The position numbers and the translations under genes are program-made. A stretch of DNA of 64,000 nucleotides from Vitrella brassicaformis CCMP3155 (taxonomy: Eukaryota > Protista > Chromerida): NCBI GenBank assembly GCA_001179505.1, contig CDMY01000113.1, positions 62,001 to 126,000 of the forward strand, written 5' to 3'. Under the pieces are notes generated by a model that was given only the letters and a program-made list of their open reading frames with translations, was not told the DNA's origin and searched no databases. Shown here one piece after another: positions 1 to 64,000 of the stretch; within the stretch, counting starts at the first letter, position 1, and each line of letters starts with the position of its first letter.

Positions 1-260
1 AGAAGCAAGCAACGTCTCTTCACGTTACCTCCAGAAAGCAGCGTGTTGGCGACGTCGTCCACAGCGCATACGATTCCCTCCTCGCCACCACCCCCAATCC
101 AATCTCGGTCAGTCCTCGGTCAGTCGGCCGGCCATCACACATTCATCGCAATCGACACACGGCCACCCATGTGAATGCGTCTCTGTCCTGCCTTCAGACC
201 TTCAGACGCGCATCACACGAGTCATCTCCAAGAATGTCTTCCCCCCGCAGTGGCGTTGAG

Positions 261-355
261 ATCGATCGCCGCCTACATTTTATATTTGCATGTCTCGTCA
301 GACATTCGGCTACGTTCTCACGGCCTTTCACGTCGCTGAGGGACACCAGCAGCTG
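261..355. repeat. 95-bp direct repeat, copy 1 (copy 2 at 2733-2827)
   Basis: atcgatcgccgcctacattttatatttgcatg...gacaccagcagctg recurs at 2733-2827 with 4 mismatches by manual alignment. Confidence 0.95.
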
Positions 356-419
356 AACATCGGCAGGGCGGAGAGGGCGGGGGATACCGCCCAAATGGAG
401 GAGGACGTCATCTTGGAGG

Positions 420-2632
420 GAGGTGGAGACCGCCGACTGGCGGATGTACAGCAGGGAGAGGGAGATGGCGGTTGGGTGGGCGGAGGGATGTGGTGGTGCC
501 CGGTGCTGACGGCCATGGGGCCGAGGCGGCCACGAATGCGGTAAGGAAGCGACAGCAGCAAAGTGAGTCCTCCCCGCATTCTCAAGAGCGCTCTTGTGTT
601 GGTCTTCTCATGCCTTTTGTCGTGTTGTTCACGCAGGTGCCCTTTACCTCAGCTGTGCCTGAGGCCGACCATGAGAGGAGGGCGGCGCCGGGGCCCTTTC
701 CTGGCCAGACTGCCTTGTCCAGCGGCCAGCAGATGGACTTAGATGCCAGTCGTGGTGGGGGCGATGGTGGTGATGGGTCGGCAGCCGCTCCTTGTGCGGC
801 ACATGACCATGCAGCTCCATCCAATGCACAATCAGCATCGGTACGACAGCAAGAGTCCACACACACACATGAAGGGTAACTCGACGTCCTTGGTGTCCGT
901 GAGTGAATGCGCAACGCAGGCGGCGAATGCGCAACGCGACGACACAGGCACGGCGGACGGAGGCCAGGCTGTACGAGGCCACGCTGGCGTGACGGAGGGG
1001 GGCGGTGATCAGCAGTCTGTCGCCAACCTCAGGACGGTGCAAGGGGTGCCCTACAGCGCCTCGCGCGCTGCACTACCGCCTGGGCCCTGCTGCGTCTACC
1101 CATTAATGGTGGTCAAGAGGTGCAACACCAGCAACGAGATCGCCTGCCACGCCCTGATGTCACTCCGAGGCGTCGCCCCCTCTGCGCCGCTCCCCGACAC
1201 ACCGATCGGTCCGGGAGTCGCGCCGGGGCTGATCAGCTCCTGCTGGCGCGATTCTGCGGCATGAGATCCGCTCACGACTGCGAGGCCAACTACTGCGCGT
1301 ATGCCCCCTTCATCGCTTACCAACACGAGGCACAGCAGGCCGGCACGGAGGGCATTCAAGAAGATTAGCAGGGCAGGCCGGCTCTGCGCGTGAGGGGCCT
1401 GGAGGCGAACGAGTTCGTCATGATGGCCGTTCCTGCCCCCTGCTGGAGCTCTTCGACGAGCCGGGCCTGCAGTGGACCAAGAGGTGGGTCGACATCCTCG
1501 CCGACATATCCGAGAAGGCGGCTCTGCGCGTGAGGGGCCTGGAGGCGAACGAGTTCGTCATGATGGCCGTTCCTGCCCCCTGCTGAGCTCTTCGACGAGC
1601 CGGGCCTGCAGTGGACCAAGAGGTGGGTCGACATCCTCGCCGACATATCCGAGAAGGGGCTGCGGCAGCGGCAAGGCGAGCGGCCCAAGCTCGAGTAGAT
1701 CGAGGACAGCCTCTTCGCCGCGCTCGAGCTCCTCGAGCCGGTGGTGGTGCCCCCGCACCTGCTGACGAGGTGCCCGTGCAGATGGGCATGCCCGAGGAGA
1801 GAGGGACAACAGACTGTAGGCAAACACGGATGAGAGCACCAACTAGAGCAATGCATCTCGGTCACTCTTATGTGTGTGCGTGTGTGTGGGTGGGTGTGTG
1901 CCTCTCAGAGCGTGTGTGTGAGAGATCCGATGACTCGGAAGGCGAGACGGCGCCAGGAGGCTCGGGCGGATCCCCGGCGTCGGACCCCTTGATGCCACCG
2001 CATCACCGTCCCCATCACCACCACCCGCCCCACCTGCGTCGCCCAACACACAGCCACCTCCATCACCGCCTCCCCACGACGCACCAGACGAGGCCGAGCC
2101 CGCGGAGGCACACCCGTCACCACCCACCCTTACAGCAATGCCGCCACACACCGAGGCCAAGGACGAGATACCGCCCTCACCGACCACACCCCCTCTCGTC
2201 TACGCCACGCAGCCTGCCGGCGAGGCCACAGAGGAGACGCCACAGCCCGCACCAGATACCCCTGCTTCGCGGGCTGACCAAACCCAGCACCTACCGGCCG
2301 CAGCCACGCAGGAAGACCCCGGTGCATCCGCTGCCCCGCGCGCCGCCGCCAGAGAGGAGACACCGCAGCCACTACCACACATCCCATACCCGCCGGCCGC
2401 AGCCGCGACGATGGCACCACACCACCCGGTCCATCCCCTGCACCACGCACACCACACGCAGCTGTACCAGCTACCGCCCTCATCCCCGCCCACACTCCCT
2501 CCTGTGCCGTTGATGTACGGCACCAACATGGCGGCCCACCAGGTGCATTACAAGTTCGGCCACGCCAAGGTCGTCACCTCCCCCACCTGGCGGGCGGCAA
2601 AGTCGAGGACGGGTGGCACAAGAACCCACTGA
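420..2632 (+). pseudogene. Degenerate gene or gene fragments of unknown family, with a Pro-rich C-terminal part
   Basis: GC3-rich coding-like segments (e.g. LLELFDEPGLQWTKRWVDILADISEK; IEDSLFAALELLEPVVVPP; PPHTEAKDEIPPSP) are interrupted by in-frame stops (1366, ~1696) and frameshifts (~1440, ~1585, ~1985). Intron-like GT-rich segments lie at ~563-637 and ~1815-1925. Confidence 0.45.
1379..1657. repeat. Tandem duplication, 2 x ~140 bp
   Basis: 1379-1518 is repeated at 1519-1657, identical except a 1-nt deletion (ctgctggagctc vs ctgctgagctc). Confidence 0.95.
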
Positions 2633-2732
2633 CGGCGCAGTGGGAATGGTGGGAGGAGAGCGACGAAGGAGAGGGCCAGTACGAGATCAGGGGGGCCTGT
2701 GTGCAGGTTGTGCATGCGGGCTGTCGTCGGTC

Positions 2733-2827
2733 ATCAATCGCCGCCTACATTTTATATTTGCATGTCTCGTCAGACATTCGGCTACGTTCTCACGGCCTTT
2801 CACGTCGCTGACAGACACCAGCGGCTG
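2733..2827. repeat. 95-bp direct repeat, copy 2
   Basis: About 96% identical to 261-355, 2472 bp downstream, same orientation. Confidence 0.95.
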
Positions 2828-3037
2828 TGGTGAGTGAGTGGGTGAATGAGTGAGTGAGATGGGTTGGTTGGCTGCTCTGAGGGATGAACGATAGATGGAT
2901 GTTGGACAAAATGAGCTTGATTCAAGTTACTCCATGATGGGTCAGGCACTCACAAACAGCGAACGGCCGTCTGTCTGGGGGGGACACCGTACACACATGT
3001 CGGCCACTGAGAAGCCTCTGTCGACATTCCGCATTCG

Positions 3038-4732
3038 TCACGGCCTCTTCTTGCGCATCTTCTCCAGCCTCTCCTCCTCCTGCACACATCACACAGGCCA
3101 CAGGATCGTACACGAGGCACGCAGGCGCATGCCACCCATTCGCAGACCACCCACCATGATCTTCTTGAGCTCCTCTGCGTCTTCCTTCTGGGCGATCTTG
3201 GCACTGCACACAACACACACACACACACACACACGAGGATGTCTGGATGTTTGTGTGGACGTCTGGAGTGTGATGTGATCTGGTGCGGTGTTAGTTAAGA
3301 GTGCGCACCTGCGTTTGTTTTCCGCCTCTTCCCGGCCGAAGTTGGACACCTGAATGTCACCGTCACGGCCTGCAGAGGCGTGAACCCATGACGACAGTCA
3401 GTCAAGGATGCTGGGGTGCTTTCCTCGGTTCGTTCGGTGCAGATGCATGTACCTTCGAATCTCCTCGGGTCGTATCCCGTCAGACTCCGCAGCTGCTTCT
3501 TCCAATCAGCTGCAAAAGCACACAGACACACACAGACATCCGTGCCTCTCATACCGCCCGCCCACCCAGCCACTCACTCACCATCCTCCTCGTGTCCGTC
3601 GACGATGAAGTCTGCCAGATCGTCATCGTCGTCATACTCGTCCTCGTACCCGTACCCGCCCCTCCGCGACCCCTCACGGCCATCACGCCCACATCTGGAG
3701 TCGCGATGAGGAGCAGCAGCAGGAGGGGGAGCACGTTGGCGATCGCGCCCCATCGGCCCACCACCAGCAGCACGACCTCCATGAGCCGGCCCTGACGCCC
3801 GGTAGCGGTCGTCTCGCCTGGACTGTGCCGGGGCGTCCCTGGCGCTTGGCTGTGTAGAGGGCCGGCCATGAGCCGGCGCGTTCTTGGAGACGGCCAACGG
3901 AGCATCTTCTCGAGAGCGTTTGCCGAGCATTGACGGCGGCCGAGAGGGGTGGGGGTCAGAGGGGCGACTGGCGGCAGATGGTGCGGGGGCGGTCCTCCTG
4001 TGGCCGGTGTCATTCTGGCGTGGGGCCTTTGGTGCAGATGGGGGAGCCGGCAGGGGGGTGGCCAGGACCTTCTTGCGCTCTGCACGAAGCTGCTGAAGCT
4101 GTCCAACACACATCCAACACACACGCACACAGAGAGAGAGATGAGAAGCCGTGTGTCAGGCATCGACCAGTGTGTTTGTGTCGGGTGGTGATTGACTGAC
4201 CTTTGCGCGCTTCTGTGTGTCGTTAGGTTCGTTGAGTAGGTCTTTGGTGATGAGATCCATCTCCTTGTCGATCTTGGCCACCTGTCCATCGATGCTCTTC
4301 TGGTGCTCCTTCTGACGCCTCTTCAGCTCCGCTGCCGGGTCCTGACCCACACACAGGCCACAGACACACGCAGAGACCGACGTCAGTCTAACTGCATGTT
4401 TATGATGCCGTGCCTGTGCCCGTGCATCAGCTCACCTCAGCCGTCTGACCCTTGTCCTTCTTCGACTTGCCACGCTTGCCGTCGCCATCTTCTGCAGCAT
4501 ACAGCAACGCGACACACACATAGCAGGAACCCTTTCCATCCATCCATCCGTCCACCCCCCCTCTCTCTCCCTCACCTGTGTCGTCTGGTTTGGCCCTCCG
4601 TAGGACGGGTATGATTTTGAAGGACTGAAGTTTCTGCTTGGGTTGCTCTGGCTCGAAGGACGGGAGGTTGACAGGGCCGCTCGATGGGGCCACCTTGGCC
4701 TTGCCAAGACCAGCAAGCACCGCCAGCGACAT
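3038..4732 (-). CDS. SPT2: SPT2 chromatin protein (histone chaperone), about 7 exons
   Basis: Spliced C-terminus DDDDDLADFIVDGHEEDGE-ADWKKQLRSLTGYDPRRFEGRDGDIQVSNFGREEAENKRSAKIAQKEDAEELKKIMEEERLEK matches the SPT2 domain pattern. ATG at 4732 (MSLAVLAGLGK), stop at 3038, GT-AG introns in consistent phase. Confidence 0.85.
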
Positions 4733-5146
4733 CAGCACACCCAATCACCGACCACGGGCAACAGACAGTCACAGTCGGGGGACTGACGGGAAAAAGGGAA
4801 AGAAAAGAAGTCAGCAGAGCCAATCTCGTGCTCTCTGCAGCATGCGCATGCAGTCTTTCCTTCGCCTGCCTCTCTTCGGTCAGGCAACTTGAAGGCAGGT
4901 GTTGTACGTGTCTTACCATTGGTCTTACGTGCCGAGCTTTGAAGGAAGAGCTTGTCCCTCAAATGTGCCGCAGAAAGCACAAAGCTTGTGCGGACTTCCG
5001 TGTAGGGTGGTTTTTAAGTTCGCATTTGGGCGGCTCCTCACTGCGAGCTAAACCCTGCCCTTTGAAACCCTGCCACCACTAGCCTTGTCAACGAGCCTTG
5101 TCCTGTCAACATCGTTCGAATTGGCGAATCTGCCGAAGCCACAGCT

Positions 5147-7021
5147 TTGCAGCGGTTGGACAGCATCATAGGTTCGTCCGCGGCGACGTCGGCCCGTCCG
5201 ACTCACTCTCCCTCTTCTCCCCCTTCCTCACCCTCACCCGCCCCTCATGCTGCCACATCCCATGCCACTGCACCAACAGCAGCAGCAGCAGCAGCGGCAT
5301 CGCCATCGAAACGAAGGCGGCTAAGGCTGTCGGCGGCCTCGCTGCGGTACTGTCTGTTTGTCATCTTCGGCGCGTGTTGGGTGGGGCTGCTGCTCGTCAC
5401 GGCCGTGCTTGCAGCGTCGCGATGGAATACGCCCAGTGTCCATGCGAGCGGCGGCCATGATGCATCCGAGGTGATGCTAGATGGGTCAGTGGGGGAGGGG
5501 ACTGTGCTTGTGCAGGAGGGGAAGGAGGGAAAGGTGTACAGTGATGATGGCCCTGGAGAGGTGGCTGGTGAGGCGCCGTCACAGTGGTGGCCATCGACGA
5601 TTTATGCGCTGGGCGACATCCACGGGGACGCCATGAACACACTGCTGCTGCTACACGCAGGTGGGAAGGGCAGACAGAAGAGGGGCTGGAGGTACAGATG
5701 TGAGCACACACGTGTGGATCTTGGTTGGTTGGTCGGTTGGTGGTGTGTGTCATGTCAATGCAATGCAGCTGGGGTGGTGAATTCGTCTGCACACTGGATA
5801 GCCAAAGACGCACTGCTCATCCAGGTGGAGAAATGGGCACGCTGAAGCTATTCCGCGATGAGCCCATAGCTGTTTTCCCCTCCCCTTGTTGTGTGTACTC
5901 AGACGGGTGACATTGTCGACCGCGGCCCCGACAGCCGCGAGCTGTACGAGTACTTCATGCTGCTCGACACGCAGGCGAGGCAGCAGGGCGGCAGGTTGGT
6001 GCAGCTCCTCGGCAACCATGAAGCCCTCAACCTCTGCAACGTGCTCGTGTAAGTCACAACGGGAGATGCTGTCCTGCGCATACAATCGTCACCTATGTGC
6101 GTGCAGGTACGTATCTCCTGCCGAGTTTGAGACGTACGGCGGCGCGGAGCAGAGGGCGTTGGAGTTCTCAGAGAGGGGAGAGATCGGAAGGAAGCTGCGC
6201 TCGCTAGGTCGGTCGGGGTGAATGGGTCAACGAGGAAACACAACACACACACACACACACACACAGACAAGACAGATCTTTCTCTTGCTCTCGTTTGTTG
6301 ACTGCAGATTCGGCGGTCGTCTACAATGACATCCGTAAGCCACAAACTGTCGCCCACACGGCATCCGTCATTTCATTCCCCCGCGTGTCGTGTCTGGATC
6401 TGCAGTGTTTGTCCACGCTGGTCTGCTGCCCAAGTTCGCCCAGCTGGGCCTCGACGCCGTCAACGAGGGCGTCAGGCGCGAGCTCGGGGCGGCCTGCAGC
6501 GTGGAGGGGTCGGTCTTCACCGGCGAGAGGGGGCCGCTGTGGGACCGTGTGCTGGCCACGTCGGCCGAGTCGCGGGCCTGCCCCCTGCTGGACCAGACTC
6601 TCGCTGCAGTGGCTGCGAAGCGGATGGTGGTCGGCCACACGGTGACGCAGTCGGGGCGCATTGAGCTGCGGTGTGACGGCAAGCTGGTCAAGATCGACGG
6701 GGGGCTGAGCAGATATATCATGAACAGGCCAGGTGCGTTGGTTAGTCCAGACGCGCTTACACGGCGCGCTTCACGGTCAGGTGGATCAGACGGGCGGTCA
6801 CGGTCACTTACGCTGATTGGTTTGTTGCAGTGCTGTTGGAGATCCGTGCTGGCGATGGTTGGTACCAGAAGTGGCTGGAAGTGAATGCGACGACCAGACA
6901 GCCCATCCTGCACACACAGCCTCTGCCCATCAGTGACGGTGACACGCAGGCAGCCGACGACGAGCAGCAGCGGCAGGGGAGTGCGGGGTCGGATGAGTCC
7001 ACCGTGATCCAGCTGATTTGA
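5147..7021 (+). CDS. Shewanella-like (SLP/Shelph) PPP-family metallophosphatase with N-terminal signal anchor; start codon uncertain
   Basis: Motifs GDIHG, GDIVDRG, GNHE, FVHAG, GPLWDR, MVVGHT and IDGG lie across 7 phase-consistent exons. The hydrophobic segment YCLFVIFGACWVGLLLVTAVLAA precedes the catalytic domain. Confidence 0.88.
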
Positions 7022-8778
7022 TGGATGTCATGTGCGTGCGTGTTGAAAGGCAGACGATAAGATGCATGTATATGCCTAGTGATGATGACTGTTGATGTGT
7101 GACGATGAACGAACGGATAGCCGCCAGAGTGCCCAACACGATCTTTGTTCATTCCTCGATCGCTGAAGCGAGAGTCTCTCACATGTCTCCTGCCGGCCTG
7201 TCAGCCGCGAGATGGGACGATGGACAGAAAAAAGGGTATGAATCGACAGAGAGGCAGGCAGTCAGACAGACAGACAGACAGAGGTCCAGACACACCAGAC
7301 ATACACACCAGCAGCAGCAGCAGCAGCATCGACAGGCGTCACAAGAGGGCCCTGGCTGGAGTCCCGCGCGGGCAGGCAGGTCTGCTGTGCATGATAGAAA
7401 GATGATACCAAGATCGATCAGCGAGATCAGGCAGAGGGAAAAGCGAGAGAGACCACGGCGCATTCACAGGACGAGAAAGCGCTAAGCTACATGACATGAA
7501 GGAAAATAGAGACCGTCTGGCTGAGCATTCCTCCACACGTGTTCGGCGGCTCGGCATATCTGACGCATCCCTCGAACGGTTCATCGAACGAACCAGGCTC
7601 ACGCGGAGCGACCTGGTTCCTTCCTATGCACAGAGATCCGCGCCTCATACATCGAGACGGCCAGCATGAGTGAGGATAAAGCACCAAGATAGTACACGCA
7701 TGCTGTGATGTGCTGTGCTGTGCTGCAGTGCACTGCTCGTCCCCTCCCTTCCCTCGGTGGTTCGGCCAGAGGAGCTGACCTCACCGATATGACCGTGTCA
7801 GCGGCCATACCAGTCAGATCAGCCCCGCCCGTCTCACCAGTAAGGAAAAGGCGGTTCGGGCACTGGAGACGTAGTGTCACAGGGGAACTCAAAAGGGCTC
7901 TGAGTGCCGGTACAACACACTTTCTTGGAGCGAGCAAGACCGCTTATAAAAGCAGATGCCCCTAGATACTCACACGCATGACATGGGTCTCTCCCCGCCC
8001 ACGCATCGCATCGCATCCACACAAATGTAGTCAGTCAGTCAGTCATCGACTAGACGCGTACGAGCATTACACACATGCACACGCACGGGAGGACACACAC
8101 GCAGACAGACAGACAGGCAGACAGACAGGTATCTGTCCGGATCAGGGCGTGCATTCATCCACAGGTAGGTAGGTAGGTACAAACGAGCCAGCCACCAAAA
8201 GAACCACCCAGCCACCCGGCCGACCAACCAACCTCGTAAAGAGACCCCACCCCAAAACCACATCCACCCGCTCTCCCTTTCCTCACCTCTCTGGATGGAG
8301 ATAGCTGCGTCGTGTGCCCGTGAGTAGTGGCACACGAACAGGCAAGCAGAACCGGACATCGCTTCCACCTCATAAACTCGCTGTTCCTCCCTCTCCCTCC
8401 TTTTCCTCCCTCTCTCCCTCTCTCCCTCACTCTGACCCTTAAGGCAGTCATTCACATGTGATCGATCGAGCGCTGTATGCGATTCGATTCGAGCATGCTA
8501 CAGCCAGCAGCCAAGATGCCTCAAAAAGAGGACAGAAGAAAGTCAGGTAGCGGACCGACCGACACATCCATCCAGCACCACACACACACGCAACAGACAG
8601 TATCGCGACCGCCTGACAGGCTCAGATGGGCGGGCGGGAGGCGGTAAACAAAAAGACAGATAGGATAGGATAGGACAGCACAGCCAAGACAGACAGACAG
8701 GGAGGGGAGAGGAGAGAGAGAGGGGGGGTAGAAAGCAGCCAGGCAGGACGCTGCTGTGTCAGCGGGCAGCCAGTCAGC

Positions 8779-10032
8779 TTAGGTGAATGAGGGGAACGGG
8801 CGGGCCAGAGGGCGGTAGAACGGACGCTCACCTGACGCACACACACAGACAGAAATGGGATGCACACACACGCTCTCCCATTCCCTCCCTCCCTCCCTCC
8901 CTGTTGTTGTCGTGTCGGCTCACCGATGACTTCAGCGCATGGGTACGGTCCGCATCGCGTGAACCTTGCGGAGCCCAAGTCGTCTCTGCCGATGACGCGG
9001 GTCTCCTGAAGCTGTCGCTTCTTCTCCTTCTCGTACTCGACGGCGACGATCTCCTTGCCGTCGGCGTCGGTGAGGGTGTAGCCAGCCTTGGTGAGGGTGA
9101 TGACCATGTCGCCCTCGAGGTGCAGCTTGTACTCGTCGCCCTCCTTGAGTACATACGACACCCTAAACAGACCCTCGCTCTCCTCGCCAGTCTGTGTGAA
9201 CGCGCAAACGCATCAATCAAATTGTGTGCGTATGCATGTCTGTGTGTGTGTGTGTGTGTGGCTGTAGGGTTCCGTACCGGGATGACCAGTGTCTCGAGCT
9301 TCTCGAAGTCCCGCAGCGGCTGGCCGTAGAAGTCTGGCAGGGCGAACCTCTCCAAAGCCTCGGCCATGCCTACATCCAGACATGTCATGCCACATCCGCA
9401 CAGAGAGTGCTCTGTCTCGTCTGCATGCGTGTTGGTGTGTGCGTACGTGCGGGGTGTTTGGTGCCCCTGTCGATGACGACAGCCTGGCCGTCGACCTTGA
9501 TGTCCTTCATCACCTCCACTCCGGCAAGCACCAGGACGAACACGATGACCAGGGTGATGATCCACCCCACACCCATGCCGATCAACGCCCACCGAAGGGT
9601 CTTGTTGTGCTTGCGCTCGGACGTCAACTGCACACACACACACACAACACACACACACACACACACACACCAGGTTCCGCGTCAGTGACAGATCTGAGGC
9701 GAGACGGATTGTCTGTACCTGGCGGGCGGCCTCAGCGACCTCTTCGGCAGTGAAAGTCCCGTCGCCATTCTTGTCCCACGACTGCAGACACAACACACGA
9801 CACCATCATGTCTCTGTCTCTTGCCTGCCTCCCCATCTGTGTATCTCTGTGTGCACCACAACCCCCGCCAGTCTGTCTGCCTGTCTTCCTCCCCGCGCAT
9901 GTGACGTGCTGCGCTGTGTTGTGCTGCTGTGCTGACCTTGAGGAGCTGGACAATCCTGGTGCCGTCGTCGCCATCGACCCGGGACACAATGTTGGTGAAC
10001 TTCTCAGTGCGGCTCTGCGGAACGACTGACAT
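8779..10032 (-). CDS. EF-hand-containing single-pass membrane protein of unknown function
   Basis: Exons: MSVVPQSRTEKFTNIVSRVDGDDGTRIVQLLK / SWDKNGDGTFTAEEV (EF-hand loop) / TM segment WALIGMGVGWIITLVIVFVLVLAGV / luminal or extracellular beta-rich region. The last exon is tentative. Confidence 0.7.
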
Positions 10033-10749
10033 GCTCAGATCTGGATGAGATGCTATGCGATGTGAAGATTGAGAGATGCCGGTGGCTGTGGAAGATGCAG
10101 GAGTCGCTGCGGGAGTTGGGGCGGCTGAAAGCAAAGGCGAAGGACTTTGAGAAGCAGGAGCACCGGTTTCATGCGGTGCCCTAACTCGAAAATGATTTGA
10201 CCGCTGATGCATCCCGCTGCCTCGATTCTGCACACACAAGCGGGGGAACACCTCTCACACTCACAAACACCCATGCACGCCCCATGCCAATCCATAGTGT
10301 CTGTACTTAGCCGCACACAAGTGGGGTTCGCCTCTCTCACGAGCGGCTGTGTGGTGGCGTCTCTTCTGAGTGCATCGCATCTCATCTTCGACGCACCAGC
10401 ACAAGCCCGGAGGAAGCGCAAACCCTCACTAACGCACACATGGATGGATTGGTGTGACGAGCAAGCCAGAATCCACCCCCCAGTTCACAAAAAATCTTGT
10501 CAGTGGACCGATGCTGCTGCGAATTATATCTACGGTCATTCTGTCACAAACAAGTCCCACCCCTCCCCGCCCCTCCCGGCCACGCAGGTATGCAGTGACA
10601 CTCGCAAGGGGATCAGCCAAGAGAGCGGCAGAGAAAAACGTCAGTCAGACAGACAGGAGGCAGCCAGGCAGAAGACAGGCTAGCTAAGGCGCGATATACA
10701 CCCCCTGCATCTTGCCATCGGTTGATCAGCCTGAGTTTGGCTCGGTCGC

Positions 10750-11507
10750 CTATTTGGTGGCTTTGGCAGCGGGCAGGTTGCCGACCACGCGGCGCAGCTT
10801 GGACAGAATCTGGGGGTTGGGGATCGCCTGCAACACCACAACCAACACACACATGGCATCGACGTGTCTGAGGAGGGCTGCCCTGTCTTTCATTGCTCAC
10901 CTTGCCGGCCTCATACTCGTTGATCACCGATGCCTTCTCGTTGATGCGCTGGTGACACAACACACCAGAAGGCACAAGATGCGCGTCACGCATCCACCAT
11001 CGCCTCGCCCTGTCCGCCCACCTGTGCGAGTTCGGCCTGCGTGAGTTTCTTGTCTAGCCGCGCCTGCTGGAGCGCCTTGGCGAAGTCGTGCGACACCCTG
11101 TCGTGCTTGAAATTCTCGGTCTCCTCCTCCAGCTTCTTGGCGCTGATACGCAACACACGCACACAGCGCACGACGCACAAGTGGATCAGTGAAGTACGGA
11201 TCAGTGGAAGAACGGATGTGACTTACTTGGACACGGGTTGGTGGGCATGGGCACGATTTTGGCCTCCCATGACTGCGTAAGACAACCACAGACACGCACA
11301 CCCGACCAAACGATGTGCCGCTGTTTTGCTTTCCGCGCGTGCGTGTGGATTCGGTCGCCGCTTACACTTCTTGACGGTATCGACTTCGTCTCCCGCCCGT
11401 CGCGCCTGGTTGACGACCTTGGCGTCCGACGCCTTGCTCCCAGATGGCTTTGTCTTAGACCACGTCACGGTCTCCCAGTCCTGGTGGCCCTGAGCTGGTC
11501 GCGACAT
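10750..11507 (-). CDS. MBF1: Multiprotein bridging factor 1
   Basis: QDWETVTW N-terminus; AKKLEEETE..HDRVSHDFAKALQQARLDKKLTQAELAQRINEKASVINEYEAGKAIPNPQILSKL (HTH); 5 exons. Confidence 0.95.
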
Positions 11508-11741
11508 CTTGAACCTCTCCAATCAACCCAATCACACTAGAACAGCTCGTGATTACGCGAAAACAAGGCTTTCTGTCGTCCTCCGCGCGATCACCTGCGA
11601 GCTTAAATTACGATTTGCGTTTTGGCTGGGATTCTCCCGATGTTACGTCGTTTCGAAGACAGACAGGCAGTATTCACATCAAGCCATTGCACGTCTTTCC
11701 GCTCACAGGCAACCAACCCTATCTATCAACCCGTCAGACAG

Positions 11742-14700
11742 TCAGCCGGACTGCCTGTCTGTCTGCTCCAGCAGCTGCGAGTAGTCCCTGCGGACCTGCC
11801 TCACGTGAGAACTCGCACTGATCCGGGCGAAATAGACCTACACGTACATGCACATGACACACATGGATGCACAGACCATGCATGTGTCTGTGTCCGACCT
11901 TGCAATGGTATGCGTCGTGGCAGGCCGCGCCCTCCCACGCCGACCCCGCACAGTGAGTGCAGAGACGATTCAACAAACCAAGGCGATCTTCAGAGGCACG
12001 AAGCCGACTGTACAACTGATCACACCGACATACACAGATGGACACAGCTTGCAAGCCCCATACGTGCATCCAGCCATCCATCCAGCCACTGCAAGTCATG
12101 TTGCATACCTTTAGGATAGCGCCTTGTGGGTCAGCTGCACATCGGTCGCACACTGATGGGGTGGCGGGGGCCCTCACAGGGGAGCACGAGCGGCGACCAT
12201 GGCCTGTGGATGCACGAGGGGTGGGGCGGGACGGCAAGGGGGGCGGCTTGACCAAGTCACTGTCTTCCTCTGCGTCGAGGTCGATGATTATCGGCTCGGA
12301 GGGGGCCTCCTTCTTGACCACCTCTGGCTCCTCCTCCTTGACTCGCTTGACGCCGCGTGGCCGTGGGGGTGAGGGCGCCTCGCTCTTGATCTCTCGCTTG
12401 ATCTCCGTCTTGACGGCAGCAGCAGGGGCACCAGCAGCAGCGGGGGCAGGGCGGCTTGGGCGGCCGTCTCTCAGCACACGCATCAGGCCCGACACGGCAC
12501 TGTCTGACACGCCCTCTTCCCCCTCCTCTGTCTTGACTGACACACCAACGCCGCCCCACTCCGTCTTCCTCCGCTTCCTTCTCCCGTCGCCCTCGCCCGC
12601 CGCCCTCCGACCTGCTGGCCGCATCGGTGCGCCGCAGACGGCACATGCACTGGCTGGGGCGAAGAACATGTCCATGGTGTTGGATGCCGATGGCGGGGCG
12701 ATGGGCGGGGCGTTGTACGAGGGAGGAGCAACAGCAGCTGCTGCAGCGACAGGCCCAGATGGATAGGGGACGAGTGACATCCCGGAGTTGCCATTGCTGG
12801 TTGGCGAGTCGTCCTCTTTGACGGGGGTGCGGGGCGACGGTGCAGGGGGCGGTGTGGGTGTGGGGTAGGTGCGCTTGACGGGCTTGGGCATCTGGTTGAA
12901 CCACCGCTCGACATTGACTTCGGGACCGATCAGAGCGAATAGCCGATCGATGGCCGGGATCATCTGCTTGGTGATGTAGTAGGTGGCGTTGAGATGCAGC
13001 AGAGGCTGACTCGCCCACGCCGCATACTGCTCCCTGCTGGCCTGAACCCAACATACACGTACCGACCAATGAACGTCACCACGACTGTCGCCCCCGGCAC
13101 CCTCACCTCAGGCTCGAGTGGCGTCAGCGGGCAGAGAGGCTTGGACGCTCCCTCTATTCTGCTGGGTGGCACCACCTGATCGATCAGCCGGCTGCCGGGC
13201 GGGCCATACGCCACGGCAAAGGGGATCCGTTCGCTCATCTGTGGGGTGGCGGTAGGGTCACTGGCGAGGGATGCGTATGCGACGACTGCCTGTGGGGGCA
13301 GGGTGTGTGCGGGGCCGCCTTGGTTGGCGGTGTAGGTGCCCAGCCGGACCTCTCGGTGGAAGATGACGTCATACAGATTCAACTGATGTGCAGAATAGAA
13401 AGAAGATGAGTGCACTTACGTGTTATCGGGTGCTGCGATTTCCTCACGTACCTCTGGGCCGCCTCGCAGGAGCGTTTGCCACTCATTGTAGAGGTACCTC
13501 TTCACCTGCAGACAAATATGCACAAAGAGGGCCTCGCCCACACCCCAATCACACCCACCCTGCCCACATTTCTCACCTGCGAGAGGTCTATGGTCTCGAA
13601 AATGATCCTCAGGCACTGCTCAAGCGCCCTCGACGCCACGGGGCACTGGTCCCTCCGCACATTCTCGATGCCCTTGGCGTCCAGCCGCGGTGCAGAGGTG
13701 GGTGTGTCGTAGGCGTAGCCCACATACCTCTTCTTGGACACCAGGCAGCAGGGCTGGTAGACCTTCTCCATCTTGAGCTCCATGGGCCGGGGGTTCTGCT
13801 CACTCACTTCTCGGGCGATCTCGCGCCCGATGACGAAGGCATCCTCTCTTGACCGACCCTCCACCAGCACAAAGAGTGAGTCCGTGTCGCCATACACCAC
13901 TCGCGCGCCCCACCTGAGGGCAAACGCAAGAGACCGTGTCGTTTTGCGTGTGGGCCTTTGGTCCGTGTTTGTGGGTTCTCACCTTGGATTCGCCTCGACA
14001 GTGTCTCTGGCCCTTTCCAGGGTGCGTCTGGCTGTCTGCACGATCGCGTCGGCGATCTCTCCGCATGGCATCCGACCAGAGAAGGAGGCTCCGGTGTAGC
14101 CGTAGGTCACGTTGCTGAACATCTTGAGCCCGAATTGACGATGGTTCAAGATGCGCTGGACAGACACACATGGAAACAATCATGTTTCCTTGCCGTCTGA
14201 TCCGCTTGTCTACCCACCTGCAGTCTCGGCTCCTTCATGGCCTTGTCGTGCAGCTTCATAGAGCTCTTGACCATCACACGGGTCCGCAGCACAGCCTCCA
14301 GCAGGGAGGGCAACACCCCACGCCTGACCCGTCTCGACACGAACACTGCCTCATTCGGCAAGATGTTGACACACCGCTCGTCGGCACCAGGCAGCCGCCC
14401 ACCTCCTCCCGCTCCCTCCTGCAGCCACTCGAACCTCTCCATCAGCTCGGCCATCATCTCGGGCGTGACGTCGAGCTCATGCACGCCGAATTTCTTGGTG
14501 AGGTTGACGAGTGGTGATGAGGGGTCGTGTCTGTCGCCCCTGAGGCGGCCCAGGCAGGTGGAGAAGCAGATGTTATAGGCGATGATGATGGACGGGTAGA
14601 GGGACTGGAAGTCGAGGACAATCACGGGGGACCAGTAGAAGTTCGACTCGGGCTCCATGACCAGCGGCAGACACTCCAAGGCCGTCTGCTGCGTCACCTG

Positions 14701-17700
14701 ATGGACGGATCAACACACGGAAATCACACATGTGACGAGTGTCCAGCAATCCATCCATCCATCCACACATTCCTATCCTTGCCTGTATCTTGGATGCGGA
14801 CAGCAGGACGTACCCCAGCGCGTGTGCCGCCCTACACAGCATCGCTTCCACCCGAAACTGACTCCCCCGGCTCAGCACGCTCCAGAAGTCGATCCCAAAG
14901 AGACGCGCAAACTCGGTGGTACGCGCAAGGAGGTCGGTGCTGTCCATCAGCCCCACCACCAGCCGCACACACCGCATGACGTAGCGCAGCGCAAAGTGAC
15001 GGTATGGGTGCCGGTCGGGCTCGTCTTGGTCTGTGTGGTGCCACCATGAAGAGAGCGTGAATGGGGGGAAGTGGGGGACCGTCGTGCCGAGGAGCGTCTG
15101 GGCGAGGGCGTGGAGGGAGTACTGTGTAGTCTTGACCTCAGACCTTAGCGTGCGCCACAAGTTGATGACGATCCGGCCGCCGAGCGTCACGCCACCTGCA
15201 CGCATCAAGGCACCAACCACATGCAGGCAGGCAGGCAGGCAGAACGATAACTGATTCTTCCGAAAAGATCTTCTGAGAGCTCACCTGATGCAAGTGTGGG
15301 CATGAAGTTCATCCATGGCGCCTCAGACGGATCCAGCAGGTGCGAGTCCACACCGCTCGATGCCGGCACGAGAGGGCCGCTGGTCGCTCGGGGCTTCGGC
15401 TTCTGCCCTGTTGAGGCGGCAGGGACGATCGCCCCACCAGTGGATTGCCGCCGCTGCTGTTGCTGCGTGACTTTGGGGGGCGGCAGAGGTGCCTGGGATG
15501 GAGGGGGGTTGAGCAGACGTGACAGCTGAGTGGTGATGGTGTTGTAGCCCAGGTACTGCGCCCGACGGATGAAGTACCTGAAGCCCAGATCAAGGAAAGC
15601 GCATGGATGTACACATGAGTGTGCCGTGTGCCAGTCATGGTGCCCTCCCTCACCCGATGGATTTGCTCTGCACCTCAAAGCCGACCAGGATAGACGGATC
15701 GAAGTCATGGAAGAGCCGCACCACCGCGTCAATAAGCTCCCCCTCGCTTGCCACCCAGTCCATCGCCCCATATCGCCCCCATCCCTCCACTGGCAGCCCA
15801 TCCTCGGTCACGACGATGCCGCCGTGCCTGTCGCCCTCGCCCTCCTCACCCAGTCTCTCATCCCGCTTCACCCACAGCACCGCCACCATGGCGTCCTTCG
15901 CAGGGTCACTAGACGAAGAAGCGCCGCCCGTGCAGTCAGCCAACACCTCCACGGCCAATAGAGTGCCGAACGACAGCCGATCGGGCGATGGGGGGGCGAT
16001 GGCTGGTTTTGTGTAAGGCTGGTCCTCGGCTGATTGGATTGGGTCGTCCTCGAGCTCGCCGGGGACGATGTGAGGGGGAGGGGGGCCGATCTTCCTGTCA
16101 GCTGCTGCACCCTCCTTGGCTTGCTTGTTGTCCTCTGGTTTGTCGTCGACCACGAAAACAATCCGCCCATAGCTGTCCATCGTCGTAGTGGCCTTCTCAA
16201 GGCCCTGCTTCGCCATCTCCTCCTTGCCCCTTGTCTCCATGTAGTCGTCGACGGCCTCTCGCACAGTGGGCGGGGGGATCCCGTAGACAAAGCGACTCGT
16301 CCACACCCGGCTGACGGCCATGCTCTCGCTCTCGTCATTGGCGGCCAGGACAGTCATGTGTGGGTTGCTGCTGACGAGCCCGACGCCCCTCTTGGCCTGC
16401 TGGGGGCGGAATGGAGGAGGGGCTACTGGGGTTGGCAGCGGACGGATGGTCTGTGGCAGCGCTGACGGGGGGATGTCTGCCGCGTCAGAGTAGTGGGGGT
16501 GCTGGGACGGGGAGGACCCGGGCAGAGGGGCGGCAGCAGCAGCTGATGCACTGGCAGCGGCAGTATGGGACGATGCTTGCATCTTAACATCTTCTGACGC
16601 CCCGCTGTCGGCTTCCTGCTGCATCTGTTGGTGCCAGGGAGTAGAGGAGGAGGCGGGAGCTGCAGCGGCTTCTCGGCACGCCGACAGGACGTCCTCCAGG
16701 TGGCTGCGGAACTCGCCATTCATCAGCTCCTCGGCGACGTGAACACGCCTGAAGCCACACAGAAGCAGTAAACATGTGTGTGCGGGTGTAGCGTCTTCTC
16801 TCCATGTGTCTGAGTTACCTGTCGAAAGGATCGTTCTTGGCCGTGTCGAAGTCTTCATCGCGCGGCGGCTCCATGCCCCTCTCGGTGCGCCGCGAAATCT
16901 CATCCTGCACACACACGAGGGAGGGACAACACAGGTGAGCAGTCGATGGATGCATCAAGGACACCCAAGCACGACGCACCTGCCACAGAGCATCGAGCGA
17001 CTCGGCCACTGGCGGGGCACAGCTGACATCGAAGTCAAAGGGCACCTTATCGAGCTCGCCCGCCTCCATTCTCCTCCTGCCCTCCATCCACTTGGCCCAC
17101 TCAACGTTCAATATATCGCCGGCACGCACGTCAGCCTCCAGCTCGCACCGCGTCTGTCGTGCCATCGATGACACACGAATCCCCCGCACGTGCCGTGTCC
17201 AGTAGCGGATAGGCGAGTGTGCTGCTGACGAACTCTCATATTGGATTGGTGGGGAGAAGGAGGGGCGAGAGGGGAGAGGGGGGCGGAATGACACGCGTGA
17301 CGGGTCGGCGTGCAGATCGTCCATGCCGCGGAGGTTGTGTTCGGCCAGGAACTGCAACAGGTGGGGCAGGTGAACCTCATAGGGCTGGAAGGCATGGTTC
17401 ATCACTGCGCCACGATGGAATAGAGCCGCTACCTGTGACACACACACACAGACAGAGAAAGGAGCAGATTTCTGGTGGCCATTGCTCTGCCCACCGCTTT
17501 CGTTGCCTCACCCGATGGAGATGAGCGGGATTGACACACGACACCTTGACGAACCGTCTGAACTCCCCGTGATACCCATAGATCCCACGCCGCCACACCA
17601 CCGCCAGATCAAAGATGCATGCGCCCCGGCCTCCTTCCTTCGTGTAAATGCTCTCCGCCTCTCGCGCCATCCTCTGGAGGAACGCATGCCGCCGGTTGGA

Positions 17701-17940
17701 TGAGTCGGCAACTTCATCACTCATGGCGTCGGTCAGCTGGACATAGAAGAAGGGCAAGAAGGAGTGGACATGCAGGGCACACATCTGGCCGGACGGGCGA
17801 AGAGGACCATAGATGCGGACAATGGGCACGAGCTGGAGCTGTTTCTGCGTCAGAGGTGACGACGCAGGATCAAGATCACGCTGTGGAGGCGCCATAGTTG
17901 TGTCCATCGACACGATGCGAATGCTGAACCGCGAATCCAT
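11742..17940 (-). CDS. REV3: DNA polymerase zeta catalytic subunit (family B)
   Basis: N-terminal [21 protein letters not shown] and [13 protein letters not shown]; region [21 protein letters not shown]; region [27 protein letters not shown]; region [12 protein letters not shown]; KKRYVG; C-terminal CysA/CysB cysteines. Confidence 0.96.
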
Positions 17941-18121
17941 AAATGCATCACCCGCCCCGGTCTGAGCCAAGCTCGCAACTCGCAACTCAAGGAAACCGCT
18001 GCAACTCAAGCCAGCGCGCAGAAGATAAGAAGGTGAAAGAGGTGCTCTGCTTTCGTCCCTGGACGACGCGCAAGGACGGCACACAATCGGATCTTCATCA
18101 CATCATTCTTCATCTTGATAG
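17941..18121. promoter_or_regulatory. Probable bidirectional promoter between REV3 and the heme lyase gene
   Basis: Only 181 bp separate the two divergent ATGs. Confidence 0.55.
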
Positions 18122-18974
18122 ATGTCGTGTCCGGTTCAAGGCAAGGAGGCGCAGGCACCGCCAAGCGGCTGCCCTGTGCAGCACAGCACCACAACCAAGA
18201 CCAGTGGCTGCCCGGTGCAGCATGATGCCGCAAACAAGCCCAGCGGATGCCCTGTCCAGCACGATGCACCGAGCGCCAAGGGCGACGTCCCTGCTGACAA
18301 CAAGGAGCGCTTTGCTGACCATCCCCTCGCCACCTCCACTCCCCCATCATCGCCCACCACCAAAGGCCCTCAGTCGGAGGACCAGCTGAGCAATGACCGG
18401 CAGAAGGCCACCATCCCGTCTGTGTCCGGCGACTGGTACTACCCGTCCGAGCGTCAGTTCTTCAAGGCGACTCTTGCCAAGGGCCACGACGACGTGATGC
18501 CGAGCGACATGCCGATGGTGGTGGCCATCCACAACGCCGTCAACGAGCAGTGCTGGCAGCGCATCATGGAGTACGAGAAGATGCACGAGGACGAGTGCAG
18601 CACGCCCAAGCTGCTGCGGTTCATCGGGCGGCCCGACCAGATGAGCGTCAAGGCCAAGCTCATGACCGCACTCATGGGCTACCACAAGCCTTTCGACAGA
18701 CACGACTGGTTCGTGGACAGATGTGGCAAACAGGTACATGTGCATGTCTGTGAGGAAGCCGCGGACGGACACACGAGAGGGATATCTGTCTGTGCATGTC
18801 CATGTGCCCGTGGGGTGCATGTGTCAGGTTCGCTATGTGGTAGATTTCTACGAGGGGGCCCCGTCCAAGTACTCGCCGGTGTCGATATACGTGGATGCGC
18901 GGCCGGAGGTGGGGCTGGAGGGGTGCATGGACAGGACAAAGATGTTCCTCAAGAGAACCAACCTCATCTCATAG
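18122..18974 (+). CDS. HCCS: Holocytochrome c synthase (cytochrome c/c1 heme lyase)
   Basis: Four CPV heme-regulatory motifs; [50 protein letters not shown], DARP; one intron at ~18734-18827. Confidence 0.96.
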
Positions 18975-19495
18975 AGCAGAGCAAGGCAGGCAGCCGAGGC
19001 AATAAGGCAGACAGGCAGTGGGTTTTTGGTGTTGGCTGATGTCAGCCAGCTCGTGTGTGTGCGCGTGAGCTCTGCTGTGTGTATGACATGGCACTCAATC
19101 GACTAAGTTTGTGTCTGTGAACGCCATGAGGTGGAGGTGCGGCTAAGTGAATCGTAACATTTGTCAAGCCCGGTAGAGCAGGGGGCTCAGTATGGTAGGT
19201 ATTCTCAAGTTTGAGACGTCATGCGGTGGGTGATTCGAGAAGCGCACGGGGGCATAAATAAATGCCATTCGTATGTTGTGTGCGTGCCATCGCAGGCAGA
19301 CACACCCACTCGTCGCAATCACGCCACGTACGGATAAATTTCAATAAATCTATGGACCTCCGTGCCCTGTCCTGCCATCCCAATCAATCTGCACATGTGG
19401 CAACCTGCCGACTCAACTGCACGTCCCTCCAGTCACTCAAGATGGATGTAAGAAAAACACCCACAGGCAACCCATGAATGCATGTATGTATGTCG

Positions 19496-22400
19496 CTAAG
19501 CCTTGTTGTGCCTCTCCTCTTCCACCAGCCGTGCAGGCTTGTTCATGTGCCTCCCCCGCCCCCTACTGCTGCCGTCGGGCGGGCCTTCCTCCCGTGTCGT
19601 ATCGTAGGCCCTCCCTCTCCCATGCCCTCCGCCTTGGCCCCTGCCTCGGGGCCCTCCTCCATCAGTGGCCCTAAACTGCTCAAGTGCTCTTCGGCCGCTA
19701 GCATTCCCCCAACTGCCACTGCCGTCAGATCCCGAGCTTTCTCCGTCGTCCCATCCCCCACGACGCCCACCAATGCCACCGAATGGCCCCACTGGCCCCC
19801 TGGAATGGTGGGTGGGGGGGACGCGGACGCTGTCGGGAAGGGCGTAGCTGTGGCCATGGGTGCCATGAGGCGACAGAGAGGGGATTTGCGGATCCACATG
19901 GGGTGAGGGACGGCTGTGATGGCGAGGAGGGACTGCTGTGGCCCTCATGTCGGCCTTTTCCTCTTCCTCATGAACGCCGTGCTGCTGCTGGGGGTCTTGC
20001 TGTGGCTTTGGCAGGGGAACTCGGATCGTGCCTCCATCGAGGCCAGTTGGCCAACTGAGGGGGCCGGGCGAGAGGGGCTCCTGATCTCCGTGCGTGTGTG
20101 GTCGTCGGTATGCCGATGAGGCAATGGGTGAGTCGCTTGGGCTGTCTTGACGGCGAGACGCGAAGGCCGGCTCGCCGTCTGCAGGATGGATGTGCAGTCG
20201 GTCTTGGATCATGCGCAGCAGTCCCTCCAGGCGATGCCGCTCGTCCCGCCATAGGCGCTCGTCCCGCTCCGCCGCATTCCAGCTATCGATCGCCGATGTC
20301 AGGGTGTCGTCCAGATCATGCAGCTCATCTATGGTCTGTGTCTGCAGCCGCACACACCTGAGTGCAGACACACACCACAAGTACATAAGTAGTCAAAATC
20401 CTTTCATCTCGCCCGCCCGCCCGCCCGCGCGCCCATTCGTCGCACCTACCTAGCCCTGAGGTCATGGTGCTGTCGCTGCTTTGCCGCCAACTCCTCCAAC
20501 TCCTCTCTCGCCTGACGCAGCCGAGACTCCAGCTGCCGCACCGTGACCAGTCGAGCCTCACTCGCTGGGGCCGCTACAGCCGTCGACCGAACGAGGTCAT
20601 CCCTACCGCTATCCTCCCCCTCCTCCCACTCCTCCTCCCACCGGCCGGTCACCAAGACGACTCCACCACCATCACCACGACAATCCATCAGACGGCCGCC
20701 CCTGCTTTGGCCCTCATGCTCGACGCGCCCCTGTTGCTGGGCCCGTGTGTGTGCCGAGCTGCCCTGTGCATGTGGAGAGGGGATCGGCTTGTTGGGGAAG
20801 ACAACTGGCGCAGTCGATGGGGGCGCCTGCTGCTGCAGCTGCTGCTGGCTGTTTGCTGCGGGTGCGTGAGGGGGTGGGGGGCCGTGACGGTGTGGCGGCG
20901 GTCGGGCACTGGTGTTGGTGTTGCTGTGGTGGTCGCTGGAGATGATGTCACGGATGAAGCTCATATCGCGGGGGCAAAGAAGGCCTGCCACTGACGAAAG
21001 CCGACTCGGTACAGCTCGCGTCTGCTCCTCTTTCTGCTGTTGCTGTTGCTGGAAGACCTCGGGCAACGACGAGCTGGCGCTGGGGTGGCTGTGCCCGTGG
21101 CCGTAACCGTCATTGCTGGCAGGACAGGGCGACTGCGGCTGAGGGTACGTGTCATGAGGCATCTGGGCAGCAGAGGGCTGCGACGCGTCTTCATCTGCAG
21201 CCGCCTGCTCCTGCAGCTGTGACAGGGGCACGCGGACCGTCCTTCCAACGTCGAGAGTGGTTGGCCACTCCTGCGGGCCGGATGAGAGAGGCTCCTCGTC
21301 TTCTGGTGCGCTTTGTCGGCACCACCGTGAGGCACGCCCGGGATCATGCACACGCGAAGCAAGTGGTGAAGGCGAAGGAGCGGGACGCGACGGCGCGGGG
21401 CAAGGAGGGCAGGGGGCCACGCCGGGATGGGGAGGGGCTTGGGGCGGTGGGGTTAGGATGGTGGGCATGGCTGCCGAATGCGACGCAGAACGACTGCATG
21501 CATCAATCAGTCAATCAACACATAACACATTTATTGAGTTGTCCTTTCTTTTGCGTGTATGCACTGAGTGCGTCGTGTGTCTCATTTCCTCACCCATGTC
21601 GCTGCTGCCTGCTGTCGCCATCCATGGCGACATCGGAGCGACACAGAGGCACGCCCACTGCCCCGACCAGATGCTGCGCAACAGGTGTTGTGGTCGAGGA
21701 CGGTGTGGGTGTGGCCGTCTGCAGCGCCGCTCCTCTGCCATGGCCGTCATGCAGACGAGCATCAGTGGCGGCCGGCAGAACCCTCCGCAGCCAGATCTCG
21801 ACGTACAGACCATCGCTACAGACCACCCCCGGCGGCACGTCGAGGCGCCGCACCTCGCCCTCACGCATGTCGGCGAGCTCCCTCTGGGCTAGGTCATGCT
21901 CTACCTCAGACAGGAGCCTCGTCTGCTCCCGCTCCCCAGCGATCAGCTGCCTCCGAACCTTCCCATAGAAGCCATCTGCCCATGCCGTGCAGTCGAACAG
22001 GATGCGGTCGTTGTGGGTTGGCTTCGGCCCCGTCCCCACCTTCGATACCCGACTGGTGATCGTCGCCGCTCCGCTCAGCCCACCCCTGCTGTTGTCAGCT
22101 GCCGTCGGCCGCTGCCCGCTGAACGAATGGGTAGGGGAGGAGTGTACTCCGGCGGAGCGCAGATTGGGAAGGGGAAGGAGCGAAGCTCCGTGGTGGACTG
22201 ACGACGGGCTGAAAGTAGATGGGATGGCGGCGGATGACGCGTGGGTGAGAGAGACGGGAAAGGGGAGCAGAGGAGGCAGACCTGTAGACGGCTCGCCTGT
22301 CGCACCATGACGTCCAGCTGATGACGTACACACATGCACAGGGAAACCATGTGTGCACTCCTGAATGAAGGTGCTGCGTGTCATGCAGTCGTACCCGAGC

Positions 22401-24147
22401 GTGCAGTGTTCATCGTGCTGGCTTGACAATGGCCACCATCTAGCGGGACGTTGTCATACTGCACACACACAACACAGAAAGTGCCTTGGGTTGTGGGGTG
22501 GATGCGCGGGTACCCTGTGCAAGGCTCTGCGCCACATCCCAAACTCGCGATCAGACCTCCTGACCGACATGCCAAGACGCGAACGTGGCATACATGCTTA
22601 CACACAGGCGTGTGCAGGAAGGCCTTTCAGTGTTGTGTATACTAACGTTTTGCTACAAGCTTTATTGGCATCTGGCGTCATTGGGTCGGCAGCGGTGCGG
22701 TGCTCACTGCAGCCAAGGGACAACAGGCCAGAGAGAGAGAAGGTGCGGCTGTCCTTTCGGCGTGTGTGTGGGTGTGGGTGTGCGTGTGTGTGGATGTGTA
22801 TCGATGTGTGTTGCCAGGCGGACCGCTTGACTGTCCTCCGATAGTTTTGGTAGCCCGGAGTGTTCTTGCCTGACCGACCACAATACACACGTGCGTGGGT
22901 GATGTTGTGGTGTTTCCCTCCCCGCCGCCACCATCCCTACCGATGATGATCTGCTTCTGTCTGTGTGAGATGCGCTTTTGACGCGCGACTGACAGACAGA
23001 CAGACAAACAGACAGACAGGCACGTATCCATCCATCTATCCATCCATCCATCCAGCAGCCCTACCTTCCTCCGAGTCCCCATCTTCACCCTCGGAGCCGC
23101 CCGGCTCGTCATCGCTACGGGCCACTGCAAGGCACACATAAAGACATCCACACGATGGACAGACTTTGAGTGGTGAGTGACATACATTGCTGGCTGCCAG
23201 CAAGTGCAGGTGTCGCTGTGGCTGTGATTGCTGTCGTCGAATGCTGGACGCCCGCCGTGAGATCAGGCAAAGAGGGCGACGCGCAGGAGCACTCCCCTTC
23301 TGTGTCACGATGGCGGCCGTCATGCACACGAGCACTAGCGGCAGGTGGCCGAACCTCCCGCAGCCAGATCGCCATGAACTCTTTCCCCGGCATGGGGCCA
23401 CACCTCACCCCTCCCTCACGCATTTTGCTGATGTCCTCCTGGAGCCACTCAGGGTCAACATTCCACAGAGGGCTCTCCACCCCACGGCACGTCGTCGTCT
23501 CACGTCGCCGTCGGGACCCCATGTGAGAATGTCGAATTTGATGCAGTCGTCGCGGTTCGGCTTGGGCCCGTCCCCCGGATTCGTCCACGCATACTCATGA
23601 CGCTGTCCACCTGATGACACCCACAGACATACATACAGGGAAAGCATGTGTGCGCTCCTGCAGGTGCTGCATGTCATGCAGTCGTACCCGAGCGTGCAGT
23701 GTTCCTCGCCGATAGATATTGCTGGTACATCTGCCACGTCGGAGAGGCAGGGGCAGTGGCAGCAGTGGCAGCGGGGGCAGCGGGAGGGGGAGGGGGTGGG
23801 GGAGGGCGCCAGGGCAAGTCATGCGGCGTGACTGTGGGATGCATTTGCTGAATAATGGAGAGGGTCTCCTCGTGCTGGGAAGCCGCTGGCTGGCCTGATT
23901 ACACACACACGGACGACACCACGACGCACACACATACCCATGCATCCAACAGCCCTACCTTCCTCCGAGTCCCCCTCTTGACCTTTGGAGCCGCCCGGCC
24001 CGTCATCGCTACTCCCTACTGCAAGACACACATACAACACAACGACATCCACACGATGGACAGACTTTGTGTGATGAATGAAAGACATTGCTGGTTGCGA
24101 TAAGCGTCCGTCCCCGTACCGTGCTCGTTGTGTGCGGAGCCCGACAT
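19496..24147 (-). CDS. Large low-complexity protein with two degenerate FKBP-like domains, made by internal duplication; one frameshift in the upstream copy (possible pseudogene or assembly error)
   Basis: Phase-consistent exons run from MSGSAHNEHG (24147) to RHNKA* (19496), though the exons between ~22430 and ~23000 are unresolved. Domains are GPKPNRDDCIKFD..EWLQEDISKMREG..IWLREV (23349-23587) and GPKPTHNDRILFD..ELADMREGEVRRLDVPP..EIWLRRV (21777-22050). Confidence 0.55.
23056..23197. repeat. Duplicated intron+exon segment (other copy at 23950-24098); also a 32-bp identical pair at 22380-22411 and 23673-23704
   Basis: cagccctaccttcctccgagtcccc...gacatccacacgatggacagactttg is shared; gtcatgcagtcgtacccgagcgtgcagtgttc is identical in both units. 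Confidence 0.9.
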
Positions 24148-24828
24148 GATGTCGGTGGTGGCGTAAAAGGTCTCAGGCTGCCATTCTCCTCAACGTGTTA
24201 CAAGGCTGACCACACACACCAAACACACAATCCGTGCTTTCGATACATGCATGTGTTTTACTCGGGAAATCCTGCCTCCTTGCGCCTCTCGATGTGTCCT
24301 GGCTCGCCCTCATGGATGAAGCAATGATGAACCCACCCCTCTCTGCCTGCACCTACCTTCGCGGCCGGTTTTAAGGATGGGAGCACGCGGGCTCCGCCAA
24401 AGCAGCCGGGGGCTCTGGGAATCTGGGAATCCGCCGTGGTCCGCTGTGATAGCACCCATTTTCTGACGGATCGCGAGCTTTGAGAGGACCGGACGAGGAT
24501 GGGGCAGATCTCGGCGACGAGGGAACGCTTTCCGACGCTGCTCCTTGATCATGAGTGAATGCACTTTGTCCTCACACTATATACATGGATCCGGTCACCC
24601 ATCTTGTGGGCTGAGATGGTTTCTTTGCAAGGCGTCGATGCATGGAGAGAGGAAGCCGAACTCACATTGGCTGCCTCCCGGCATACATAGCCACAATGCA
24701 AAGAAACCATGACAGCCCGAGAGATGCGAAAATGGATCAACTGACCAACGACCGTTGACTCACGCCACAGACGGACAAAGAAGCCCCGTCGAAAACCGAT
24801 AAAACGTGTCATTGTGTCTTCAATCCCT

Positions 24829-26082
24829 TCATCCGCCCTCTCCCCTCTTGGTCAGCAGAGCTTTGGCCGCCCTTGACACAGACGGCCGCCCCAGCACCTC
24901 CGACATAAACGCCCCAGCGTCGATCACTCCGTCAAGGTCGACGCCCGTGTGGATGCCCAGCCCATGCAGCATGTACAGCACGTCCTCAGTGGCCACGTTG
25001 CCGAGAGCGCCCTTGCAGTAGGGACACCCGCCGAGGCCCGCTGTGCTGCTGTCGATGACTGCGATGCCGTATTGGAGGGCGGTGAGGATGTTGGCCAGCG
25101 CCTGGCCGTACGTGTCGTGGCAGTGCATCGCCAGACGCTCGAAGGGCAGGCCTTCAGCCGACAGGGCCTGCAGCAGGCGATCGGCATGACCTGCCACAAA
25201 AGAGACCATATCAGGTCCATCAACGAATATGAGTGTGCGTTGGCCTCACCAGCTGTGCCGACTCCCAGAGTGTCGCCCAGGGAGACCTCATAGCAGCCCG
25301 CCTCGAGCAGCCGCCGCACCACAGGCACCACTTGGGACGGCTCCATAGCGCCCTCGTACGGGCACCCCAGCACCACAGAGCATGAACCCCTCACCCTGAT
25401 GCCGTCAGCCGCCGCATGCTCAAAGATGGGGCGGAATCGGTCGAAGCTCTCGTCGATGGAACAGTTGATGTTCTTCTGGCAGAAAGACTCGGTCGCTGCG
25501 GTGAAGATGTTGACCTCGGTGGCGCCGGCCGCCCTGGCGGCCTCATAGCCCTTCAGGTTGGGCACCAGCACCTGACACACAGACGGGGCGGCAGCAGCAA
25601 AGCCACAATGGTGTGGTCTTCCGTGCAGTGGAATTGGTTGTATGCCTACAGGGTATGTGACGCCTTGCCTCCTGTCGATGCCGGCCATGACCTCCTTGTG
25701 GTCGCCCATTTGCGGCACCCACTTGGGGCTGACGAAAGCAGTCGCCTCAATGGTCCGCAAACCAGTGCCTGGTGGCAACGCAACACACAAGATCCACAGA
25801 CAGGCAGATCACAACAGTCAAGGTGTATCGTTGCATCGCCCTTGCATTACCTGAGAGCCGATTTATGAATTCAATCTTCTTGGCCGTGTCGACAACGGTC
25901 TTTTCATTCTGCAGGCCGTCCCTAGCGCCGACCTCCACCACTCGGACAGATGCAGGGAGGCGGTCCCAGCCCCGGTGGGCCACAGCAGTTGATGAGAAGC
26001 AGCGATGTCGCCGCAAAGGATCAATCCGCCGCGCGAGAGGGACCAGCGAGCTCTTCCAGAGCACACCGCGGGAATGGTACAT
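24829..26082 (-). CDS. HMGCL: Hydroxymethylglutaryl-CoA lyase, mitochondrial
   Basis: [65 protein letters not shown]; basic N-terminal transit-like leader. Confidence 0.97.
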
Positions 26083-26313
26083 GGTGGACAGGGGCTGCTA
26101 GTCAGAGGAAGCCGCAAAGACAGGTTGCATCGTCAAATCTTCATCCATTTTCGACAGATCTTCGTCCATATGCTGGCGCCACTGTCACATCCGAGTCAGA
26201 ATCCTTCAACAGCAGAGAGAAAGGTGCACCTCTCTCGAACATCTAAGCTCGCAAATAGGACATTTCGTGAAACTGCTCGCAGGGAGAGGAGGACACCGAG
26301 GAGGGAAAGAAAA

Positions 26314-29300
26314 ATGCTTCGCGAACCGCCCAGACGTCGCACACAAAGCATGCCGCCTCCATCTCGATGGGACGAATGGAAGTTGATGCTGGGCGTGAGA
26401 AGGTTCGTCCTTCGTGCCGCCGACAAACTCGCCGGCTCCATCGTCACGCAAGGCGGAGCGCCGAGCCCGTCAGCCATGTACGAATGGCTCCTGAGTCAGC
26501 CGTGTCAATACCGTGCGCTCATCAACATTGACGTCCCACGGTAAGGCATGGGAGGTGATGGATTGGATGGGAGGAGCAAGGCATACAATGGCATGCATCA
26601 CCCATGGCACATCTGTATATCTGTATTGTTGCAGAACGTTGAGCTGCGCAAAGGTGTTGACGGACGAGAGGAAGAGCATGTTGACCAACATACTGGTGAG
26701 CGGGAGCTGATAAGGAATGATGTGGTGACGGGACGTGTGCAGTGCATATTCTCCCCTCCCCTCCCCTCCTCTCCCCTGTGTGTGTGGTGTGTGTGCGCAG
26801 ATAGCATACGCCAACTACGACACATCCACGGGCTACATCCAGGGCTTCGGCAACATCGCAGGTGGGTGAACGAGCTGCTCAGAAGACGCACAGGCATCAC
26901 GCCCTCACCGAACCGACCCTTGGTTGTGTCTGTCTGTCTGTCTGTCTGCATGCGTGTGTTGTGTTGTGTGATGCAGTCGTGTTGTTGGTTGTGTCTGAGT
27001 GGCGCGAGGAGGAGGCGTTCTGGGCACTGGTCGCCCTCATGCAAGGCAGGGGATACCGACACTTCTTCAAAAACGACTTCCGCGAACTGACCCGATACGA
27101 GAAAGGTGTGCATCCATCCATCCATCCATCCATCCATCGATGGCCCAGCCATTCACGAGTGTGGCGACCTGCGCCACCTCTATGTATCTTCCCTCCCTGT
27201 GTGTGCCGTTCCGTCCCTTCAGTCTTCGGCTATATGTTGAGCCGCGAGTTGCCGGAGCTAGAGGCTCACCTCACTGCAGTGGACTTCCCCCCCACACGCT
27301 CTATCACGCCCAAATGGTGAGTTAGCTGAGGAGCGGACACGGATGCATCCGCGACGCATCCGTCCAGTTGGTCACGCCTGACGGTCTGTGTGTCTGTGTG
27401 TGTGTCTGTGTGTGTGTCAGGTTTTTGTCTGGTTTTGCGCAGGCGTTGCCCCTGAATGTGGTGATCCCCATTTGGGACCGCATTCTAGCGGAGGGGATGC
27501 CGTTTATCATCAGTGTCGCCATGGCCATGTTGGCAGTAAGCACACCACTACACCACACCACACGGAAGCGAACAACAGCATCCCACGCGACACGTATGCC
27601 TTTCTCTCTTGTCCCCTCTGTCAGGAAATGACGCCGTCGTTGGTCAGGATGGATGACAAACAGACGTACCATGCGTTTCTGCACGTCAAGGAGAACAGCA
27701 ACTTCGCCGGCCCCCAGGCGGCTGCCCGGCTCATCCACCGCGCCAAACGCTTCCCCGTTCCCATGCCTCTGCAGATGGTGCGCACATCAACAATAGCCGT
27801 GGCGTCAGAATGTGTGGCTCATCCCTCTCGTGTGTATGTCCTTCCTGCAGTATTTGTTGCGCACCCGTGACGGTTTCGAGTCAGATGACGACCGTTTTGC
27901 CCACGCCAAGGCGGTGTCCGAGTCCATCCGCCGGCTCGTCCGCCGCCACGTGCGCCCCCCACCCATCCCGCCCGACACCGTCCTGGGGCAATTCCTCAGA
28001 CACATCTCGCTCAGAGAGGCAGAGGAGGCACGCGAGAGGCGCCGACACAGCGGCTCCTTCCAGCAACCCGCCGAGGTGTCCACGCCCCCCGCACGGACGG
28101 ACCGATCGGTCACTCGCGACATCCGCAAGAACTCCTCCGACTCGCTGGTGCTGAGCCCCAACAGGGCGGCGTCTGTGGACCCGGGGAAGCGGCGGTTCAT
28201 CCCAGTCAATGCCCGTCCGCCTCCACCCCCTTACGGCCTGCGTCCCCTGATGTGGCGTGCTCGCGCGATGCCTGTGCCGTGCTGCTACATGCCTTCTCCC
28301 AACCTGCAGATGCCTCAGATGCCCCAGAGCGGACCGGCAGCCATCCCACTGCCCCCGCCCATGCGTGCGATTCCCCGGCCGTGGCGCCCGCCGGGTGCTG
28401 CTCCGCCCCTGCCGAACCAGGTGTTGAAGCGCGATGCGAATGCCGACGCACCGGGAACGGCTCGTGTGCGGGGCCGCTCCTTGAGCACTGTGGTCGAGGA
28501 GGAGCACGGTGGAGAAGCGGGGAGCAGTGGGGAGGGCGCCATGAGTGAGACTGACGCTTTGCCGTTCAATCAGAACCTCGACGTTGCCATTGGGCAGCTC
28601 CTCGACGAGTAGGAGGGCGGGAGGGAGACGCGGGATGCCGCCCACTCATGGTCCTTATCTTTCTGTCTTTCTCCCTTTGTTGTGTCTGTCCTGTCAGGCG
28701 TGCTTTTTTGTCGCAAGGCGGCATTCGTCCACCCGCTTCTCTCAGTGACCTAATGTCCTTCATGTAAGCACCGAAACACAGACCATCAGACACCAATGAA
28801 CCACCCCTCCCTCCCCTCTGTGTGTGTGTCCCACCGTTTCTGTCCTCAGGCCCACCCCGGCCATCCAGGAAGAGCCCACCCACACCAACGCCGCCCCCTC
28901 TCTCTCGGACACCACATCACCAGATGTGCAGGCCCGGCAGCTCGTGCCTCCTGCCCCCACCGAGAATATGATTAACGAAGCCACAGTACGACCCCATGAC
29001 AACCACCCCAACGACCTTCCCAACGATCCCATCATCCCAGCAGTCACGCGCCACATCGTCGGCGGCTCGACGGAGCGTAAGGCCTCCGTGGGCACAGATA
29101 GCACCGCTGTGACGGCGCGGGAGAGAGAAAAGGAGAAGGAGAAGGAGAAGAAGCGGCGGTTCACATTCACCCTGAGGCTCCCGTGGGGCAGGCGGGTGGG
29201 CATGGGCATGGGCACGTGCGCAGGCAAAGATAAGGAGAGGAACGGCGAGAAGGAGAAGACCAGGAAGGGGATGCGCCGTGTGTTTTCCGGTGTGGGGCGG

Positions 29301-29318
29301 TGTTTTGGTCGGGTGTAG
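26314..29318 (+). CDS. TBC-domain Rab GTPase-activating protein with a long low-complexity C-terminus
   Basis: INIDVPR (IxxDxxR), GYIQG (YxQ), EEEAFWALVALM, TPKWFLSGFAQALPLNVVIPIWDRIL. The last two exons (28698-28764 and 28850-29318) join in frame. Confidence 0.88.
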
Positions 29319-29663
29319 TTGGGAAAGGGGGAGTGTATTACGGTGCGTGTATTTGTTGTGCTGGCGTCCCCGCATTTCGTGTGTGTGGAATGGGGGCGGG
29401 TTTATGTGAGGTGACTGACGTGGATGTATAGTGACCAACTACCACGTTGACGACCCACTTTTTTGCCAGCCAACCGGCCCAGCCATGACACGGCTTGATT
29501 CGATCGCTCTATTCACATGCACACGAACAAATGGTTCACTCACTCCACACACACACACACACACATTCATTCATTTGTGCACCATGAACACAACGCACAC
29601 TGCAATCGTCACAAAACGCCGATCGCCACCCCCACTGCAATGCCACCCCACTCACCCACTCAA

Positions 29664-32180
29664 TCACTGCACCACACACAGGGCGCAATCCCCCGGCCGA
29701 GGGCGCCTCTCCGGGCTCTGCTGCGTCGGGCTCTGCGTCAGATCGCTCTGGGCCACGGACACCGACACCTCGATGGGCAGCGTCACCAGCTGACTGTCGT
29801 TCTCGCCATGCAGCGACACACTCGCCCTCGTCACCTGGCCCGGCGACACGCATATCGCCGGCTCCCTCGCCTCGCGCTTCATCACCGGGCTGCTCTTCTT
29901 CTTCCGGGTCCTTTGGGGGGATGACCGCACATAAATGGTCCGCTTGTGGACCCCAGGCGAGTCGTCGCCCGCACCGCATGCCATACTCGAGCAGTAGCAG
30001 CCGCACATGCCTCGCTGGGCCGACCGAGTCATGGCCCTGCGAACCTGGAGGTTTGGCGACTGGTCCTGAATGGCCGGCAGGGGGCGCGACATGGATGGGG
30101 GGTGGCCGTCATTGAGGAGCATGGGTGGGGCTGGGGCGGGCGACGGAGGGGTGGGGATGATGCCGTCGGTCGCGTGCAGGGTGAGATCGAAGGGGCGGAG
30201 GGTGTCGGTGAGCTCGGTCGTCACGCGCCTCAGCTGCGCCGCCTCCTCCTGAGCACGCGACTCGTACCTGAGCACAAGATACAGAGAAAGGCACAGTGTC
30301 TCGGCGGCCATGCACGCGCTTCATTCATGTCGGTGCGCACTGAGTGACTCACCTGTTGAGTGACCTGCGGCTGACCTCCGCCATCCTCTCGAGGAAGTTG
30401 GACTGCAGTGTGGTCTCGAAGCTTGCACTCATCAGCACGATGTACTCGCCGGTGGCGGGCGGGGCCTTGGGGCACAGCTCCGTCACTTGAATGACGTGGT
30501 AGTTGCCGTGCAAAGACACCTGACATTGGCACAAACACAAACCGAAGTTCGATTTGTTGGCCCTCTCTCTCTCCCCGCCGCCCTGCCCTACCTGTTCGAT
30601 GAACCAGTCCAGAGTGAAGTCCCTCTCGTAGACGAGCCCCCCCTCCACCTCCTGGGTGCCCTCACCGGCACCACGCACACGCCTCGTAAACGACCCATCA
30701 GGAAAACGGACAGGCTGGGAGGAGCGGGAGGAATCGAGCGGCGTCAAAAAGTCACCTGCGCAGCAGACAGAACAAAGCCATTGAAGTGACCCTTGCCCGT
30801 CTTCTCGCTTCGTTTCCCTCACCTCTTCGGCCGTTGTTCTCCCACCAGTCGCGCGGCTCCTCCTCCAGTCGGGTAGCGTCATCCACACGCACCAGGTCGG
30901 CCCCACGGTGCATGGTCCGTCGGCCCTCCCGCCCATCCTTCTCACCGATGTGGTAGTAGAGCACGGGGGGCGACGTGGGCGACGCCTCGTCCGCACTGCT
31001 GCTGCTCGGCGGCTGCGTGCTGCTGCTCCCCGCCGGCAGGATGGCCGCCCTCAGCGTGGGCGTGTTGCCCTCCTCTCCCTCTGGCTCGGGGCTGTCACGG
31101 CCGGTCTTGACGCTCGCAGCAGCGGCGGCCGCTGCACCTTTCTTCTTGTGGCCGGATGACGGGCGAGGGTCGTGGAGTGAGGGCACTGGGCTGCCGAGCT
31201 GGTCTGCGCGAGGCGGCGGCTCGTCGGGAATGATCTCGACCTCGATGGAGATCTGGTCGTCTGCTGGGCCTATCACGAGGACACCTGTGGATGGGCGGAG
31301 CTGCGACTCAGACGACTGGCCGGCATGGGAGTAGCGGCTGCTTGGGCGGGGGTAGCACTGGTGGTGACGCTGCCCGTCCAGGTACAGGTTCACCTGCACA
31401 GCAAACACACCCAAGGACACAAAGCAAGGGTTGAATGGACGCACTCGACCAGCTGCGCTCGACTCGCTTTCTCATCTCATTGTCTGTCTCACCCTGGCGC
31501 TTTTCTTCTCGTCCGTCTGCTGGTCCCGGACGTCAAGTGCCGCCACAGTAAAGCGCACGTGCGAAGGCCCATCACCGGCTTTGTCAGCCTCCCCGGCCTC
31601 CAGACGGCGGCTGCACCTCTCCACGTGTGTCTGCATGAGCCGGAAGTAGGCGACCGCCTCGCCCCATGCCTTGTGCTGCCGGCGGTAGGCGCGGTAGAGC
31701 TGGAGGATGAAGCGGGTGAGCTTGTCGCACAGGTCGGGGACGGAGGCGATGGGGCAGTTCTCAGACAGAAAACGCGTCAGGCCCTGCACAGCACATGAGA
31801 AAGACGAGGCGGCCGGCATCTCTGTGATGGTTCAGCGTGTCATGACTGGTGGCATCGTGTGTGTGTGACGGCACCTGGTGTCCCTCGCTCTCTTGGTTGA
31901 GAAAGTAGCACAGGTCATCGAACTCGGCGGGCCACTGATACCCAGACTGCATCGATCACACAGACACACACACCAGCAGACACAACAGGAGCAAGCGCAT
32001 CACAGACATCCGTCTCACGAAGTTTGTCACCACTGGCTGCATGCGCGTTGCGCTGCCCACCTGGAAGAGGCCTTCACATTTGCGCTGCACGTTGCTTCGC
32101 AGCAGAGCCGTCAGCGTCTCGTCGACCTCCTGCCCGTCCGCTGCACTTCGATGATGCTGAGACGAAACTTGCTGCATCAT
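29664..32180 (-). CDS. Hypothetical protein with possible C2-like beta domains and a coiled coil
   Basis: Phase-compatible GC3-rich exons: MMQQVSSQ..KCEGLFQ / SGYQWPAEFDDLCYFLN / GLTRFLSENCPIASVPDLCDKL.. / VQVNLYLDG.. / FTLDWFIEQ / YESRAQEEAAQLRRV. No family recognised. Confidence 0.7.
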
Positions 32181-32487
32181 CCGGCCGCGGACGAGGCAGG
32201 CTGACGGATATGTAATCAAGACACTAAGCAGCCTTCCTTGTCAAGCCTTCGATCAAGCATCTCCCGTCGAGAATCTGCGAGCTAAGCTCGGGATTGGATT
32301 TGAGCTCGCAAGAGTTCGCGTGGCAGATCTCGCTGCATGTGGTGCATGAGGGCGTTAGTTACGCTCATACAGACCAACCTGGTCCGTTGAGTGGTGACAG
32401 TTTCTTGTCCACTTCTCTGCGTGCGCGGCTTTCCTCTTTATCTGTTGCGTGTGTCTTGTTATCGCATCTATCTATCACAGCGTGACC

Positions 32488-33281
32488 ATGCGGGCGCACC
32501 GGCGGCACACGCACAGCCGGTCACTGTCGTCGGAGAAGATCGACGTCCGGCACCACAGATCTCGGACGACTATCGGCCTCTCCGCCGGCCTGGCTCCCTA
32601 CCTGAAGCCAGCTGCTGGGCTGAGAACCAAGAATGAGGCCAGCCCGCGGCAGCAGCGCTTGGAGAAGGAGTGTGCACTCGCCATGAGCACCATGGCCCAG
32701 GGGTTTGATGTCAAGGTGGCCGCTGACAACTCTGTCGAGGTGCGTTTAGGCAAGGGAGGGAGGGACGGAGGGAGAGGGGAGGGATGCCTTTCCTGCGGCA
32801 TTGCTGTGTATGTGTGTGTGTAGGTGATAGTTCCTTCGCTGTTGTTGTCCCGACCTTTGTGGGTCGATATGATGCCGGTGTCTGAGATATCGTTCACCAT
32901 CATGGCGTCACCTACGTTCCCGGCCGACCCGCCACACCTATTCTGTCAAACGAGGGTGCGCAACGGAATACCGCGCCTGAGGGTACACGTGGGCAGTGTG
33001 TGTGGTTCCTTCGTGCTGTTTGTTGGATCCAGTTCTGTTTCCCTTCGTTGGTCGACGGTCGGGACCTTATTTTTGACGTCATGCCTGCACCCTGGTGAGC
33101 ACGGTACGGCACTGCAGCGCCAACCTTTGCTCCAACAAATGGATGGACGGATGGCTGGTGCAGGGGCTCCGTGTCGTTCGACCAGATCATTCGGGCCCTG
33201 CCCAGCTTCATCGGTGGGTACTCAGATGACTAACTGACCCACACGCAGACAGACAGGCAAAGCAGAGCCTCTTTCTTCCCC

Positions 33282-33314
<33 letters not shown>

Positions 33315-34547
33315 TTATCTCATCCCAGACCGCGTCGCCACTTGCTGTCCCGCTGCCAACTCAAGGTAAGCACTCAGAAGACACACTTCACTCACCCACT
33401 CACCACTTGCTATCCCTGCCATCTATCGGTTGTCAGTTCTGACCCCCCCTCCACCCCGGCCACCCCGGCTCCCATGCCGCTTGAGACGCCCAAAAGCCCC
33501 TACACACTCCCACCGGGATTCTTCCGCCGTCGTCTGCCTTCGATGCTTGAGACTTACATCGACCCTGTGAGCGGCCTGTCGATCGTGCCGTGCTTCGAGT
33601 GCTCGGAGCTTCAAGCGAGCCGTGAGGAAAAGGAAAAACCCCTTTCCTTCGAGCTGCAGTGGACTGGGAGGCGAGTCTGCAGGATCGACAGAAGGTCGGA
33701 CAGTTACGGTGTGGGGTGGGCTGATCTGGTCGTCAGTCATATGTGTGTGTGTGTGTGTGTGTGTGTAGGTATTTGTTTCTGTCTGAGGGTGCCTTGTGTT
33801 GTATTGAAGAAGTGTGCAAGAAGGGGCGCGCCCCGTCGGAGGGGTCGGAATTCACTGACAAGTGAGTATGATCAAGCAATGTCGCCGTGCCGCCGTGCAT
33901 CGCTCTTGGATATGGTGTGTGGTGGGATGTGACGTGACGTGATGTGATGTGATGTGTTGTCTTGTGTTGAGCAGTGGCACTGATTCCTTGCAGCAGGCGC
34001 CGCGCGAGAAGGGGGACGTCAACGAGTCCACCACGTTGAACTTTGGGCGAGCTTTGGTTCGCTCTGGAACGGATGCCTTGGAGGCGTTGGGCCATCTGGC
34101 GATGTGCGGAGAGGTCAAGTTCTGGGGCCACCTGCCGCTGCTCGAACACGTCATACGCAGGGTCAGGAGTGGGTGGGTGGGGTGGGTGGGGTGAAAGCCT
34201 GGGTTGGCTTGGCGTGTGTGGATGTGGTGTGGTGTTGGATGGATGGATGCAGGGCAATGAAGTGACCTTTGTGTTCGGCCGGTCGTCGCACAGCAACATA
34301 CCTGAGGAGATGATGTGTGCCGACAAACAGGTGGCTGTTTGTGGGTGGGTGGGTTGGTGCACTTCACCTACCTACCTGGCTGGCTGGCCGATTCGGTCGT
34401 CACCTTACCATCTTTGCTTACGCCATGTGGTGGGGTGGGGTGGGGTGGTGCGGTGTGGTGTGGTTGGTGCAGACCTTGATAATGGAGGTGCCAAAGACCT
34501 TCCTGCGCATCCTCGAGGCACACATGGCCAAACTCAAATGCCGTTAG
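32488..34547 (+). CDS. Protein with an N-terminal UBC/UEV/RWD-like domain and an unknown C-terminal domain
   Basis: RLEKECAL..FTIMASPTFPADPPHLFCQTRFCFPSLVDGRDLIFDVMPAPWGSVSFDQIIRAL resembles the E2 fold (FPxxPP, W-x-x-S..L..I). About 9 exons, ending MAKLKCR* at 34547. Confidence 0.6.
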
Positions 34548-34596
34548 TAGACACAGACAGACAGACAGACAGACAGAGAGAGAAGATCTGATAAAT

Positions 34597-37571
34597 ATGC
34601 TTGTCGCTCCCACCCCACCCATGTGTGCAGAGTGGACCACTCGTGACGAGACGGAGGGGCCGCAGAGGATGATTCGGGAGGTGGAGTTTGAACGAAGGCA
34701 GCTCATTGTGCGAATCCCAAGCGACAGCGCACCCGAAACATGTACCGACACACCGCCAAAGACACAGGAAGACAGCACGACATGGCACCCCTCACCCCAA
34801 CTTCCTTCCCATTTCTCTCTTTCAGTGGCCAAGAAGACCTACACCTTCACAATGAAGAACACGGGTCTGCCCTTCTCTCGGTCCGCCACGTTTGACGACG
34901 TGCGGCTCAACGGCCAGACCACCTGCGGGCGGGAGGAGACCGCCGAGGAGGGGGTGGGCCGTGACCGTGACATCAGCATCATCACCTTGCAACGTCCCGC
35001 CGAGGATGCGACCAGGAGTGAGAGGATCATGTGGCGCATGGGCAGGCGCATCCACAAGACCATCCAGCCTCTCACCACGTGGTTCCAAGAGGTAGGTCCA
35101 TACCTGCAGAAGCCTTCATTCCCTCCACGTGCTGTATGTGTGAAATCGTGTCTGCAGGCGGTCGAGGACGGGTCTCGCGGCATGTCTCGCGCCATCGCCA
35201 GCCCCAACCGGTGGCAGCTGTTCGCCCTGGGGCCGACCCTCGAGACGCTCTCTTTCTCCATCATCCTCCTCAACTGCATTGCTGTCGGCCTCGAAACATC
35301 ACTCAGGTCAGTCGAGATGACAACACGAGATCCCAGTGGAGCGAGGTCGTTGCGCATGGCGTGGATGCTGATTGCAGGGCTCAGCGTGCCCAGCGTCAGA
35401 GCGACGAGGAAAATCCGGGGGAAGACTGGCGTGAGCACCGCTACTGGGAGGACGTGCTTCGGATCATCCAGTACTGCTGCCTGGCCAGCTTCGTTGTGGA
35501 GATCGCATTCAAGCTGGTGGCACTTGGCGGGAAGTACTTCTTCACCGACCGATACAACACGATCGACCTCTTCATACTGCTCATTACGGTGCCGCCGTGG
35601 GTCATCGCGTGGATCATCTACCGCAAACACGGCGGTGGCGGGGAGCACTACGCAACACAGGCGTGGAGGAAGCTGGTCATCCTTCGTGTATTCCGGGCGC
35701 TTCGGCTCGCGAGGGTCCTCAGGCACACGGCATTTTTCAAAGAGGTGCGGTGCAGAGAGAGGGAACGGGGGCGACGCAACGCAACGCAACGCAACGAGCG
35801 TGTACCTCATGTTTTGTGTCCTCTCTCTGTCGTGTCGCGTGTGTGTGTTTCCATACATCCCCTCCCTGATGCATGCCATGCCATGCCATGCAGCTGTGGA
35901 TGTTGACGAGCGGCATCACGTACAGCCTGAAGACCCTCCTCTGGGGAGCTTTCATCACTGCCCTGTTGCTGTACGTCTTTGCGGTGTTCGGGACGACCAT
36001 GATTGCACACGCCCCCATGTACCGGGACTGCCTCCAGCTCCGTGACGAGGATGATCCTGAGTGCACTAACCCCAGGAAGTGCTGCGTGTTGAAGCTGAAG
36101 GACGGAGAGGACATCACGAGAGAGGAGGCCTACGAGAGGGAGTACGAGAGGGACTGGCGGGTGCAAGACCATTTCGGGACCGTGGTGCAGTCGATGAAGA
36201 CGTTGTTTGGGATCATGACACTCGACGACTGGGTGAGGGGTGAGATGGAGTTGGGTCGAGAGACCAAAAGACCTGTGCGTTCTTTCTTTGGAATATACAT
36301 AATGTGTGTACGTCTGTTTGTGGTGCAGGGTGAGACGGTGGAGGAGGTGATTGAGACGCAGCCGTGGATGTGGCTCTTCTTCGCCAGCTTCATCGCCGTC
36401 AGTGTCTTCGCTCTCACCAACCTCATCACCGCCGTCCTTGTCGAGAGCGCCACACACGTAAGAACCCATCCATCCATCCATTCATCCATTCATCCATTCA
36501 TTGGTCCGCCCACCACGCATCATGATCCTTTGTGTCTTTGGTCAGATCGCCCGTGAGGACGAGGCGATAGAAAAAGAGAGGGCCTTCACAAAGCTGAGGC
36601 GCACCCTCATGCGCCTGATCGACGATTTCTACGACCACGGCCTCCACGCGGGCGCCCCCACACGGTCGTCGGGCACGCCCCTGACGCATGACGTCGATAT
36701 GGTCTCCCGCGCCACACTGAGGAAAGTTATCGCGTCACCTGAGCTAAAGGTGAGTAGACCAGCCCGAAGACGGGCTGCGAGGGATGGACGGACGGACGGA
36801 TGGATGGATGGATGGGTGTGGTGCAGCCTCTGTTGAAGGTTTATGAGGTTCACGAGCCCGAGTTGGCTCTCCTGGTGGAGGAGCTGTTCGACGGCAGGAG
36901 CCACCAGACAATTAGAGTGGATGAGTTTATCTTCGGCGTCCAGAATTTAAGGGTAAGTAGAAGAGACATGCACACAGACAGACAGACAGACAGGGATGCA
37001 ATGGTGCCCCCATCGCCTTTCCTTTGTGATTTCAGGGTCCCGCCAAGAGCAAGGATCTGTTGCACCTGATGGGCAACATCAATGCCAACAAGGAGGCCAT
37101 CATCAAGATGCACAACGAGCACAAGAGCCTCCTCCGGGCACAGCAGCGACAAGTCATGGCCAGCATCAACGAGCTCAGGGACACCCTCGCGTAAGCAAGA
37201 AGCATCACACACGCGCGCAGAGATGTCAGGCAGACGGACAAGGACGCCTGTCTCTGCTTTCTCCCTTCCTCCCTATCCTCCCTGCCTTCAGGGTTCTCTC
37301 CCGCGACACCTGTTCGATCTTCACGAGCGACACCTTGACCACCCCGGGTCAGGGTGCGACTGTGGCTCCCGTGCGCGCCATGTCCCCCGGCCGACACAGG
37401 AGCCCCGACAGCTATGGAGGGTGCAGTGGCGGTGGCAATTTCCTGGACAGCATCTCCTCGCCCGTGCGGACGTCGACGGAGACGATGGGAGGGGGGAGGG
37501 GGGTCACGACGGGAGGCCATCGGAACACCACAATCCACCGATACGGTGGACGGGGGAGGAGGCACAGATGA
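34597..37571 (+). CDS. Single-domain (6TM) voltage-gated cation channel, CatSper/EukCat/BacNav-like, with C-terminal EF-hand-like and coiled-coil regions
   Basis: S1 IILLNCIAVGLET; S2 FVVEIAFKL; S3 YNTIDLFILL; S4 LRVFRALRLARVLR; pore FGTVVQSMKTLFGIMTLDDW; S6 WLFFASFIAVSVFALTNLITAVLVES. Confidence 0.92.
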
Positions 37572-40500
37572 GGATGGGTGAGGGAAGGCCTGAGCGGTTT
37601 TGTGTGTGGGGTTCTACCCTACTTTATAATAAAAGCACGAGTGCCCGGAGAGTGGTGCCCGACTGGTCTGTCTTCCTGGCTGTTTACAAGGGCAGGGCCT
37701 GTGTCAGTCAGGCGTCCGTGTTTGCGAGTGTTTGTGTGTCATGTCATTCGTTGGGGGGGGGCATGGCGGGTGCTGTGGGGCGTGGCGTATGTCCGCGCGT
37801 GGCGTGTTTTTGCACATATGGCCGGAGGGACACATTTGCAGCCTCCTTTGTGTGAGTCTTGCAGTGTGCAATGTAACGTGGTCGATGATTGGGGTGGCTG
37901 CCCGGCGTGGGTGGGGTGCATTTCATGGGTGGACGATCACGTACGTGTTAAGAGCGAAGGATCGAATCAAGAAGGTCCATCGAATCAGGCAGGCATGATT
38001 GCCAACATGATTGCAAACCATAGCCAACCAGCGGCCGGCCAGCCACAGCACTGAGTAGTGCAGTCCAGTGAGGACAACACACCTCCCCCCGTGCCGACTC
38101 AGTCGATGTGGGGACAGGACAGCCACCCCAGCTGCGCTCGGTTAAACACAGCTGAGGCATCTGTACCCTCGTCACCCAATCCAATCCGACGGCAGGGAAA
38201 AGGTCATCAATCAGACCAGACCGACTAGCCACCTTTCCCATATGTGCATCCATCCATCCATCCATCCGGTGGCGACGCCCTGCTCTGCCCATCCGACCGA
38301 CCGACAGGCATCGCATCCATCCTTCTCGCGGGCGGGACAGACAGACATGCAGTGCACGGCAACAAAACTTTGCTTGCGCGCATTGCATTGCATCGCAGCC
38401 AGTAGTGTTGAGTAATCAGTCGGCCATTCGCATCCACACACACACATACACATGCACCCCCGACACATCAATGCTCTCTGTCTCCCGTCTCACGCTCAAC
38501 AAATTCCTGGTCGCATGCAGGACATCGCCCACCCTGCGATGCTGATTAGGCTGATGCCCTGCTCTCTCTCTCTCCCTCTCTCTCTGGTGCTGATGCATGT
38601 GTGTGTGGGTGTGGGTGGGTTTGGATGGCTTGTGCGATGGGTGGATGCCATGCAGCGCCTCTCTCCCTGTCTGTCTGCTGCTGATGCTGGTGCATGCACC
38701 AAAAATACACACACTTTGCCGACCTGTCAGGCCAAAAAATGGCGTGACCAGCGACCGACACCGCTTGTAGGGGTGCCGCCATGCCCTCCCCTGACAGAAG
38801 CATGCAGCCAGCCAGCCCACCATAAGCAAGCAAAGCAAACAAGTCGAAAGGGATCAGATCCGGCTTGTTAGTAAAAACCATGGTCAATCAATCGGCCATG
38901 CGCGCAGCACACCAACACACTGCATCAGCATTCATTCACATCAGCGCGCCACGACGATCGACCATTTGTCCAAAAATGACCCACACGCCACCAATCAATC
39001 ACATGAGTGTCTTCTCTCTCGATCTGTCCGGCCATACGCACCGCAGTTCACCATTCGGCCATCCATCCATCCAGCCGTCCATCCAGTCGTCCAGGCAGCC
39101 GTCCATCAGGCAGCCTCATCCCGTCACGTCACGCCAGCATACCCAAAAATACCCACCCATAGGCAAATGAAAACGACAAAGAGAACCAACCGCTCACCCA
39201 ACCCACCATCGACAGCCAGCACCACAGACAGCGCACACACGAGAGAGTCATCCGTACGTATAAAAAGACGAAGGCCGGTCCATCATGGCGAGGGAGGGAG
39301 TAGCTGAAGGCTAGCTGGCCGGCTGGGGCAGACAGACAGGGTGGTGAGGGAAGGAGGAAATAGAAATAGAGGGAGGGAGGCACTATGTGGAGGTTAGGTT
39401 GTGTCTGTCACATCACATACATGAACACGACCACCCTGCCTGCCTCGCCGACTGACCACCGCACATGACATGCACCGACCGCACCGATGGTATCCGGACC
39501 ATTTCTGGGTAGAACCGTAGGTAGGTAGGTACTGCACCGCATTCCATTCCATAGCATTGCAGCCCCACCCCCGCCCTTTGCAGCCAGCTGGACTGACTTG
39601 ACCGTCGCAACCACAACCGCCGACCCACCCTCAAGGCATGCCCCATCATCCCACCCACCCCACCCCACCCACCCTTAAGTCAAGGCAAGGCAAGCCACAG
39701 GTCACTAGAAGACATGGAACATCTGCCTATCTACCTACACAACACACAACACATCGCAAACACAGCATGCACACTGTGACACTCACACATCAGTTAGGTA
39801 GGAGCTAGAAGCATTAGCCGGTCAGTCAGTCAGTATGAGATGCTTTCACGCATGGAGTGCACCTTTATGCATTCACCAGAGAGGGCGCCGTGTCCGTCAG
39901 CACAGCAGCTGGGGGAGGGAGGGAGACAGACAGAGATTGAGGAGCTCGCCCACTTGCCGACAGACACAGCAGAGAGGCACAGAGTGTGGCACACACACAC
40001 AGACAGACAACCAGACAGGCAGACAGACAGACACGCCGGAGCTTCAGGAGGAGAGGGGCGTAGGCATACAAGTACACAAAGAGATGGGCAAGGAAGTATT
40101 ACGCACATAAACTTGTGTAAAGAGTATATCGAATTGAATTCTCTCCCCCCGCAGTAGTCCCATTCGTGTGTCTTGTGTAGAAAGTGGAAGCACGGCAGAA
40201 CGTCCAAACGTCAAGACAGTTCGGAAGGCCAAAGCACCGCCCGGAAGACGTGAAGGCGCAGCCACTCGCCTCGTTCAGGGAATGGCCGGCCCACCCTCCG
40301 CCCGGATCACGCCAGTGGGTCGAGAAACATGCACCCAGACGGACAGACTTCTCTCGCTTGGCACCCTCATCTAAGATGGCAACACGACACGAGGCAAAAC
40401 GGTGAGACAGACAGACAGGCAGACAGGCAGACAGACAGGCAGGCAGGCAGGCAAGAAATAGACTCCTTAGGGCAGGTCATTAGTAATGATGGCATGTGTC

Positions 40501-41007
40501 TGGTAGGCAGACAGCTGGCCGCGTGTTGTGTATCGTGCATTGCATCGTCCCATGAGACAAACAAATAACAAAGGAAGGCTCTCGGCGAGCTCGCTCGCAC
40601 CCTGGGCAGGGCAGGTGCGCTCACGCAATCCAATCAATGGCACAGGCGACAATACAACGACGATCGGTACGATAGTACACGACGGACGGCACTCTCAACA
40701 CTAGGCAGTCAGAAGGAGAGAAAATGGGAAAGGTAGGTTCAAAGGCGAAAAGCGGCATAGCACTCAGATACCTTTCTGTCGATCGTTCGTCCACCGATGG
40801 AACAAAACATCCGGGCGGACGACGCGAGTGAGCAGGTCGAGTCGACGTGTTGTGGTGTGTGAGGAAGGAACGTGTGGGAGGGGAGGAGTGGGGAGCGGGG
40901 GACCTTCGTCCGTCGCCCCCCACACCCTGCTGCAGATGTGATGATGTGTGCAAGAGCATGTGTGTATCATATCGTATCGATGAGAGAGTCCGCAGGTAGG
41001 TAGAGGA

Positions 41008-41062
41008 GTTATCAAACGACAGCAGGGCAGCTCGGTTATCAAACGACAGCAGGGCAGCTCGG
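41008..41062. repeat. 27-bp tandem repeat x2
   Basis: gttatcaaacgacagcagggcagctcg appears twice in tandem. Confidence 0.9.
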
Positions 41063-42812
41063 CAAGTGCGGAAAAACACCTATCGCCAGAGACCCTCGCT
41101 CGCTCTCCCTCCCTCCCCCCCCCTCCTCACTCAGTCAGTCAGTCAGTCAGTCATACCGTCCACTCCACCTTTGCCATCTGCCGTGCCGTCTCGCCTCAGA
41201 GACCTCGGCCAAAAAATGCCCACCAGCCAGCCAGCCAGCCAGCAGTGCACCCCGACATACGCAGAACTACACTCACAGCAGCTGTTGTTGGGGTACTGTC
41301 TGTACTGACGATTAGAAAAGTTCCAGAGTTGGCGGCGGACATCCCTGAGGGCGCCGGTCCGTCCGGCTGTGTATGTACTTGCCGCGATGGGCTCAAAACG
41401 TGGCTAGGCTAGCTTGGCTGGGTAGGTAGGATGAAACAAATATATTACGTTAGTTTACTTACGGGGGGCATACACACCGCATACATATGTAGCACACAAC
41501 ACGTTGAATGACACAAGACAGTCAGTCAGTCAGTCGAGAGGGAGAGGGCCACACTCACTCATCAACGTAGATATCGATCGATCGATTTGTGCATGTCCGT
41601 GCAGTGCCTATGGACGTATTCATGCACGCGCACAACCACAACCGCACCCACAACCTACCCCTCCCCTCCCCACCCCATGATTAAATTCCAGGCAGCGCAA
41701 GGGCCGCCCCCGCCCCGCCCCGCCCCCATTTACCCATCCATCCGTCGCCCGATCGCCTAAGGGGGTATGTAGGCTCGGCACACCCCTCCCCCCTCCCCCC
41801 CTGCCTCCCTCCCTCCCTCCCTCCCTCCCGGCATCATCTATATTTAATTGGCACCAAACACACACACACATACACACACGCAGGCACATCCTTCTCCTCC
41901 AACAAAACTAACACACTTCCGCACACACACAGAGACAGATCAAGTGAGCCAGAAAGTAGGAAAGCCAGTTGAGTACGTGTACGCAGTAGATAATTCATTC
42001 GCAGCCAGCCGGTGTGTGACGTGTGTGGTAGGTAGGTGTCGTGGGTGTGATGGTAGGGTAGGTGACCTGCCTCCCTGCCTCTCCTGTCTGTCTGTTTGTC
42101 TGTCTGTCTGGTGCGTAAGTCCGCTTAACAAATGTACACAGCAGCAGGGCAGGCAGGGGTTAAGTTGAGGTATTGATATAAACTGACTAAAGCCGCCCGC
42201 CCCAATCCGCCCGAGGAAGCAATTGATTACTTACGTATGCAGCTAGGTAGGTATGTGTGTAGGTATGTAAGTAATGCAATCCAGATCAATCAACGACACC
42301 ACATCCGCCCACCCATTGATTACCAGCGTCCGCTGCGCAAGTCAGTCCCCCCCAGCCATTGAGCTACACACACACACACACACACACAGATGCATGGACG
42401 AACAAATTGTACGAAGCACAGGCAGACAGACTTGCAGGCAGGCCAGGCCGGAGGGGGCGGGCGGGGGCGGGGGCGGCGCACTGTGCTGTGCCGCATCGCA
42501 TCGTGTGTCGGTTCGGTGTGGCTACGGCACCCCTCAATCAAAACGCTGTTCATGTGCCACCCACCGTATCCATCAACGAGCCTGGATGGATGGATACATT
42601 TGCTCATGCATAGCTACGAGCGCCCTCGATGACGGACGGACTGAGCGATGGCCGAGGACCTCAAAGGCGAGCAGTTGGCCACCACAAACCTGCTGCCCGC
42701 CTCAGGTCGGCAGCGCACCGCTCAGTCGGTCATTCATCTGGGTCGTCGTAATATGACTGACTCAGTATGGTAAATACTAACTGCCAACGAGAGACACCAC
42801 GCCCTCCTCCTC

Positions 42813-42865
42813 GCTGAGCTGGACTGGGCTGAGCTGAGCTGAGCTGGCTGAGCTGAACTGGGCTG
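42813..42865. repeat. Degenerate GAGCT/GGGCT pentamer array
   Basis: gctgagctggactgggctgagctgagctgagctggctgagctgaactgggctg. Confidence 0.8.
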
Positions 42866-43811
42866 CGTGGCTCTCTTGAAAGCACGCCACAGTGTGTCAT
42901 GCATCCACGACCACTAGAACAGTCAGTCGATCAGTAAACACACACACACACACACACCCCTTCACAGCCGGGTCAGTCCGCGTACGCACATCCGCGCCAT
43001 GCACCCACGCCGCGCCAGTCGGCCACCCATTCATCCATGCCTGTGGGTCCGTGTGTACTTGCTGCGTAAGTGCGTGCGGACCGGGAGGCCCTTGTTGGCC
43101 TCCCGCCCTTCGCGTGCCGCCTTCACGCAGGCAGGCAGGCCCCCCAATGCAAAAAGGTCCGGGAGAAGGTGTGTAGTGCTGTGTTTAGGGTATGTGACAC
43201 TCGGCCGGCCATTTCGCTCGCTCCCTCGCCCATCCTTGCCCCCCTCCATCACTCAGTCGCAAGCAAGACAGAGAAGAGAATCCCACCCCACCCCACCCCA
43301 CAGCATGCACTAGCGCTAGGCACTCACTCAGAAAGCGATAGTCAAAACGGTCACACACACACACACAGATGAACACGCACCCATTCACCGTTCATTCAGT
43401 CATTCCTGTGTCCATTCATTGCATTCATTGATCCATTCATCGGCACACAGCAAACAGCACGCACCAACAGCCGCAACCGCAACCATATCAGCAGCACGAC
43501 CACCAGCAGTAGCATCACCTTCAGCGGCCTCCATCCATCCATCCATACATCCATCATCAGACAAAGAAACACAAAGGGAGCCAGACCGATCGAGTGCACG
43601 GCTGGCTGGCTGGCTAGCTGCATGTGTGTATGTGTGTATGTGTGTGTGAGACCGAAGTGCATCGCATCCGTCCACGCGCAAAATACCCGACATACCATAC
43701 CGCTCGACAAAGGGATGGACGGATGCATGTATCTATCGTATCATGACTCCTTGACTGACAGCTCGGAAAAATCGAAAGAACCGAACCGACCGACCCCCCC
43801 CCCCCCCCCCC

Positions 43812-44111
43812 NNNNNNNNNNNNNNNNNNNNNNNNNNNNNNNNNNNNNNNNNNNNNNNNNNNNNNNNNNNNNNNNNNNNNNNNNNNNNNNNNNNNNNNNN
43901 NNNNNNNNNNNNNNNNNNNNNNNNNNNNNNNNNNNNNNNNNNNNNNNNNNNNNNNNNNNNNNNNNNNNNNNNNNNNNNNNNNNNNNNNNNNNNNNNNNNN
44001 NNNNNNNNNNNNNNNNNNNNNNNNNNNNNNNNNNNNNNNNNNNNNNNNNNNNNNNNNNNNNNNNNNNNNNNNNNNNNNNNNNNNNNNNNNNNNNNNNNNN
44101 NNNNNNNNNNN
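43812..44111. other. Assembly gap (300 N) flanked by poly-C
   Basis: N run bordered by C homopolymers on both sides. Confidence 1.
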
Positions 44112-44855
44112 CCCCCCCCCCCCCCTGCCTGCACCGCACCGAGACAGCCACCAGCAGCCGTGTCCTACTCAGGCACACGGCAAGAGCCAGACAGGAAGGC
44201 AGGGAGGCGCATCGATGAGTGCACATATGTATGCAGCGTACGAGCGCGTGTGCGTACGAGCGCGTGTGCGGTCGATTGGTCGGCGACCGGACAAAACGAC
44301 ACGACAGGGATGGATGGGACGCACTCATGTCATGGATCGATCAAGCAAGACTTGACAAAGAAGCCACACCATACCCAACCCACCACAGCACTCTCACACG
44401 CACTTAGACTATCCCACGACTGACTGACTGGCTGACTGACTGACTGAATGAGTGACTGCAGGGGTGGATGGCCCCCACCCGATCCCATCCACACACCACA
44501 GCCCAAGCACCGACCCCCCCACACACCTGGCATCGTGTGTGGGTAGATCCATCCTTGAATGCCAAAAATATCATTCATTCGTTCGTTCGTCAACACACGC
44601 ATGCATACATCAATCAATCAGAGAAATTTGTTTTGATTCAGCCCCGTCCGTCCCCTCTCCCTCCCTCTTTCCTACCTGCCCTCTTATCATCCTTTCCCCG
44701 CCGTCTCTAAGAAAACACACATCCATTAGCCATCCGCCGTCAGACAGGCAGATAGATGAGTACGCGGACACACGTATGCACACCCCACTCAGTCAGGCGA
44801 TCCTCCCCCCCTCCCCTCTCCGCATCGCATCTATCGAGATCTCTGCCTCATTCAC

Positions 44856-47800
44856 TCAGGTGCAGAGATCCTGCAGCAGGTCCGACGGCAGCGGAGCCCC
44901 AAACTCATGCTCCTCATCGTCGCCCTGCTTCCCGCTCCCACCCTCATGCATAGCAGTACTGTCACCACCACTGCCACACTGCCCGGCAGCGGTACCACTG
45001 GCCTCCTCCCTGGCCTGTCCATTCGACCCGTCTGACGCTCCAGATCGCGGGACGCCCTCGACCGACCCCTGTGAGGCGCTCCCGTCGCTCGACACGTGCC
45101 GCCCTATGCCCGACTTGTCGTTCTCGGGCGAGGAGGGGAAGAGCGGCGATGCGGGGAAGAACGGCTCGAAGTAGAGGCCGTTGCCGCCGCCATACGGGGG
45201 AGGGGACATGGACTGCTGGCGAAATTGCGAGAGGGCCGACGAGTCTCGGTTGTTGTTGGGGGGCGACACGCCCTCGCTCTCGTCGCGGCGAGTGGCCAGC
45301 CCTGGTGAGTACCCTGAGAGGCTCAAGCCGCCTTCCGTCGAGCACGATGACAGCACAGCCGACGACTCCTTGCGCATGCCAATTAAGCCGGGCAGGACGT
45401 CCGTCTCGCTGCCCTGGCCGTTCGGCTGGCGAGTCGACTGCGGCTGGCGGTCACTGGTGTAGGGGTACGGCGTCATCTGCTCGTTGTCTCCCTCCCCGCT
45501 CCCCCCGCTGCCCCCATCAGCAGCAGCAGCCCGCTGGGCGACCGCCGATCGCGTCACTCCAGCGGACTCTGCGCTCGCCCCCTCCTCGGTCTTGTCCCCA
45601 CACGGCATCGGCACACGCACCTTGAAGCTGCCGTTGGCGAAGTCCGGGGCGCCGTGCAGTGACGATCCGGCCTGGTCGGCCATGGCGGCGCTGCTGGTGC
45701 TGCCTGCCGTGCTCGACATGAGGGCGTGGTCGTCTTTGGTGGCGCTCGTGGAGGACTTGGGCGGCCGTGTGGGCGGTGGGGGTCGCGATGGCGGCGCACG
45801 GACGGGGGGAGGGGGGGGTGGGGGCATGTCCGTGGTTGGAGTGCCTGAGGGCGACTTGCCTAGCGGGTACGGCACCCGCACCGAGTGGACCGAGTTGAGC
45901 GGTGACGAGCCCGTCGGGGATGCCGACTCGAAGTCACCCTCGTGGTTGGCGACGGGCACAGGCTGCGCAGGCAGAGACGATGAGGTGCTGGGAACTTGAA
46001 ACGAATGAGTGCTCACATCTGCAAGAAAGAGGACATAAAGGCAGTGTGAGGTGAGCCACTCACGCTTGTCAGCGCCTGTGGGTAAGCCTTCCTCACCTCC
46101 AGAGTGCTCGCGTTTGGGCGATGACGACGAGGCCAGCACGGGAGCCGTCACAGCGTCGATCTGCAGCATGTTTCTCCCCACCACCTTGCGGCCCGCCTTG
46201 TTGTCCTCCTCCCTCTTGCCGCCCCTGCTGGCGGCCACCAGTGCCTCGTCCTCCTCCTCATATGCCGGCGGTGCACGGTCGTTCTTGCTCGTCTCGACCG
46301 CGTCGAAATCGTAGGTAGGAGGGGCCTCTGACGGGTATGGGGGTCTTGAGGGGCGAGGGTAGCCGGGCAGGGGAGGGGGCGGCGCAGCGGCGGTCGCCTG
46401 GACGGTCGATGGGGGTGCCTGCATCGCCGGCGGCTCCTCCCGCTGGTTGGGCCGTGACGCCGGCCTCGCCGGCTGCGGCTGCTGGTACTGCTGCTGTGGC
46501 TGCTGGTACTGCTGCTGGTATTGCTGTGGTTGCTGCTGGTATTGCTGGTATTGCTGTGGCTGCTGATAGTGCTGCTGGTATTGCTGCTCGGGCTGCTGAT
46601 ACTGCTGCTGCTGCTGCTGCTGCTCGGGCTGCTGTGCGGCGCCGTGGGTGTTGTTCCACTCCGCAACCACGTGGGCACCGCCGAGTCGCGCGAGCAGCTC
46701 CTTGAGACCGGCAAAATCGACGTCGATGTCCACATCACGCACGTCAATGCCCACCAGGGCCAGCAGCTGCTGCACACGGGGGTCGATCGGCTGCCCGTCG
46801 CCATGTCTGCGGCGCTGGCCCGCGCCAGGACGTCTCGACGAAAAGCTCGCCTGATTAGTCTGCTGCTGCTGGTAGAACTGCTGCTGCTGGTGCTGGTTGA
46901 GCATGCCCGGGGGGATGCTGGTGTTGTTCTGGACACGCTCCTCGTAGTAGCGGCCATCGTTGTCGAGGACGATGCGGCGCGTGGTGTTGTCGCGCGACGT
47001 CACGTTGGGCATCGAGCGGGAGGCGTCCTTGGTGGGGAGGAGGGACGCCATCAACGCCTCACCGTACAGCCGCTGGTGGTCACTGGACCCCTGCGCGAGC
47101 TGGTAGAGGTTCTGCCCCTGAGCGAGTTGGGAGAGGGCCGGCGTGTCGAGAAGGCCGGGATGGAAGGGCACCGCGGGGTTGTGGGGCTGGGGGATGGACA
47201 GCTCGGCGGCCGAGAGGTTGCGGAGGCTGCCCAGCTGGCCCTTGGCGCCGCCCTTCTTGTGGCCGGCGGTCTTCTCCTTGAAGTACCTCTTGCGCTCGTC
47301 CAGTGCCTCGCGGATGACCTCCTCCAGTGGACGGCCCTCCTCACGCGCACGCTTCTCGAGCTCAGTGCGGCTGCAGATGCACAGATGCACAGACACACAC
47401 GTAGGCATCGGTCGAAGGGCGTTTGTTGGTCTTTCTGTGCTAGATCTCACCGGTACACACGAGGTCTAAGCTCCTCCACGCCGTGTGCGTGACGACACGC
47501 ATCGCCAGCCGTGCAGTTACCTGCGGACAGAGAGACATGCAGACGCAGATCGACTTGTGTCTCCTCTCCTTTGCGGCATGGTTGGTCCTAATTTATGAGT
47601 GCGTGCGTGCGTACCCTTGAGCCAGTATCGGCACATGTCCGTCTTGAAGTAGTCGAGGGTCGCCCGCAACTCGTGCTGCCCTGAACACATGAACACGCGA
47701 AAGATTAGATTGACGTACGTGGCAATAGGTTTATTATTCGTCGTGTCCTCACCGTGAGCGAATGAGCAGTTGGCGTCGCGGCACTCACCCTGGGCACACG

Positions 47801-48770
47801 GACACACACACCAGTTGGTGGCTGGGTGTTTGCCATCCTTGCTGATTGATGTCTGTGCGTCTCCTCGTACCTTTTGGAACCTGGTGCACAGTCTCGTCTT
47901 GTAGAGGGGGACTCCCACACGCAACTCCTGAGTGACACATGAACAGACGAACGGACAAATAAGGGATCGATCCTAGAGGCGTGTGTCTCTTGGGGTCCCT
48001 ACCGACGAGTCGTGTGCAAAGTTACACGCATTGCCTTTTCGGCAATAGCCCTTCTCCAGGAATGGGCACATCTGCAACGACGGATGACACGCACACAGCA
48101 CGATAAACACAGACATATCAGCGTCTTCGTTTCTCCCTCCCTCCCTCCCTCCCTCCCTTGACTCACTGACCTTGGTCCGGTAGAACTGGTCGGGCACCTC
48201 ATCAATCTGCGAGGGCGGCTTGACGATGCTCGCCTTGTCGACCGGACGAGGCTGCCCACTGCCGCTGCTGCCGCTCTCACTCCCACCCAGCAATCCACTC
48301 AGGTCACCCGTCGCAGCGCCCTTAAGCGTCCCCAGGGCGACCGTCACGTTGCCATGGGCATCGATGTGAGCAGTGGGGGTGGGAGCCGGGTGCGGCAGCA
48401 CCTGCTGCCTCTCCACCGCCTGCAGCAACGACGCCGCGGCCTTGTTGGGGACAAAGGCGATGGACGACGGGTTGGGAATGGGCTCTTGCTGGTGCTGCTG
48501 GTGGCCGGTGTATGCCGCCTGTTCCAGCGGGATGTAGTCGTGGTGCTGCTGCTGCTGCTGGTAGTGGGGCTGCTGGTATTGGTGCTGCTGGTGCTGCTGG
48601 AGGTGTGTTGGGGGGAAGGGGGAGGGGTGCTGGTCATGGAGCGAGAGGGAGGGGACTTGCTGGGACAGGTACTGGGACGTGAAGGACGGGGACATGGACC
48701 CACCCCCACCCCCGCCGCCGTAGGAGGGGCCACCCACGCGGCCACGCGTGTACGCAAACGAGTTGGTCAT
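44856..48770 (-). CDS. Triple CCCH zinc-finger RNA-binding protein (ZFP36/TIS11-like) with a long Q/P/S-rich tail
   Basis: YRTKMCPFLEKGYCRKGNACNFAH, YKTRLCTRFQKGECRDANCSFAH and FKTDMCRYWLKGNCTAGDACRHAH are reconstructed across introns. A large terminal ORF ends at 44856. Confidence 0.9.
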
Positions 48771-50553
48771 GGCCGCAGGTAGGTAGACAGAAAGACTAAC
48801 AAGACAGACAAGACAGCCAGACAGTCAACAAAGACGAGGAAGAGAAGGGGCGTTCGGTGCGGTGGGAAGCAGTCAGTCAGTCAGGAGTCAGTCAGGCGTC
48901 AGTCCGTCCGTCGGTGAGGCACGAGCAAAACAACTAGGCCCACCGGCCGACGACTGGCAGGGACAAATAAGAAGTAATCAATCCCACCTTACCCACCGAA
49001 CTAACCGACCGACAAATAGGCCGCCGACAGTCAGTACAAAGGCCCAAAAATAGCTTGCTGTGCTGCTGTGTTGCTGCTGCTCTGGTGGTACCTTGCTCCT
49101 TGCTCCTGCCTCCTCGCTATCTGTCTCTCTCGCTCGCTTATACCGAGTGGGTCGATTGAAAATCAATGCCGAGAGCGTCAAGACACCTCACAACCGGCAG
49201 GCACTTGTGCGTGCTGGTCGGTAAGCCCTCAGCCCGCTTGCTGACCTGTCTGCCAATGTAAGGCACCCAGCAAGCAAGCCACACGGACTAAATAAAACGA
49301 CGGGTGGGTGGACGGATCGAAGATCGGTGTGTGGATCGAATCAACAAACAAGCACCCAGCCCACAGTGTGTGCACCTCTCTCGCCTCCTGACTGAGCTTC
49401 AAAACGCTCTCAATCGATGGACCGACTGAGGGCGGGGCACTAAGCGCTCAGAGGGTGAGCCGATCTGTCTGTCTGTCTGTATACCGATGTCTGTGGAACG
49501 ATGGGATGGACGAAGGACACACACACGCTGTCGGCTCAAAGGCGGACACACACACACATGCCTCTGCTCTTCCCCTGGTGGGTACGTAGCGCTAGGTGAC
49601 GGACGGGAGGGATGACAAACGACTGCCTGACACTCACTGCGCCAGATAGGCCGCTTTGGGCAGACAGACAGACAGACAGACAGGACGAGAGTCGATCGGA
49701 AAGCAATCGCGGCGCCTGGCTGGCTGGCTGTGGTCACTGACTGACTTGAGGGGATGAAAAAAGTTCGGGCGCGAGGGGTGATGACAGACAGCACTATGAC
49801 ACAATAACGACGATAAGTGGCACTGAATGAACGATGAAACAGTCAGTCAAAAAAGAAGGATCTCAGCGACAGACAGACAGACGGTGTGTAGTGAGTAGTG
49901 AGTGAAAGGAACGGACACGCAGGTGTATGGGTGAGGTGACACTCAGGTACGAATTAGAGGGAGGGAGGCGGTGGCAAGGCAAGGCAGGCAGACAGTGTAG
50001 AGTCTCACTCTGCAGACTGGCAGAGCCCTCCTCACAGCCGCAGAGTCAGGGAGACACACCTCAGACGAAACGACACACACCAGAATCTGGAACACACCGC
50101 AACCATAACCAGACAGGCACAGCAAATATCACGCCCGTGTCACTGACCCTCCTCTGGTCGCTTCCTGGCTCACCGGCTAGTTGAGCAATGGCGGTTTTAA
50201 CGCAGCACAGAATCCAACTGGCTTCACCCCATGCTCCTTCATCATCTTATTCCTCCATAGCTTCCCCGTTTTGCTTCACAACTCCTGCGACCCTGCAGCC
50301 AGATCGCTTTTCGGCTCGCATCACCGTGCGGCTTTCCCCACAACATAGACGCCTCTTGCTGCCTGCAGGAGGATAGCAGTTGACGAAGAATCGCCAGCCG
50401 GTGAATGCTCGGCGGTCATCTAACCAGTTTTGTGCTTGCGCCGCAGCGGCAGTTTTAAGCGGAGTCTAGGGGCGTTTCCACGGTTTCTGACGATCTCTCC
50501 CCCTGGTGTGCGCGAGATCTGACCATTCCTCTCTTCTTCGACTTCCCCACACC

Positions 50554-52515
50554 ATGAGTAGCGGCGAGCAGCCTGTGGAGGGGACCAATCAGCCGACCAC
50601 CACGGCTGAGGCGCCGGAGCAGCAGCAGGAGGCCACCGACCAGCCAACCAATGGCATGGTCAAGCAAGACGCGGCATCCGACGAGCCACCGCCGCAGGGG
50701 ATGGAGGAGCAAGCCATGACGCATCCCGCCCCCTCTGAGGCGCCTGCAGCGTCCGATGCGCCTGCAGCTGACGCAGCGGCGGCTCAGGCGGCGCCGAGCT
50801 ACCAGGAGACTGGCGTGTCGTATCAGCCATCGGCGTATGTGGGTGGCGAGGGCGCCGCGGCAGCGGCCGAGCGACATGACCCGCAGTACTACGCATCGGG
50901 TGCTGTGGGGGGGCGTCTGCCGGCTGCACTCAACGACCAGGGTGAGCCGGACGGACAGGAGGGACATGGGTATGCACCATGTCATGTGTGCAAGTGACGA
51001 GTGTGGCATGGTGTGTGGGTGTGCGCAGAGAGGAATCCGAACAAGGTGTTTGTTGGAGGGTTGGGGACGTGCACGACGTCAGAGACCATCAGAGCGCACT
51101 TCTCAAAGGTGAGGAGGGGAGAAAGGAGGGAGGGACGTCGGGCGTTCGTTGGACCATGTGTTCCTCATGTGTGTCCCTCCTGTGTGTGCATGTGTCTGTG
51201 TGTGTGGTGTGACATCAGTTTGGCGAGATCATAGATGCCGCGGTGGTGTGCGAGAAGCACTCAGGTCGCTCTCGCGGGTTCGCCTTCGTTCTGTTCCGGG
51301 ACGCACACTCCGTAGAAGCCTGCATTAGGTGAGGCACGAACACATAGATATGCACCGCTCCCACCACCCACGTGCATCACGCCGCTGTGGCGTGTTGTGG
51401 TTGGTGTTGTCCCTTCAGGGAGAAGCACAAGATCGACGGCGTGGCGGTACGCCACACCCACACCCAGCACAACACAAAGAACACAGACAGCACGATCGCT
51501 GCATCCACTCATGTGTCGTGGCTTGTGTCATCTCGTCCTTGTGTCAGTGTGACGTGCGTCATGCCGTGCCTCGCGAGGAGGCGCGCGAGACCCCTGCATA
51601 CGACACCATACAGCACCCGGCCAAAATATTCGTCGGCGGACTGCCAGAGGAACTAGACGAGAGTAAGCTGAGCGGGCACTGCCGGCGCATCGACCCACCT
51701 GCTCACTCACCCCTCACATGCGTTTATTGTATGTGTGTGGTGTTCAGCTGAGTTTCGTGCGGTGTTTGAGCGCATTGGGCGCGTCAAGGAGGCCACACTC
51801 ATGTACGACAAGTTCTCACACAAGCCCAGAGGTCAGCCACCGGAACAGATCGAACCTCACAATGAATGCAACCCACCATCTGTCACGACGTCACCCTGGT
51901 GTCTCTCTGTGTGTCTGTCTGTCTGTTGCTTGTGCAGGTTTTGGATTCGTGATATTTGAAGAGCACCATGTGGCTGAGCGGGCCATCGGCATGCACAACA
52001 TCAAGGGCCGAGAGGTGCGATCGCACTCTCATCACACGCACGACATCCATCCAGGCTCTCATCCTATTCACTGATGTCTGTGTGTCTGTCTGTGTGTGTG
52101 TATGCGGATAGTGCGAGGCGAAGCGTGCCCAGCCTCGCGACCAGAACGACCCCCGACGGATGGGCCGTGGCGGCTACGGCTATGGCGGCAGGGGAGGGGG
52201 CGGCAGGGGGTACGACTCATTCGGTGAGCGGCCCGGCCCACCAGCCGAAGAACACACTGACGGGTGGATATATGGATGTGTGCCTGTGTGTTGCTGTCAG
52301 GTTCACCTCCGTATTCACGTGGTGGCGGTAGGGGATTTGGCCGCGGATATGACGCATACGGTGCGCCAACCACACACACATACACACACACACATGCGTG
52401 GATGCATCCACACATGCCATCCACGCATCTCCCCTGACCCACCCACACCCCTCCTTATGCACTAGCACAGGAAGGCCCTCAGACGAGCGATCTTCATGGT
52501 ATGGTTGTCCGTTGC

Positions 52516-52546
<31 letters not shown>

Positions 52547-53253
52547 GTCTGGCCGTCTCGCCTGGCTGCTCGTCTCGTCTGTCCGTCTGCCATGCCATGC
52601 CATGCCATGCCCCCCTCACGCATCGCATGCCATCCCATGCCATTATGCATTGTGCACACACCATGCGTGATGCATGAAGGTGGTGGGTACGGCCTGTCAC
52701 CCTCAAATGGAGCTTATCCCTCTTCCAGTGCAGGACACGCCGGAGCAGGAGGAATGGTGGCTGGACTGGGAACTGCTATTGGAGTCACTGGGGCTGCAGC
52801 AGCCGGACCTGCCGCACACCCACACCCATGGGCAGCACACCAGCAGCCAACCGTCATCGGAGGAGCAGCCGGACAACACGGAGCACCAGCAGCAGCCGCA
52901 GCACCAGGGGGAGTCTTCCCAGCCCCCGGCGCCCAGCCCACTGCACCAGGCATGTACTACGGGGCGTGGGGATACCAAGACCCGAACGCAGCCGCATTCT
53001 ACGGATACGGTGCGCAACTCACACGCACACACGCAGAGAACACACGGCATTCACTTCATGATCACACATGTTCGTGTGTTGTGGCGTATCATGATCAGGT
53101 GGGTACCCCGGTGCCGCAGCAGGAGCGTACGGCGCCCCCCAGCCGGGCGTCACCCTGCCCAACCCCTACGACCAAACTTCATACGCATACGGCGCGGCAG
53201 CCGGCGGGCCGCAAAGGGACCCTCGCACACAACACAGGACCACGCCATACTAG
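50554..53253 (+). CDS. Two-RRM Musashi/hnRNP A1/DAZAP1-like RNA-binding protein with RGG and G/Y/A-rich tail
   Basis: RNP2 KVFVGGL and KIFVGGL; RNP1 RGFAFVLF and RGFGFVIF; KHKIDG..CDVRHAVPR; CEAKRAQPR. The spliced C-terminus ends QHRTTPY* (PY-NLS-like). Confidence 0.92.
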
Positions 53254-54304
53254 CGGGGGAGGAGGCGGCACCAAGGCATCGGGGGCCGCCGGCAGCCGAC
53301 GGGCAGCGGCGGGCCCGTTTGTCAGTACCAGTACCAGCAGCGAGGAGGGTCCCTTGTGTGTGTATGATGGCACCAAGTACGAGAAGCAGTATCCGAGTTT
53401 GGGGGACGTAGTGGGGGCGGGGGGGAAGAAGGGCAAGTGGGGTCGGCGGCTGGCTGTGGGGAGTGACGATCGAGGCGCAGATGACGACAACGAGGAGGAG
53501 GACGGCAGCAGCAAGACCAAGAAGGGCAACACGAAAGAGGACAAGGACCTGGCGGCATCTCTTTTCCGCTTCTCGCCCGTCAAGAAGTCCACCAAGCTGT
53601 CAGCCAAGGCCCCGCCGGTCCCCATCGCAACATCACTCGCGCAGCAACCGAGCAGCTCGTCTTCCCATCCGTCGTCCTTCCCCTCCTTCCCTTCCATGTC
53701 GCCCCCCTCGCCAGCTCCCCCTCCCCTCCCTCCCCGTCCGTCGTGCGCGCCGCCCCGGCTCTGTCTCGCCCAGATCCATGCGCTGCAGCCGCCCGTCTTC
53801 GCGCCACCCATATACCCGCCACCCTCTTTCTCCTTCTGGCTGGATCAAGAGGAGCGGCTCGACCTCAAGCAGCACCCATTCCCACTCGAGCTGCCCCCCA
53901 AGCTCGACAGCCCGACGAGCGAGTCGCAGCCCTCGTCAATGCCTTCCTCATCGCCCGTGCCGACAGCTGTAGTGACGGCCGACTGCTCACCGTCATTCTC
54001 GCCAGTGGAGACCAAGCACCATGAGGCAGCTGCTGCCGCCGCCGAGGACGAGACGCCCAAGGCAGAGACCAGCGAGCCGCCCAAGCGTATCCGCAAGGGC
54101 CGCGGGCTGTTCGTCTACGGCAATGGGGGCGGTGGTGGCGGGGGGGGATCTGTGACGTCACACGCAACCGACGAGGCGTCCCCCTCCGCTCGTCTGCACA
54201 TGGACGAGTGCCCACGGAGGCGCAGGGAGGGCGTGTGTAGGGTGCAACCATACATACCTCCTGCGGCGCGCAAGAGGGGGGCGAGTCGTGGCGTGGGATT
54301 GTAG
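53254..54304 (+). other. Coding-like open frame downstream of the RRM stop (alternative C-terminus or separate exon)
   Basis: About 350 stop-free codons with strong GC3 bias (e.g. DDNEEEDGSSKTKKGNTKEDKDLAASLF). The frame is continuous with the RRM tail exon if the 89-nt intron 53010-53098 is retained. Confidence 0.5.
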
Positions 54305-54641
54305 AGGGATGGTCAGACAGATATGGCTGGGTGAGTGGACGGGTGGGGTGGTTGGTTGCTCGGATCTGCTGATTGTGCTAGGTAGGTGCCAGATTGTAGG
54401 CTGCTGCTGCTGCTGCTGTGCTGGTCGTGCGGTGGGCGCGTGATGGCCTGGCCGATCGAACTTGCATTTGTGACGATTGCTGTGATCCACACATTCACAC
54501 ATGCATAATACATGGCCTGCAGACTGCAATGCTCCGTCATTCAAAGATCCGCTCTCGTCCCATTGGAAAAGGCGATCACTTCACAGCTCGCCATCTTGCC
54601 CCCAGTCTGAGACTCGAGAGAAAGGCGGTCTTCCCGCAGCG

Positions 54642-56227
54642 ATGTCGGCCTTCGGCGTCACTGCGCTGGGACGTAAGGCGAACGAACCCAACGATGTATC
54701 ACTACGCAGGCAGCTGCGCATCCGTGTTGGCTTGATGCTGGCCCACCTCTCTCCTCTGTGGGTGTTTGTGCAGCGCCGAATCCCTTTTCGGTGACGTTGT
54801 TGTCGACGCTGGGCGTCAAGTACTGGGAGGATGACGAGTTCTTGACGAAATTCCACCTGTTTGACCGGTAGGTACACAGCCCACACTCGGTTGCCGGGAC
54901 CTCCTCTCTACGATGGGGCAGTATTAGGGCTTTGTTTGCAAAGACGGCGTACATACATACATCCAGCCAGCCATCCCGTCCGTTGTGTGTGTGTGTGTGT
55001 GTGTGTGTGTGTCATGCAGGGACGGGAGCGGCTTCATCGAGCGCCGTGAGGTGGTGTCGATGCTGCGTGAGACGTACGGGTTTGACCCCATGGCTGAGGA
55101 AGTTGACCTATTCATGCAGTTCATGGACATCAACCAAGACGGAAAGGTGCCTAAAGGCCTAAAGCTGTGCACCATGAACACATACATGCGTGAGGGCCAT
55201 TCCATTCATGCATCGAACCCTTATTCGAATCTGTCTGTCTTTGTGTCAAGATATCGTGGGACGAGTTCCGAGAGGGGCTGCACAGGATGAGAGGTATCAC
55301 ACCACACCCGACCAGACAGGCAGATAGCACACACACACACACACACACACACACAGGGGGGTCTCCTAGCCTCTCGTCTGCCGTGTGCATGCCATCGCAA
55401 ATCCCCCTGGCCTGAACAATCATCGCACTGCTCCTCTGGCCTTCATGTGTGTGTGTGCCGTCTGCCTGTCTGTCTGTCTGTCTGTCTCGCGTCTCGTTTC
55501 CTCTCGCCCACGTCAGCCATACTGCAGACAGAAGAGTCAGGGACAAGAGAGTATCAGTCATCGCAAGACCTGAGAGACCAGACACGCAAAAACACGTGAG
55601 ATCATCCCCCTCTCTGTGTGTGGTGTGTGTTGTGGGGGTGCGGCCATCAATCCATCCATGTGGGCCCCGTCTAGCGTATCTGGACGGCTGGGAGTGCAGT
55701 GAGGTGCGCCAATATCAGTCCTACGACTTCCTCAGGGAGGAGAGGAGGCGCCACAGGTGCACTGCTTACCCGGCCTCCCAAAATGCCTGCACCAGACTGA
55801 CCAGCTGGGGGGATGGATGAGTGCATGGATGTTTTGTGCTCTATCTGCGTGTGTCGATTGGCCGCCAAGGTGTGCTTGATGGCATACATACATGCATGTG
55901 TCTGTCTGTGTTGATCAGGCGTCGCAAGAAAAGTCCCATAGATGTGTTCAAAGTGCCCCTCACGGCTGCACAGGTATGTGTGTGCGGATATATGGTGTGA
56001 ACGGGCTAAGTACCTGCCAGTCAGTGTGTGCTGTCTGCCGTGTGCAGCAAGTGGGTTGGCACGAGGAGGTGGTCATCAACAAGCGGTACCCCAAAAAGAG
56101 CTGCGAGGAAACACGATACCAGGTCAAACCACAGACGCGGTTTTTCCTTGGTAGCAGCACCTGGGTGTCCAACTACGTGCTGCATGTGTTCGTGTAGGAT
56201 GCTGTCGTGAAGGCTCGCTGGTTCTGA
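54642..56227 (+). CDS. Two-EF-hand protein with a C-terminal motif resembling axonemal microtubule-inner proteins
   Basis: Spliced: MSAFGVTALGPPNPFS..FDRDGSGFIERREV..DINQDGKISWDEF..KVPLTAAQQVGWHEE..RYPKKSCEETRYQDAVVKARWF*; all introns GT-AG and phase-consistent. Confidence 0.8.
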
Positions 56228-56553
56228 TGCCGCCCGCCATTTGCCCCAGCCAGCCTAGAATAGCACTAGACCGGCTCTCTGTCCGTGCTGTGAGTGGTGG
56301 AAGGATGGCTGTGTGTGTTGGGTATAGTGAGCAATGGACCGACCAGCGATTTGCCAGATGCATGAATCAGGGTCAAACAGGTGGCTGGCAGTCTGCCCCT
56401 CTTGAACAGAAAAAGCTTGCCAACAGCAGATCGACTGCCGTCCACGTGCGTCTCTCTCTCTCTCTCTCTCTCTCTCATGTCACGCATCTCTCTCTGCGTC
56501 TTCGCTTCATTCACAAACTGCATCGCAGCCACCCTGGCATGACACCACACCCG

Positions 56554-58036
56554 CTAGGCTGCCTTTTCTACAGTGCTATCGCCTCCCGGCGGCATCCATA
56601 TGGGCTCGTCCCAGTCGTTGCGGCCAAATGGGTCGTCGGGGTAGATGCCTTGCAGGTGGGGCGGCAGCTCTGATGCCGCCCAGGGCGGGATCTCGTAGCC
56701 CATCCCGTCTGCAGAGCGGCAGTTGGCGGCGAAGTGACGGTCGGGGGTGTCGCGGTACTTGAAATTCTCATACTCCTCACTCACCGTCAGCCTGCATACG
56801 CCACCCATCCACCCAATCCACACATGGCCGCATGTACATATGTATGCCGCTTCACATCTCTCTCTGGATCGTTGTCTGTGGTCTGTCTGTTCCTCACCAT
56901 GGCCCGACTGGGTCAGGTCCGCACCCGAGGCCCCTCTTCTTGATCCAGTCCTCGTAGTCCCACGCCCCGTCGTCCCAGTTCCACGACTCATCGGCGATGC
57001 CAACACCCACATACACATTGCCCGCAGGGCCCAGCACCAGATCCTCTGGCCCGGCTCCCTCTTCCTCAGCCTCGCGGTAGCTCATCAGCCTGACACCAAC
57101 ACCCAAGCACACGCACGTCCATGCGCGCGGCGGTCAGTCGCCCCTTGGCCTTTCTACCGCCTGACCCTCACCTCACCTGGCGAAGTTGTGTGAGTACTTG
57201 ATGTACTCTTTGGAGTGTCTCATGAAGGGCCCCGCCACAACCTGCCCGTGCTCGGAGACCATCCACATGCGCAGAGGATATGGCAGGTGCCAGCCGGGCG
57301 GCGACACGAGGTGCAGGGCGGCGTAGCCAGGCAGCGAGTGGGGCAGGCCCTCCGGCCAGAACCACAGCTGCAGCGGCTCGATGCCCCCCATATTGAAGGC
57401 AATCGACTTGAGGGGCTGACCGGTCCGACGCGGCCGTTTTTTCCGCTCCCAAGGCACCCTGATGCAACCACAGAAACATCCGCGAGACGCATTCACAGGG
57501 CGAGGCGCTGTGTGTGTGTGTGTGTGTGTTGTGTCTGTGAGTGTGTAGGACCGACCAGTTGATTTTCCATCCGAAGTTCATGCCAACAGGTTGTGTGGCT
57601 GGGTGGTGGTTGGCGGACCCGATGAACTGGATGTCAAAGTAGTTGTCATCGTTGTAGCTGTGCTGCAGGAACTGGGTCTCAATCGGAGTCCTGACGATGC
57701 ATCATGCAGCCATCCATGGGCGACTTTGGTGTCTTGTGTCCCTGCCTGCGTGCTCCTGCCTTCTCACCTCTTGTATATGTTTTGGTCGTAGTAGTGGGGG
57801 TACTGCCTCTCCCAATCGACGTCATGAACCAGCTCCTGCACCACACAACCACACAACCACACAACCACACAGCCACACACACACACACAGAGTCGCACAC
57901 ATGCTTCACACCGCTTCCCTCTGTCTGTCCGTGGCTTACGCTCCAGGCGTCGTTGCGGTAGGTCCAGTTGCCGCGAGGGATGTCGTTCTCCTTATCATCG
58001 ATCTTCCATCGCTTCATCTGACGGATACCTATCAAG

Positions 58037-58067
<31 letters not shown>

Positions 58068-58431
58068 TTCGCAGACCAAAGACAGCTGATGTCGTGCTGT
58101 GGTTACCTCTGTCATTGCGTCGGTGCCACTCCCGCCTCCTGCCCGTCCTCATGGCAGGGTTGGTGGGATTGAGCGTCGACGGCTCTCGGCGCTTGCGGTC
58201 GAGGTGCCGCAGCTCATTGCCATGTGCCGACATAGACAAGCCGGCCTTGCTCCTCCTCAATGCTGACAAGCCGCGTCGTCCACCACGCTGCCGCAGTGAT
58301 GATGAGATGGATAAAGGGTGATGGAACGCCGCCTGATCAATGGGTTGCAGCCTTCTCAAAAGCAGCGAGGCATCTGTGAGGGGCAGAATGGCGACGAGAA
58401 GGCCTTGCAGAATGGCACGGACATCCATCAT
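56554..58431 (-). CDS. Signal+transit-peptide protein (probably plastid-targeted) with a MATH/TRAF-like domain
   Basis: MMDVRAILQGLLVAILPLTDASLLL followed by an R/S-rich segment; GQPLKSIAFNMGGIEPLQLWFWPEG..GYAALHLVSPPGW..GPF..HNF resembles MATH-like domains; 7 phase-consistent exons. Confidence 0.7.
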
Positions 58432-58909
58432 CGCCTGACAGATGAGGCCATCGCTGGAGGACGGGATCAGCGCCTGACGAGGGCCTCTGACGCAGATCTG
58501 GCAACTATGATCATGAGGAGATGAGTCAGATGACTACGCGCGTTCGGTCTTTTGCGCGAGCTCGGCCACCGCTCTGCAGCTGAACTTGCACAAGAAGGAG
58601 GCGCGGTTTTCTCGAGATCCCGTGGGTTGAACCTCGCTACACGTGAGCTTGGTGTGCTTCTTTTAGAAGAAGACAGTTTCGTGTTGGTCCAATCTTCCCG
58701 TGCGGAGATGATGCTCACGGCCTTCGATGCTCCTGCTCCTCCGCATCTGGACATCAGCATTACTTCCCTTCTCTGAGCCCACATCCCCTTTGCTCTCTTT
58801 CCTCTCAGCCGACCCGTTTGTTCGAAGCCGATTGCAGATTCATCGACACCGCCCTTGTGCCCGGCCCCTGTGCGTGACAAGCAGCAGTAGCAACAGCAGC
58901 CCAGCCGTC

Positions 58910-60502
58910 ATGCCGAGTGGGAGCTTGCCGTACGGCCTGCAGAGTGAGGATGTGACGTATCTGAGGGGCCTGCTGGAGCGGAATGGCGGGGCCATGTCGC
59001 GCACTCAGCTCGTCAGGGAGCTCAAGAGCACGCCACAAGGACTTAGTGAGCGAGGGAGGAATCGGTGGAGAGGGAAATGCAATGGAAGTGCGTGTGTTCG
59101 TCGGTGTGTCTGGTGCAGCGCTGTATCAGCGGATGAAGCCACTCACGCATTTCTTCCGTGCGTATGCGTCTGACTTCGTCCACGTCAAGTACAAGAACAC
59201 CTGGGCAGTCGCCATCAACGAGATGGTGAGATTCGTCGCACCTAGACCAGGGCAGATCAGCCGCGTATCGTGCCTGACAGGGTCTTGACGCGACCGGCGG
59301 CGCTGCCTCTGAGGAGTCCCTGGAGTTCCAGTCGTGGTTCAACCATCCTGCACTCGAACAAAGGTCAGCCACCACCACCCATAGAGACCTCGACTGATTG
59401 GTGTATATGTGCCTTTGTCCGTGAGTGTGTGTACAGTCTATCTCGCGCGTTAAACGAGAGCAAGGAACCGTTGGGTCGCCTGGAGTCGCAGCTTGGGCCG
59501 CTGCCCCCCCTCATGCAGGCGGCGCAGCAGAGGCTCCTCGAGGGCGGCACACAGGACCTCAGGTGACACCAATGCTACTGATGGACAGACAGACAGACGG
59601 ACGGACGGACGGATGCATGTGTGTGTGTGTCTGGTTTGTCTTGCCTTCATGCAGCACGCCCTACGTCAAGTTTCCTGGATCGATCAGTCCAGATGAGTTG
59701 GCGGCAGTGCGCGAGAAGATCCACCAAAACGCAATGCTGCCAGAGGTGAGAGAGTGAAACCATGGCTTCGCGCAGGCATCCCAGACGTCAGGTAGGTGCA
59801 TGTCATGTAGGTGCTGCGCTTCGCAGAGTGGCGTAAAGGTCTGCCGTGCACCGATTTTGCCAAGGAAACGGTGCAGGCAGTGCGTGAGCACAACGTGACG
59901 ATTGTGGTTGGCGACACGGGCTGCGGCAAGACCACACAGGTGCCGCAGCAGATTCTAGATGACGCCTACGACCGAGGCGAGTACGCCGCCGTCATCTGCA
60001 CGCAGCCTAGACGGTAGGTAGTTGGCTGACGCCACAACATCGACGCCACACGGTAGGTATTTGCGTCGATGTTGTGTTTGCGCGTGTGTTGTCCAGGATA
60101 GCGGCGACGAGTGTGGCAGAGCGTGTGTGCAGCGAGCGAGGGCTGCGTGTGGGCGAGGACGTGGTGGGGTATCAGATTCGGTTCGACTGCAAGGCCAACG
60201 AGAAGACGAGGCTGCTCTACTGCACCCAGGGGATACTACTCAGACGTCTCCTGCAGGTGGGTCGGTCATTCAGGAGAATTCGGCAGAGAGAGAAAATGTG
60301 TGTGCGCGGTGGGTGCATAGGCCCCGATGCTGACGGGCGTGACTCATGTGGTGGTGGATGAGGTGCACGAGCGGGAGGTCTACACCGACTTCTGCCTCAC
60401 CATACTCAGGTGTGCAGCGCCAGCAAATAGACACAGGCAGACATGCAGCACAGCTTTCCCCTCTCTGTGTGTGCAGGCGGATGTTGCTGACGACCCGCCC
60501 CG

Positions 60503-60536
<34 letters not shown>

Positions 60537-63500
60537 CCCCACCATCTTCGAGCAGTACTTCCTCGACCAGACACTTTCTCTCAAGACACTCTACATTCCG
60601 GGGAGAGTCTTCCCTGTCAAGGTCAGCAGCAAAAGGATATCATGCAGCACGGGCATTGCGTATTTGTTTGTCGTTTGGTGTGCGTGTGTGTGTGTGTGTA
60701 GGAGCATTACTATGAGGACATCCTGCTCGAGACGGGTTACAGACCTGAGAGCGCCGCCATGCAGCACTTCCACGGCGGGAGGGGCCGTGGCAGAGGGCGC
60801 GGTGGTGGACGGCAGTGGGGCAGCCGCAAGTTCAGGCAGCAGATGATGCAGGACAAACAGATACAGATACAAATGCAGAAAAACGACCACAAAGTACACC
60901 AGGTAAGGCACCCTGACAAAACACACACACCCGTGCCAGCGTGCCATCCCTCTCTCTCTGTGTGTCAGCTACGTGACCGCTATCCGCAGTACCCGGACGA
61001 CATTCTGCAGGCCATGCTGGCCTTCGACGCCACCAACGCCATCGCCAGTGGCCGCATCGACTTCCCCCTCATCGCACGAATCCTCGCCCTCATCGAGACC
61101 AACAAGTTCGACCCAGTCAAGCCCGATGGCACAGTGGACAAGGGTGCGGTGCTGGTGTTCCTCCCCGGCTGGGCGGAGATACAAAAGGCACAGGACACAA
61201 TCACTGACAACCCTGCGTGAGTCAAGGAGGGAGGAGGGAGGAGGGAGAGAGGTTCAGGCTCACCATTGCACGTGTGTTTGTGTGTGTGGGTGTGGACGTG
61301 TCAGGTTGAGTGGTCTTCAGGTGATGCCTCTGCATTCGATGGTGCCCCCCCAGCAGCAGCAGGAGGTCTTCAGGCGGCCTACAAACGGCCGCCGCAAAGT
61401 GGTCCTCGCCACAAACATCGCCGAGACATCCATCACCATTGAGGTACATACCAGTTCACCAACCCTCCCTCGGCCACCCGCCATTTCTGTCGTCTGTTTG
61501 TTGCGGTTAGGACGTTGTGTACGTCATTGACACGGGCGTCATCAAGTGCACCACGTACGACCCCGCCACCGGCTTCAGCACACTGGGCATCGTTGAAGAG
61601 GCGCGAGCCAACGCCAAGCAGCGGAAGGGCCGCGCCGGCAGATGCCGAGAGGGCGTCTACTTCGCACTTTACACCAAGTAAGCCGCCGCAGAGAATATCT
61701 GTGGATGCGTCACACACTTTGCTGTGTTGCGGCGTGGTGTCTGTCGTTTCAGAGACCACAAGGATCAGCGCATGTGTGAGGAATTGGAACCCGAGATGCG
61801 GCGTACATCGATGGAGGAGATCGTGCTGCAGGTCAAGATGCTGCAGCTGGTCCAGCCCACACAGCCATCCGCCGCATTCCTCAACGAATGCATCTCGCCG
61901 CCCACTGAAGACGTACGCAGTGCACAAAAGCATCTTATCCACCCATTCTCCTTTCAACACGCAAGTGTGTGCCCCGCCTTGCAGGTATTGTACAATGCCG
62001 TTCACCACCTCAAATCGCTCGGCGCCCTTGACACGTCGTGCCCAGAAACGGAGGAGACCCTCACCCCTCTGGGAGTCCTCTTGGGCACGGTGCCCCTGCA
62101 CCCGCAGTTGGGGCTGACCCTCACCATGGGGCTGCTGGCTGGGATCATGCCCACATGCACCGACCTGGCGGCCATCCTTGGGTGGACGACCCCCTTCACG
62201 ATGCCCCCACCCGGGCGGGAGGTGTTCGCCGACCAGGCACGGTGGAATCTGGCCGGGGGCGTCCTCAGTGATCACGTCGCCTATAAGTGAGTGCTGGTGG
62301 GAAGGAGGAGGATGTGGGCGCCTTCTCCATTTGTGTGTATTGGTTGATTTGTTGGTTGGTTGGCTGGCTGGTCGTTGCAGGCGTCTGTTGGAGAGTTGGA
62401 AGGAGTGGGGCAGCCAGAATGTGGGCTACTTCTGCAGAGAGTTCTTCGTCTCCTCGACAAACCTCAGGTGACCCCCGCCCCCACACACACTCCGTGACGC
62501 TCATCAGCACCAATCCATCTGCGTGCATCTGGCTGCTCAGAGGTGCCCGCTCCTTGTCGAACCAGCTGGACGACACTTTCCGCAGGATGGCTCCCTACCT
62601 CTGGTCCACATCAAGCAACCCCTCACAGCGATCATTCAGCAACCGCAACGAGCAGCCCAACCAACGAAACATCGACCCCAGACAGCGTGACTTGCCGATG
62701 CGGCTTCCCTCACCCAACGAGCTGCTGCTGTCGTCGGTGCTGTGCAAGGCCCTGTTCGTGAGTGCGTGTCGGACTCACGTGAGCAGCAAGAAGCGCTACA
62801 ACGTGGTGGGGCTGTACTCAGCCCAGCGGCAGAAGCTCGAGTGTCACCCGTCCAGCGTGTGTGGGGGCAAGAGGAGCCAGGAGATGCCCCACTGCTTCGT
62901 CACGGTGGGATTTGAGGTGCTCAAGTCGTCCAAGGCATTTCTCAGAGACGTGACGGTCGTCAGCCCCGCCCTGTACGGGCTCACCTCTGCTGGTGAGAGG
63001 CGCAGAGATGAGATGAACCCATGTTGGCATGGACTATGTGTGTCCATCTGTCTGTGGCCAGGTCTGACCAAGGAGAAGCCCGATCGCATCCGTCTGGACA
63101 TGGTGGGCATCCCCGTCCCCATCCGCGGGCAGCCGGCCTTCTTCACCCAACAGATCCGCCGCGCACTCGACCGGCTCATCAATTACTTCATCATGCTGCT
63201 CATCTCCCCACAGCTCATTAAGGGAGCCGTCCACGCGCCCATCCATGACGATACCCAGATGGCGTCATCAGCCCCACCAGTCGCACCCACTTGCCCTCTC
63301 GTCAAGGTCGGCTCCCTGACCGAGGCTGACCGCGCTCAGGCCAGCAAGACCATCGCCGATGCCTTTGATGCGATCGCCCGCCATGCCTTCATGGTGATGC
63401 ACCCGAAGGGCCGCAGACCAGATCGCGATCTGGTGGATGACGACGTGATGATGATGCCCGGCAAGGACGACAGGAACCAGCGGGGCAAGAGGGGCCGGCG

Positions 63501-63906
63501 GGGCAGCCGCGAGGACCGGCGGCAGTCGAGGGGAGGGGATGGCGCCGGGCTCACTGACGAGCAGAAGGAGCTGCTCGACCTTGCGCACCGAGAGCGGCGC
63601 TACAGGCACAAGCCACACGGCGACTTGGGCGACTTTGACGACGAGGAGAACGAAGACGACGACGACAGAGATCTGGAGCCCATCTGGTGGAAGTTCGCTG
63701 CGCGGGGTCGCGCGCGCAAGTATGGCCAGCAGAGCTATCGGGGGCACATGCGAGGCGGGCGGGGGAGAGGCCGTGGGAGGGGGAGGGGCAATGGGGGGAT
63801 GCGACTCGACGAGTATGGCGAAGGAGATGGAGGCATGGACGATTTCGAGCTGCAAGAGGACTTCGCCGAGGACGGGTCGCCCTCATCCAGCAGGATGTAC
63901 CGGTGA
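58910..63906 (+). CDS. DEAH/RHA-family RNA helicase (DHX36/DHX57/YTHDC2-like)
   Basis: GDTGCGKTTQ, CTQPRRIAA, DEVH, MSAT, LVFLPG, LATNIAETSITI, QRKGRAGR, HA2 LTPLG..PLHP, SDH, OB-like region, C-terminal RGG. Confidence 0.95.
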
Positions 63907-64000
63907 GCAGACGACATCACGACACAAAGCCAGCACCCCACACAGGTTGTGACTGTATGTTCTTCTCTTCTCTCTCTTCACTTCACCAGCCATCGTCGGC

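What the first reader, a model, noticed from the sequence alone, without database searches (positions are those of the whole stretch)
12139..12645. REV3 CysA zinc finger split by a 161-aa insert packed with SUMO sites, a SIM and an NLS
Seen in sequence: the CysA half-sites CAVC (12634-12645) and CDRC (12139-12150) are separated by 483 nt of open, microsatellite-free, coding-like sequence. In typical family-B CysA fingers the spacer is only about 10 aa. The insert has six psi-K-x-E SUMO consensus sites (VKTE x2, [16 protein letters not shown]), a textbook SIM (IIIDLD followed by acidic AEEDSD) and a basic RRKRRK NLS. Inference: a lineage-specific SUMO hub in the Pol zeta C-terminal domain, next to the region that binds the shared accessory (Pol delta B) subunit, could couple translesion synthesis to SUMO signalling.
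Basis: partly seen in the sequence, partly recalled or inferred. Interest (0 to 1): 0.72.

Follow-up and report, generated by a model that had tools for sequence, protein, structure and literature searches.

The report
Expanded zinc-finger loop in Vitrella REV3
The translesion DNA polymerase zeta gene of the alga Vitrella brassicaformis really does carry an expressed, disordered 161-residue loop inside its first C-terminal zinc finger, packed with a nuclear-import-like signal and SUMO-type motifs. Long loops at this site are shared with apicomplexan relatives, and the SUMO role is still only a prediction.

Summary
On the minus strand, CAVC (12645-12634) and CDRC (12150-12139) are separated by 483 nt (161 aa) within one exon of the REV3 gene of Vitrella brassicaformis CCMP3155 (public model CEL92814.1, 1733 aa).

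- **Exonic:** A spliced transcript contig removes five flanking GT-AG introns but runs unbroken through the insert.
- **CysA assignment:** In a 52-sequence CTD alignment all eight CysA/CysB cysteines are invariant. CDRC lies the canonical 28 aa before CysB.
- **Disorder:** AlphaFold gives a confident CTD core and first knuckle, and a structureless loop (pLDDT 37-57).
- **Not unique in position:** Of 153 REV3s with a scorable CTD, 147 have 8-20 aa spacers. Eimeria (99), Rhytidocystis (54) and an unidentified relative (123) have long ones. These form one clade with Vitrella and share a CX2CX9CX5C CysB.
- **Lineage-specific in sequence:** Nothing in 1.84 billion representatives aligns to the insert.
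- **Motif enrichment:** Six psi-K-x-E sites against 0.19 expected (P<1e-5). The SIM has P of about 0.002 and the basic run about 0.004.
- **Limits:** Three SUMO sites come from one 12-nt tandem repeat. The SUMO cluster is absent from relatives' loops. Basic clusters recur there.

The SUMO-hub function is plausible but untested. This is a modest new variant of a known enzyme.

The parts
11742..17907 (-). REV3 (DNA polymerase zeta catalytic subunit) gene of Vitrella brassicaformis, from start codon to stop codon. Public model P0001 = CEL92814.1, 1733 aa.
   Evidence: Pfam REV3_N, POL3_N and DNA_pol_B on the exons. The exon is 100% identical to P0001 residues 1353-1663. Organism and accession. 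Start and stop coordinates.
12109..13041 (-). Single 933-nt exon (311 codons) holding the end of the thumb, a Pro/Ala-rich linker, and both CysA half-sites with the 161-aa loop.
   Evidence: Transcript contig record 16 of run X5 is spliced at 13042-13106 and 12016-12108 and is continuous across 12109-13040. Spliced contigs of run X1 cover 12109-12520.
12634..12645 (-). CysA first half-site CAVC (P0001 1485-1488).
   Evidence: Invariant columns C131 and C134 in alignment A1. pLDDT 88.
12151..12633 (-). 161-aa disordered CysA loop insert (P0001 1489-1649).
   Evidence: Open frame with GC3 0.74, like the flanking exon at 0.735; verified introns have GC 0.46-0.60. pLDDT 37-57 with no secondary structure. 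No relative aligns to it in 1.84e9 representatives.
12565..12582 (-). RRKRRK basic cluster, a monopartite NLS-like motif.
   Evidence: It is the only run of four or more basic residues in the whole protein, and one of only two K[KR]x[KR] matches, both in the loop. Shuffle P=0.004.
12526..12537 (-). psi-K-x-E site 1: VKTE followed by EGEEG (acidic downstream).
12379..12414 (-). Three adjacent psi-K-x-E sites, [12 protein letters not shown], encoded by a 12-nt tandem repeat.
   Evidence: TRF period 12, 2.8 copies, 12379-12413.
12307..12342 (-). psi-K-x-E sites VKEE (12342-12331) and VKKE (12318-12307).
12256..12291 (-). SIM-like motif IIIDLD followed by the acidic tail AEEDSD.
   Evidence: Shuffle P=0.002. 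The pattern [VIL][VI]DL plus an acidic tail occurs only 3 times in 260,664 residues of 210 fetched proteins, nearly all REV3s. One of the three is in the closest relative, P0089, 92 aa before its CysA.
12139..12150 (-). CysA second half-site CDRC (P0001 1650-1653).
   Evidence: Invariant columns C296 and C299 in A1. It lies 28 aa before CysB, as in nearly all homologues. The Pfam zf-C4pol match starts just before it.
11902..11961 (-). CysB motif CTHC-x9-C-x5-C in the next exon (11899-12015). This is the presumed [4Fe-4S] and B-subunit binding site.
   Evidence: Invariant cysteines in A1. The function is inferred from yeast (PMC3526297).
12153..12611 (-). Candidate in-frame GT..AG pair (459 nt) whose removal would give CX2CX8CX2C. 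It is not seen spliced.
   Evidence: The transcript contig passes both sites without a break. About 0.7 such end-to-end in-frame pairs are expected by chance (my count on the sequence).

Best explanation
The stretch is a genuine, expressed, intrinsically disordered 161-residue expansion of the loop between the two Cys-x2-Cys knuckles of the CysA zinc ribbon. It sits in the C-terminal domain of REV3 of Vitrella brassicaformis.

The four CysA cysteines and the CysB cluster are intact, so the loop most likely projects from a normally folded CTD. Long CysA loops are a trait of the apicomplexan plus chromerid REV3 clade. Their sequences turn over quickly, and in Vitrella the loop grew partly by short tandem duplications.

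The Vitrella loop carries the protein's only strong basic NLS-like cluster. It also carries six SUMO-consensus lysines and a PIAS/RNF4-type SIM 5-80 residues downstream of them.

My best mechanistic reading is that the loop is a flexible targeting and regulatory tether:
- The basic cluster serves nuclear import. I put this at about 50%; it recurs in relatives' loops.
- The SIM recruits SUMO-charged Ubc9 or SUMOylated partners, so that the neighbouring lysines are modified. That would tune Pol zeta recruitment or turnover at damaged forks, as the SIM plus acceptor-lysine tail does in yeast Srs2. I put this at about 30-35%.

Shown: sequence, exon status, CysA assignment, disorder prediction, motif enrichment, clade distribution. 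Inferred: metal binding, import, SUMOylation, SUMO binding.
For: - Gene identity.
- Exon status: a spliced contig spans the insert, and the public model keeps it.
- CysA assignment: all eight cysteines are invariant in 52 CTDs, and the CysA-to-CysB spacing is 28 aa.
- Structure: the CTD core has pLDDT 87-97 and the first knuckle 88, while the loop has 37-57.
- Fold match: the model matches yeast Rev3 CTD 8tlt_A at Z 9.0. It matches yeast Pol3 7kc0_A at Z 8.1 over a range covering both half-sites.
- Clade trait: spacers of 54, 99, 123 and 161 aa occur only in proteins that form a 100/99-supported clade and share CX2CX9CX5C.
- Motif enrichment.
- Six of the protein's seven psi-K-x-E sites are in the loop.
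- The only basic clusters of P0001 and of the Eimeria fragment lie in the loop.
- A SIM-like [VI]IDL-acidic motif also occurs near CysA in the closest relative.
- Growth by slippage.
- Analogy: in Srs2 the SIM is needed for SUMOylation of nearby lysines and for binding SUMO-PCNA (PMC3439891).
Against: - No psi-K-x-E site occurs in the loops of Eimeria, Rhytidocystis or P0089, so the SUMO cluster is not conserved.
- Three sites come from one 12-nt repeat.
- Yeast rev3 CysA mutants show no defect in mutagenesis, Pol31 binding or PCNA stimulation (PMC3526297). Rev3 lacking the whole CTD keeps most functions (PMC9498848). The site may therefore be under weak constraint.
- There is no proteomic, binding or localisation evidence.
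- Contigs cannot exclude a rare spliced isoform.
Confidence: 0.55

Rival explanations
1. The insert is a tolerated, functionally neutral low-complexity expansion. CysA of Pol zeta is under weak constraint, so its loop accumulates slippage-derived K/E/V/P-rich sequence. On this view the SUMO, SIM and NLS look-alikes are by-products that are not used.
For: - Four short tandem arrays lie inside the insert.
- Loop sequences are not alignable between relatives.
- psi-K-x-E sites are absent from the other long loops.
- Yeast CysA mutants have no phenotype (PMC3526297).
Against: - Enrichment survives collapsing the tandem and local-composition shuffles.
- Three different motif classes co-occur.
- The loop holds the only basic cluster in the protein, as it does in Eimeria.
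- All four CysA cysteines stay invariant across the long-loop clade, so the module is not decaying.
Confidence: 0.3
2. The insert is an exitron, an alternatively spliced in-frame internal intron. Splicing from the GT at 12611 to the AG at 12153 would remove 153 codons and give a canonical CX2CX8CX2C finger. The long form would then be one of two isoforms.
For: - The in-frame GT..AG pair sits almost exactly at the insert's ends.
- The donor context AG|GTCGGA is identical to the verified donor at 11898.
- The acceptor has a C-rich tract followed by CAG.
Against: - Transcript contig record 16 of X5 (depth 26) passes both sites without a break, while five neighbouring introns are removed. X1 contigs also cover 12109-12520.
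- At 459 nt it would be 5-7 times longer than the verified introns of 61-93 nt.
- GC3 of 0.74 and AAG/GAG codon use look like coding sequence.
- About 0.7 such end-to-end in-frame pairs are expected by chance.
- Relatives' transcripts also keep their long loops (Rhytidocystis isoforms).
Confidence: 0.07
3. The periodic (psi-K-x-E)n block and the adjacent Pro-rich LVKPPPLPS segment are protein-docking elements unrelated to SUMO. They could be a short amphipathic helix, or an extra REV7-binding-like motif that contacts another Pol zeta subunit.
For: - LVKPPPLPS fits the phi-phi-x-P-x-x-x-p-P pattern. That pattern also occurs at the expected REV7-binding region, at residues 412 and 557. The consensus is recalled from memory.
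- The psi-K-x-E block has a four-residue periodicity.
Against: - AlphaFold predicts no helix there, and pLDDT is below 55.
- The motif consensus was not checked against a curated model.
- No equivalent is seen in relatives' loops.
Confidence: 0.08

Closest known systems
Canonical REV3/Rev3 C-terminal domain (yeast Rev3, human REV3L): a CysA zinc ribbon plus a CysB [4Fe-4S] site that binds Pol31/POLD2
   Same: - Eight invariant cysteines and a 28-aa CysA-to-CysB spacing.
- The helical CTD core superposes on yeast Rev3 8tlt_A at Z 9.0, rmsd 2.3 A over 80 residues.
- Pfam zf-C4pol is matched.
   Different: - The CysA spacer is 161 aa instead of 8-20.
- CysB is CX2CX9CX5C instead of ...X4C.
- Pfam aligns only from the second half-site onward.
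REV3 of apicomplexans and relatives: Eimeria tenella and E. necatrix (CDJ36961.1, CDJ65780.1), the Rhytidocystis pertsovi transcriptome, and an unidentified Logan contig from SRR26360272
   Same: - They form one clade with Vitrella in a palm/thumb tree, support 100/99.
- Their CysA loops are expanded to 99, 54 and 123 aa.
- They share the CX2CX9CX5C CysB.
- Basic clusters occur in or beside the loop in Eimeria and in the Logan protein.
   Different: - The loop sequences are unrelated.
- They have no psi-K-x-E sites.
- The SIM-like motif of the Logan protein lies before CysA rather than inside it.
Yeast Srs2 C-terminal tail: a SIM plus nearby SUMO-acceptor lysines, which binds SUMO-PCNA
   Same: A disordered segment of a replication-fork protein combines a SIM with acceptor lysines tens of residues away. 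In Srs2 the SIM is required for SUMOylation and for SUMO-PCNA binding (PMC3439891).
   Different: - It is a different protein family.
- No PCNA-specific site was found beside the Vitrella SIM.
- The Vitrella module sits inside a zinc-ribbon loop.
- Nothing has been tested experimentally.

Membership tests
REV3 / DNA polymerase zeta catalytic subunit (family B) | N-terminal REV3_N and POL3_N domains | tested here: met
   PF24065 at E 6.9e-11 and PF24055 at E 7.8e-10 on the first exon ORF.
REV3 / DNA polymerase zeta catalytic subunit (family B) | Family-B polymerase domain with motif A (DxxSLYPS) and motif C (YGDTDS) | tested here: met
   PF00136 at E 3.5e-30 and 2.5e-25. The motifs are at P0001 residues 941 and 1137.
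REV3 / DNA polymerase zeta catalytic subunit (family B) | Closer to Pol zeta than to Pol delta, alpha or epsilon | tested here: met
   The best-scoring homologues carrying names are almost all annotated Pol zeta or REV3, at 47-53% identity over the polymerase domain. The only PDB sequence hits are yeast Rev3.
REV3 / DNA polymerase zeta catalytic subunit (family B) | REV7-binding motif(s) between the N-terminal and polymerase domains | tested here: inconclusive
   Pattern matches TIRPLPTPV (412) and YTKPAIAPP (557) were found. The consensus is from memory and there is no binding test.
CysA zinc ribbon of eukaryotic family-B polymerases | Four cysteines as two C-x2-C knuckles, aligned with homologues | tested here: met
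   C131, C134, C296 and C299 are invariant in 52 CTDs.
CysA zinc ribbon of eukaryotic family-B polymerases | Short spacer between the knuckles (8-20 aa in 147 of 153 scorable REV3s) | tested here: not met
   The spacer is 161 aa. Only clade relatives approach it, at 54-123 aa.
CysA zinc ribbon of eukaryotic family-B polymerases | Fixed distance to CysB | tested here: met
   28 aa, as in nearly all homologues.
CysA zinc ribbon of eukaryotic family-B polymerases | Metal coordination by the four cysteines | not testable with these tools
   Only indirect support: both knuckles have pLDDT 87-88, and the Pol3 superposition spans both.
SUMO acceptor / SIM module | psi-K-x-E consensus in an accessible, disordered segment | tested here: met
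   Six sites in a region with pLDDT 37-57. Enrichment P<1e-5.
SUMO acceptor / SIM module | SIM: a hydrophobic core of 3-4 V/I/L residues flanked by acidic or Ser residues | tested here: met
   IIIDLD plus AEEDSD. Shuffle P=0.002. The motif definition is from established knowledge.
SUMO acceptor / SIM module | Conservation of the motifs in orthologues | tested here: not met
   There are no psi-K-x-E sites in the other long loops. Only a relocated SIM-like motif is found in P0089.
SUMO acceptor / SIM module | Actual SUMO conjugation and non-covalent SUMO binding | not testable with these tools
   This needs in vitro SUMOylation, pull-downs or proteomics.
Classical monopartite NLS | K-(K/R)-x-(K/R) basic cluster in an exposed region | tested here: met
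   RRKRRK is the sole strong basic cluster of the protein. Import itself was not tested.
Spliceosomal intron / exitron | Removal from mature mRNA at GT..AG | tested here: not met
   Contigs of two RNA data sets retain the stretch while neighbouring introns are removed. Rare isoforms are not excluded.

The most novel reading that the evidence does not exclude
The Vitrella CysA loop is a working SUMO switch on Pol zeta. Its SIM docks the polymerase to SUMOylated PCNA or SUMOylated repair factors and drives multi-site SUMOylation of the six adjacent lysines. This would give chromerids a SUMO-based route of Pol zeta recruitment or removal, built into the subunit-binding CTD. The expanded CysA loop of the whole apicomplexan plus chromerid clade would then be a general platform for such regulatory motifs, including the NLS.
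Probability: 0.15. Interest if true: 0.65.

Novelty: new variant of a known kind. Interest (0 to 1): 0.35.

Why it matters
Pol zeta is the main mutagenic extender polymerase of eukaryotes, and how it is recruited and restrained is still debated. The role of its CysA zinc ribbon is unknown, since yeast mutants have no phenotype.

A clade-wide expansion of exactly this loop shows that the ribbon can serve as a scaffold for a long disordered arm. In one lineage that arm carries an NLS-like cluster, six SUMO-consensus lysines and a SIM.

If the motifs are used, this would be a built-in link between SUMO signalling and translesion synthesis. The clade includes important parasites such as Eimeria and other apicomplexans.

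If they are not used, the case still illustrates how slippage-driven disordered inserts acquire linear motifs in weakly constrained loops. In either case it affects annotation only slightly, because the public gene model is already correct.

Tried and rejected
**Intron reading.** I found an in-frame GT..AG pair (12611..12153) that would restore CX2CX8CX2C. I rejected it as the main form because spliced transcript contigs retain the stretch, its codon statistics look coding, and such a pair is expected by chance.

**Word-index searches of the CTD.**
- P0001 region 1340-1733 returned only self and one weak hit; low-complexity words probably swamped the candidates.
- P0001 region 1645-1733 returned only self.
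- As a result, Chromera, Toxoplasma, Plasmodium, dinoflagellate and perkinsid REV3 CTDs could not be collected.

**PDB sequence search with the exon.** It aligned only the thumb end to yeast Rev3, not CysA.

**Foldseek against PDB.** It gave no significant match; Pol delta and Pol zeta ranked top at E 0.8-2.9. The VIA re-alignment was more informative, but Z 8-9 is shared with unrelated helical hairpins.

**Direct loop comparison with P0089.** There was no similarity beyond the CTD core.

**Spliced model.** The exon was searched by reference, and the full-length protein used was the database's own P0001.
Full report
**What is there**

The minus strand between about 17907 and 11742 encodes a family-B polymerase. 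It has REV3_N, POL3_N and DNA_pol_B domains. One exon, translated by reference (window:12109-13041:-, 311 aa), is 100% identical to residues 1353-1663 of a 1733-aa public protein. That protein is CEL92814.1 / A0A0G4EBX7 of Vitrella brassicaformis CCMP3155. Its polymerase domain is 47-53% identical to annotated Pol zeta catalytic subunits of plants and green algae. The only PDB sequence hits are yeast Rev3. The gene is REV3.

**Observation check**

- CAVC lies at 12645-12634 and CDRC at 12150-12139, with 483 nt (161 codons) of open frame between them.
- The loop contains RRKRRK, six psi-K-x-E sites (VKTE twice, [16 protein letters not shown]), and IIIDLD followed by AEEDSD.
TRF finds four short tandem arrays in the insert. 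One of them is a 12-nt unit in 2.8 copies that encodes the three adjacent sites [12 protein letters not shown].

**Exon or intron?**

I also noticed an in-frame GT (12611) .. AG (12153) pair whose removal would give a canonical CX2CX8CX2C finger.

Public runs were laid on 11500-13900. A 2112-nt contig of run X5 (2013 study) skips five GT-AG introns: 11838-11898, 12016-12108, 13042-13106, 13383-13451 and 13506-13576. It is therefore RNA-derived. It runs unbroken from 12109 to 13040, straight through the insert and through both candidate splice sites.

Contigs of a second data set (X1) are spliced at the first two introns and cover 12109-12520.

Further points agree with exon status:
- The public gene model has the same junctions and keeps the insert.
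- GC3 of the insert (0.74) equals that of the flanking exon (0.735), while verified introns have GC 0.46-0.60 and are 61-93 nt long.

The stretch is exonic in the dominant transcript. Contigs cannot exclude a rare spliced isoform.

**Are these really the two halves of CysA?**

- In a MAFFT alignment of 52 REV3 C-terminal regions, the invariant columns include exactly C131, C134, C296, C299 (CysA) and C328, C331, C341, C347 (CysB) of the Vitrella sequence.
- CDRC lies 28 residues before CysB, as in nearly all homologues.
- Pfam zf-C4pol matches only from just before CDRC onward, profile positions 9-70 of 70. This is what a split first knuckle predicts.
- AlphaFold2 with this alignment gives pLDDT 87-97 for the CTD core, 88 for the first knuckle, and 37-57 with no secondary structure for the loop.
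- The model's core superposes on the yeast Rev3 CTD (8tlt_A, Z 9.0, rmsd 2.3 A, 80 residues).
- A superposition on yeast Pol3 (7kc0_A, Z 8.1) spans model residues 129-370, which covers both half-sites.
- These Z values are not far above unrelated helical hairpins, so this is supportive only.

**How unusual is it?**

A CTD could be scored in 153 of the 206 proteins fetched. In 147 of them the CysA spacer is 8-20 aa, with a mode of 10. The exceptions (identities) are:

| Spacer | Source |
|---|---|
| 41 aa | Actinomortierella (a fungus) |
| 54 aa | Rhytidocystis pertsovi, from a transcriptome |
| 99 aa | Eimeria tenella and E. necatrix |
| 123 aa | P0089, an unidentified organism, Logan contig from SRR26360272 |
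| 161 aa | Vitrella |

- The four long-loop lineages, leaving aside the 41-aa fungal case, also share a CX2CX9CX5C CysB, where the others have X4.
- In a maximum-likelihood tree of the palm and thumb, with the CTD excluded, they form one clade with 100/99 support. Within it, Vitrella joins P0089 (96/89) and Rhytidocystis joins Eimeria (99/97). The branches are long, so the internal order is tentative.
- An expanded CysA loop is therefore a trait of the apicomplexan plus chromerid REV3 lineage, not of Vitrella alone.
- The sequence of the loop is lineage-specific. In an exhaustive HMMER scan of 1.84 billion representatives, nothing but the protein itself aligns beyond query residue 157, about 20 residues into the loop. 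A direct comparison with P0089 aligns only the CTD core.

**Are the motifs more than chance?**

- Composition-matched shuffles of the 161 residues give 0.19 psi-K-x-E sites on average. None of 100,000 reached six.
- With shuffling confined to local blocks of 20-80 residues the mean is 0.19-0.35, and P(>=4) is at or below 1e-4.
- With the tandem collapsed to one unit, four sites remain at P=1e-5.
- Six of the seven psi-K-x-E sites of the whole 1733-aa protein lie in the loop.
- Among all open segments of at least 100 aa in six frames of the 64-kb window (53,187 aa, 13 sites), this is the only cluster.
- The SIM-like motif has P=0.002 and the six-residue basic run P=0.004.
- RRKRRK is the only run of four or more basic residues in the protein. 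The only two K[KR]x[KR] matches are both in the loop. The only such cluster of the Eimeria fragment is likewise in its loop, and P0089 has its basic clusters in and just before its loop.
- The pattern [VIL][VI]DL plus an acidic tail occurs three times in 260,664 residues of 210 fetched proteins, nearly all REV3s. One is in the Vitrella loop, one is in P0089 92 residues before its CysA, and one is elsewhere in an unrelated lineage.
- By contrast, the loops of Eimeria, Rhytidocystis and P0089 contain no psi-K-x-E site.

**Interpretation**

Shown:
- The loop is a real, expressed and predicted-disordered expansion inside an otherwise intact CysA/CysB domain.
- The insertion site is shared by a clade.
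- The loop is built partly by slippage.
- It has a highly non-random concentration of three kinds of short linear motif.

Inferred:
- The zinc ribbon still forms, with the loop projecting from it.
- The basic cluster acts in nuclear import. This is the most conserved feature of the long loops; I put it at about 50%.
- The SIM and the lysines form a SUMO module. I put this at about 30-35%.

The closest worked example of such a module at the fork is the tail of yeast Srs2. There a SIM is needed both for SUMOylation of nearby lysines and for binding SUMO-PCNA, and the two roles compete (PMC3439891).

Two published results argue against a strong functional claim. Yeast rev3 CysA mutants bind Pol31-Pol32, support UV mutagenesis and respond to PCNA like wild type, whereas CysB mutants do not (PMC3526297). 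Rev3 lacking the entire CTD retains most functions (PMC9498848). The CysA loop may therefore simply be a permissive place for disordered sequence. That neutral reading is the main rival, at about 30%.

The exitron reading (about 7%) and a SUMO-independent docking element (about 8%) are minor rivals. The docking element might include the REV7-binding-like LVKPPPLPS.

**Verdict**

The gene identity, the CysA assignment, exon status and motif enrichment all hold. 'Lineage-specific SUMO hub' is only partly supported. The site of expansion is clade-wide, the SUMO cluster is Vitrella-specific and partly a tandem duplication, and no modification evidence exists. This is a new variant of a known enzyme and of moderate interest.

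Exons were searched by reference, and the database's own full-length protein was used.

Noticed in passing
P0001 residues 1682-1701 (window 11961-11902) and relatives P0058, P0089, P0095: The apicomplexan plus chromerid REV3 clade has a CysB spacing of CX2CX9CX5C. Nearly all other REV3s surveyed have four residues between the last two cysteines.
   Followed up: partly
window 12229-12255 (-), P0001 1615-1623: LVKPPPLPS, directly after the SIM, fits the REV7-binding-type pattern phi-phi-x-P-x-x-x-p-P. That pattern also occurs at residues 412 (TIRPLPTPV) and 557 (YTKPAIAPP), in the usual REV7-binding region. The consensus is recalled from memory.
   Followed up: no
window 12661-12684 (-), P0001 1472-1479: SNTMDMFF lies just before CysA and aligns with the conserved T-I-D-x-Y-Y motif of other REV3s (A1 consensus). 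It resembles a degenerate PIP box (x-x-x-M-x-x-F-F).
   Followed up: no
L001 (Logan SRR26360272 contig, 6202 nt), gene 2925-6155: An unidentified organism encodes the closest REV3 relative. It has a 123-aa CysA loop and a strong SIM-like EVIDLAISSPEEEE 92 aa before CysA. An upstream ORF (546-2837) looks like the N-terminal half of the same gene, separated by a short retained intron or break.
   Followed up: partly
window 18122-19039 (+): A cytochrome c/c1 heme lyase gene (PF01265, E 5.6e-38) has four CPV(Q) heme-regulatory-type repeats at its N-terminus. It is divergent from REV3, with only about 215 nt between the two start codons, so a shared bidirectional promoter is possible.
   Followed up: partly
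window 11223-11522 (-): An MBF1 (multiprotein bridging factor 1) exon (PF08523, E 1.3e-9) lies just downstream of the REV3 stop codon on the same strand. RNA contigs there are much deeper than those of REV3.
   Followed up: no
window 12306-12326 and 12414-12449: Short GC-rich, (GCA)n-like pieces of the insert also match other contigs of the same genome assemblies (loose ends and extra pieces). They are simple low-complexity repeats, not copies of the insert.
   Followed up: partly
window 9200-9700, both strands: (CA/GT)n microsatellites give spurious VCVCVC and THTHTH open reading frames in several frames.
   Followed up: no
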